Origin: Neoconidiobolus thromboides FSU 785
Taxonomy: Eukaryota; Fungi; Entomophthoromycota
Direction of reading: 5' to 3'
Length of the DNA: 64,000 bases
NCBI GenBank assembly: GCA_025603075.1
Contig: MU626366.1
Span: 1-64,000 of the forward strand
Part shown: one piece after another, positions 1 through 64,000 of the stretch
Position numbering within the stretch: the stretch's first letter is position 1
Layout: every line of letters starts with the position of its first letter
Notes under the pieces: model-generated
The model's input: only the letters and a program-made list of their open reading frames with translations
Databases searched by the model: none
Told to the model about the DNA's origin: nothing
Program-made: the position numbers and the translations under genes

Positions 1-297
1 GCTGCTCAAAAAGCTCAAAACAATTTAATTCCTGCTGCTTTTAATTCAAATCAAACACCTGAAATTGTTATTTCTAATGTTGTTGTAGCTTCAAATACTC
101 CACTTGGTAAATACTCTGGTCAATTCAACATCAAAACAAATCAATATCAATGTATTGAAGGTGCTATGTATTGTGATTATTATGGATATGGGTTTTGGAC
201 TTGTGCTGAAGGTACTTGGGTTTATCGTAATTGTGGTCCAGGTACTACATGTATTGAGAATAATGGTAGCCTTTATTGTGGATATCCTCAATCTTAA
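1..297 (+). CDS. C-terminal part of a probably secreted protein ending in a Cys-rich chitin-binding module (CBM19-like); 5' end outside window
   Basis: Frame +1 open from base 1 to TAA 295-297: ...YQCIEGAMYCDYYGYGFWTCAEGTWVYRNCGPGTTCIENNGSLYCGYPQS*. The C-x6-C...F-x-x-C-x-x-G-x-W...C-G-P-G-T-x-C pattern resembles fungal CBM19. Confidence 0.6.
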   Translation, partial: AAQKAQNNLIPAAFNSNQTPEIVISNVVVASNTPLGKYSGQFNIKTNQYQCIEGAMYCDYYGYGFWTCAEGTWVYRNCGPGTTCIENNGSLYCGYPQS

Positions 298-525
298 CTT
301 GCTAATAAATAATTTATCAATAATTTTGATTTTTTTTTTCATATAGAGAACTTAGGCTATGGCCTTAAGTTTAATAGTGGCATACTTAATCACAGAGTTT
401 TGATAACAGTAACATTGAAACATGATTTATCCCGGATTTTATAGTGTTTACTAATTTCATAAAAAGTCGCTATATAATTAGTAGTATAGTAGTCTTTTAA
501 ACAAAACAATCTATGATAGCAGCAT

Positions 526-618
526 GTGACATCTTTTTTGGTTTCATATTTTTTCTATTTTTAAGCGCTATTGGGTTGAAAAACGATAGCAAATTTCTTG
601 AACAAAAAAGACGTCCTC
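526..618 (+). mobile_element. Decayed copy of the ~98-bp MITE
   Basis: GTGACATCTTTTTTGGTTTCAT...TTAAGCGCTATTGGGTTGAAAA...AACAAAAAAGACGTCCTC aligns with the family consensus; termini degenerate. Confidence 0.7.
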
Positions 619-1197
619 GTATATTAAGAGTTTGATCATAGTTTTGTAAGTTATTAAATATCTATCATTTTAATCTTACTAATCAGGACGATTTTGTTTT
701 TAAAGCATTATTTCAAACTAGTATTACAAATACTGTGAATACTATAAATATAGAAAATAACACTAGTCTTTTATTATTATTTTACTTTTATAAATTTTAA
801 TCTATTTACGATTTTTTTACTTATTTGTTTTTAATGTTTCATCTCATTTTTCAATAAAAATTTGTTGCTTGACTTTGATTATGTATCAATGATATAGTAT
901 AAACTCCACATATTTAAGAAACCACTACTAATATCTATTTATATATGTCATTATAAAAGATAGTGTATAATAGATACTTGAATTAAACTAAAAATAGTTT
1001 CTAAACTCTCATGTTGATAAATGATTGAACAGAAGTTATTTAAAACATTTAAAAGAGATCAGCAAATCCATATTATTGGCTCTACTTGAATAACAATTTA
1101 TTATTAGTAAAATTCCAAATAAAAAGAATTCTTTAGGTGGCACATTCGTATAAAAATAATAATACTAAAAGGTTTTTTATTTTATATTAAATTCATC

Positions 1198-2612
1198 ATG
1201 TCGTCTACCTTACAAGTTAAAAAAATAAAATGCCGCTATCAAAACTATGCCTGGGGGAAGAAGGGCGCTAGCTCAAAGGTCTTTGATCTTTTAAAACCTC
1301 TTCATTGTGAAAATCCAGACCAGAATTTGCCATTTGCTGAAGTAAGTATTTAAAACTAGTTAGCAGTTTACTTTATATACTATTTATAGTAAATCAAAGT
1401 AAACAAATATTTATATGTTGTTTGTTAGTTATGGCTTGGAACTCATCCAAATGCACCATCTTTCCTTACAAATTCTGATGGATCAGGGAACTGTTTAAGA
1501 GAAGAGATAAGCTCAAATCCAGAACAATATCTCGGCACAAAAGTTTTTGAAAAGTTTGGTAATGATTTACCCTTTTTACTAAAAGTTTTATCTGTTGGTA
1601 CTGCATTATCGATTCAAGCTCACCCAGATAAAGAATTAGGCGCCCGATTACATCAAGAGCGTCCAGATTTATATAAAGATCCTAATCATAAGCCTGAGAT
1701 GACAATCGCTCTTACTAAATTTGAAGCCTTAAATGGATTCCGTCCATTAAATGAAATAGCAACTTTTTTAAAAGTTGCAGAATTGAGAGCTTTAATTGGT
1801 GAGGAAACAGCAAGTAATTTTGAGTCCAAAATTAAATCACAATCAAATAACGGTGAAGATTCACCACTCAAAGAAGTCTTCAAAGCTTTAATGACGAGTC
1901 CAGAAGAAAAAGTTAAAGAACAGCTTTCAAGCCTTGTAAAAAGAATTGAAACTACACAACCTTTTGACCCAGTTTTAAATGAATTAATCATACGTATAAA
2001 TAGTCAATACCCAGGGGACGTTGGTGTATTTTGTATCTTTTTCTTAAATTACTGTATTTTACATCCAGGACAAGCTGCATTTTTATGCGCCAATGAACCC
2101 CATGCTTATCTTTCTGGAGGTAATAATATATCATTAATCTAGGTTAAAATTTAATTTAATTCAATATTCTAGATTGTGTAGAATGTATGGCCACCAGTGA
2201 TAATGTAGTTAGAGCAGGCCTTACACCAAAGTTTAAAGATGTTAATGTGCTTGTAAACATGTTAACATACAAGGCTGAATCCAATGAAAAGCAAAAGATG
2301 AATGGTACTAAAATTGAAGGGCATCTTTACACTGTGCTTTATGATCCACCTATACCTGAGTTTTCAGTTGCTTCGATTACCCTCCCGAATTCTGGACTTA
2401 CTGAAACTGTTACTCCTGTTGATGGGCCTGGAATATTATTAGTTACCAATGCATCGGAAGGAGCCAAGCTTATAGTTGATGGAAGTAATGATAGTTTCCT
2501 TTTAACAAAGGGGTCTTCTTTTTTCATTCCACCTAATACCAAGTTTAGCATTACTAACCCAAGTAGTAATAGCTCAACATTAACTTCCTTCTTTGCTTAT
2601 TGTACTGTGTAA
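1198..2612 (+). CDS. PMI40: Mannose-6-phosphate isomerase (type I PMI), 3 exons
   Basis: MSSTLQVKKIKCRYQNYAWGK...PFAE|LWLGTHPN...FLLKVLSVGTALSIQAHPDK...YKDPNHKPEM...EPHAYLSG|DCVECMATSDNVVRAGLTPK. Introns 1342-1428 and 2120-2172. Confidence 0.97.
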
Positions 2613-2725
2613 TTATTTACTTAATAAAATTTATCTTTTCAAAAGAATGAAAATTCAAAAACTAAAAATAAAAGACAAATTATATATAATATTTTATCAC
2701 GAATAAATAGCCTTTGATTTATTTA

Positions 2726-3784
2726 CTACCATAATTTATACTGAACACTAGTACCATTAAATTTGTCCGGATGTACAACTTTAATATCTATTTCATCTTC
2801 ATTAATAGATTCTCGCGGAGTGACATCGGCGTTAGTATCATTTGCCAAACGAGGATTCAATAATAAACGATAATTTAAAGCATCATTTAAAACACTAGAA
2901 TTAATTTCATTATCACTCAAATTACTTTCATCTCTAAGTAGACCCAGATTTGAACTATTTTCAGTCATTGTTTTATTATATAAATAAGCCCAAGAAGTAA
3001 TAATACTAAAAGCGTTTAAATCTTTTAAACATGCCTTAAGAATGGCTACAAACTCTAGTTGTGCTAAATAGTATTGATTTTTTGCTATCTCTCTTACTCC
3101 AAATTTAGTCCCCCAATAATACTGCGTAATACTATCAATGACTATAATATTTGTTGCAGGTAATTCTTGGTTTTGTTGATTACTAAAGTTATAAGCAGAC
3201 GAGAAATGAGCTAAGGTATCGGTAAGATCATAAAAGCTAGTTGGCGAATAGATGAATAAATTTTTTAAGCTATTTTTAGCAGTATCTTGAATTAATTTTA
3301 GAGGAATCCATGGTTCTTGATTTAAGTTTTCATTTTGAGTGTTTATTTTATACCCTTTATTTTCCAAATATCTTACTAAATATTGACATATTTTATCATA
3401 AAAGAACAGTATATCAAAGCATAAATCTCCATCAAAATAGAAAGCTTTAGAGTCGTAGCCATTTAGCAAAATGTCCTGTTGCCAATAAAGCTTTGTTGGG
3501 ATAATCGTACGTATTATAATTTCTTTCAGCAATATGCTTTTACCTGAGCCACTTTTTCCTATTAACTCTATAATATCTCCTACCACTACTCCTTTCTCAT
3601 TAAATAAAGTGGAATCTATATCCTGAATGCCTAAGTGACGATGCTGAGATGAAGTGACGGTATTAAAAGCATCGATAAAAGTGAAGTTCTAAAGATGGTT
3701 ATTATAAAATTGACAGTCATATTATAAACCTACTCGATTTAAAGATTCAATAGTAATTTTATTAAATTGTTTTGATATATCCAT
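2726..3784 (-). CDS. XRCC2: RAD51-paralog DNA repair protein, XRCC2-like
   Basis: Exon 1 MDISKQFNKITIESLNR splices in phase 0 to NFTFIDAF...GDIIELIGKSGSGKS (Walker A)...FYFDGDLCFDIL...IIVIDSITQYYW (Walker B). The layout matches the XRCC2 subfamily. Confidence 0.75.
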
Positions 3785-4022
3785 AATAATTAAATAAATT
3801 AAATTAAATTAAATTACTTAGAATTTAAGTTTAAGTCACTAAAATGATTTGTCACTTAAAATTTCAAACAAATAATTTGAAAGTAAATTTATAGTGATGA
3901 AAAGCAATAAGCATATAATTTGATAATATAACAAATTAAGCTGTACAAAACATTACTTGATTTTGGTCGAAAAAGCCCTTCTCTTTTAACCAAGTGATAT
4001 AGCTTGAAATTTAGTTATACAA

Positions 4023-4788
4023 ATGGCTCCTAAAACTAAGTCTGGTAGGTGAATTTTTAATTTATAACTATAAAGCCAAACGAAGAAGATATAATATACA
4101 AAAAGAAGTAATAAAATAGAGGAAACATATGTTGAAGTAATACTCACTAAGAGATAGATAAAGAATATTAGATGGATGCATCACATATGATAGAACAAAA
4201 TAGGACAATTGTAAAAAATAGATTCAACAATTTTGGCGAAAAAATATTAAAAATTTAAATCTTTATTCAATAATTAAATTAAGATAACTAGCTCCAAAGA
4301 AGATTGTCTCTGAAGAAAAAAAGCAAGCTATTGCTGCTAAAAAAGCTTCTCAAAAGGGAACCAATACCACTGGTACCCGTAAAGTACGTACCACTACTTC
4401 TTTCCGTCGCCCAAAGACCCTTAAACTTAGACGTAACCCTCTTTACCCACGTATCTCTGTTCCAAAAGAACAAAGACTTGATCAATACACTGTAATTAAG
4501 AAACCTCTTAACTCAGAAAGTGCCATGAAAAAGATTGAAAATCATAACACTTTAGTTTTCATCACTGATGTACGTGCCAACAAAGCTCAAATTAAATTAG
4601 CTGTAAAGAAACTTTACGAAGTTGAGGTTGTCAAGGTTAACACCCTTATTCGTCCAGATGGTCAAAAGAAAGCTTTTGTCCGTCTTTCTCCAGACCAAGA
4701 AGCTCTTGATGTTGCTAACAGAGTATGTTTTTTTTACATTTATTTTTAGTCTTCTTCTAATAATTATTTCTAGATTGGCCTCATTTAA
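4023..4788 (+). CDS. RPL25: 60S ribosomal protein uL23 (L23a/L25), 3 exons
   Basis: MAPKTKS|APKK...[25 protein letters not shown]...[31 protein letters not shown]...[16 protein letters not shown]...ANR|IGLI*. Introns 4045-4291 and 4723-4773. Confidence 0.98.
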
Positions 4789-4924
4789 ATTAAATAAAAT
4801 TATGGAGCTACTAAATTAAAATAATAGTAATTTATAAAGTTTGTTTTGTAAGTTTAATTGTCGAATTATGTATGAATTTGTGGCGATTTCAGTTTTATTT
4901 TTATAAATATGTTTTAATATTTAG

Positions 4925-5243
4925 GTTTGGAAGTTTTATTTATTAATCCAAAGGAACAGTTTATTCAAATCTCGACTGAGGAATTTCTAGATTCATAAAA
5001 GATGATATATAAAAATGTTTTAGTTACGGGACAATTTGAAAGCAGATAAATTAAATAAGAATCACTGATAGAAAGTGATTGGGATTCAATTAGAGATTCT
5101 ATATAGCAAAATTCATTATAAAAGTAAGGGATATTACTTAAATAGATATAACAAAAAGACGAAGTCATCTTTTTGGTTAAAATTTTATTGAAACCATTTC
5201 TTCAAGACTTTTTTAGAGCCTATATAACCTGCTTAAATCACAT
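4925..5243 (+). pseudogene. Possible decayed exon of an unidentified gene
   Basis: Bounded by TTTAG acceptor (4924) and ATG|GTAAGT donor (5244). One frame reads LEVLFINPKEQFIQISTEEFLDS*...KDEVIFLVKILLKPFLQDFFRAYITCLNHM with about 8 in-frame TAA/TAG. Confidence 0.3.
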
Positions 5244-5501
5244 GGTAAGTTTACTTAATTTAAGAGCTTTGTTTCTTAATTGAAATAATTATTTATACAC
5301 AGCTCGATATATAAAAACATAAAAATACAAGAATTTTAATAAGCTTCTCGTTAAACTAAATTAATAAATTAAGTGTCAATTTATTGTAACTTTAACCAAT
5401 TTAGTATTATAAATTCATTCATCTTATATATATAATTGTGAAAAATAATAATCCTGTATAGCTTTACAGTTAGTTCTTGGATTTATAACAATTTAAGATA
5501 T

Positions 5502-5599
5502 GGGGATGTTTTTTTTATTTCATTACTTTTTTCATCTTTCAAGCACTATTTAAGTGGAAAGATTGTTAATAAAATTCTTAAACACAAAAATACATCCTC
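5502..5599 (+). mobile_element. MITE copy
   Basis: ATAT|GGGGATGTTTTTTTT...AAGCACTATTTAAGTGGAAAG...AAAAATACATCCTC|ATGT. Confidence 0.9.
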
Positions 5600-6698
5600 A
5601 TGTTTATTTTATTAGTAAATTTAAGTTCTGAGAGAAATATGAAATGAAGGAAACTTGGAGCTCCTTGGGTACACTAAAGTGTTAACTTTTTATAAACTTG
5701 CAATTAAATTAAAATTAGTTATTATAGAACTTGTCATCATTTAAGTTTCGCTTATCCCTTATTTTTACAAATTTAAATATAGCTAATAAAAAGGAATATT
5801 ATATTGAAAGATTTAAATAAAAAATTAGTGGCTTTTGCTTACTAAAATGAATTTGTTTTAAAGCAATAAATTAAAAGAATCAGTATTATGTTTAATCTTA
5901 TTTAATAAGTATACATTAGTATCATTCCTTTTTTAATATATTACATAATATTTTTTACTATTGTAAGTGAATTTGCCATAATAATTTGATGTTTGTGCAT
6001 TATTCAATTGTCTTGAGTTATCATAATATTGGAAATCAAATATACTATTTCTATCAGTTTAATTTTAAACTGAAGTTAAAGCTCACATTAAGATAAGTTT
6101 TAATAGCATTATAGGTATGATCACGTGCCTATGGTTATATTATTATCGGAATAGTAACTTTGTTTGGGTTACCTACTAAAAACATAAACTGTATTTAATA
6201 ACTCTAATTAATAACCTCACACAATACATTTGTATAGAAATACTTAAAGAGGATGCATGAAACTATATACTTGGAAATTTGTCCTAATAAAAGGCAGATA
6301 GTAGTTTAGTTCAACATTACCTCAAAATTAAGCTTAAATTTTAAGATTAACTATAATATGATGTAAAAAAATGAAAAAATCAACTTAGATAAATCCTATA
6401 GGTACTTCTCTACTAGTGACAAACTGCGTCTATACAGTGACACTTATCCAGATTGAATTTCTAAAAATTTCAAAATTTCAAAATTTCAAAGGCAGAGACT
6501 ACATGTTCTTTTTGGCTGAGTTATATTTTTTAACTGCTACTGGTCTTTTAGTTCTTTTAGTAACCTTATCTTGACCATATTCCATTCGTTTTTGAGTTTT
6601 TGTTTTCTTAAAATCAACCAGACTTTTTAGAAACTAATTACGATATTCTTGATAAATATTAGTCTCTTGATACTAAAAATTATTATTAATTATTATAT

Positions 6699-6796
6699 GG
6701 GGATGTGTTTTTTAGTATCATTACTTTTCCATTTTTCAAACGTTGTTTAAGTGAAAAAACCGCTACTAGAATTCTTAGACAAAAAAATACATTCTC
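6699..6796 (+). mobile_element. MITE copy
   Basis: ATAT|GGGGATGTGTTTTTT...AACGTTGTTTAAGTGAAAA...AAAAATACATTCTC|ATAA. Confidence 0.88.
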
Positions 6797-7319
6797 ATAA
6801 TAAATGGGTTATTTGATAAAATTGAAATGTTTTTATTGTAAAAGCAAACAATCATATATGTTTAAGCGCTAATGCTATTTTTACAAAACTGTTGCATTTT
6901 CTTTTTCAATATTTATTTTTTACAAAATATAAAATTAAAAAACTTATTAGTAGATTAATGAACAAAAAAGAAAATATCACTTTATTAATTAAACTGAAAA
7001 TTGATATTAATGAACGAAAATGATATATATTATATATATTATATATATTATAGTTTGTCATGAAAAAATTTACATTAAAATATATAATTTTAAACGGTAA
7101 TAATATATCCATTAATGGTTCGAAAGTTATTTAAAACTTAATTATATAAGTAATTTTAAATTAACTAAAAAACAATCAGATTGCTTACATATTCTCTTTT
7201 AATTGGACATTATTGATCTAACCAATCAAACCATAGGATAAAATTAACAATTTATTAAACAAACAAAACTCATTCTCAACAATCATTTTTTATTTCAATA
7301 AGATAAAAGATAGAGAAAA

Positions 7320-8079
7320 ATGAGATTAATCACTTTGATATTAACCGTTAGCTTGTTCTTAAGTTATGTATTATCCTTTGATAATTTAGATCATCAAATT
7401 TTTGAATTACAAGATGAATTAGTTAAACAAGAGGGTACTGAAAGTAATTTATATAAGTTATTAAATTCCAATATGGATGATACAGCCAAACGTATATCTC
7501 GTAATTTTAGAAAGGTTTCTTTATCTGTACAGTAAGTATTTTATTTATTCTTTTTTTTCATATAGGAAAATAATAATATAATTAATTTATAGTCCAGATA
7601 AAGATAATAGTGAAAAAGCAACCAAAAAATTTGCATTATTAGGAAACGCTCATAAGCTATTAAAAGTAGCTCATAGCAGAGAAAGATATGATTTTTATTT
7701 AAAAAATGGGTTTCCTGTATGGCGAGGTACTGGTTATATGTATAAAAGACATCGCCCTGGATTTATCTTTGTTATCTTGTTTTTATTTTCTTTATCTTGT
7801 GGTACTCATTATTTAATATTAAAAATCAATTATATTCGTAAAAAAGAAAGGATCAGTAATATTTTGGAAGATCATAAAAAAGAGTTAAGTGCTAGAGATG
7901 CTAGAAAACTTCAAGAACAAATTGATAGAGATCCTTCCATTCCTAATGATGAAAGTATTTTACCTAATGAATTCGATGTGTTACAGTTACATGAACCTAC
8001 CTACCATGATATCTTTATCTTTCGTTTATTAGGGAGCTCATCTGCTAAACAATCCAAAGTCAGTGACAAAAAAGAATAA
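7320..8079 (+). CDS. ERJ5: ER-membrane J-domain protein (Erj5-like), 2 exons
   Basis: Signal peptide MRLITLILTVSLFLSYVLS, FDNLDHQIFELQDEL, J-domain with HPD rebuilt across intron 7532-7592 (SVH|PDKD), RERYDFYLKNGFPVWRGTGYMYKRHRPG, then a TM helix. Confidence 0.85.
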
Positions 8080-8194
8080 AAAATAAAAGGACATTCTACC
8101 CTATATTTGTATTCATTTTTAATTATGTTAAATTTTAAATGTGATAAAAATTGACTTATATTAAAATGTATTTTATTTATTTTATCCAAATAAT

Positions 8195-9720
8195 CTAAAG
8201 GTTAGCAATCACAGCTTTAGTAAAATCAGTGGTAGAACTATTACCACCCATATCAGGGGTTCTAACACGAGCATCTTCAATAGTTTTATAAACAGCATTA
8301 GAAATTTGATTAGCTTGCTGTTCTAAATTTAAATGACGTAACATAAGAACTGAAGATAAAATCATAGAAGTTGGATTAGCAGTATTCATTCCTTGAATAT
8401 CTTTACCAACATGACGACATCCCTATAGAAATTGAAATTGATAAATGAATGCATTTAAATTAATTGATATAAAATAAATAAAACTTACTGGTTCAAAGAT
8501 AGCAAAATCACGACCAAAATTAGATCCAGGAATAATACCTGGTCCACCGACTAAAGCAGCACCAATATTAGATAAAATATTACCATATAAATTTGGGGTA
8601 ACAACAACATCAAATTGTTGTGGTTTAGCTACCATTTGCATAGATGCATTATCAACAATCATGTCTTGGAATTGAATGCCACTAGATTTATATTCTTCAG
8701 CAACAGCACGACAAGTTTTTAAGAAAAGACCATCACCGAGTTTCCTATTTTAGGAATAAGTGGGTTAGTAAATGTTTTTTTAGGATACACTAGCGTAACT
8801 TACATAATATTAGCTTTATGAATACAAGTAACCTTCTTACGTCCATTACGTAAAGCAAAATCAAAAGCAAATCTAGCAATACGTTCTGATTTCTCACGAG
8901 TAATAACTTTAAGGGATTCAACAACACCTGGGTAAGACTATAATAATTTTTTTAAAAATTAATATTTGTACAAATTATTTTCACTTATATTTAAACTTAC
9001 TTGATGTTCTAAACCAGAATATTCACCTTCGGTATTTTCACGAATAATAGCAAAATCAATACCAGAAAGACGAGAATTAAGATTTGGCATATTTTTACAT
9101 AATACAACAGAAGCATAAATATCTAATTCTTTACGTAAAGTTACGTTGAATGAAACTGGTTCAAGTCTAGAAACTGGGGTATAAAGGATACCTAAATTCC
9201 ATTAAAATAAATTATTAGTATCAATATTACAATTCCATTTCAATTATTATAATTTATATATTATTAAAATAATAGTTACCCTTAAGTCCAACCTTATTAC
9301 GACGAAGGGATTCTAAAGATTGTTGAAAAAGAGTATCTTTATCAGAAGTAAATCCAGATACATCAAACTCTTCAAACTCAACTGGTACATTAGTTTCTTT
9401 AAAAATTGATTTTACTGAATCAGCAGTTTCATGACCAATACCATCCCCTGGAATTAAAGTAACAGTATATTTTCCTCCAGCTTTATTACCGAAACTTTCC
9501 TATAAAAAAAGAAAAAGTTACTATTGGAAAGAATAAATATTTATATAGACTTACACTAGCTTTTGGTAAATCAGAACCAGTAGCTACAGTTCCCATAGAA
9601 CGAGTAACAAAAGACTAAAATTAAAGATTAGTTTTATTTATTTATAATACAAATATCATTATTTAAATGAATTACTTTAATACTTGGAATACGTAATGAA
9701 GTTTTAACAATATTGATCAT
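8195..9720 (-). CDS. IDH1: NAD-dependent isocitrate dehydrogenase, mitochondrial regulatory subunit 1, multi-exon
   Basis: [15 protein letters not shown] presequence; [15 protein letters not shown]; [10 protein letters not shown]; [15 protein letters not shown]; [27 protein letters not shown]; [17 protein letters not shown]. Confidence 0.95.
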
Positions 9721-9832
9721 AATTGAATTATTTTCTTCAAAAGAAAGTAAAGTTTTAATATTTCTATTTTTTTAATTTATTAGTTTATTATCTCTAATTA
9801 ATTTTTTGGGTTGAATTATAATTTCGATTTTA

Positions 9833-9876
9833 ATTGGTTAAAATTAATCTGATAACTATTGGTTTGATACCATTGG
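9833..9876 (-). promoter_or_regulatory. Three CCAAT boxes in the IDH1 / mL46 divergent promoter
   Basis: ATTGG at 9833, 9858 and 9872, between two divergently transcribed mitochondrial genes. Confidence 0.45.
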
Positions 9877-10264
9877 TTATTGAAATGAAAGTATTTTGGT
9901 TGGTTGAAGATAAACTATATTTTTAGTTTTGGTAAAATGGGTAAATTTAGGCAATTTATTATAGTCATAATTCTATAATAATAATGATAATAATAGTAAC
10001 AATAAAAGTATTTTAAAACTTAATATTATCATTTTATAATATTATATTTAATTTTTATATCTTGATTTTTTATATTAAATTTAATAATATTCAAAAAAAC
10101 TTTTATTTTAAATTTTTGAGTCTTTAAAATAATATTAAAAAAATATACTATTAAAACTTTTGGATTGAATAAAAAAACAAGAAATTTTGGGATTTTTTTT
10201 GAACTAAAGTCTAATTTATATCTAACTTTTAGATTTTAAATTGTCAACAATTAATATTTCAATA

Positions 10265-10942
10265 ATGAAATTAAGTCCATTATTCAGTCCACGTTATCAA
10301 CAAATCCGTCAAATAAGCCTTCAATGTGGTGTAGTTATCTCACGTATTCCACAAATAACACGTCCATTAAATTCATTAGAATCTGCTTATTGGAATTATT
10401 TTGAACATCAAGTTGAATCGAATTCCACTCCATTTCCAGTAGAATTATATTTTAAAAAAGGATCTTTAAATGAACGATTATGGAATGAAAGACAAGTAGA
10501 AGGATATCAACCAGAAGAAGGTAAAGATATATTTGAAAGTGAATATAAAGGAAATGAGAGAATAAGTGAAGCAGATAAAAAGAATGATATTCAAAGTTTA
10601 GAAAGAAAGTTATCTGATAAGTTATATTTAGTAATTAAAAACAAACAAGAAAATCAATGGGTATTACCAGTGAAACAAGTAGATGATAACCAAATTGATA
10701 GTTTACAAGGGTTTGCTAAAGAATTGATGAAAGCTCAATTTGGTGATAATTTAGATTTATTTTGGGTGGGAAAAGCACCTATTGGTGTTATTAATCAAAC
10801 TACCTTCTTTATGAAAGCTCATATTTTAGCAGGGAAAATTGAAGAAAAAGAAAAGGATATAGAATACGCTTGGTTAAGTAAACAAGAAATTGAAGTTAAA
10901 ATGGATAAAGAATATTTTAATAAAATTAAAGATTTACTTTAA
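10265..10942 (+). CDS. MRPL17: Mitochondrial ribosomal protein mL46
   Basis: GVVISRIPQITRPLNSLESAYWNY; DIQSLERKLSDKLYLVIK...WVLP; FGDNLDLFWVGKAPIG; FFMKAHILAG (Nudix-like mL46 fold). First ATG at 10265. Confidence 0.88.
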   Translation: MKLSPLFSPRYQQIRQISLQCGVVISRIPQITRPLNSLESAYWNYFEHQVESNSTPFPVELYFKKGSLNERLWNERQVEGYQPEEGKDIFESEYKGNERISEADKKNDIQSLERKLSDKLYLVIKNKQENQWVLPVKQVDDNQIDSLQGFAKELMKAQFGDNLDLFWVGKAPIGVINQTTFFMKAHILAGKIEEKEKDIEYAWLSKQEIEVKMDKEYFNKIKDLL

Positions 10943-11046
10943 AACAAAGAACAAGTTTATTGTGAATGATAATAGAAAAATAAAAAAATAAAATTAGAAA
11001 TTTAATGTATATTATATATTATATATTATATATTGTGTATTCTTTT

Positions 11047-11528
11047 TTATTTTAGTTGAAATAAATATTGAAATTTACTATTATTAAATTGAATATTATT
11101 ATTAATTAACCAGTTATATTCTAATTGTATGTTATATTCTAATAATAAATTAAGTTCATAATAAAATAAAGTTAATAGTTGGTAATAACCACTTAATAAA
11201 GATTGATTATTATTATAAAATAATAATAGTTTATGAAATTTAACTAGAAAATGATTAAAATAATTAGTTATTATTATATTATTATTTAAATTTATAGTAT
11301 ATAATTGTTTGAATAAATAGTTTAAACTACAATAAATACCACTCTCATGGGGATTCGATTGTATAAATTGTAGTAAATTATTTAATTGAACTAATAATAA
11401 ATCAATATCCCATTGAATTAATTGAATTAATTTAAAATAATATAAATAATAATAATAATTTCTGTTAAAATGAAATTGTTGTTTGTTAGTTATTATTAAT
11501 TGTAACTCATTTAATAATAATAACTGTA

Positions 11529-11561
<33 letters not shown>

Positions 11562-12235
11562 GATAATTTGTATTTAAATCATTGTTTTGTAAAAGTAATT
11601 GTTGTATTATCCATTCTCTAATAATAATAATAATAATAGTAAATAAATAAATAGTTTATAAATTCTATTAACTAATTTAACAAAATTACCTATGGTGCCA
11701 AACAACGGATAATTTGGATATATTTCTAGATATACTTAATATTAAGTCAATGAAATTTAATTCATGTTTATATATATCTATTGAATTCTTAGATAATAAT
11801 AATTCTTTTCTATTTATAACAATATTAATAATAATATTAATAATAATATTTCATTAAAAACATAAATTTAACTTTACCTCATTCTATATCCTGAATAATA
11901 ATTTGGTTTTGATATTAATAATATTTTTAATAGTATATCATTTTTAATAAAATCTTGTTTATTAATATCAATTTCATTAATATTAATGTTTGAATAATAT
12001 TGTTTTATAGGTTCATGTAAATCATATAAACTAAGTTTGTAAATTCCTAACTTTTTTTCTAATTTATTAAATTTATAACATTCTTTTTCATTACTATTTA
12101 AATAAATTATTTGTATTATTATTCTATTATATAATATTGTTACCTAATCATTAAATAACCAATTTCATCAATTTCATTATCTTTTATAATTTCAAATAAT
12201 TTAAAAATCAAAGGCAATTGAAATAAACCATCCAT
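11047..12235 (-). CDS. PTAR1: Protein prenyltransferase alpha-subunit repeat protein (PTAR1-like), multi-exon, with poly-Q tract
   Basis: Not in the ORF track. MDGLFQLPLIFKLFEIIKDNEIDEIGY... KHELNFIDLILSISRNISKLSVVWHHR... poly-Q ... FIQSNPHESGIYCSLNYL. PPTA-repeat-like motifs with GT-AG introns. Confidence 0.65.
11530..11562 (-). repeat. (CAA)n microsatellite encoding poly-Gln in the PTAR1-like gene
   Basis: About 11 TTG units on the + strand. Confidence 0.95.
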
Positions 12236-12405
12236 AATTTAAAATAATAAAATAAAATAAAAATATTTAAAAATGAAAAGTTAAAAATTTAATAAATGTT
12301 TTATTCGAATTACTAAAAATAGTAATCCACTAATAAGAATTGCAGTATATCTATAATGTATTTATTATAAGAGAGAGGAAAAGACAAAATAAAAGTAATA
12401 TATTA

Positions 12406-12604
12406 TTATAAATAATCAATATTAATTTTATTTGACTTTAATAATCGATTAGAATGTGGATATGATCGATATAACCATTTGAATAATAAATTCAACTTAT
12501 TATTTAATGTTAACGGATGAATTAATTGATTATTACTATTAATTATTTGTTTAATATCTTGAACATCTTTTAACTGTTTTATAATTTCTTCATCTTCTTC
12601 TTCT

Positions 12605-12652
<48 letters not shown>

Positions 12653-13242
12653 CTAATTGCATTATTTTGCTGTAGAACAGTTAATGAAATACCAATACTA
12701 ACATTTAAATTTAAAGATTGAGAAAATCCAACCATAGGTAATTTAAAACAATAGTCACTATTATTAATACAATAATTACTTAAACCTCTGTTTTCATTAC
12801 CAAACATTAATGCTAATTTTGGTAATTTATTATTATTATTATTCTTTAATTTATTTAATATAGTTTCTAAACTTTGACTATTTTCATTTAAAGTAGATGC
12901 TAATAATAGGATATTTTGTTTTTTTAAATTCAATAAACAATCTTTTGGATGTTGATATCGATTTATTGTTAACCATTTATCTACATTTAAATTACAATTT
13001 TTAGTCATTAATTGATTGAACTTATCAACACTTTCAATTAAATGATAATTTTGAATGCCAAAACAATCTCCTGTTCTTAAACTAGCACTACCATTCATTG
13101 GATCACTTAAATTTTCTAATATAATATTTATACCGTCATTACGTTCATTTAATATGTTTATAAATTTAGTTACTCTTTCTTTTTTAATTACTCTTCTTAA
13201 TACTTTAATGCCAGAGATAAGATTATTGACTTCATAATTCAT
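12406..13242 (-). CDS. SPOUT 2'-O-methyltransferase, TrmH/SpoU family (bacterial type), intronless
   Basis: IILENLSDPMNGSASLRTGDCFGI (motif 1), KWLTI, LALMFGNENRGLS (motif 2), FKLPMVGFSQSLNLNVS (motif 3), followed by a poly-N/acidic insertion. Confidence 0.88.
12607..12651 (-). repeat. (AAT)n microsatellite encoding poly-Asn in the TrmH-like gene
   Basis: About 15 ATT units on the + strand. Confidence 0.95.
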
Positions 13243-13399
13243 TTTTATATATTTAAACTTAAATTTAAATTCAAACTAAAAAAGTGTTTAAAAATAAAAT
13301 AAAGTAAAATTCAAATAAACTCAAATGTTTTTATTCTTTAATAATTTTCAATTTATTTATTATAGTAAAAACAATTCAAAGTTATTAAAATAGTTCTTT

Positions 13400-14082
13400 T
13401 ACTAAATTGTTTTGTGTCTAATGCTTTGTTAAATAAAATACATTGATACAATATATTATTTATTATATGTTATTATAATTATTACTTACTATCATAAAAA
13501 TTATCTATAAAATAAGCAAATGCAATATTGACTTTGATTGATTTTAATAAAATATTTGGTAATATATTATTAATAAGTTTAATTAACTATAAATTATTAG
13601 AACTATTATCATTTGATATAAAAAATAAAGTTTCTATTAAATTAAAAATATTTACTCTAATGAGAATAAATATTATATAAACTATTATTGTAAATTACTA
13701 TAAATTATTATAAATTATTATTATATTAAACTTACTTAACTAATGTTATTTCAATCTTATTTTTGTTTATAAATCTATATCCTTTAACTTCTCTCCTTAC
13801 ATTCTCATTCTTAATATCATTTATAAATTCAATATTATAAAAACAACTATTTCAGTTCTCTCTAATGATTATAACAAATTCAACAACAAGTTAATCTTAT
13901 CGTTAATATTATACATTGTAATAAATCTTTACTTTCTTCCTTTTTCAATAAAATAAACAAATAAATAAATTTCAATTCACTTACTTTGAATTATTTGATG
14001 TTATAAAACCATTTAAAGCTCCTCAATCCATTTTATTTCAATTAGAAATTGTTGCTATCCATAATAAAATTCTATAGTCATT
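13400..14082 (-). pseudogene. Possible decayed multi-exon gene remnant, family unknown
   Basis: Minus-strand GTAAG donors near 13983, 13800, 13735 and 13490. Reading MTIEFYYG*QQFLIEIKWIEEL*MVL*HQIIQ followed by a stop-rich frame ending ...VRREVKGYRFINKNKIEITLVK|. Confidence 0.2.
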
Positions 14083-15597
14083 AATTATTTATTTTCTTAT
14101 AATAAAAAAATAAATCTTTAGTTAAAATCTTTAAAAGTTAATTTTCTATTTTAAAGTATTTTTACTTAATAGTCTAGACTTCTTAGATACTTACGGTGAT
14201 GGTAATAGCCTGCAACAGTAAAATAATTTTTTTGCAAAATAATAAACTGATTCTCAAAAGAGAATTTAAAATAAATCAATTAAAAATAGTTTTGTCAATT
14301 TTAAAAATAATCATTTAATTTACACTTTTTTATATAAAGCTAATATATTAACTTAATATAATATTTAATAAATAAATAGATAAATAAAATTTCTAAAATA
14401 CAAAATTTTGTACAAGTATTGAACTTTTTTTTATAATTAAGTTTACTTAATTTAGTAAAATTCTATTTAACCTAAAATGTAATTTAACTTGTAACTTTAA
14501 TTGAGTTTTAATAAAATATAAATGATTTATTATTATTATATGTGAGTTATCTAAATGTAACATTAACGTCTATTTCGTTTGATTGACCTTCTACTAATAT
14601 ATATTTATAAGTAGTACTTAACTTATTTCAATTATTAATAATCATATCTAATAATTAAGTTATTAAAGTTAAAGCTTGATGTCATCACTGGCTGTTATCA
14701 AATTCAATTACATTTATTACAATACTAACTAATATATCAAATGAAGTTAATTTTGTAACTACTTTCAATTGATTTTATATTATGGGGTATGTAATAATAT
14801 TCTACCTATCTATTATAGTCAATTTGGAACTATTACAATATTAACTTAAAGCATAAAATACAATTTAAATTTTTATAAAGTTAATTTTATATAGTTTTGA
14901 AAACATTAATTTAGACATTCAAAGTTTTTATCAAATTAGCATTTCTAAATAACTCAAATTTCTTTAATATACCTTTTTGTTGAAGTTTTTAGTTAAAATT
15001 TTAAATTCTATTATCTATAAACGTTTGGAATAGATATTCTTTTATTATTTGTATATTTATTCATTTATACTATATATAATTTTTAATTAATATTTATTTA
15101 ACTTATAAGAGGGGCCATCTGATATTCAATCTTCAACATAGTTGGTGCAAAAACTGAAACCAAATCGAAGATATCCAATAAAATTAAAATAAGCAGTATA
15201 CCAATAATATCCCTTAAAAACTTTTCTAGTATGTCTGTTGTCGAACATATATTTGGTTTAAAAATTACTTGATTTGCTCGAATGGACAAATTGTACTCTC
15301 ATCTCACCAAGTAAAGTTCAATGTTAAAATTCATTTTAAACCAATAATTTCAAGCCAATTAGTGTAGCTAAATTAGTTTTAGCAAATTAAAATGAAATTA
15401 TCATATAAATGATTATTAATTGGATAATGCTCCCATAAACTTTGGCTAGTATTGACTAATCAATCCACTGCATCATTGAGTTATGTAAGTATTAAATTTA
15501 TTAAATCTTTTCTTCAAGTTTAGCTAGCTATCCTTTAGTCCTTTTTAAACAACTTACTTAAGGAAACATCATTTCTTACTAATTAAAAAGCATAGTT

Positions 15598-17440
15598 ATG
15601 GCTAATAACAATTATGCAAATCAAAACCCACCTTTGGACCAAATGATGCAATCGCCACGTCCAGGGATGGTATATAATAATAATAATGTAAGGCCTGCTA
15701 ATATGCGACCACTTATGAATGGAAATCAGCAAATTCCAGTTAATCCTGCTTTGGTGCAATACTATTCTTCCCAAAACCTTGCTATGTTTGGCCGAGGGGG
15801 TATGGCTAGACCAATTGGAATGAATCCACAGCAAATGCAAATGCAACTAATGTCTATTAGAGGAGCGATCCCTCCACAATTTTTGAATGCAATGCAAGGG
15901 TCTATGAATGGACAAAGCTTTCAAGGTCAACAATCAATGCCTAATATGGGTTTAATGCAACATCCTGCCATTGTTACCCAAAACCAACAATTGAATCAAG
16001 CTAAGCCTAATCCTCAACCACAAATGCCACCACAGCAAACACCTAAAGGTCCTCCATCTCTTATTACAAATCAATCTAACCCACCTTCAGAACAGCAACC
16101 AACTCCAGCTGCACAAAACCCTTCTACGATCCCTACTCCAGTACCAGTACCAGTACAGGCCCAAGTTCCAACCTTAGCTCAAGTAGTACCTCAAGTTCTT
16201 CCACAAATGGTTAATCCACTTACTCTAGGAAAGTCAAATGCTTTTGAAAATGAAGGGAATTTAAGTTTCTTTGAAGCTGAGCATTATTTTCGAACATGTT
16301 TAGATTCTTTTTCTGAAGAAGGTGAGAATCTTGCTACAGCTAGTTATTGGAATACATTTGTTGAGAACCATTTTTCACCAGATTCCTTTATTATTATGAA
16401 ATATGATACTGGAAAACCTGGAGTTCCAACTTATAACTTTTTGAGTGACCATCGTATGTCAAGATTTCTTTTAAGGGCTCCATACTCCGTTGGTGCTACT
16501 CGTATTAATTATGTACTATCGAAACCAAAATTTGATAGATATGAAGATGTAGTAGAAATCTTTTATAATAATTGTGAAATAATTACCGAATATCCTCATC
16601 TTACTACTATCTCTAAAGGTACATTTAAGGTAATTATTGGAAATAATAAAAAATTGGTAGCATGGGAAATTATTATAAATAGTTGCACTGAAACTATGGA
16701 TCGTGAATTATTGGATCAAACATTTTCTACTCCACATGGTATTAATGGAGCTTCAGATCCATTAAATAATCCCTTTACTTTAAATGATGTTGAATCCAAG
16801 TTCCCTGGTGTAATAGTTGACTATTTAATTGATAATAGAATAGTTACAAAGCTTGAGGTAATATAATATTAACAGTTTAACTTAAGCCTAAACCTTTTAG
16901 GCATTTAAAGCTACTTATAAACTTAAAATTCCAATTATTGGACATGGGGCTACTTCTGTTCCACTTAAAGGTGATTTATTTTTAATTTATTTATTTATTT
17001 ATTCTAATTCCTTTAGATTGTTTTGAAAGGGTACTTGAATCCTTTAAGCAATCAAGTGGTACAAATTCATTTTCAGTGGCACCTGGAGGAAATAAAGCAC
17101 CTCGTGTTACTCCTAAATCTAATAAACGTGGTGCAGAAAATGGACAAGCTAATTCTACTAATTTTAGTCATAATTTTCAAAATCCAATTCCAAATACTGG
17201 AACAATGATGTTTAATCATACTAATATGCAACAGCCTATGATCAATGGTCAATTTGTTAATCCAAATGGTAATAAACTTTATATTATTATTGATTTATTT
17301 ACCTTAATTTAGAAGTTACTAGCAAGAGAGGTAGGGGTGGTGGAGGTACAAGGGGAACACGTCGTGGTAGGGGCCAAGGAGGTGCTAAGTCACGTAAGCA
17401 ATCTACAATTAAAACTCCAAAGGGGGAAGGAGGTCAATAA
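15598..17440 (+). CDS. Putative transcriptional co-regulator with Q/M/P-rich N-terminus and LIM-domain-binding (LDB/Mfg1/Adn1-like) domain
   Basis: 422-aa first exon: prion-like N-terminus, then ...SYWNTFVENHFSPDS...RFLLRAPYSVGATRINYVL... resembling LIM_bind. Short downstream exons end in an RGG-rich tail (TAA 17438-17440). Confidence 0.55.
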
Positions 17441-17865
17441 GTTAATCTTAATTACCATAAATACCTGAATTGACGTGAAACCAAGTTTAAAACATATTAT
17501 AAATAAGTGATAATCAGATTGCTTGTATTTATTGTTGAGACAAATTGGTTAAAATTATTTATCCTTTTAATAATCAAAAAGGTCCTTGACACTTCTATTA
17601 AACTTACTCTGGAGAGTAAATTAAAACACACTATCATCAAATTAATATTTAATTTAATATTGTTCTAGCTGCATAAAATTATTTTCTCTTTCCTTCCCTA
17701 CCAAGTTTTTGATACTTTCATTTAATGTAATTTTGATTAATAAATAAATTTAGCTTAATAGAATTTTATAGTTTCAAATCAATTTCAATAAATATTATAA
17801 ATTATATTCTATTCTAAATTTTAACTATATTATTATAATTTTTTAAAATTAAGAATAAAAAATAC

Positions 17866-17944
17866 AAGGATATCTTTTTTCATTTTTTTATGCAATATTA
17901 AAGTTAGAATGATTTTTTAAAATTCTTAAAACATAGACATCACT
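17866..17944 (+). mobile_element. Highly decayed, internally deleted MITE copy
   Basis: AAGGATATCTTTTTTCATTTTTTTATGCAATATTAAAGTTAGAA...TAAAATTCTTAAAACATAGACATCACT follows the consensus order. Confidence 0.4.
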
Positions 17945-18857
17945 TTACTATTCTTTTGATAAGTTCTATAAAAGATTTAATACCAAATTAATTAATGTAA
18001 TGCCACACTTTAGTATCACATTGTTGCTTATATTGAAATGGAAATTTTTAACTCCATTAAAGCAATTATTTTACAAAATTATAAAATTTTCAATAATTTA
18101 ATTTAAAAATAATACAAATATACCATTTATATAATCCTCTTTTTTTAATTAAATAAATTTAATAATTTAAAAATGAAATAGATATTATCAACATTAATAT
18201 AGTATTCCTTTTTTGATGTATTTATAAATGAAATTATTATAAAACTTTGAGATTTATTATAATAAAATTGTTAAAATTACAAAAAATCAAATTTCAAGTT
18301 TTAATAACTTTATTACTAATATATCTTAATAGGTTATTTATCAATAAATATATTAGCTCTTTTTAGTATTTTTTAATATAAGATTTAAAGACGTTGAATT
18401 TTTAATATTCTTAAAGATAAAGTTAAAATTGATTAATTGATTAATTGATTATGAAAAAAAGGGAAGAGCTTTTAATATTTAAAAAAAGGAGTTAAATCTT
18501 CCGAACCCTTAGACTAAAAAGTGGGCTTGTTGATAAAAAAAAAAAGAAAAAGAAGTAGTTGTTATTATTTTAATTTTTTACTATAATTTTAATAACATTT
18601 GAATCTAATACTATATTTTACTCATATATAATTTAATAATTTCATATTATTGACATAAATTTCGTAATATTTAAAAGTATAAATACTTGTGGAAAATTAA
18701 AGGCATAAAAAGTAATTAGCCAATAATTAAATAAAGATAAAAGGTGAAGGAGAATCATCCACTAGAATTTTCAGCTTAATTTAGTTCACTTAATTCTATA
18801 GATTAATATAAATTACGCCACTATCATAAAACAAATAATTCAATTTAAATAATATTA

Positions 18858-20478
18858 ATGAGTTCAAGTCATCGTTCAAGATCTCAATCTCCAGATCCTA
18901 AGAAATTGAATAGAAGAATTTCTTTTAATGGTAAAATCATATAATGGATTTATTAATAATATTATTAAGATCTAAATTTATAGCTAAATCATATTGGGAT
19001 GAATTAAGTAAGAAAAGGGAAAAATATGAAAGAGAAAGAAGCTCATTATCAATTTATACTTCACCTTTAAAGGTTTTAGGCTACTTTTTATTATATGCGT
19101 TAGATAAACTAGTTTTTATGATAAAGGTGTTAAGGAATAATAGATTTACATTGTCTATAACACTTATGATGTTTTGTATCCTTTATTCTTCTTTATTTTA
19201 TGAAGGACCCCATAAAATAGTAATTTTCTTTTTTAAAAAAAATGATTTAATCAAAATAATTGTTAAATATTCCTAACATTTAATCATTAATAGTTGATGG
19301 AAGTAATAAAAGGAGAAGTTAAGTTTTATGGATATTGGTTGTTGCTAGGAATTGCATCATCAATCGGATTAGGTACTGGACTGCATACATTTGTATTATT
19401 TTTAGGACCACATGTTGCTGAAATTACAATGGTAGCTTATGAATGTGGGTCTTTAGATTTTGATATAAGAGGAGAGAATAAGTAATTGCATATATAACTT
19501 AAGATTAAATATAACAATTAATAGATTCATATGTCAACCAGACTTAACAAATTCAAATATTGCAATTACACCATTCTTAATTTTATTGAAAGTACTTCCG
19601 CAATCTATTATTTGGGGATTTGGTACTGCATTAGGGGAATTACCTCCCTATTTTATTGCAAGGGCAGGTAAATTTTTTACAAACCAATGAAATAAAGTAG
19701 CTCATATTAATAGCTGCATACGCTGGTAAAGGAAATGAAGAACTAGAACAACTTGAACAATTAAGTCAAAAAGATATTACTAAATTAAGTTATAAACAAA
19801 GGTTATTTTTGACTGTATATCAATTGTTAAAAATAACCGGGTTTATGGGGATTTTCATTTGTGCATCGGTATAAATTTATTGTTTTATTAAAACAAATAA
19901 TAACTTTTTTTAGATTCCTAATCCATTATTTGATTTAGCTGGAATAACATGTGGTCATTTTATGATCCCATTTTCTACATTTTTTTCTGCTGTTGTACTT
20001 GGAAAAGCTTTCGTAAAATCAAGTCTACAAGTATATATTTTACTTATTTTAACAAATTTAGATTAATATATCTATTAGGTACTAATAATAATAGTCATGT
20101 TTTCAAAAGAAACAATACAAAAAATATTGGAATTTTTCAGACCACGTATACCATTTTTATATGACATGCTAGTAAAAATGATAAGTGAACAAACAAAAGT
20201 AATTAGAGAAGGAAATAAATCGACTTCAAATAATGTAATATTTATTATTATAATTATATAAATTAATGTTAATAGCTGTTTTATCTTAGAATGAAAGTAA
20301 TGGTATTATACCGTTATTGTGGAATAGTTTAATTGCATTAATGATGCTTTATTTTTTATTTTCAATTATTGAATCTTTAGCTTTAACTTACCTTCAACAA
20401 ACTCAGGAAACAGAATTAAGTAAACTAGAAAAAAGAAAAAAGAAAAAACATTCAAGGTCAAATTCCGTTTATTTTTAA
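18858..20478 (+). CDS. VMP1: Vacuole membrane protein 1 (VMP1/TMEM49) scramblase, multi-exon
   Basis: [29 protein letters not shown]; [18 protein letters not shown]; [21 protein letters not shown]...LGKA. Confidence 0.95.
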
Positions 20479-20833
20479 AATATTAATAAATATGCCTAAA
20501 TATTATATCATACTATATTATAATTTAAATATAAATTTAGTACCTTTTTTGGTTTAAAATTACAATTGACATTGTTTATAATAGCGTGATATTTAACTTA
20601 AATAAACTAGTATTTCTAATAATTAATATTTTTAAGTAATGTCACCTGATTCTTTTAATAAAGATATTGTCAGAGTTATTTTAATAATATTATCACTATT
20701 TTTATATATATTAATATTTTTAATATTTTTTATTGTATAATACTTATGCTAATTATTTCATTTCTATTTTATTATTCAGGTACCCAATAAATTTGTTATT
20801 TAAATTAAATACTATTTGGATTGCTTTAAATGA

Positions 20834-20843
20834 ATTGGCCAAT
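20834..20843. promoter_or_regulatory. Palindromic double CCAAT (ATTGGCCAAT) upstream of DED1
   Basis: TGAATTGGCCAATGA about 390 bp upstream of the ATG; the same palindrome lies upstream of SEC27. Confidence 0.4.
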
Positions 20844-21236
20844 GAAAGTTAATTTGAGGCTATAGTTTTTTTTTTTTTATAAACTCCCTTAATTAACTAA
20901 TTTCACCCCATTAAAATTTAAAAATATGTAAATTAGATAGATTACAACATGCTTATAGTATTTTTCTTATCGGCCAATTAAATGATTGAAGTCGAAGTTG
21001 GACATTTTAATTGGGTAATTAGTTGAGGAGATAAGTTCTAAAAAATGCAAAGCTAACAACTAAAATAAAAATAAATAAAAATACCTCTTTTACAAAAAAA
21101 ATAATAAATTTTTATAATTAAAAAGGTAAATTTTAAAACAATAATAGTTCAGTATATTTAAACTTTGGTTTATTTAATATCTAATAATAGAGTTTAAATA
21201 ATTTCTTTTAATAGATATTTGTAATATTTAACCAAA

Positions 21237-23254
<2,018 letters not shown>

Positions 23255-23836
23255 ACAAATCAAACCATCTCGATATAAAGCGGTAAGATAACTTTTTTAT
23301 CTACCCTTTGGCAATTCCTATTATCATCTCAACTTTATTGATCTATCTCATTTTGAGTTAGATTAATTAATCTCTCATTTACCCTTCAACTACCTAGATC
23401 TAATTTTTCTTGTGTTATGTATATATTGGTACTTTTTGTTTTTTACCCTTATGGGGCATTTTAGAATTCAATCCTTCAAACCTGCTCTTAAAATTATTCA
23501 AAAATTACTAATTTTTCCTCCTTAGTGCCTTCCATAAATACATATTCGCACCCCAAGGTTTCTAATTTCCTTCCATCATCATTTACACTTCTCTCCTTTT
23601 ATAGAATTTTTGCGTTGAGCTGATAAAAGTAAATCTATATTATAATAACTTCAAACTTTATTTCTTTTGTATTATTTCATTTATTCATATTAATTTAAGA
23701 TAGTGATAGTATAATTAAACTCGAAAGTAAAATGTTACAAAAACAGTATAAATTTTGAGTAAACTATAAAGTGCGTTTGATATAATATACATAAATAATT
23801 AGCTTAAAATAAACTTTATATAAAAATGATAAATAT

Positions 23837-23935
23837 GGGGATGTATTTTTGTATTTAAGAATTTTTCCAACAATTTTTCCACTCAAACAACGCTTAAAAA
23901 AAGAAAAAAGTAATGAAGCCAAAAAAAACATCCCT
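23837..23935 (-). mobile_element. MITE copy (reverse orientation)
   Basis: ATAT|GGGGATGTATTTTTG...CCACTCAAACAACGCTT...AAAAAACATCCCT|ATAT. Confidence 0.9.
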
Positions 23936-23979
23936 ATATAATAAAAGAATAACAAGGAAGACTTTATGGTAAGTTTTAA

Positions 23980-25091
23980 TCATTTATAAACAATTAATTT
24001 GAATGTGGCTTTTTTTCTAAATGAATTTTCAATTTTTGATGAAAGTTGTATTGATGGACAAAACAGTAAATACTTCAAATCTTTCCATTCTTCGATAAAC
24101 CGATGTAATTCTAATAATCTAGTTTGAATGCCTTTAATACCTAAATATTTTAATTTAGGAAGCAACTCTTTAAGGGGTTTCAACTCTTTATATAGATCGG
24201 TAATATCATCACTTATACGATTGAGGTGTAAGGTAAGGCTAGTAATATTAGGTGTAGCATTTTTCCTTGAAAAAAGGTTTATGAGATCAGAAATATCAAA
24301 ATCAAACCATAAACCTAACTCTAGAGTAGTAATATTTTCATAAAGTTGACCAAAGATGGGCTCTATTGTATCAAGCTCAAAGTCGATTTGGTCAATCTTT
24401 AAGCTTTGTAATGTTGAATTGATTCTTTTCATTATTTTCAATAAACTCGATGATGTGTAATTTCGAAACGAACAAAGTGAAAGCGCTTTTAACTTTGGTA
24501 AATTTTTTAATAATTTACAAAGTATCAAAGGACTAACTCTAGAAAGATGTTGAACGTTTAACTCAACCAAAGTTTCACTTAATGATTCTGATAATAATTC
24601 GAATGCTATAAATATTTAGTATAATACAACAAAAATTAAAATGACTTACAATAATCTGTTAAATTGTAATTATTATTTAAAGTGAGAGATTTTAATTTTT
24701 TATGTGATATTAAATTTAACAATAAATTATCATATAAATGAACCACATTAGAAGCAATTAGTTTTTCTAAATAAGGACCTAAAACATTAAATGTTACCTC
24801 TAATAGTTCATAAGATATTAAAGATAAAAAAGATAAATCTAGACATTTGATCATTTCCAACCTTGTAAAATTCATATTGTTTCTTGAATTTATAAGGGAA
24901 CCAAGTAAAATCTCTAACCTAGAGATATAGCATAGACGTAATGTTTCATAAATATAGGGCAGAATGCAATGATAATTCCTTTTATTGGTCATTGCTATAT
25001 TTATCAGTATGTCCTTATCTTCAACTTTGTCAAAACATTTTACAACCATTTCAAATAATTCTGGTGGTAATCTTTCTGTTGATTGAGTCAT
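23980..25091 (-). CDS. F-box / RNI-like leucine-rich-repeat protein, 2 exons
   Basis: N-terminal RLPPELFEMVVKCF F-box-like motif. The two ORF-track pieces join in frame over an intron at about 24606-24648 (TDY|SFELLSESLSETLVELN). LxxLxL repeats follow. Confidence 0.75.
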
Positions 25092-25360
25092 CTATGCTGA
25101 GTTTAGTATTATTATACCCTTAAAATCCTTTATATGTGTCTCGAAAATAATTAGCTTGTTTTATTATTGTTGTTTATATGAAATTAAACTTCACTCAATA
25201 TGGGTTTGAAGTAAAGCTATGAATTCTTCTCTAAATCAATTAATTCAAAAGCTTAAAATACTATTTAAATAGCCTAAAATGATTGGAACGAAAAGCATTA
25301 GCTATAATTTGCCTTATTTGCGTATAGGTTTAAGCAAACTCAACTCATCATTTTTTAAAA

Positions 25361-28666
<3,306 letters not shown>

Positions 28667-29177
28667 TAAATAAGAAATTAGTTATACTGCTAAATATCAC
28701 ACTATTATAATATGTGGATGTTCTTTACCTATTACTCTTTGCTATTTTTTTAAAACTTAGATATTAATTAACTAATGCAACTATTTAAGTTTAAATATGC
28801 ACTGTTAATGAAGAATTTTATAAGCAATCATTTGTTCTATCATGATGTTAATTTGAGACTTGTTAATTTTAAATTTAAATTTAAAATAAACAATTAACTA
28901 ATATACATCCAAGCTTGAACAATGTATTGGTTAATTTCTAAAATTAGAAAATAGAAAAAACATCCTGATATGCTATTCCTCACATTTAAATATTAATCGC
29001 ATCTTTGATTATGTTACTATTGATGTATTTACATTTTGTGACTATAAATAGGCTTTAATATTTGATTAAAATTCAAATTATTTTGCATGGATTTAAGTTC
29101 AACTTTAAGTCTAAATCAAAACCATGAATTATTAAAATGAAACTTTTAACTTATTAAAATCTAACTTTATCTTTGAA

Positions 29178-31097
29178 ATGGGTAAATGGACTGATAAACT
29201 ATATATAACTCATAGTGAATGGGCAAATGAATATGGGGGAAGTTCCTTTGGTGGGTTAAAAAAGAAAAAGCAAGAGATAGGGTTTAAAAGGTTACCATTT
29301 TATTGTTGCGCAATTTCATTACAACCCTTTGAAACTCCATACGCTACACCTGAAGGACATGTATTTGATTTAGAAAATATAGTTCCCTATTTAAAAGAGT
29401 TTGGTACCAATCCAATTACAGGGAATAAGTTAGAAGCTAAAGATCTATTCCCATTAGAGTTTCATAAGAATAATGAAGGTAAGATGGAAATAAGAAACTA
29501 AATAGCAATTTTTTAAGGTATTCGATTAGGGAAATATTGCTGCCCTGTAACTTACAAAATATTCACAGATCATACGCATATTGTAGCTAATAAGGTATCT
29601 GGCCAAGTTTATGCGTATGAAACGATCGAAAAACTAAACTTTAAAGAAAAACTATTCAAAGATCTTGTTACAGATCAAGACTTTAAAAAAGCAGATATTA
29701 TTACATTACAGGATCCTCATAATGTAGAAAACAGAAACCTAAATAATTTCAAGCACATAAAAAATGCACTTAAAGGTATAAATAATTATTTATTTATTTC
29801 ATTAGTTATTAATTTAGAATAGTTCCCATTAAAGATAATTCTTCTTCTATCAACTTATCAAGCTCAGCTAAAAGAATATTAGCCGATGCTAATAAGACTA
29901 CTGAGCCTTTAAAGAAGGTATTGTGTTTTTTCTTTATATATTATGTAACTAATTCATTCATAGAAAATGATGCAAAGTGAAATAGAACTTAAAGAAAAAG
30001 AAAAGACTGATATGACTAGCAAGTCTGATAACGCAACCAGACATTCACAAGGGAGAGTAGCAGCCTCTTTTACTTCAATGGGCATGACCCCGGTTACTGT
30101 CAATGAAACAGCTTATTTAAGTAACGAACAGCTGATGTTTCAAAAGATTAAAAGCAAAGGGTATTGTTCTATTACAACAAATTATGGTGATATAAATTTA
30201 GAGCTTCACTGTGATATTGTAAGTCACTATTAATAACTTGACTTTATATTAACTGTTTTAGACACCAAAAACATGCTATAATTTTATAATGTTAGCTAAG
30301 AAAGGGTATTATGATGGTGTATCCTTTCATCGTTTGATTTCTAACTTCATGGTAATGGATAATAATTTAATTTCTGTAATTTTCTGATTTATTTTAGATT
30401 CAAGGTGGTGATCCTAGCGGAACTGGTAAAGGTGGGGAATCGTATTGGAAAGAGGATTTCGAAGATGAACTTAAAAATAAACTCTCACATGATTCAAGGG
30501 GAATATTAGCAATGGCCAATAAAGGGAAAAACACTAATAACTCACAATTGTAAGTATAATGTAATTTATGAATATAGTACCGATGCTGATATTAGTTCTA
30601 TTTTAGTTATATTACTTTTAGAGCATGTTCTCATCTTGATGGCAAGCATACAATCTTTGGGAAAGTGGTAGGCGGAAAGCCAGTATTAGACGCTTTAGAA
30701 CGTATTGAAACTGATCAAAAAGATAAGCCAAGGCATAAAATAACTATTGAAAAAATCAAAGTATTTGTTAATCCTTTTGATGAGCATCAAAAAAATGAAC
30801 AAGAAAGGGAAAAAATGGAACAGGAAAGGCAGCAAATCGTTCAAAAGAAGAAAGAAGATGTAATATATTACTTCATTTTTAATAAATTATTAATATGTGA
30901 TTTAGGACTCTACAACTGTATTTGGTACTAAATTAACTGGATCCAAAAGTATTAAAGAGTCAACTAAGCATATTGGTAAATATCTAAACAAGGAATCTAT
31001 TACTGCTCAAATTAAACAAGAAAACAAAAATAACACTAAAGCCACTATGACATCAACCAAAAAGAGTGGTAATTACGGAAATTTCGATAAATTCTAA
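29178..31097 (+). CDS. PPIL2: U-box cyclophilin PPIL2/CYP60
   Basis: [15 protein letters not shown]; [14 protein letters not shown] (U-box); [29 protein letters not shown]; [17 protein letters not shown]. Confidence 0.95.
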
Positions 31098-31220
31098 TAA
31101 AGTTGTTTAAATTAAAATTTATTTCCTTTAAATCGATCTGATAAAGCGATTTTTAAGCATAATATTTATGATTATATTATAAAGTTCTGTGATTGAAAAA
31201 CTAAATACTTTTTGATTAAA

Positions 31221-32071
31221 ATGAAAATTATAAAAAATATAGTCATTAATAAAACTTTTACGAGGGGTATCAGACATAGTCCCATTTTTAACAAACAGTG
31301 TATAAGTTGTTTAATGAAAATTGAAGACGAAATAGTTAATTGTATAAATGAAAAATGCTCTCAATTACAACCAATTCCAAGTGAAGTAAATTATTTTAAA
31401 CTACTTGAAAGGTATATTTATATTTATAATTATAAATTAATTTGTTAACTGTACAACCCATTTTAAAATTCAGTCCACAGAAATTTAACATAAACTTAAA
31501 TGATTTAAAGAAAAAATATTATAAAATTCAAAATGCTTATCACCCAGATAAGTTGATTTCAATGGATGATGTATTACTTTAATTATTGTAGTTTTTGTAT
31601 TAATCGTTATGTTTTAGAAACTAAAAGCAATATTTGAAAATTCGAGTATGGTGATTAATCAAGCTTATGATAATTTAAAAGAGCCTTTGAAAAGAGCTGA
31701 ATATATGGTAACAAAGTGCTAAAATTAAAATAATAACTAAAATTAAAATGATTTAAAGCTGAGGTTGCAAGGAAAAGAATTAAAAGAAGAAGAAAGTATC
31801 GAAAATCAACAGATATTATTTAACATTATGGAATTAAATGAAAGGTTGGAAGATAGTCAAGATAAAAATGAAACTGAGACTATCGTTTTAGAAGTAAAAG
31901 GTAAATATATTTGTATTAACTATTATTAGTTAATATTTTTTAGAGCATTTAAAAGATCTTGAAACAAAGTTAAATATAGCATTTGATAACAATGATATAA
32001 AAGCGGCTTATGACCTAGTATTGGAATATCGATATTATTTTAAATGCCTCAAACGAGCAAAGCATCTTTAA
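31221..32071 (+). CDS. JAC1: Mitochondrial Fe-S co-chaperone HscB/Jac1 with N-terminal tetracysteine motif
   Basis: CISC...CINEKC then QP...NYFKLLE; LKKKYYKIQNAYHPDK; SMVINQAYDNLKEPLKRAEYML; LLNIMELNERLE. Confidence 0.92.
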
Positions 32072-32136
32072 GATTTAAAATAAAATAATAAAGAAAAAAG
32101 AATCAAAATTTGGGGCGTTTAGTTTTTACTATTTAT

Positions 32137-33655
32137 TTATGATTTAATTTTTTCTATTTCATTATAAGAAGATAGTAATTTGTCTAAATCAGTACATTTT
32201 CCTTGCCATTTCATATCTCCTGTCATTGCTCCTTTTTTAGGCACATTTTCAATTAATTTCAATACATGTGAAATCATATCAGTATTTCCAAGGATCATTA
32301 AAGGACCAGATTTAGAGCCGCCGGATACTAAAACTAATTTATTATTATCATGTAAGTCCTGTAATTTAGCCTGGAATTCCGATTTGATGATTTTAATAAA
32401 GTCCATTTCAGTATAAGGATGGTGACAGCAAACTATATCACTATGACTTAATCTATTAATTATGTCATTCTTGTAATTTAAAGTCAACTCTAAATTCATG
32501 TTTTTTAGCTGTTTATTCATATCTTTGTTTGCTTGAATTGTTTGTTCTGCTTTGGCAGCTAATAGCTCTGGTTTAGCATTTAAAGTTGATACTAATTTTT
32601 GTTCCCTTTTTGATATATCTGCATAATGATCTAAAACTCTTTGGCCTACTATAAAGTTCAATCGAACATTATCACTGCCCTGTCTATCTACGTTTAATAA
32701 TTTTATAACCTAAAAGTTAAATTATTAAACCATTGCAAAAATAGGTATATACTTACTTGTAATTCGCTTGTGTTCTTTACATGAGTTCCACAACAACTAA
32801 TAAGTTTAAGTATTGTTTAATTTAGATCAAAATAAAGATTACGGATTAACATCTATATCGTCAATAATGATCTCTCTAATTATCCCTTGACCATAATCAT
32901 CAGGTAAAGAGGTTGGCCTTTTTACATTAGGATCTCCTAAATCATAAGACTTGACAGTAACTGGGATAGCTTCTCTAATCTTTTCGCTACACAATTTTTC
33001 TACATGTTCGATTATCTCTTTGGTTAACTCGCTTTCTTTTATAGGTAGCTGAATGTAGTTTTTTAAAGATCCCATATACCTATAGACGTATTTTTATAAA
33101 CAATATTTATAAGAAATAATGTTATTACCATGAGGTTGTATCTAAATTGTAATGTTTTTCGAAAATAGCTGACAATAGATGCTGACCTTAACATAAAATA
33201 ATAAGTTAAAAATTTATAGGTAAAAAATAGCTTACCAGAGTGTTGTTGCATATGGTCGAATCTTCTATTAAAATCCAAAATTATTTTTACTTCTTCTCCA
33301 ATTTCCAATGGGTTTTCTAATACATGTACACATTTTAATCCTTTTCTTAACACCTTGATTACTTTTTTATCATTGATTGTACCTAAATCCCAAGGCTATA
33401 TAATTGTAACTAAAAGTTTTAAATACATAAAGCTAATTTACTTGTCCTCCACCTTCTGGAAATAAAACTAGAACAGTAAATAAAAATCAATGATTCTATA
33501 ATATTATTTAACTTACTTGTATCAAATAGTTCCACTTCATAATGCTTTCCAACTTTTTCACAATTAGCTACTTTGCTGCAATATTCCTTTACATAAGGCT
33601 CAAGCTGACATTTTAATTCTCCTACTCTTTTTACACTTTCTTCCAATCCCATCAT
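32137..33655 (-). CDS. AARSD1: Free-standing alanyl-tRNA editing protein AlaX (AARSD1-like)
   Basis: ELFDT|..FPEGGGQ; RRFDHMQQHSG(Q)HL (HxxxH); IDVNP|CCGTHVKNT (CxxxH) zinc site; C-Ala-like tail. Confidence 0.92.
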
Positions 33656-33874
33656 TTGTTTATATTAAAATTTACAAAAATTGAATCTTTATTATTTTTA
33701 TGCTATTCTTTTAATGAGCTTAATTTTTCTGTCATTGACTAGAACCTACTATTAGTATGACTAATACACTCTTTAAATGTATAGATACTCTTTTTGTAAA
33801 TATAATAGAATCATTTAACTAATAGAAGCGATATTAAGATAAATACTAATCTTAGACAGTAAATAGATCTATTT

Positions 33875-33973
33875 GGGAGTGCTTTTTTTTACTCCATTAT
33901 TTTTTCATTTTTTTAGCGCTATTTAAGCGGAAAATTTGTTAGTAAAATTCCTAGACACAAAAAATACATCCCC
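33875..33973 (+). mobile_element. MITE copy with non-palindromic ATTT target-site duplication
   Basis: ATTT|GGGAGTGCTTTTTTTT...TAGCGCTATTTAAGCGGAAAATTTGTTAG...AAAAATACATCCCC|ATTT. Confidence 0.93.
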
Positions 33974-34387
33974 ATTTAATATAGATGATATCAAGAAATT
34001 TAAGCTAAATGTAATGTTACATAGAAAGGTAATATAGTTAAGTTACTAATAGGTTGAATTTGATATTTAAACTTTTTCCAAAAAACCGAAATAAATACTG
34101 TTTTGCACTGGAGTTGGTATATTAGATATACATACTTTAATTTTAAATATTTGATGTGCATTTAATATTTATGTAAAGATCAACCAGAATAAAATGTATT
34201 TCATTTTAAAAAATTAATAATTCATTTATAAAACTTTAAACTATAATCTTTAATAAACATTAATATTTAAGTATTACAATTGCTTACTTGTTTATAAATA
34301 TAGAATTTTTATTTCAAACATATATACAAGCAAATACATAATAACCTGATTAACATTATTAAATTCAACAATAGTCAGATTACATAT

Positions 34388-34481
34388 GGGGATGCATTTT
34401 TATGTTTAAGAATTTTACTAACAAATTTTCCGCTTAAATAGCGCTAAAAAAATGGAAAAAATAATGAAAAAAAACACTCCC
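34388..34481 (-). mobile_element. MITE copy, inverted partner of 33875-33973
   Basis: ATAT|GGGGATGCATTTTT...CCGCTTAAATAGCGCTA...AAAACACTCCC|ATAT. Confidence 0.93.
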
Positions 34482-35665
34482 ATATATAACGAAATTTTAT
34501 GAAAATAAACATCAATTTAAAAGTAATTAAAGCAAGCATTTGTTGATAGTTTCGTAATGGTATATAGTAGTAGTTTAATGGCAACTAAGAAATAACAAGC
34601 TATCTCCTAACCCTGATGTTTTGATAAATGTTTTCTATATTCTAAAAATATAACATGCATATTAGCATTAATTAATTTTATTACTTAAAGAGAATTATAT
34701 TATAGAAGATATTATTCAAATGAATTTTTTTTATTAGCTTTGGTTCTTAGCTTTTATCACAACATAGCTTATTTATAAAACTTTAATAAATAAGATAGTT
34801 TAGATCCAAGATTCAATTTTCTTCTAACACTAATCTGCAAGTTTTTGCAAATTAAGCATAAAAATATAAAGCTGTATATTTATTTAACAAATCAAATAAT
34901 GTTTTTTTGTACCGATATTTTGTTAGCATATTTTTAAATTTTACGTTGAATAAAAAGTAAACAAATCAATAAAGTAAAGGAATACTCCAATATAGACTTT
35001 CTAAAGTTAACTTACCTTAGTCAAATTAGAGAACTTAATTTTTAACTTTAGTCAGTTTTTGAACTTAGATTTAATGAATACTTTGTTTAAAGGCATGTTG
35101 ATACAATTTTAAAATTAATACTATTTATGATACTTTAAAATAACATTTTAAATGTAATATGCTTAGAATATCGAGCAGATGCTTATTGTATAGAGATAAG
35201 TTGATTGATTTCGCTTTTACTACACTTGGCTGCTCTTCAATTCATATTTCAAATTATACTATTTTCATAACAAGTAATAGGTTCAGTTGATTAAATTTCA
35301 TGAGGCCTTTACCTGGGTAGAATTGTGGTGTTAAATTCACGAATTTAATTTTTCTTTTTAAACCTTGAAAGATATCAGGAACTCAAACGTTTTTATTAAA
35401 GTGAATCTAGTAAGTTTAATAATAAAAAAAGAGTGGGTTTTTACTAAAGTAATAGTTATCTTCTGGATTTTAAATTCATGGATTATATTTTATAAAAAAA
35501 TAAACTTACTATAGAGGCTAATATCGTTACTTTATGTAGTAATCTTATTTAAAAATGAGTTTATTTATTTATATAGTAAATTTACATTGGTGTTAAAGAA
35601 TATATTATTATTATTACGATGTATATATAATAAACAGTAAATCTTTCAAATTTCAAAGCTCAACC

Positions 35666-36634
35666 ATGGTTGAAATCAAAAAGGCGTTATCTTTCATAAG
35701 TTTATTTACTATAGTTACAAGTTTATTTTGTCCAACTAAGGACTACTGCCAAGTTCATATATTCGGTGATAGTTTAAGTGACTACAGTAACTTATATGCG
35801 TATACCAACAACACATTACCTGATAATAGATATTACTTTAATGGGAGATATAGTAATGGACGTACTTGGGTAGAATACTTGACAGAAAGTATGAAAGTAA
35901 AGAAAGTACAAAATTTTGCTTACGCCGGTGCCACTTCAGACAACGTTGAATTTGAACCTAAGTTAGTCAAAGGTGGAGTTCCAGGAGCTATTCAACAAGT
36001 AGAAAATTATAATAAATATTATGACCAAAAAGAAAAATATAATATATTCCGTTGCAGAAAATCACTAATAGTGTTTGCATTTGGTGGTAACGACTTTGAC
36101 TTACCAAATTCCTCTCCACAAAAAATGATGGATAATTTAGATAAAGCTTTAACTACATTGATTGAAAAGAATGGCTTAACCGATTTCTTACTTATGGTAG
36201 GCTCACCATTAGATTATGCCCCAAAAATCAAGTTATTACCAAAACCATATCAAGAACAAATCACCAAGGTTGCCGTAGGACTCGAATATATTTGGAATCA
36301 ATTAATTACTAAATATAAATCAAAATATAACAATTTAAATATATATACTTTTAATTCAAGGAGTAAGCCATTTATTATATTTTAAGTATGTTTATTAATA
36401 TTATCAGGTTATGTTGCCGATCTTATTAACGGTGCATATATATTGAATAATGTGACTAAGTGGGAAACTGAGATTGGTTGCTTACAGAGAAAATTTGTTA
36501 ATGGTACTATTTCCAGTGATACTATACGCTGCAGTGATCCAAATAACTTCATTTTTTGGGATGAATTACATCCAACTACTCAGGTTCATAAATACGTCGC
36601 TGATCAAATCTTTACTAAAGTTTTAATTAATTAA
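35666..36634 (+). CDS. Secreted GDSL/SGNH lipase-esterase, paralog 1, 2 exons
   Basis: Signal peptide; IFGDSLSD; GRYSNGRTWVEYL; NFAYAGAT; FGGNDF; FWDELHPTT. Confidence 0.93.
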
Positions 36635-36826
36635 GGATATTAAATGAATTAACTATAAATTTAGTTTTTATAATTTTAATACAAATAGTCTATCTATGAA
36701 ATCAATCTAATAAAAAAATGTTAAATATTATTTATTATCTGACATGTGTTAACTTTATGGCTTTTAAATATAATAAATTAAATTTATTAAAAATCAAGAT
36801 TCTAATAAGTTCGTAAAATATTATGT

Positions 36827-36926
36827 GGGGATATATTTTTTTGTTTAGGAATTTACTAACAACCTTTCTGCTCAAATAGCGTTTAAAAGATGTAAAAAGT
36901 AATGAAATAAATAAAAAAACACCACC
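36827..36926 (-). mobile_element. MITE copy
   Basis: ATGT|GGGGATATATTTTT...CTCAAATAGCGTTT...AAAAAAACACCACC|ATAT. Confidence 0.87.
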
Positions 36927-37563
36927 ATATATACAATAATTGGACCAATATAAATAAATGTATCAAAATTATTTAGCATACAAATAGAAGAAAATAACTT
37001 TAATATAAAGGTAAAAACATTATACCTACATAACCAGATAGATTTAATTCATAGTAAACCATTTTTATAGTATAGATGGTCATAAGTTTAATAATATAAG
37101 TTAGATATTTCTTAAATAGCTAGTATAGTTCTATTGAGACTAGAATGCTAGTTGTTATGGGTTTGAATTAATTTAAATATGGACAACGATTGAATAAAAT
37201 ATAACTTATACCAGCGGTAGACTTCATAGCCTCATTGATTCTTCCAATTTGTTCTATTAGGTCACTTGATGTCTATCGATTTTAATGCTCAAACCTATAT
37301 CAGATATCAAATCTTGATTTATGAAGACTTTGTAACATTATGGGATGTTTAAATCTATTATTTTGGTTTTTGTATTATCAATCAGTGCCCTTTGAATAAA
37401 ATTATGTTAGTATCTGAGTATGATATTTGATGCTTTTGTATGAATTTAAGTGATAAAGTTTTTAAACTGAGTGAGGAATTAAATGATTCTAAGATTTATC
37501 TAATTTTATTAGATATTATAGAGATTGTTTAATCCAATATATTTAAAATAATAACTAATATAT

Positions 37564-37661
37564 GGGGATGTATTTTTGTGTTTAAGAATTTTTCTGATAA
37601 TTTTTCCACTTAAATAGCGCTTAAAAGATGGAAAAAGTAATGAAGCCAAAAAAACACCCCC
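37564..37661 (-). mobile_element. MITE copy
   Basis: ATAT|GGGGATGTATTTTTG...CCACTTAAATAGCGCTT...AAAAAACACCCCC|ATAT. Confidence 0.92.
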
Positions 37662-37830
37662 ATATACTAAATTACTAAACTGAAAATAAAGACTAATATC
37701 CTAAAACTACATTATGCTATAGATAAAATATAGATAAAATATAGATGCTATTATTAGAAAACCAATGCTTTGTAAAAAATAACAGATACCATAACTTTTA
37801 TTAAAACCAAAATAAAGTAGTTGTTTATTT

Positions 37831-37926
37831 GAGGATGTATTTTTTTGCCTAAGGATTTCACTAACAATTTTTCCGCTCAAATAGCGCTTAAAAAGGTAAA
37901 AGTAATGAAACCAAAAAAACATCCCC
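37831..37926 (-). mobile_element. MITE copy with non-palindromic ATTT target-site duplication
   Basis: ATTT|GAGGATGTATTTTTT...CCGCTCAAATAGCGCTT...AAAAAACATCCCC|ATTT. Confidence 0.92.
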
Positions 37927-38035
37927 ATTTGTTCAAACACTAAAGTGAGAAACAAACTTGTATAAGCCATAAAGTCCTAAAGTGGATGTTCTAATTTCAG
38001 AGTTAAGTTTCTAAGATATAACTTACATTATAAAA

Positions 38036-38105
38036 TAAATATGGAATGTGATGTCTACTATTATTATTTATAAATATGGAATGTGATGTCTACTATTATT
38101 ATTTA
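38036..38105. repeat. Perfect 35-bp tandem duplication
   Basis: TAAATATGGAATGTGATGTCTACTATTATTATTTA x2. Confidence 0.95.
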
Positions 38106-38648
38106 TGAATCTGTTATTCATAAGTCGAAATACAATGCTGTTTTATCACTTAAGTGAAAGCTTACGATTAGGCTATCAAATGTTTTTGATGTTATCAGAA
38201 TAAGAGCTCACCATAATTTCTCAACTAAATGTACTTTTTAGTTAATTTAATAATAGTAAGAATGATAATGTCCTATTTGGATGGAATGTTCTTTTATTCT
38301 TTAATTTAAATTTCAAAAGAACATAAAATAGTATATTTGCTATAAATACATAAGCTATTAAACAACAATATTATTACACTCATATAATATTCCATTACAA
38401 TAGTTTAATTTCATCCTTTTGACATGTTTTGTAAGATGCTTGAAAGTTGATATATAAGATATAAACAAATATTCTACTTTAAATAAATCTAGTTATTAAA
38501 CAGGATACTATATCGTAAATTGATTTGAGATAGAACATATATAGTGGAACTTATATTGTGTAATAGAATAGGTATAAATAGGTATAAATAGCTAAAAAAT
38601 ATTAAGTTTGTATTTAACTTTTCTATAATAATTTAATAATATCGGAAA

Positions 38649-39596
38649 ATGAAATATTTAAGTCTCTTAAGTGTTTTAGTAGCAAGTGGGCTATCCTTAA
38701 AGACTCCAGTTAAATATGACCAGCTGTATATCTTTGGTGATAGTTTAAGTGATTATGATAATTTGTATAAATTAAGTAATCACACCGCTCCGGATGGCAA
38801 ATACTATTACCAAGGGAGATACAGTAATGGACCAACCTGGATAGAAAGGTTAAGCAAAAAATTATCTATCCCAAATGTCAAATCATTCGCTTATTCTGCA
38901 GCTACTTCAGATAACGTCGAATTCCCAGCTACCTTGGTGCCTGGTGGGGTTCCTGGTGCTATCCAACAAGCAGATCAGTTTGTAAAATATTATGATGAAC
39001 TTAGAAATAAAAGAAAGAAACCAAGGTATCCATTAGTGGCGTTTGCTTTTGGGGGCAATGATTTTCCATCTCCTGGTTCCAGTCCACAAAAAATGGTGGG
39101 GAATTTAGAAAAAAGTTTAACTAAAATAATTGATGAGTGTGAGTTAAAAAGTCTTTTAATCATGACCTCAACTCCTTTAGATCTATCTCCTGCTACTAAA
39201 TCTCTTCCCAAGGAATATCAAGCCCAGCTTGAACAAATCACTAGACAAATAGGATCTCTTTGGAAAGAAACTATCAATAGATTGAGATTATATTATCCAC
39301 ATATTCGTATTCATACTTTTGACTCAAGAGGTAATAAGATTTAATGTTAAAATTACTATATTAATAAATTCTTAGATATCTTGTTACAAGCAATCAAGAA
39401 AAAGACATCTGAAGGAGCAAACACCAATGAGATAAATAGTCCATGCTTAACCAAAGCAGAAAACCCTGAGAAAAGTTTTATAGCTTACAACGTGTGTAGT
39501 AACCCAGAGAAACATATTTTCTACGATTCAATTCATCCAACTTCTTACACTCATGAATACTTTGCTAATGACATTTATAATATGATGAAAAAATAA
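38649..39596 (+). CDS. Secreted GDSL/SGNH lipase-esterase, paralog 2, 2 exons
   Basis: Signal peptide; IFGDSLSD; GRYSNGPTWIERL; SFAYSAAT; FGGNDF; FYDSIHPTS. Intron at the same position as in paralog 1. Confidence 0.93.
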
Positions 39597-39640
39597 AGAT
39601 GTATGTTGTAATTAGTGCTACTTTGTATATTTTATAATAT

Positions 39641-39737
39641 GGGGATGTATTTTTGTATTTAAGAATTTTACTAACAATTTTTCCACTCAAACAGCGCTTA
39701 AAAGATAGAAAAAATAATGAAGTCAAAAAACACTACC
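39641..39737 (-). mobile_element. MITE copy
   Basis: ATAT|GGGGATGTATTTTTG...CCACTCAAACAGCGCTT...AAAAAACACTACC|ATAT. Confidence 0.92.
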
Positions 39738-40405
39738 ATATGTTATTATTGAAGATTCTCTAATGAAAATATTTGTTTTAAATGTTCGATTTCACATTAA
39801 ATCTGACCAAAGTTTATTAAAGACGATTTTACTTCATGAAAAGCTTCTATTTATACATCCCCTTAAAACATGAGAATAATAGAATTTTACTCTATTTATT
39901 TTAAACTCCTTAAATCTGCTGAAACTTTAAACAGCTAAAAACATAAAGGTTGTAAATTAAATACAAATAATAGACTTAAACAGAAAGTGATACTTTTCAC
40001 ATTTTTTGCTTGTCCAATCGACATCATATTGAAATACATGAAGGTCAATAAAATATGTAAACTATGTTTAGTGTTTTGACCCTTTTACTATATATCACTC
40101 ATAGTTTAATATTTGCATTTATGAAATAATAAAACTTTAAAATAGGTAGATCATGGACTTTATCTATAAAGGTAATAAATTACTAAATATATTAAGCTAA
40201 TAAAGTAATGAATAAATATTTTAGTAGATTCAAATACTAATTAAGAGCTATTTTTGTAGCAACGCTGTAAGCCTTTGTATTGTTACCAACAGGAATAAAA
40301 AGCGTCAATATTAAGATACCTATAACCTAATAATTATCAAAGGCTGCTATTCTTATAAAACACGATATCATAAATAAAAGCAATGAAACCAAAATACAAA
40401 TATAT

Positions 40406-40504
40406 GGGAGTGTTTTTTTTGACTTCATTATTTTTTCCATTTTCTGAGCGCTATTTAAGCAGAAAATTTGTTAGTAAAATTCTTAAACACAAAAATACAT
40501 CTCC
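40406..40504 (+). mobile_element. MITE copy
   Basis: ATAT|GGGAGTGTTTTTTTT...GAGCGCTATTTAAGCAGAAAATTTGTTAG...AAAAATACATCTCC|ATTA. Confidence 0.92.
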
Positions 40505-41180
40505 ATTATAGTACGTTTTTGTGCACAAATGATTTTTATAAAAAGTTTAAAGCAAAATGAATAAATGGAATACAGTTAAATTTACAACTGGACTGATTTT
40601 ACTAAAAATAAATACACTAATCTAAAAAAATCCTAAAACTCAACACAATATAAAAACAAATATAAACACAAAGTAATAAATTGTGGTTTTTGGGTAGATA
40701 GATTTGACTGATATTGGGGTATTAGTTATTGCACTTATATGGTTCCTTTTTAATATATTATAGGCAATTTAAGTTTGGGATCAAATTTTTTAATTTATAT
40801 AATATGTCCTATATCATAAAGTACAATATAGATAGAATTATGAAGCAATATATATTTTTAAATAGGGGATATTTAATAATTTTAATAATTTTATTTATTA
40901 TGATTGAACTTTTTAATATATTATATCTTAGATTTATAGAATAATCCAATTAAATTCATGTATTTTCTGATTATGGAAATTGTAGCTTTCTATAATTAAT
41001 TAATTAATGTTCTATAAAAGCCCTATATTATCAAATATATCTTTAATTGAGAACTCCCAGATATTAATTCAGCATTTTAAACTATAACATCAAATCTATT
41101 TTCTATTCAATTAAGATTCGATTTGAATTTTCTATATTTTTATATTATTTAGTGTTAATCTATACCTGGATTGTATTAGA

Positions 41181-42665
41181 ATGATGCATTTAATAAATTT
41201 AAAGTTACATTGCCTGGTATTAGTAATACTATTACTGATTGTTAGTTTAAATGCTCAGGAAATCGTAGCTCCAAAAAGCGATATTGACTCGGGTAGTGTA
41301 CTATCGAATGGCGGATGCTTTATAGATGATGATACACTTTATTATTTTGGAGGATCTTTTGAAAAGTTAGAGAGTAATACATATAATACAAATATGTATA
41401 CATTGGGGTTGGAGGCAGGTGTTACTGTAGCAGCTGCTCCTTTCAAAGCTGGAAATGATCATATGTTAAAGTCACAGGGGTTTGGATTTGGATATAATGC
41501 CAATAAATCAATGCTAACAGTAATAGGTGGTACTATTCCAGAAGATGGTAGGATAGTTAATAAGTATGATATTGAAAAAGGAACGTGGATAGATCCCAAC
41601 AAATCAAATGAGCAGATCAAACAACACCTTGGAGACGTTGTAATTGATTCAGGTACTCTCACTATGAATTCAATCAACACAAACTACTATTACCAATATG
41701 GGGGTATAACTAAGAAAGATAAAAATTTAGCAATTGAAAAGCCTACTTTACTTATTTATGATGAAAGCAAAGATGAAATTGAATTTGTTGATAACTTGGG
41801 AATATCAAAGTACCATTATTTACATGATCATTCTGCTACATTCTATCAAAATCACGTTTATTTCATTGGTGGTGTACAAAGTGACCATAAACACTTTCAG
41901 CCAATTAATGAAATCTTAGTGTACGATGTTAAAAGCAAGAACATGACTATAAAATACGGTAGTGGTAGTGTACCACCAAACCGCAGGGGACATTCTGCTA
42001 CACTTGCTTTAGGCCATATTTATATCGTGGGTGGGAGTACTAGCTTAGATAAAGGGAAATTTGAAACAGACCATAATATATATCGTTTAAACTTAAAAAC
42101 ATTTATTTGGCAAAATTTTACAATACCAAATTTTATTCCAACTTATCAAGGATGTCTAGAGACTTACCAAAGCAATATACTCGTTTATAGTTTCGGTTTT
42201 AACCAATCAAGAAAAGGCAGTATTTTTCAAATGATAAGTGTAGGGAATGAAAATGTCGCAGTACCAATATTTAAAAATACTGTTGTTGAGGCTAGAAATA
42301 CTCGACTTACTTATGAATTATCTTATAAAGCAACTTATTTAGGTACAGGTATAGCAGCAGTTGTTGGCCTTGTGCTATTCTTAATCATGTTTTTTATATT
42401 CTTTAGAATTTTACAGAAAACTTCACCAGTTTTAAAACAAAGTGCTAATAAAAAGAAATTGAATGAGATAATTGAGCCCAAACCTGCCTTATTTAAGTTC
42501 CCTTCACGGTCTAAAGAAAGTGAAATCCTGTTAGAGACAAGATTGGTTGAAGATGACGATAACCAGATGCCTTCAGATCGTTTTAGTGATTCTTTCATTC
42601 AATTCTCGGAAGAGTCAAACTCAAACAACGTGATCAACGTGAGTGATGCTTCACGATATAGCTAA
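41181..42665 (+). CDS. Type I membrane protein with Kelch/galactose-oxidase-like beta-propeller ectodomain, intronless
   Basis: Signal peptide; repeated YYFGG, TVIGG, YQYGG, YFIGG, YIVGG Kelch motifs; PPNRRGHSATL; TM helix LGTGIAAVVGLVLFLIMFFIFF; cytosolic tail. Confidence 0.8.
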   Translation: MMHLINLKLHCLVLVILLLIVSLNAQEIVAPKSDIDSGSVLSNGGCFIDDDTLYYFGGSFEKLESNTYNTNMYTLGLEAGVTVAAAPFKAGNDHMLKSQGFGFGYNANKSMLTVIGGTIPEDGRIVNKYDIEKGTWIDPNKSNEQIKQHLGDVVIDSGTLTMNSINTNYYYQYGGITKKDKNLAIEKPTLLIYDESKDEIEFVDNLGISKYHYLHDHSATFYQNHVYFIGGVQSDHKHFQPINEILVYDVKSKNMTIKYGSGSVPPNRRGHSATLALGHIYIVGGSTSLDKGKFETDHNIYRLNLKTFIWQNFTIPNFIPTYQGCLETYQSNILVYSFGFNQSRKGSIFQMISVGNENVAVPIFKNTVVEARNTRLTYELSYKATYLGTGIAAVVGLVLFLIMFFIFFRILQKTSPVLKQSANKKKLNEIIEPKPALFKFPSRSKESEILLETRLVEDDDNQMPSDRFSDSFIQFSEESNSNNVINVSDASRYS

Positions 42666-42888
42666 TTTTACTTTTACTTTATATGTTCCTAATTAAAACT
42701 GTCTTTTATTCTTAATTTATTCAATTTTATGCAAAAAACAGTTGATTATAAATATGTTATTTTATTTATTAGTATTCATAAAATTTCAATTATAATATTG
42801 TTTTATTTAGAAATATATATAGCTATATTTACTAGTTTATGATCAATGTAAATATATGGAAAAATTTAACCTCAAATTTAAACAGCTA

Positions 42889-43953
42889 TCAGTTATGAGT
42901 TTTAGCTTCACTACATGCAACTGAATCAAAATGACGGTATAGTATTTCTCCAAGTAATGTGTAGAATGGGGAAGCAAATATATCGAGAATTGTTTGTTCA
43001 CGTGGGTTTAAGCCATTGGAGAGAGCTCTTGCCATAAATCCAATATAATCCGAACAGATGTTATAATTTTCTCTTGTTATGCCTTTTAATAGACAAGTTG
43101 CAGCATAGTCAGAAGTAATTGTGTCTACGCTACCCTCAATTGCTCTAGTTACTTTAGGTTTAGTAAGGTTCTCAACTTCGAATCCTGGTGAATCAATAGC
43201 TCCGGGTAAGAAATGATGTAACTTTACATTAGGATAGAAACAAGACTCATTACGGAGATTCTCAAAGAACGCTCTAAGGGCAGTTTTACTTGCACCATAA
43301 GCAGTGGAACCAGACATAGGACAACAAGAAGCAAGAGAGCCAACAGAAATAATACGCTCTGGATAATACTGCTTACCTTTAGTGTCACCAAGTAATAATA
43401 AGCTACGAACTACATTTACTGGTCCAAAATAGTTAAGGTCCATCATACTTCTTTCATTCTTTGGTAAATGACTTTTTTCATGGTTGAAGAGTTCTAATTG
43501 AGCTCTGCCAGAGGAAATAACTACCCAATCAACCTTTCCTACCCTTTCAACTAATTTTAAAATAGATTCATTTACTTTTTCTGGGTTAGTTACATCCATT
43601 TTCAAACCTTCAATTTCAATACCAATATCAGCGTTTGCTTTACATTCTTCAACAGCGTAGTCTAAACGAGATAATCCTTTTTCGTCAAAATCAGTGCCTC
43701 TAGCAGAGAGTGTGATTCTAGAAGCACCGAGCTTTGATAATGAGATAGCAAGTGATTTACCTAAACCTTGGGAAGCACCGATCACTAAAATATGACGACC
43801 TTCGACTTTTTTTTTGTTAATTGGCAATAAAAGACCGATTTGGAAAACTAAAAATGATAAAATGACTGCAATTAAAGGAATAGCAATAGTGAACAATATG
43901 AAACATATTAAAAACTCCCAACCGTAGCTGGTAAATAATGTTGTAAAATCCAT
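42889..43953 (-). CDS. TSC10: 3-ketodihydrosphingosine reductase (SDR), intronless
   Basis: N-terminal TM helix; ILVIGASQGLGKSLA; YGASK (YxxxK); HFLPGAIDSPGFEVENLTKPKVTRAIEG typical of TSC10/KDSR. Confidence 0.88.
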   Translation of the reverse strand: MDFTTLFTSYGWEFLICFILFTIAIPLIAVILSFLVFQIGLLLPINKKKVEGRHILVIGASQGLGKSLAISLSKLGASRITLSARGTDFDEKGLSRLDYAVEECKANADIGIEIEGLKMDVTNPEKVNESILKLVERVGKVDWVVISSGRAQLELFNHEKSHLPKNERSMMDLNYFGPVNVVRSLLLLGDTKGKQYYPERIISVGSLASCCPMSGSTAYGASKTALRAFFENLRNESCFYPNVKLHHFLPGAIDSPGFEVENLTKPKVTRAIEGSVDTITSDYAATCLLKGITRENYNICSDYIGFMARALSNGLNPREQTILDIFASPFYTLLGEILYRHFDSVACSEAKTHN

Positions 43954-44812
43954 TTTGATAAAAGACAAAACTAGAATTTTGATTTTATAATGTATGTAAT
44001 TGTTTTAACCAATCATTTAAAAGTTCTACAGTATTGTTAAATTACTTAAAATATAATAAAATTAATTTATATGATACTATAATTATCCTTCTCATAATTT
44101 AAAATGTTTTTACTATTTATAAAAAAATAATATCTAAAGTTGAGTTATTCAAGTGATAAAAAACACTAGCTGGCTTAGCTTTATATTACTACAGTTTATC
44201 AATACATTATTTATATGATTAAGCTAATAATTTATTAATATAATATTTATCTATACATGGTTAGGATTGAAATGAAATTCAAATATGTGGAATTTAGAAC
44301 GGAATTAACTTTGTGGAATTTAATCAATTTGCTACTTGAGCTTATGTAACATTTTATTATTAGACTTTTTTTTCAAAATATTACTAGACTAACAAACTAA
44401 TAGTGATCTTAATTAAATGAAGGGGAGAGATTGATTATAATAAGATGAAATCACCATATAAGATTAAATAGTAATTAGAATACAAATAAGCCCAAAGCAA
44501 CACATAGCAAAACCTTTATTATTAAAATTTTTTTTAGACACAGATTTTGCCAAAGTTTAAGAATCAGGCTTTAAAAAAAGCAAGGAAACAAATAATAATT
44601 AAAAGTTTTGTGAGGAATTACATATTTGAATTTTAACAACTGTATCGTTAGAAATAGTATCTATATGCAAGATAACTATATTTAGCTATACTTAACTATA
44701 TTATACAGTATTTTTGTCTTGAAATATTTAATTTGAATATCTAATTAATAAACCAGTTCAATTTGTTTGAGATTTCAACTACAAAATAACTTATTTTTTA
44801 AAAATTACTGTA

Positions 44813-44903
44813 GAGGATGTTTTTTTGATTTCAGCACTTTTCTCATTCTCTAAGCGCTATTTGAATAGAAAGGTTAGTAAAATTCTCTAAAAAAATATCT
44901 CTT
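44813..44903 (+). mobile_element. Decayed MITE copy
   Basis: GAGGATGTTTTTTTGATTTCA...TAAGCGCTATTTGAATAGAAAGGTTAGTAAAATTCTC...AAAAATATCTC. Confidence 0.78.
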
Positions 44904-45195
44904 ATAAACATTGGTAACAATATTTGGGTTTTTTTCTTTAAAGTATAAAAAACAATCGCTTGTAAACTTGTGTAAATGTTTTGAAAGTAATAATGTCAAG
45001 ATTTTGATAACTTTTATGACCTATTTTTAAAATTTTAAAAAATGAATACATATATTATACTACGTGCAAATACTGTACAATATATATTAGATAAACTAGT
45101 TTGATAAATTCAAATTTATTATATCTGTAGTCACCAATAAACAATAGTAACGTAAATGAATAATTTTTGAACAATTAGTTGAAAGGCAAAATGAA

Positions 45196-45205
45196 ATTGG
45201 CCAAT
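45196..45205. promoter_or_regulatory. Palindromic double CCAAT (ATTGGCCAAT) upstream of SEC27
   Basis: TGAAATTGGCCAATCA about 125 bp upstream of the ATG. Confidence 0.4.
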
Positions 45206-45331
45206 CATAATTTAATAAATATTAAGAACTTTGCATATTTTTATTGTTATTGGTCATTTCGAATACGTATTATAATTTTAAGTATCTTAAAAGTTAGTGT
45301 TTAGTTATATTAATAAATCTTCTATTCAAAA

Positions 45332-48300
45332 ATGAAATTGAATATCAAAGTATAATTTGTAAAGTTATAAAGTGCTATATATTAATTTGTTATTTTTAGA
45401 AAAACTTTTTAACTAGAAGTGATCGAGTTAAATGTGTAGACTTTCATCCCACCGAACCTTGGGTTTTAACAGCTTTATATAATGGAAATGTCTATATCTG
45501 GAATTACAACACTCAAGTACTAACAATCTCTATTAAGAATGTTAAAATACTAATTTTGAATTATATAGAATCTAGTAAAAACACTTGAGGTTACTGGTGT
45601 TCCAGGTAAATTAAAATTTAACTGTTTTATTTTTAATTTAACAAATATTTATTTAAAGTTAGATGTGCTAAATTTATTCCACGTAAAAATTGGTTTGTAA
45701 CTGGTTCTGATGATAAACAAATCAGAATATTTAATTATAACACTTTGGAAAAAGTAGCTAGTTTTGATGCACATACAGATTATATTCGTTCTATTGTTGT
45801 ACATCCGACGCAGCCAATCATTCTCACTTGTTCCGACGATCTTTCCATTAAATGTTGGGATTGGGAAAAAGGATGGAAATGTCTCCAAGTAAATAATATT
45901 ATAATATAAAATATTCTTATTAAATAATGAATAGATTTTTGAAGGCCATACTCATTACATTATGCAATTAGCAATTAATCCCAAAGATACAAATACATTC
46001 GCTTCTGCATCCTTAGATAAAACTGTCAAAGTAAAATATTACATATATTGATACCATAAACTAATAACGTAAAAAGGTATGGAATCTTGGTTCACCTGTA
46101 GCAAATTATACTTTAGAAGGTCATGAAAAGGGAGTAAATTGTGTTGATTATTATCCTGGAGCAGATAAACCTTATCTTATTACTGGGGCTGACGATAAAT
46201 CCGTTAAAATCTGGGATTTTACTACCAAGTCTTGCGTTCAAACAATATCAAGCCATACTAATAATATTACCATTGTTGCTTTCCTTTCAGATTTACCGTT
46301 GTTTTTAACAGGTTCAGAAGATGGTAATTTTACGCTATAAGATAAATGATGGTTTTATAAGTACTTATTCAACTTACTTAGGTTGGGTTAAAATTTGGCA
46401 GCTAAATACTTATAAGATGGTTACAAATATTAATTATGGATTGGATCGAGCATGGTCTGCTTCTCTTTTAAAAGGAAGCTCCTCTATTGCTTTAGGATTT
46501 GAAGAAGGTACAGCAGTCATCAATCTTGGTAGTGATGATCCAGTTGTCTCTATGGATAATGGTGGAAAAATTATTTGGGCAAAACATTCTGAAATTCAAT
46601 CATCGAATATAAAAGCGAGTATTGGTAATTTTTCATAATATGATCAATATTATTGTATTATAATCCCTGATGTTTACTGATAGATACTCAGCTTATTGAC
46701 GGAGAACGAGTAATGTTACCAGTTAAGGACCTTGGTAATTGTGAAGTTTATCCCCAAACTTTACAACATAGCCCAAATGGAAGGTAATATACATATATAT
46801 GAATAATCATTTAATTAACACTTAAATTTAATATTATAGGTTTGTTGCAGTTTGTGGAGATGGCGAGTATATAATCTATACAGCTTTAGCATGGCGTAAT
46901 AAAGAATTTGGAAAAGGAAGTGAATTTGTTTGGTCACAAGATTCGAATTTTTATGCAATTCGCAGTTCAAATAACAACATACAATTGTTCAAAGCATTTA
47001 AACCATTGAAAGATTCATTGTCTTCTTTAGAAGATACCCCAGATATGATTTATGGAGGAACACTTTTAGGTATCCGTACAACAGACGAGTCCCTTTTATT
47101 TTTTGATTGGGAATCAAACATTTTAGTTAGAAAAATTGAAGTGACTCCTAAACAAGTAAGATTTAGTATTAATGGTTTAATTTTTACTTAATAATTATTT
47201 AAGGTATATTGGTCTGAGACTGGGGAATTTGTTGCAGTTGTTTGTGAAGATAGCTTTTACATTTTACAATATAACAGATCTGCATTCTTAGAATATCTTG
47301 AATCAAATGGAGATACTGGCTCAGAAGGCGTTGAAGAGGCATTTGACGTTGTTGCTGAAATTTCAGAAAGGTGATTTTTTAACTTTATTATCTGTCAAGT
47401 TTCTAATCCTTTCTTTAGCGTCATAACTGGAAAATGGGTGGGAGATTGCTTCCTTTATACATCTTCACTTAACAGACTTAATTATTTGGTTGGCTCTGAA
47501 GTCAATGTTATCACTCATTTTGATCGCCCAATGTATTTACTTGGGTATATTCCACGTGACAGCAGAGTTTATTTGATTGATCGAGACTTTTCAGTTATTT
47601 CATATGCCCTTTCATTAACTGTGCTTGAATTTCAAACATTAGTTCTTAGAGGGGAATTGGACGCAGCTAAAGAGCTTTTACCAACTATCCCTGAATCTAA
47701 TAAATCAAAGTTGGCGCAATTCTTAGATTCCCAAGGCTATAAAGAATTAGCTTTAGAAATATCAGACGATCCTGAGCAAAAGTTTGATTTTGCTATCTCC
47801 CTTGGGAATCTTTCTCAAGCAAAGGAAATTGCTGAAAGGTTCGATCATGTTCAAAAGTGGCAATTAATCGCTGACCATGCTTTGCAATCTTGGGATATTA
47901 CTTTAGCACAAGAATGTCTTGAAAAAGCAAAAGATTATTCAGGTTTATTATTACTCTACTCTTCTATTTCTGATGTCGAAAGTATTAAACAATTAGGAAT
48001 AAAAGCAAGACAAGAAGGACAAAATAATATTGCATTATTATGTAGTCTTCAACTTGGAGATAATGAAGATATATTTAATATTCTTTTGTCAACTGGACGT
48101 ACTCCTGAAGCTGCACTCTTTTCTAGAACATATATGCCTTCTAAAGTCCCTCAAGCTGTCGAAAGTTGGAAGGAAGAGTTAATTAAAGCCAATTACCCCA
48201 AGCGCGCTGAAGCTTTAGCTGATCCAGGGTCTTATCCTAATCTTTTTCCTAACTATCAAGGTTCTTTAAGTGCTGAAAAAAGCCCTAAAGAAACTCATGA

Positions 48301-48567
48301 TAATGGTGATGTAACACCAACTGCTACTTCACCACAATCAAAAGTAAATGGAACTGAAGTTGAAGTAAGTTAATTATATGGTATATTATAAAATCTAACA
48401 TTAGTTAGACTCCTACTGTGGATGATGGGGTTAGTGATGTGATGTCATTAGTAAGTATGGAAGTAAACACTACTGGGACTGGATCTGTTAAAGGGGACCT
48501 TGAAGTTAGTGACGAGGTTATTTCTCCTAATCTCAATGCCGATTCGCTACCAGATTCAATCAAATGA
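45332..48567 (+). CDS. SEC27: Coatomer beta' subunit (COPB2), many exons
   Basis: [16 protein letters not shown]; [11 protein letters not shown]; [15 protein letters not shown]; [38 protein letters not shown]; [14 protein letters not shown]. Confidence 0.97.
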
Positions 48568-48764
48568 TCTTAAATAGTAACACCAAAATATATTATTGCT
48601 ACTAAAGTACTGCTATTTAAAGATCTCTTAGGATTTTTAATTCAATAAAAGAAATGTTAAATTTTTACGTTTTTATGAATACAATACTATGTTAACTAAA
48701 CTTTTATATTATTATATCCATATATGGTAACTTAATGAATTATCACCTTAATATTTGACAATAT

Positions 48765-48861
48765 GGGGATGTATTTTTTTGTTTAAGAATTTTACTACAA
48801 CCTTTCCACTCAAATAGTGCTTAAAAAATGGAAAAATAATGAAACCAAAAAAAACAGCCCC
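48765..48861 (-). mobile_element. MITE copy
   Basis: ATAT|GGGGATGTATTTTTTTG...CCACTCAAATAGTGCTT...AAAAAACAGCCCC|ATAT. Confidence 0.92.
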
Positions 48862-48953
48862 ATATAAACAAATCATCTTGTTTAACAAATCAAAACTCAA
48901 ATAACAATGATTACTATTCATTTGGTTTTTTTCATTTTTATTTTCTATTTAAA

Positions 48954-49433
48954 ATGCATGTTGTAGCTGATTTTACAGTAGTTTTTTTTAAATAAAGTGG
49001 TCATTTAATAATAAAAAAAGGTTATACCTATAGGAGTAGGGACCTCCTTAAGTAGATATGTAGCCGAAGTAGAAAAAATAGTAAAAGGTTCTGGTATAAA
49101 ACATTTGATGCATAGCTGTGGAACTGTAAGTTTATTATTTTTTTATAACAATAGTTTAAAAAAATAAGAATTTAGGTAGATAAATATAAAATCAGTAGCT
49201 TTTTTAGTAATTATAAATAAAGAAGGGGAATGGGAGGACGTTATGGAAGTGATAAAAAATTGTCATGATAAATTACATGAGCTAGGTGTGCCTAGAGTAC
49301 ATACCAAGTAACCTATTATATTAAAATTTGAAAACATTAACTTTATAATAGTGTCTCCATTGGCTCTCGTACCGATAAGCTTACAACTATTGAAGGGAAA
49401 ATACAATCAGTAAATAATAAACTGAATAACTAG
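48954..49433 (+). CDS. ECM15: UPF0045 / thiamine-binding (YkoF-like, Ecm15) small protein, 5 exons including a 7-nt micro-exon
   Basis: Not in the ORF track. MHVVADFT|VIPIGVGTSLSRYVAEVEKIVKGSGIKHLMHSCGT|NL(E)|GEWEDVMEVIKNCHDKLHELGVPRVHT(N)|VSIGSRTDKLTTIEGKIQSVNNKLNN*. Confidence 0.9.
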
Positions 49434-50225
49434 TCAAATTCATTAATAAAAAGCTCTCTTAAATAAATCAAAACATCATTTTCAATATATTAAAATTTAC
49501 TATTCTAATTTAAAATAATAGATTAGGCATAACTTTATGAATAGACACATCATATTATGCTGTTGTATAAAATTCGGTAATAAAAGTATTCACACTAAAT
49601 TTATTTTGAAAAAACAAATAAACATTCAATATTAAACCAAATAAATTATTAATAGCGTTGTTTATTTTATAAGCATGTGTAAGATTTTAAATAGAAAGTT
49701 AAAATTAGTTTGCTATTTGGAACAAAATCTTTTATAGAAAATTCTTTACAAAAACAGGAAATAAATTTCATCACTCTTAGGAGTTTCTATTTAGTCAAAT
49801 CCAAACAAGTCCAAACTTATTAAAATAATAATCATACCGAAAGTTTAACAAATTCTATTTGAATTATGCAAATGCTAATAGTGTATTTTTATTTGATATC
49901 ACGGCTGTGTTACAGATGATGTAAATAAAATAACTTATTTATATTAAATTTTGAAAAATAAAGATAAAAATTTCATACTTTTGCTTAGTAATTTTTTACT
50001 AAATAAAGAAAGATAAGTAGAAACGAAGATCTAAGCTATCTTGATAAAACCAATAAAATAAACAATATAAAAGAAAAGCATAACAACACCTCACAAATTT
50101 CAATTTTTATATTGATAGTAAAAGTAAATATAGAAATAGTTTTAAGTTAAAGATTAATTAATTCAACAACATCCTACCATCTTATTATCAACTATATCTT
50201 GTCACTATTCAATATCGAACGAAGA

Positions 50226-53085
50226 ATGAAGGCTTTAAAATTGTTTCACATTCTATTATGTTTAATATTATTACTTGGACTCAACTGTGAATCTCAAAAA
50301 GAAACATCTATTAACCAAAATATTAACATCGATAAGGACACAAACATATCAAACTCAAACTTAAATCAAAACCATAGTGATGAAAAGTTAAAAGCGAATG
50401 ATTTGGAAGCAGTAAGTTATTTGAATCGTTTTATTTATTTTCTTATTAATGATAAATTTAGTGCTCGAAAATTTGGAATCAACATGATCCTTGTAGTTAT
50501 GTACGAAAAAATTGTCCAGAATTAAATGAAGGATTTTTTAATTTTATTGAACTTCATTATTGTTATTTAAGGCCGAATATTGGTTCAGTACTCGGCGTTT
50601 TGCTTTTAGTATCAATTGTTTTTTTACTATTTCTTATGCTTGGCACAATAGCTTCTGATTTCTTTTGTCCTAATTTGGCTTCAATTGCAGAAGAACTTAA
50701 ACTTTCAGAATCAGTTGCTGGTGTCACTTTCTTAGCGTTTGGAAATGGCTCACCCGATTTGTTTTCAACTTTTAGTGCATTTAAAGCTAACAGTGGTGCA
50801 CTTGCTATGGGAGAATTAATTGGGGCAGCATGGTTCATCATAAGCGTTGTTGTTGGTTCTATGGCAGTTGTACAATCATTTCAAGTCATTCGTAAACTAT
50901 TTATGAGGGATATATTATTTTTTACTGGAGCAGTTATCTTCATACTGATCATTGTATGGGATAGAAAAATAACGCTATCAGAATCATTAGGTTTGATATT
51001 ATATTACGTTATTTATGTTGTCACTGTTGTAGTTATGAATTGGTATGGGTTTAAAGGTGAGAATGATAATTTTAAAACAATCCCCTCCAAAGATGGAGAT
51101 TTATGGGATGATGATGAAGAACTAGAAGGTTTATTATTAAGCAATATTGAGAGTAAGTTGTCTGCTATAATTTTATAATTGCAGGCAATTTTAATATAAA
51201 ACTTCGAATTCTCTAATATTAAATTTATTGAATAATTACTAAATTTAACTATAGGTCTTCCAGAAGAGGATGAAATGGATCAAGCTAATGAAGCAACACA
51301 GCTTATTTCCGATGTTAGACATAGCCCAAACCATTTGATGGTAAGAAATAGAAGATTACCCTCTTTAACCCCAGTAACGTACTATAAAAGGATGAATTTC
51401 TGGACTGCTGATGAAGTATTTTCAATTTTTTTAGTTAATGTTTTTAATAATGATATTTCAATAGATTGCGAATGCTTTCAATGAAAATTTTTCAGGTTCT
51501 ACTACAGGTATACCTCCTTTGTTAAGACGACGTACTGAATTTTTGCCAACTACAGCTAAACTTAATTCTCAAATTGGACGTTCATTAACTGCTGAAGTCG
51601 AGCCGATATCTAGCCATTCGTATACAGATTCACCATCATTGCTTATCCCAGCTATAGGTAATTATTTTTTATTAAATCAAGGGGAATAATTAACATAATA
51701 AATAGATTTCCCAAGTATACATTCTGTCACAAATTCACTTCCTTATCATGGGCCTTCTAAATTTAAACGAGATAATGCTCCAGCTTTCATCTCAATTCCT
51801 GAACCAGGAGCTATAAATGTGTCATCCCCTGCTTCTTTACTTGATTTAGACGAGTGTCAAGATGACTCTGAACCAACAATACTAGCTAATGATCAGCCCG
51901 GAAATTCAGTTGTAAAATCTCCAGTAGTAGACAACTCAAAACCAACAACTTTATTTCAATTACTGTTCCCAGGATTTATTGACTGGCATGACCTCAATTT
52001 TTATGAAAAATTTATTAATTTAATTTCTTTACCTTTTATACTTTTATTTACTCTTACAGTCCCTACACCATTAGAAAAAGAATCCCTTATTGAAAACATA
52101 GGAGTTACTTCCCCAATCATTCAACCTATATATATACAAGAATCAAATGATGATCATACATTTTTAGTGCCACACGTAAAATATTTTAGGGAAAATTTAA
52201 CTGCAGAATTAGTGTTAGGGTTGTTACAGGCTTTTACTATACCTGTATTTTTATTTGAAACTATTTTAGGTAAATTAAGAAAACTATATTTTAATAGTAA
52301 TAATATATTTTATTAGTATCAAATGACTTAGCTGATCGTCAAGACTATTATTGGGCACTTATTATTGGTGGAATATTTTCATTAATCTTTTTATTTATTA
52401 CAATGATGAACCATCGATATAATACAAATGCTGCTGATTATACTTTGGTACGCTCTCTACTAGGCTTTTCTCAATCCATATGTTGGATATCAATGACAGC
52501 AACCGAAGTCGTTGATATATTAAGGGTAAATCATACTTGATATTCAATAACAATAATAATTAATACCTACATTTTAAGGCATTTGGTATAATATTTGGTA
52601 TAAGTGAAGAAATAATCGGGTTAACTGTTTTTGCAGTGGTAATATCAATTATAATATTGCTAATAACAAAATACTAAATATACTTTATAGGGTAATAGTT
52701 TGGGTGATTTTGTTGCAAACTTTGCCGTGGCAAGGATGGGATACCCTATGATGGCAGTTTCTGCTTGCTTTGCAGGTCCAATGTTAAGTAAATATATCAT
52801 TGTTTTTGTTTATTATACATCATTAATTTATTTATAGATATGATGCTTGGGCCTGGTATAGCTGGGACTTATCTTGGATTATTTAGGAATACAACTACTG
52901 AATTACCAGTTTCACATGTTATGACTTCAGCTGGATTAGGGGTATTGTTGGTATTGCTTGCTTATAATATTTATCTTCATTATAATAACTTCAAAATCGG
53001 TAAAAAATTCGGAATCGGATTGATTATAGCTTATTTCTTAGGTATGACTATTAATTTAGTTTTAACTATTTACCGTGTTTATTAA
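50226..53085 (+). CDS. Cation/Ca2+ exchanger (CCX/NCLX type, Na_Ca_ex), many exons
   Basis: Signal peptide; ASDFFCPNL...SESVAGVTFLAFGNGSPDLFST (alpha-1 repeat); IIGLTVFAVGNSLGDFVAN...GYPMMAVSACFAGPML (alpha-2 repeat). Confidence 0.93.
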
Positions 53086-53232
53086 ATCCAATTGCACATA
53101 TATTTTTGCTTACTAACTTAAACATTCTTTAATAAACTGTTTTAATCTCAAGGCATTATATTTAGTATGAGAGTGGCTTTTTCTGTTTCAGCAGTTAATA
53201 ATTTTATCGATTCTATATTACGTAAAAACGAC

Positions 53233-53322
53233 AAATAATGAAACCAAAAAAACCTCCCTGTTGCTTTATAAAATTAATTGTTACCCAATTGTTAGTAAAT
53301 TTTAGACAAATAAAAAATATCT
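53233..53322. mobile_element. Rearranged MITE remnant (two end fragments)
   Basis: AAATAATGAAACCAAAAAAACCTCCC (53233-53258) followed by AATTGTTAGTAAATTTTAGACAAATAAAAAATATCT (53287-53322), i.e. the two different element ends in opposite element orientations. Confidence 0.55.
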
Positions 53323-53603
53323 GTAAGTGAAAATATGACAACTATTGATTTATTAGACAATAACTATAATATTAGGCATACAACCATAAATTATTCTGTG
53401 AGTGGGCCAAATGACACTTGGGATTCAACAATAGTTTACAATAATATTTTATTAGGGCTTTTATAATATTAATAGGTACTTTAGTAGCTAAAATTATAAT
53501 TATGTAGACACCTTTAATATAATACAAATATAGTGATTTCTTTAATTGTTTCTATTTAATAATAATCTTTTGAATAAGTGTTCCAGAAGATATGCCCCAC
53601 ATA

Positions 53604-54166
53604 TTATGTTACCTTTTTTCTATTCCTTTCATTTGTAAGTACTCTATTTTGAAGTAATATTTATATTTATTCCATATAATTTTTAATTATATTATGCTTT
53701 ATATACATCAATTTATAAAACAAATCTATATCTAAGCCATCCGCGTCAACAATTATCCTTGAACTTAACATAATATTTAATGGTATATGACCATCTGAAA
53801 CTTCTTGAATTAATTTCAAAGCATCTTCATTAGCATCTAAATCCTAATTATATAGTTATTATTATTAAAAAAATATATACTAATCATACTATTTCACAAA
53901 AAATAAAATATATTCTATTAATTGCAAATTTAAATGGTAGTGAGAGGGTAACATCTACTATAAATAAATAGTTTTCAAACTCAAACCAAGCCAAATTTTG
54001 TGTCAAATCATATTTATATAACCTAACTATCATTAAGTTTATAATTAAACATGAATATAAATTACCTCGCCAGTATTTTCAATTTTTTAGTTAATCTATT
54101 TCGTTTCCATTCCTCTATCAATAACTTTAAGTTATTTGATGGATAATATCGATATCCTTCATTCAT
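53604..54166 (-). CDS. TEN1: CST complex subunit TEN1 (OB fold), 4 exons
   Basis: Not in the ORF track. MNEGYRYYP...KKLKILAR|LYKYDLTQNLAWFEFENYLFIVDVTLSLPFKFAINRIYFIFCEI|DLDA...MLSSRIIVDADGLDIDLFYKL|IVLTNERNRKKVT*. Three canonical introns keep the frame; the motifs parallel human TEN1 as recalled (TLRTFGRLCLYD, LVEPF...LYIVLGEL, KARVLTCVEGMNL). Confidence 0.78.
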
Positions 54167-54345
54167 ACAATAATAGCAAGTTATTTTAGTAAAAGTAAAA
54201 ATAGATTATATAATAACGATTTGACAACCAACTGATCATTTATCAGGGATATGTGATAAATATAGAAAATATGATTCGTCAATATTATGTCTGCGCAATT
54301 CGTCATTTATTTTGATTATTTGAATTTTAATTTTTTCATTCTAAA

Positions 54346-55614
54346 ATGTCAAGTTTATCAGAGAGTATACGTAAGAAGATAGATTCTATGCGTGAGGAGA
54401 AACGCACCCACTTTGAAAAGATCAAGGGCGAAATTGATATGGAAATCCATCGTAAAACTATTCTATCAGAGCAATTACATACCAAGTTTGATGAAGCAGT
54501 AAGATCATATCAAAAATTAATTGAATCCCGTTCTGAAAGGGAAGGTATTGAAGACGAAATAAACCCGTTTTTAAAGTTTAAATACCCAAACCCATTTTTA
54601 AGCAACTCATTAGATAGCAATCTAGGGTCAGCCATTTCAGCTTCTAGATCCATAGATACTAATAGTCAAGACGGGGAAACTCAAAACAACAACCAGCCCT
54701 TAGAAAAGGAAATTCATAGCATTGATTCAAATTCAGATGGTGAGCAAAGTTCAAATGGCGATTCACCTTTTAACAACCGAGAGAGTGCTATGAAACCCGA
54801 GTTAAATCGTCAAGAAAGTACCATAAATACTGATTCTAACAACCAGAGGTCTAACCCAAATTTAAAGGTAAAAACCATATTGAAAGGTAAAAAAATTAAT
54901 TATGGCATCCTTTATGATGCAATCAACGCAATTGGTAAGTCAATTGAAGGGGATAAAAATGAAACGCGAGAAGAGAAAATCAAAAAGGCACTTGAAAAGT
55001 GCTATGAGCTTAAAGATTTTTATGATGGTATCTCTAAATCTTTACACATGTCACGCCGTAGATTAGATTTATGTAGAAGAAACTATCGTCGAGAATTACA
55101 ATCATTCGATAGGTTAGAAAGAGAATTGATTGGCATTTCGGATAATTTTGAAGTTATGCTTAAAGATGAGTTAGAAGATAACTTAAACGATATAGTTGAT
55201 AAGGTAAAAGACAAATCAGCAGAATCTTTGGAATGCCTTAGATCAAGAAGAGACCGTGTAATTCATAAAAGTCAGAAGCGTAATCGATTTTTGAATCGTT
55301 TGGGAGCTAAAAACGATCATTCTAAAGGTATTAAATCAAGACAAATATCAGATGTAACTCAAAAAAACCAAGAAGTTTATGATAAAGTAACTGGGCAGAA
55401 ACGTAAGTCCGGGGCATTGACCCAATCAAAAGCCGCAACTGAGATAGATGAATCTAATGAGTCTGTCAAAGGATCATCTAAAAGCAAAGTAACCGTTGAA
55501 GAGCCTGCCAATGGAGGCTTTAATTCTTCAAAGATTGCTTTAACAGCTTCTGGAGTGGCTCTTATACCATTTGCCTATAATTATATTTTCCCTTTTATTC
55601 GTCAAATGTTTTAA
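54346..55614 (+). CDS. Uncharacterised coiled-coil protein with C-terminal hydrophobic (tail-anchor-like) segment, intronless
   Basis: 422-aa ORF; two charged helical regions separated by an S/N-rich linker; ends KIALTASGVALIPFAYNYIFPFIRQMF. Confidence 0.75.
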   Translation: MSSLSESIRKKIDSMREEKRTHFEKIKGEIDMEIHRKTILSEQLHTKFDEAVRSYQKLIESRSEREGIEDEINPFLKFKYPNPFLSNSLDSNLGSAISASRSIDTNSQDGETQNNNQPLEKEIHSIDSNSDGEQSSNGDSPFNNRESAMKPELNRQESTINTDSNNQRSNPNLKVKTILKGKKINYGILYDAINAIGKSIEGDKNETREEKIKKALEKCYELKDFYDGISKSLHMSRRRLDLCRRNYRRELQSFDRLERELIGISDNFEVMLKDELEDNLNDIVDKVKDKSAESLECLRSRRDRVIHKSQKRNRFLNRLGAKNDHSKGIKSRQISDVTQKNQEVYDKVTGQKRKSGALTQSKAATEIDESNESVKGSSKSKVTVEEPANGGFNSSKIALTASGVALIPFAYNYIFPFIRQMF

Positions 55615-55792
55615 TGGTTAAGTTGTAACTTGATTATTATATTTCTGCTTTTTGATTTATTTTATTTTTCAAAGCTAGTAAAGTATTTATTTACAAAAAT
55701 TTTGTGTAAAACTTAATTCTTTTGAAAAACTAAAAACACTTATAAATGAGATGATATTAAAATAATATCAGTAATAACAGGAGATATGATAT

Positions 55793-55890
55793 GAGGATGT
55801 TTTTTTTAATTTGATCACTTTTTGATTTTTTAAGTACTATTTAAATGGAAAGACTATCAGTAGAACTCTTAAATAAAAAAACACATCACC
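55793..55890 (+). mobile_element. MITE copy
   Basis: ATAT|GAGGATGTTTTTTTT...AAGTACTATTTAAATGGAAAG...AAAAAACACATCACC|ATAT. Confidence 0.85.
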
Positions 55891-56181
55891 ATATACAATA
55901 TTTGAAAGTAAATTTGTAATTAAAGTCATAAATATATATTTATAAAAAAATTATTTTAAACTATTTAAATTGAACTCTTGTTACCTTTTGCTCCATGTAA
56001 AAGCTTTGATTATTATTTATTATTTAATATCAGTTCAATGAATATAATTTGATAAAGATAAATATTTAATAATATAATTTATATATTTGATAATAAAAAT
56101 TTAACTTAAGATTTAATTGGCTTATGTCTTAATATTAGTATAAAATTAAAGAATAATGTATTATTTATTTTAAGTTATTAT

Positions 56182-58381
56182 TTAATTAGAAGCATGGTGA
56201 GCATTAGTCTCTAAATCAAACTCATCAGGTTGCTCTTTCTTTTCTGAAGTTGAAGGCTCTGATTCATCAAAGTAATTTTCAACATTTGGTTCTCTACCAA
56301 ATTTAGTCATTAACCAATCCCATCTTGAGATGTCATGTGATTCTGTCTTAGTACCAATTAATAGGACTACAAGTGTCATAAATACTATACCAATTAAAAG
56401 TCCAGCCCAAGCAGGGTAAGCATTAAAACCAACAGGAAGATAACCAAAAATAACGGAAGTAAGTGCTACTAATAAAGCATAAGGTAATTGAGTAGTAACG
56501 TGATCACGTACTGGACATTTAGATGAAAGCGCGGAAAGGATAGAAGTGCCTGAAATTGGAGAACATTGGTCACCGAAGATAGCACCAGTTAAAATAGATG
56601 AGATGCAGTGTACTAATAAATCATGGTCATCTTTAGCTGAAGCATGTACTAAAGGAATAACTAAAGGAAACATTATAGTCATAGTACCCCAAGAAGTACC
56701 CGTGGTAAATGAAATAATACATGAAATAATAAAAACCAATACGGGTACGGCGTGAGGATCAAGAGTCGTAGAAAGAGAAGATACAATAAAGGTAGCAGCA
56801 CCAAGGTCGGCGAAAGCAATACCAATACTCCATGCTAATATCAAAATAAGTAAAGGCTCAACGATATCTTTGATACCATGTAAAAAGATAGCAATAGAAA
56901 GTTGGAAAGACATAATATTTTGAATGCGGTATAATATCATTGCTATGATACAAGCAAGGAAAGAAGAGTATAATAAGGAACCATAAGGATCCCCAGAGCC
57001 TGCTAAACCTGTGGCGGATAAATCGGGCACTTCTTCTTGCATTTGTTTATAATAACCACTCATGAAAAGGGCAACAACGGTAACAACTACAACTACAATA
57101 ATAGGGATAACAGCGTTAATCCAACGACGTGGAGTTTGATCACTTGGTTTAAGTGGATCAGTGTCATTCACATCACCAATCAAAACGGTATTGTCTTTAA
57201 CTAAACGTTTTCCAAAGAAAGCTCTACGTTCAGCAACTAGCATTGGACCAAAATCGCGTTTCAAAACCAAAATAATTATAATGAATAATAACATATAAAG
57301 AGGATAGAAACGAGATTGAATAGTTTCCAAGAAGATCAAGAAAGGCTCTTTATCAATTTTTAAAAGAGTAAATTGAGCTTTAATTAACCCGATTTCGAAA
57401 CCAATCCAGGAAGAGATAGGAGCAATTGAAGCTGGTGGAGAAGAAGTTGCATGAACTAAGAAGGCTAACTTTTCTCTTGATAAGAATAAAGTATCTGTGA
57501 CAGGTTGCATATTTGAACCAACAATCAAGCAAGAAGCAAAATCATCGAAGAAGATCAAGATTCCTACTATAAATGTTGCCCATTGACCTCTCCAGCGGTT
57601 GGTTGCTAACCTTGTTACGCTGTTTGCCATACCATGGGCACCCCCTGACTTTTGAATTAAAGCGATCAAACCAGAAAGGTAAAATGTGAATAATATAATT
57701 TTAACATTATCGGAGTTAGCTACAGCTTGTACAGTATAGTAATCCAACATACGTAAAAACCCGTTAACTGGATTAAAACCATTAATGAACATTGAAGAAA
57801 GGAATAAACCTAACATTAAAGCAAAAAGTGCTTGAGAAGAAAACAATGCTACTGCTAATAAGACGATGATAGGAATTAAAGTAACGCCACCGGGCATACC
57901 ATGGACAGTTCCAGAATTAGTTCCAATTTCTTTATCATCTGCTGAAACAGAGAGTACCACTCTACGTGCAACAGCGGAAGGAATATCAATATCGGAAATT
58001 GAATAAGTAGAAGCCATAAAACCTTGAGGAAGTGAAGCTGATAAAGATAGCTCATTACCATCATCTATGCTAAGTTTCCCAGAACTTACTTCTTTTTCGC
58101 TACCTTCTTCGCCAACTTTGACAACATAAGTTAAGTTGCTGGTAGTAGCTATTAAAAAGATAAGTTTATAGCTATTAATGAATTAGAATGAAATTACCTT
58201 TAGAATATATTAAATTGAATGAGAGTGACATTTTGAAGTTATATAGGACAACTTTAGGAAACGTAACATCCCCTAATGTTATTGGAGATGTAGAGTCATC
58301 TTGTGCATTAGTAGTTGAAAATAATAGAAATACTGATAGCAGTATATTCAATATAAAAGATTTGTAGTGTAATAATCTCAT
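56182..58381 (-). CDS. NhaC-family (prokaryote-type) secondary transporter with N-terminal signal peptide and extracellular domain, 2 exons
   Basis: Exon 1 (signal peptide MRLLHYKSFILNILLSVFLLFSTTNA...YSK) splices in frame over an intron at about 58152-58197 to exon 2. Exon 2 carries IFFDDF...LSREKLAFLV, TTGTSWGTM, GAIFGDQCSPIS and DHVTTQLPYAL. Confidence 0.9.
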
Positions 58382-59663
58382 AACACTAAATTGAAATAAA
58401 AAACAATAAAAATTATTTAAATTGATTTATGCTGTTTTTTATACTATTTTTATTTCAATTTATTGATTCTATTAATATTCAATTTTCATGATCATATGGT
58501 TTATCTAATAATTTAATCAAGTTATGTTCATTATCTGAAATCTACCTTAAATTAAGGATATTAATTTCAATAAAGGTTCTATACTAACCTAATCTGCTTG
58601 TATATAAAAAAGAAAATATCTTAATTATTATAATTAATTATTATATATTTATGTATCTAACATAATAATAAAACAAATTTTATTGATAGTTTGGGTATAT
58701 TTAATTAGCATAATATTCTTTAATAGTGAATATTATGCCTTTATTTTATATTTTTTGGTGGTAAATTTCGTTTTAGGCATATTCTTAAAGTGGAACTTTA
58801 CCTTAATTCAGATGATCAGAAAATGAATTTATTACCCAGCATGACTAATATTGGTATGGTACAACTACATTTTTAAAGGATAGATAGCATCTGACTTAAA
58901 CTATCAAAATATAAGTACATGTTTAAAGTAAAGTAGTTATTTAAAGAAACAAAAGTTCTTAAATTACTTATGTCTGCATTCATGTTATTCATAATTCAAT
59001 ACATAGTGAAACCTTAAAATGATTTGTGTCAATTTTAATCCCCTGGTTTTATAATGTTTTACTTTGAGATTTAATCAATTATATATAATTTAATTAGAAA
59101 ATAAAAATTAGTTATAATATAATAACATTTATAAAAACTATAAACATTCTGATAGTTTTGAAAATTTCATGCTTCTGTTATAAAAGTCAAAGCTATCTGA
59201 TAATAAAGTTTTTTATATTTCATTCCTTTAAATAGTATAATTAAAAGGAGCAAAGAATAAGATAAAAGAATTATAATACTTTTAAATTATCAGAACTGAG
59301 ATCACAAAAATTTTATCTTTATGAATTCAATTTGCTTATATATCTACATTTTATTCTTCATTTTTATCAGAATATAGATTACGTTATAGTTATAGCAAGC
59401 TATTACCTTATAAAAAAATATTGATAACAAAACGTTTCTAGCATAGTATGAGTTTTAATATGAACAAATTTGCTTATAAAAATGATATAAAAAGTGTTGG
59501 GTGCGATATAAATGCATCTGATTAATATGGCTCCTTCTTATCATAGTTAACTGATGTAAAATTTGTTATTTTAAAACCAATTAACAAAATACTATGAATA
59601 ATCAAATTATAAAAACAAAAATTTATTTATTTCATATAAATTGATAAACTATGTTTATAATAA

Positions 59664-60841
59664 TTAAAAGGACTCTAAATGGCTTATAAAAGTTAGTAAC
59701 TCTAAGCGAGCTTTTTCTAAAAATTTCAATAAATAAGATAATCCAGGATGAGAGATTGTTAAATTGAGATAATCGTTTATCTCATATTCTCTTTGATTTA
59801 TGATACTAAAAGACAATATTTAATTGAATAATATATAAATTATAGTAAACTATTACACAGTCTTTTTCTTCCCTTTTCTAGATGGTATTACAGGCAAATA
59901 ATTAATAAAGTCAATCTTTATATATTCTCCTTTAATATAAAATTGAATTATCAAATCATTTGGCAATGAAGGTGTAATTATCTAATTATCTAATTAATAC
60001 TTATCAAATGATAGTAATAATATAATACATTATTTTCAGTTAATTTCTCCGGAAATAATGTACTCAAATCTGGTTTATTAAAACAAAGGATAGATTTATC
60101 AAATATATAAAGCATGTTTTGAATTGTCTTAAAAAAGATTAATAAATCAAATATAAATAAAATAATTACATTGAATATCTCTTGTTTTGTACGCTTCTTA
60201 CTAATAAGTGCAATTTCATCTAATAGAGACTCCAAATAAAACTTTAATCTAGCAATCTAAAACGATTAATTGGTAAATTCATCTATAGCAATACCTTATA
60301 AAACATTACTTGTTCTAAGTGATAAAATTTATTTTTAGTTAATTTTATTTGGAATAAATGTTTGTTATTAAACAATGCCATCTGTGCTATCAAATCCTAT
60401 TTGTTTTAAACATTATTAAGTTTTATTACAAAAGTAGTAATAAATTACCATTTTAATGATCTTGTCCTGAGTAATTAAAAGACTTCCTTTAATATTTGGA
60501 TTTCTAAATAAGTGATATTAGTATATACTTTAAACTTTATTTAGCTTCTTACTCATCAGAAATGACTAGTTCAATTGGCTTTGAAGTATAGTTATCTGTT
60601 TGATATCGATTATTAAATTATAAAATGCCTAAAAATAAATATACTTATGTTGAAATAATTTTCAGAAAAGATGTTGTTTAGTTCTTGGTTTATTACATTT
60701 ATCATGGAAGGGAATTCATTATTTAATAAGAGATCAAGCTCTCTCTCCTTTTTGCTTTTAAACTTATTTGAATATTTTTAATATACAAAATACCATTTGT
60801 TCCTTCTCATACTGTAAAAGTTTTAAATTGGACTTGATCAT
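59664..60841 (-). CDS. ROGDI: RAVE complex subunit Rav2 / ROGDI-family protein, 9 exons
   Basis: Only a fragment is in the ORF track. Reconstructed MIKSNLKLLQYEKEQM|FKSKKERELDLLLNNEFP...NIKGSLLITQDKIIKM|...FYHLEQV...NKPDLSTLFPE|IITPSLPNDLIIQFYI...ISHPGLSYLLKFLEKARLELLTFISHLESF*. Eight GT-AG introns restore one open frame; exon 1 is less certain (31-nt intron). Confidence 0.78.
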
Positions 60842-60888
60842 TTTAAAAAAGAAAATAAATAAACAAAATTAAGTTTTTTGTAATTTAA

Positions 60889-62747
60889 ATGCAGTTGGAA
60901 GTCAAAGTTGGAAAAGAAATACATAAAAATCAAGACAATAATCTCAATAATTTTATTATAAAAAAAGAAAAAGGAAGTGATATTAAAGATATCAAAAATA
61001 ACAATGATAAAATAGACAATAATAATATAGATAATGATAAAAAAAGTAACGATGACTATAAATTTAAAAGGAATTTAAAAAACAATACAATTTTATCTCA
61101 TTTTAAAATTACAAAAAAGAGTAATAGTAGTAAAATGAAATATGATGATATTATCAATAAATTAAGTAGAGATTCATTTTCAATATATCATGACCAAAGC
61201 TATCATAAACTTGAGAAAGAACAAATAAATGAGTTCAAAATTAAATTATTAGACTGGTTTGATGAAAATAAACGGAAATTACCTTGGAGAGTCAATTTGG
61301 AAAACGATACAACAGATGAATTAAAAAATTTAAATGCATATAAAGTATGGGTTAGTGAGATTATGTTGCAGCAAACACAAGTTGAAACAGTTAAGGAATA
61401 TTTTATAAAATGGATAAAGTTATTTCCAACTATTGAGTCATTAGCTTTAGCAGATATTGAGAAAGTTAATATTGCGTGGGCAGGTTTAGGTTATTATCAA
61501 AGAGCAAAAAGATTACATGATGGTGCAAAATTAGTAGTTGATAAATTTAGTGGTAAAATTCCAAATAATTTAAATGATTTACTTTCACTTCCGGGTATTG
61601 GCCCTTATACCGCAGGCGCTATTGCTAGTATTGCTTTTGGTTTGCCTTGTGAAACAGTAGATGGTAATATAATGAGGGTGATAACCCGTATTTATGCTAT
61701 TTCAGGAGATATAAGAGCTCAATCAACTGTAACTATTTTATGGGAAAAGGCTAAAGAACTTTTGAATAAAGAGAGGCCTGGTGATTTTAATCAAGCATAT
61801 ATGGACTTTGGATCTTCAGTGTGTACATCTACAAATCCTAAATGTAATATTTGTCCATTTTCTGGAAAAGATGGAAATAAACCAATATGTAAGGCATATT
61901 TAGAGGTAAGCTAAACAATGTTATAAGCAATTGACGTGACTAATAATTTTTTAGAGTCAAATAGAATTACCAGATCTATTAGATTTAGAAGATTTAGAAA
62001 AACTATATGACATTCCTTCACACAGAGGTATATTATTCACATCACCAAGAGGGATAGTTTTTATTTAATCTTTTTATACAGAGTGTAATATGTGTACTGA
62101 AATACCAAACGGAGAGAAAGGGATAATACTTTTTCCAGTAACAAGATATCCATATAAATCCCCAAATAAAAAGAAAAGAGATGAAGGTAAAATTATTTAT
62201 ATACCGTTGATACAAATAATTAACGGTAAATTAGAATGTATAGTTTTGGTTATTAAAAAAATAGATAAAGGTAACAAAAGTAATTTTTTAATGATCAAAA
62301 GACCGAACAAAGGTAATGTATTTATTGACTAGAACATTCATGTTAATTATTTTAGGCTTATTAGCTGGTATGTGGGCGTTCCCATATATTGATATTAGTA
62401 CAAAGGAGGCAACCAATAAGATAAGTAAAAAAGGGCAATCAAGAGCGAAAAAATATCCTAAAGGTGATATTGATTTTGAACATAGCAAAGAGCTGGAAGC
62501 TCTTTATAATAGATTTATTCGAAACCAATCGATGTATGATATTTATGATAAAATAAAGTATCATGGACCCGTATCACACATATTTAGTCACATAAATCAA
62601 ATATATCATGTCTATTCAATTACTATAGATGAAGTAGAAAGTGGGGTTAACGAAGATAAAATAAAATGGGTGGATCATCCAAATATTGTATCATTGCCAA
62701 CTGCATTTAGCAAAGTTTGGAAGAAGACGAATTTTGAAAATCAATAA
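60889..62747 (+). CDS. MUTYH: Adenine DNA glycosylase MutY homolog
   Basis: LLDWFDENKRKLPWR; VWVSEIMLQQTQV; WAGLGYYQRAKRLH; HhH LPGIGPYTAGAIASIAF; VDGNIMRV; Fe-S motif C-x6-C-x2-C...C; Nudix-like C-terminus (GLLAGMWAFP, HIFSH). Confidence 0.96.
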
Positions 62748-63351
62748 AGCATTTTCATTTTATTATCTCATTTTTTAACTATTAGAATAATAGTTTACAA
62801 CTAAGAATTTTACATTTCACTTAGATAAGATTTTATTTAGCATGTATAGATTCTCTTTAAGTTAACTCTCATATGAATAACAAGCCTACTTTGTTGAAAC
62901 TATGATATTTAATAAACATTTTCTCAACTAGATATAAAAACAACGTTTAAGCTTGTATTTAAGTAATAAATTTAAACTTATCATTGCTTAAATGATAGTT
63001 ACTAAATATCAAGTATCATATTGTACTTGAGGATTCAATGTAAACATTTAAAGCATAGTAATACAATGGCTTTAAGTGTATTATGTGACTACTATTTAGT
63101 TACATCTCATGTCTTTTTTGTTGCTTATTTCGTGTTATTAAAATCCTTGGAAATTCTCGTACTAGTACATGAAAGTTAGATCCCATAGCTAGCAATCCCT
63201 TTAAAATTGATGATTGAACTTTGCAATTTTCAAGTAGACACTCAAAATCTAAGTTTGTTTTTTATTACAAAAATCAAAGTAAAATAATTTATATAACAAA
63301 TACTATTATTTAACAATCTTTTTTTTAGTTCTTATTATTTAACAACTCAAA

Positions 63352-64000
63352 ATGGTAATTTTATTAGCTACATATAATGTAAGTTTATAATATTTTTTTA
63401 GTCTTTGAGTAAAAACAATAAGTTGATCAACTTACTCAACTATCGATTAAGAGTAACTTTAATCGATAAAAGAGTATTTACAGGACAAATGATGGCTTTT
63501 GATACTCATATGAATTTAGTAATTGCCGATTGTGAAGAATTTCGTAAAACCAAAGCAAAAGAAGGAAAAGAACAAGTAGAACTTAAACGTACACTTGGAT
63601 TAGTAATTCTTAGAGGAGAACATATAGTAACAATTTCAGTTGATGGACCACCACCACCAAATAGTGATCCTTCAAAGAATCGTATGAATCAAGTAAAACT
63701 GATTTAATATTAAGTTAACAAAATCTAAGTGTTTTATTTAGCTTGCACCTGGAACAGGAGTTGGTCGTCCAGCAGGACGTGGTATCCCTGCAGCTCCACC
63801 TGCAATGGCACCAGCAGGTAATTACATATTTTATATCATTTTTAATAAAATATTAATATATTTTAGGTTTGGCTGGACCAGTACGTGGAGTTGGTGGTCC
63901 AGCTCCTGGTATGATGCTTCCACGTGGACCAGGACAAGTACCTGTAGCATCTGCTGCACCTATACCTTACGGTCGTCCACCACCACCAGGCGTTAGACCA
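63352..64000 (+). CDS. SMB1: Spliceosomal Sm protein B; first exon is the ATG only; runs out of the window
   Basis: M|SLSKNNKLINLLNYRLRVTLIDKRVFTGQMMAFDTHMNLVIADCEEFR...RTLGLVILRGEHIV...GPPPP; G/P-rich tail. Confidence 0.96.

Follow-up and report, generated by a model that had tools for sequence, protein, structure and literature searches.

An NhaC-family transporter gene of Neoconidiobolus thromboides with an apparently ancestral secretory N-terminus and fungus-specific changes at predicted site residues

Introduction

An intriguing question raised by a locus of the entomophthoralean fungus Neoconidiobolus thromboides FSU 785 is how a gene for a bacterial-looking NhaC-type transporter came to encode a signal peptide and an outer domain as well, and why several of its otherwise conserved motif residues are replaced. 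The locus lies in the window analysed here, a stretch of 64,000 nucleotides of contig MU626366.1. The original prediction, made from the letters of the sequence, held that the transporter had been horizontally acquired from a prokaryotic family and fused to a eukaryotic N-terminus. Characterised NhaC proteins extrude Na+ or Li+, and the family also contains the malate/lactate carrier MleN (PMC9408914). A search of the literature for eukaryotic or structural work on NhaC found no paper on a characterised eukaryotic member, the useful source being that general review, and no transport data were found for any long-form member, bacterial or eukaryotic.

Results

Gene structure and transcription

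The locus is a real, expressed, two-exon N. thromboides gene for an NhaC-family membrane transporter, and it is read from the minus strand (Table 1). The start codon occupies 58381-58379, and an in-frame TAA lies 15 codons upstream with no ATG in between. Transcript contigs from X1, X2 and X3 (three runs from two studies) skip exactly positions 58149-58197, which are bordered by CT..AC on the plus strand. The splice junction proposed earlier is thereby confirmed, although the intron had been placed at 58152-58197, with the acceptor 3 nt off. A 2,048-nt contig of X1 is collinear with the genome across 56199-58148, so there is no second intron, and the transporter region lies in an unbroken exon 2 as had been noted. 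Of two X2 contigs, one extends to 58407 and the other stops at 56146, where a loose poly(T) end places the poly(A) site on the minus strand. Among the transcript variants, 32 synonymous changes stand against 3 conservative ones; a pseudogene was rejected on this ratio together with transcription and correct splicing.

The NCBI model (P0001; K502DRAFT_325080, N. thromboides, labelled 'partial') matches the locus at 100% and has the identical splice junction. It begins at Met51, and thus the signal peptide is missing from the annotation; the gene structure given here corrects this N-terminally truncated model. The full-length protein has about 716 residues, and its numbering is that of P0001 plus 50. 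Analyses were run on the exon pieces, on P0001 (from Met51) and on the paralog P0005, which has a complete ectodomain, in place of the joined 716-aa protein. Site and helix positions in the text follow P0001.

Table 1. Features of the gene and its product, with window coordinates and full-length residue numbers
Feature	Position	Strand	Basis
5' UTR (minimum extent)	58382..58407	-	X2 transcript-type contig reaching 58407; in-frame TAA upstream of ATG
Exon 1: start codon, 61 codons and first base of split codon 62	58198..58381	-	ORF; splice junction in three runs; alignment with N-termini of paralogs and orthologs
Intron, 49 nt, GT..AG, phase 1	58149..58197	-	Contigs of X1, X2, X3; same site in P0005 and P0006
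Exon 2, 1,967 nt, including stop TAA 56184-56182	56182..58148	-	ORF; X1 contig
3' UTR to poly(A) site	56146..56181	-	X2 contig end, 14-T loose end (plus strand)
Predicted signal peptide, residues 1-26, with a basic n-region, a hydrophobic core of 14 residues and a cleavage-type site TNA|QD	58304..58381	-	Read from sequence
Predicted extracytoplasmic Ig-like beta-sandwich, residues 27-143, intron-interrupted, one N-x-T sequon (NLT)	57904..58303	-	AF2 models; profile comparison
Predicted membrane transport domain, residues 144-660, IT-superfamily elevator fold	56353..57903	-	AF2; Foldseek
Pfam PF03553 Na_H_antiporter match, residues 303-631	56440..57426	-	E 8.3e-39, 134.1 bits (cut-off 23), profile positions 4-300 of 303
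Acidic C-terminal tail, residues 661-716	56185..56352	-	pLDDT drop in final P0001 blocks: 94, 70, 52, 51, 40
Ser267 (P0001 S217)	57532..57534	-	Asn in 97% bacterial, 100% algal; Ser in 31/32 fungal; in helix 214-231, just past break 210-213
Gln276 (P0001 Q226)	57505..57507	-	Arg in 100% bacterial and algal; fungi R 13, Q 8, V 5
His294 (P0001 H244)	57451..57453	-	Asp in 77/77 bacterial, 8/8 algal; His in 32/32 fungal; end of helix 236-245, adjoins break 246-247
Gln589 (P0001 Q539)	56566..56568	-	His in all bacterial and algal; fungi Q 25, L 3, M 3, V 1; end of helix 520-540, before SPIS break
Gly595 (P0001 G545)	56548..56550	-	Asp in all bacterial and algal; fungi D 12, G 11, A 5, S 3, V 1; first residue of helix 545-553

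Family and fold of the transporter body

The recognition of an NhaC-type transporter was borne out by the profile check, in which the PF03553 score lies far above its cut-off (Table 1). The family-wide motifs GTSWGT and GD..SP(I/L)S are both present; in the other aligned sequences, among them archaeal and clostridial proteins and Priestia nhaC, they are kept or are one or two residues off (GTAYGT, GSSWAT, AD..SP). None of the narrower profiles fits. The NhaC equivalog model (NCBIfam TIGR00931) gives 36.7 bits against a cut-off of 370, the matching part being residues 396-573 of the exon-2 product only, while Tet(35) (NF000013) gives 150.4 bits against 750 and the ArcD arginine/ornithine antiporter (NF052307) 18.4 against 650. 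The protein is assigned to the NhaC family (PF03553, TC 2.A.35, IT superfamily) in its long-form branch, and it is a homolog, not an ortholog, of Tet(35).

In searches of PDB sequences, neither the protein itself nor a 98-sequence profile matched any chain. The AF2 model of P0001 (mean pLDDT 91.0, pTM 0.88) was matched by Foldseek to MleN (an integrative model), DASS, Pho90, TRAP, AbgT and ArsB structures, with E-values from 3.5e-7 to 1e-3. Helix breaks in the model fall at 210-213, 246-247, 495-496 and 541-544. The C-terminal tail is unconserved across the alignment, and its distal ~35 residues are probably disordered, judging from the model.

Signal peptide and Ig-like ectodomain

The mature N-terminus is predicted to consist of ~117 residues of beta strands, followed by HGMPGG and TM1. 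Six strands are modelled within residues 1-94 of P0001 (block pLDDT 81-94) and eight in the full ectodomain of P0005 (pLDDT 91.6), where the segment equivalent to the signal peptide forms a separate helix ahead of the beta domain. We infer from the sequence that the signal peptide is cleaved and that the protein resides in a membrane. Five N-terminal domains were compared with Pfam, accepting E-values up to 10, and fell into no family, and the PDB matches of the ectodomain are generic Ig-like folds with Z of 8-10.

The protein carries the two marks of the long-form clade, a signal peptide and a homologous beta-sandwich directly before TM1. At least 70 residues precede TM1 in 63 of the 77 bacterial, all 8 algal and 26 of the 32 fungal sequences, and Sec-type signal peptides occupy the same place in the bacterial homologs. 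Comparison of N-domain profiles alone, with signal peptide and TM1 left out, linked fungi to algae (E 4.6e-9), algae to bacteria (E 3.3e-5) and fungi to bacteria (E 5e-4), and Atlas structural matches to bacterial clusters span query residues 1-617. Since those 63 bacterial homologs share a Sec-type signal peptide and an N-domain (median ~108 aa) in the same place, no eukaryotic part was fused on, and this element of the original prediction is refuted. The alignments and profiles indicate instead that the secretory N-terminus and the Ig-like outer domain are ancestral and were inherited with the transporter, and that they are not a eukaryotic invention.

Relatives and phylogeny

Eukaryotes account for 40 of the best 120 homologs in a word search, so the view of the family as essentially prokaryotic was right in part only. 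They come from chytrids, Hyaloraphidium (Monoblepharidomycota), Zoopagomycotina, Entomophthoromycotina, red algae, a dinoflagellate and metagenomic eukaryotes, with ten named fungal genera; Dikarya, Mucoromycota and animals are absent from these best word-search homologs. The nearest non-eukaryotic relatives are bacterial, with 36-41% identity over 75-92% of the query.

Trees were built by 'quick' searches with SH-aLRT as the only support measure, from the 120 homologs and nine plasmid-borne outgroups, which are distant NhaC proteins. Rooted in this way, the 40 eukaryotic sequences group as a single clade beside the bacterial long forms, as their sister and not from among them. SH-aLRT support is 100 for the eukaryotic clade, 87 for the bacterial one and 95 for the two together. 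Fungi and algae are reciprocally monophyletic on stems of 0.24-0.32 changes per site, and the fungal subtree is congruent with fungal taxonomy. It contains three paralog groups, each with Neoconidiobolus plus Entomophthora and Massospora, and the three N. thromboides paralogs have a common intron position and phase (61 nt in P0005, 49 nt in P0006). The gene neighbourhoods of the bacterial P0107, P0092 and P0052 hold unrelated housekeeping genes (uvrC, recA, a Zn-dependent alcohol dehydrogenase), which have nothing in common and give no clue to a substrate.

Altered site residues

The window protein reads IFFDDFASCLIVG / SREKLAFLVHATSSP / GDQCSPISGTS / CPVRDH where the bacterial consensus is IFFDDYAN.LIVG / SREKLA.IVDSTAAP / GDHCSPISDTT / CDHIDH. 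At the five positions occupied in bacteria and algae by N217, R226, D244, H539 and D545, it has Ser, Gln, His, Gln and Gly. The earlier reading that D>H, H>Q and D>G changes hit conserved positions holds, as all 77 bacterial and all 8 algal homologs have D244, H539 and D545. Since every one of the 32 fungal sequences has His244, this residue is a trait of the fungal clade and not of the window gene alone. Gly545 is found in the orthogroup of the window gene and in Zoopagomycotina; chytrids retain Asp. Taken as a set, the S/Q/H/Q/G residues define a fungal sub-variant of long-form NhaC.

Much of the remainder is unchanged. DD213/214, D538, GTSWGT and SPIS are retained. Of the 96 positions conserved to 95% or more in bacteria, 74 are the same in this protein, and the cores of all four motifs are among them. 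Among distant NhaC subfamilies, positions 244 and 539 vary jointly (D/H; Q/M in Salinivibrio and Edwardsiella; S/V in Clostridium) and therefore look like specificity positions, not universal catalytic ones. The secondary-structure string of the model and the analogy with IT-fold structures would place the motifs in one binding site.

Discussion

We consider it highly probable that the locus is a functional, transcribed and vertically inherited long-form NhaC-family gene with an ancestral architecture, whose site was remodelled on the fungal stem. The ~716-aa protein would enter the secretory pathway through a predicted cleavable signal peptide, display the ~117-aa Ig-like beta-sandwich on its extracytoplasmic side, immediately ahead of TM1, and work through the remainder as a predicted elevator-type secondary transporter. 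The motifs IFFDD, V-H/D-xTS, GTSWGT and GD-x-CSPIS are predicted to sit at helix breaks and, by analogy with DASS, TRAP and AbgT proteins, may line the ion/substrate site. The whole architecture, signal peptide and ectodomain included, would be older than the split between bacteria and eukaryotes in the long-form branch. The single eukaryotic clade may stem from one ancient acquisition or from earlier ancestry, and an ancient bacterial origin of it is possible. The fungal clade would then have survived in chytrids, Monoblepharidomycota and Zoopagomycota and been triplicated in Entomophthoromycotina. Asp244 to His, Asn217 to Ser, and His539 to Gln or a hydrophobic residue would be changes of the fungal stem; Asp545 to Gly and Arg226 to Gln would have been added in the orthogroup of the window gene.

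A recent transfer from a bacterium to a fungus, in which a new 5' exon supplied a eukaryotic signal peptide and ectodomain, is the reading that the 1,967-nt exon invites in a genome described as intron-rich, and bacteria are indeed the closest relatives outside the eukaryotes. We nevertheless regard it as scarcely credible. The signal peptide and N-domain are already present in bacterial homologs, and the intron splits the ectodomain, which continues for ~80 residues into exon 2, and so marks no fusion boundary. The eukaryotes fall outside the bacteria as one clade; neither nesting within a bacterial donor clade nor absence from related eukaryotes is seen, and the same N-domain and substitutions recur in orthologs and paralogs across four fungal lineages (chytrids, Monoblepharidomycota, Zoopagomycotina and Entomophthoromycotina). 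The three paralogs have their intron site and phase in common, and the G+C content of the gene (0.36-0.38) is like that of neighbouring coding sequence. Intron poverty is a trait of the fungal family, with no intron in Entomophthora and Piptocephalis and one in the paralogs and in Gaertneriomyces. Horizontal acquisition in the recent sense is thus contradicted, and tree, taxonomy and gene structure point to a gene that is old in early-diverging fungi and is not a recent bacterial import. A different route, transfer between eukaryotes (with an alga and an early fungus as possible partners) in place of descent from one early eukaryotic ancestor, would account for the patchy distribution over early-diverging fungi, red algae, a dinoflagellate and metagenomic eukaryotes. 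The reciprocal monophyly of the fungal and algal clades, with the stems given above, speaks against it, and the absences from other lineages are weakly supported because the word search scored the best 8,000 candidates and few of these had names attached; we judge such a transfer rather improbable.

What the protein does is a separate matter from how it was inherited. It may be an ordinary NhaC-type Na+(Li+)/H+ antiporter in which the residue changes are neutral for coupling, as its Pfam membership, the retained acidic residues and motif cores, and the Na+/Li+ extrusion by characterised relatives (PMC9408914) would suggest. However, its equivalog score is about a tenth of the cut-off, five polar or charged positions conserved in bacteria and algae are changed, and the altered positions vary between NhaC subfamilies. 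Moreover, the family includes malate/lactate carriers (MleN; PMC9408914) and, by the name of the NCBIfam ArcD model, arginine/ornithine carriers, and membership therefore leaves the substrate unfixed. We consider a conventional antiporter unlikely. The loss of several site residues, and an ectodomain that could in principle bind a ligand, might also be taken to indicate a non-transporting sensor (transceptor), as had been suggested, or a decaying gene. Nothing was found in support of a sensor; the ectodomain is equally present in bacterial homologs, the variant ratio indicates strong purifying selection, transcripts are correctly spliced, most bacterial-conserved positions and all four motif cores are kept, and the altered residues have been kept in 32 fungal sequences and in three paralog groups that are themselves conserved. 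Sensing or decay therefore appears very improbable.

For the long-form carrier with a remodelled fungal site, it is a reasonable inference from the altered residues that ion coupling or substrate differs from that of its bacterial and algal counterparts. We favour a departure from the bacterial/algal mode, and the simplest guess is that it was possibly from Na+-linked to H+-linked transport, a change that would suit the proton-energised membrane of a fungus. A bolder proposal, which we put forward tentatively and hold to be somewhat doubtful, is that the fungal clade with its re-engineered ion/substrate site constitutes a functionally distinct, undescribed class of eukaryotic transporters (e.g., coupled to H+ and not Na+, or carrying another substrate), with an extracytoplasmic Ig-like domain conserved from bacteria to fungi.

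The novelty of the locus is modest, as it is a eukaryotic variant of the known NhaC family. Early-diverging fungi and some algae seem to retain a clade of bacterial-looking NhaC carriers, and the fungi have a common, defined set of predicted binding-site substitutions. This offers a small, clean set of residues for probing ion and substrate specificity in a family without an experimental structure. The locus is also a caution for screens for horizontal gene transfer, as a bacterial family and a long intron-less exon are insufficient grounds for calling one.

Comparison with known systems

The closest counterparts are the bacterial long-form NhaC proteins, such as P0044 (Deltaproteobacteria), P0055 (Ignavibacteriaceae) and P0107 (Bacteroidetes). 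They have the same order of parts, with a Sec-type signal peptide, a beta-rich N-domain, (I/V)PG..S/T.LP leading into TM1 and a PF03553 body, and their motif cores IFFDD, GTSWGT, GD..SPIS and H..TQLPYA are identical to those of the window protein. They differ in their shorter N-domain (median of 108 versus 136 residues ahead of TM1) and in lacking the intron and the acidic C-terminal tail, both of which the window gene has.

The characterised members of the family, NhaC of Bacillus firmus and Priestia (Na+/H+), MleN/YqkI of B. subtilis (malate/Na+-lactate), Tet(35) and ArcD, share PF03553 with the window protein, and GTSWGT and GD..SP(I/L)S are conserved even in Priestia nhaC. MleN provides the best structural match in the PDB (integrative model 9a59_A, E 3.5e-7). 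Unlike the window protein, these proteins are about 460-470 residues long and are without a signal peptide or ectodomain, and Priestia nhaC has Lys at the position of the bacterial long-form His539.

More distant likenesses are those of fold. DASS/SLC13 carriers (VcINDY, NaCT, NaS1), Pho90, TRAP SiaQM, AbgT proteins (YdaH, MtrF) and ArsB share the overall fold (Foldseek prob 1.00, TM by target 0.45-0.60), and each of the two pseudo-repeats in the solved IT-superfamily elevators has a helical hairpin plus a broken helix, an arrangement to which the helix breaks of the window protein correspond. Their sequence identity to it is 10-15%, and they have no N-terminal Ig-like ectodomain behind a signal peptide. 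For the ectodomain, the structural parallels are Ig-like/E-set beta-sandwiches (the ASF1 core, the Ig domain of the Brr2 Sec63 unit, RhoGDI, Ig-like domains of GH2 enzymes and CARDB), which resemble it in fold over ~90-108 residues (Z 8-10, rmsd 2.6-3.4) and have no sequence family match to it. Such scores show a common arrangement only, and thus the function of these domains is not transferable to the ectodomain.

Results

Transcripts of the window gene are spliced and polyadenylated, and its sequence is under selective constraint. Three public runs, drawn from two studies, yield contigs that precisely excise the intron and join exon 1 to exon 2, as the original prediction had proposed; its gene model stands except for the acceptor, which the transcript contigs correct by 3 nt. 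The RNA label of these runs is a guess, but exact GT..AG excision is in itself an mRNA signature. Exon 2 is collinear with one 2,048-nt contig, and the poly(T) loose end of another marks the poly(A) site. Contig variants fall at 35 positions in the gene, 32 synonymous and three conservative (R2K, V157I, Q432K), which indicates purifying selection. Contigs of run X1 ('organism A') match the window exactly. Those of X2-X4 (one study, 'organism B') include pairs over the same stretches of 56575-58377 with 8-10 differences per 166-202 nt, almost all synonymous, which suggests two haplotypes or strains ~5% apart.

The window product is identical to P0001 (Neoconidiobolus thromboides FSU 785 K502DRAFT_325080), a 665-aa NCBI entry labeled 'partial' that has the same splice junction. 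P0001 starts at Met51, so that the signal peptide and the initial ectodomain strands are missing from it (58229-58381 affected). Transcript contigs and homology to the paralogs support the upstream ATG over the NCBI start; the reading frame is closed by a TAA 15 codons before this ATG, with no intervening ATG. Searches and folds were run on the exon-2 product, P0001 and, for the complete N-terminal domain, the paralog P0005.

Coordinates of the window gene, its paralogs and other loci
Feature	Position	Strand	Description
Exon 1	58381-58198	minus	ATG at 58381; 61 codons
Intron	58197-58149	minus	49 nt, GT..AG, phase 1
Exon 2	58148-56182	minus	single exon, 1,967 nt; stop TAA 56184-56182
5' UTR reach	up to 58407	minus	one transcript-type contig
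Poly(A) site	56146	minus	another contig stops here with poly(T) loose end
Convergent ORF	54346-55614	plus	422 aa; charged, coiled-coil-like; hydrophobic stretch at end
Paralog P0005	L004:1501-3736		724 aa; one 61-nt intron, site and phase as window gene
Paralog P0006	L005:1501-3715		721 aa; one 49-nt intron, site and phase as window gene
Salinivibrio plasmid gene	L018:535-1950		distant NhaC family; Q/M at D244/H539
Edwardsiella plasmid gene	L020:535-1980		distant NhaC family; Q/M at D244/H539

The proposed family assignment was borne out by Pfam PF03553 (134 bits, cut-off 23), and the protein fell far under the cut-offs of the NCBIfam models for NhaC proper, Tet(35) and ArcD. AlphaFold2, given a 98-sequence alignment, modeled P0001 (pLDDT 91, pTM 0.88) as six beta strands in residues 1-94 followed by an all-helical membrane domain. 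The first Foldseek match in the PDB was MleN, an integrative model, followed by the DASS carriers NaS1, INDY, VcINDY, NaCT and NaDC3, and also by Pho90, TRAP SiaQM, AbgT YdaH/MtrF and ArsB; a sequence search of the PDB found no experimental NhaC-family structure. As modeled, the membrane domain is an IT-superfamily elevator fold.

The gene is a member of an old eukaryotic clade. A protein word search gave 321 matches, and among the best 120 of these, 40 are eukaryotic, among them Entomophthoromycotina (three N. thromboides paralogs, Entomophthora, Massospora), Zoopagomycotina (Piptocephalis, Syncephalis, Thamnocephalis), chytrids (Quaeritorhiza, Gaertneriomyces, Phlyctochytrium), Hyaloraphidium, the red algae Rhodosorus and Porphyridium, and Symbiodinium. 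In a 117-row maximum-likelihood tree, all eukaryotes lie on one side of a branch (support 100), with fungi (100) and algae (99) as separate clades. The fungal subtree tracks taxonomy, from chytrids and Hyaloraphidium through Zoopagomycotina to Entomophthoromycotina, and contains three paralog groups, each of Neoconidiobolus with (Entomophthora, Massospora). A second tree, rooted with nine distant NhaC proteins from plasmid records, placed the eukaryotes (100) as sister to bacterial long forms (87), those with a signal peptide and N-terminal domain before TM1, inside the long-form clade (95); no bacterial donor lineage was identifiable in it. Three Syncephalis proteins (P0011, P0012, P0026) have 760-804 aa, and BLAST aligns no more than about half of the query as a single segment, pointing to a large insertion in these sequences. 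The algal P0031, P0034 and P0038 carry a ~20-35-residue insertion that follows a helix whose end is near P0001 residue 420.

The Ig-like N-terminal domain is ancestral. The bacterial P0044 and P0055 have a Sec-type signal peptide and a beta-rich segment, then the same (I/V)PG..LP entry to TM1, and at least 70 residues precede TM1 in 63/77 bacterial (median 108), 8/8 algal (median 125) and 26/32 fungal homologs (median 136). Profiles of the domain cut out alone, without signal peptide and TM1, matched at E 4.6e-9 (fungal vs algal), 3.3e-5 (algal vs bacterial) and 5e-4 (fungal vs bacterial), and a structural match to bacterial clusters in the ESM Atlas covers query residues 1-617. The original claim that a eukaryotic signal peptide and ectodomain had been fused on does not hold, since bacterial homologs carry both. 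The ectodomain itself is beta-rich as predicted: the complete P0005 model (pLDDT 91.6) is a signal-peptide helix and an eight-strand Ig-like sandwich. A Pfam search found no family for this domain. The intron lies within it and does not mark a domain boundary. Fungal N-terminal domains carry N-x-S/T sequons more densely than bacterial ones (1.48 vs 0.61 per 100 aa), which fits luminal exposure. In a bacterial subclade nested among the long forms (P0083, P0087, P0090, P0097, P0106), TM1 is preceded by just 2-4 residues; some bacteria would thus have lost the domain secondarily, unless the gene calls are truncated.

The window protein retains 74 of 96 bacterial-conserved positions. The residue changes are real and are a property of the fungal clade: those noted at 244, 539 and 545 (D>H, H>Q, D>G) indeed fall at positions conserved in bacteria and algae. 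The change from CDHIDH to CPVRDH is present at positions that are less conserved. Gly545 occurs in the window orthogroup and Zoopagomycotina, and chytrids keep Asp545; P0006 has Leu539 and Ala545, and P0005 has Gln539 and Ser545.

Changed positions (P0001 numbering; full-length numbers are higher by 50) that are at least 95% conserved in 77 bacterial homologs (n=96 positions) and also fixed in algae
Position	Bacteria and algae	Fungi (n=32)	Window
105	P	I 23, V 6	
215	Y	Y 13, F 9, T 4, L 4	F
217	N (97% bacteria, 100% algae)	S 31/32	
226	R	R 13, Q 8, V 5	Q
244	D	H 32/32	
539	H	Q 25, L 3, M 3, V 1	
545	D	D 12, G 11, A 5, S 3, V 1	
547	T	S 22, T 10	

In distant NhaC subfamilies 244 and 539 vary jointly, as D/H (Methanosphaera, Halogeometricum, Vibrio, Treponema, Eubacterium), Q/M (Salinivibrio, Edwardsiella) or S/V (Clostridium), and so behave as a coupled specificity-setting pair, unlike universal catalytic residues. 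Immediately before the Salinivibrio and Edwardsiella plasmid genes are PLP-dependent enzymes, a transsulfuration-type transferase and a class V aminotransferase; these genes may represent an amino-acid-carrying subfamily.

Discussion

Was the gene imported recently from bacteria? The original prediction drew attention to the long intron-free body and proposed horizontal acquisition. Introns are absent, however, from the Entomophthora ortholog and from the Piptocephalis gene, and the Gaertneriomyces gene has ~62 nt of intron, so that a long intron-free body is a family trait in fungi. Recent import is rejected because the eukaryotes form one clade sister to bacterial long forms. In agreement with this, the three N. 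thromboides paralogs share intron position and phase, and the G+C of the gene (0.36-0.38) is similar to that of neighboring coding sequence. The same N-terminal domain and substitutions recur across fungi and other eukaryotes, a distribution that the original prediction had itself set against its reading. Its observation is confirmed and its interpretation only partly supported.

Family members include Na+/H+, malate/lactate and other carriers (PMC9408914). Searches found no paper on eukaryotic or long-form NhaC members, and three bacterial gene neighborhoods of long-form homologs gave no informative substrate clue. The changes on the fungal stem may alter coupling or substrate. Our preferred guess, though a tentative and rather doubtful one, is that transport linked to Na+ became linked to H+, because two Asp and one His were lost and one His gained, and because fungal membranes are proton-energised.

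In solved IT-fold transporters (VcINDY and relatives), ion and substrate sites lie at hairpin tips and broken helices. Four conserved motifs (IFFD 210-213, TS 246-247, GT 495-496, SPIS 541-544) sit at helix breaks in the P0001 model and, by analogy, would form the transport site of a dimeric elevator transporter. The signal peptide is probably cleaved, and the Ig-like domain would face outward. At Z 8-10, that domain resembles generic Ig-like domains in ASF1, the Brr2 Sec63 unit, RhoGDI, GH2 enzymes and CARDB; the similarity establishes a common fold and nothing beyond. The window protein belongs to a known transporter family, NhaC, as an uncharacterised eukaryotic variant.
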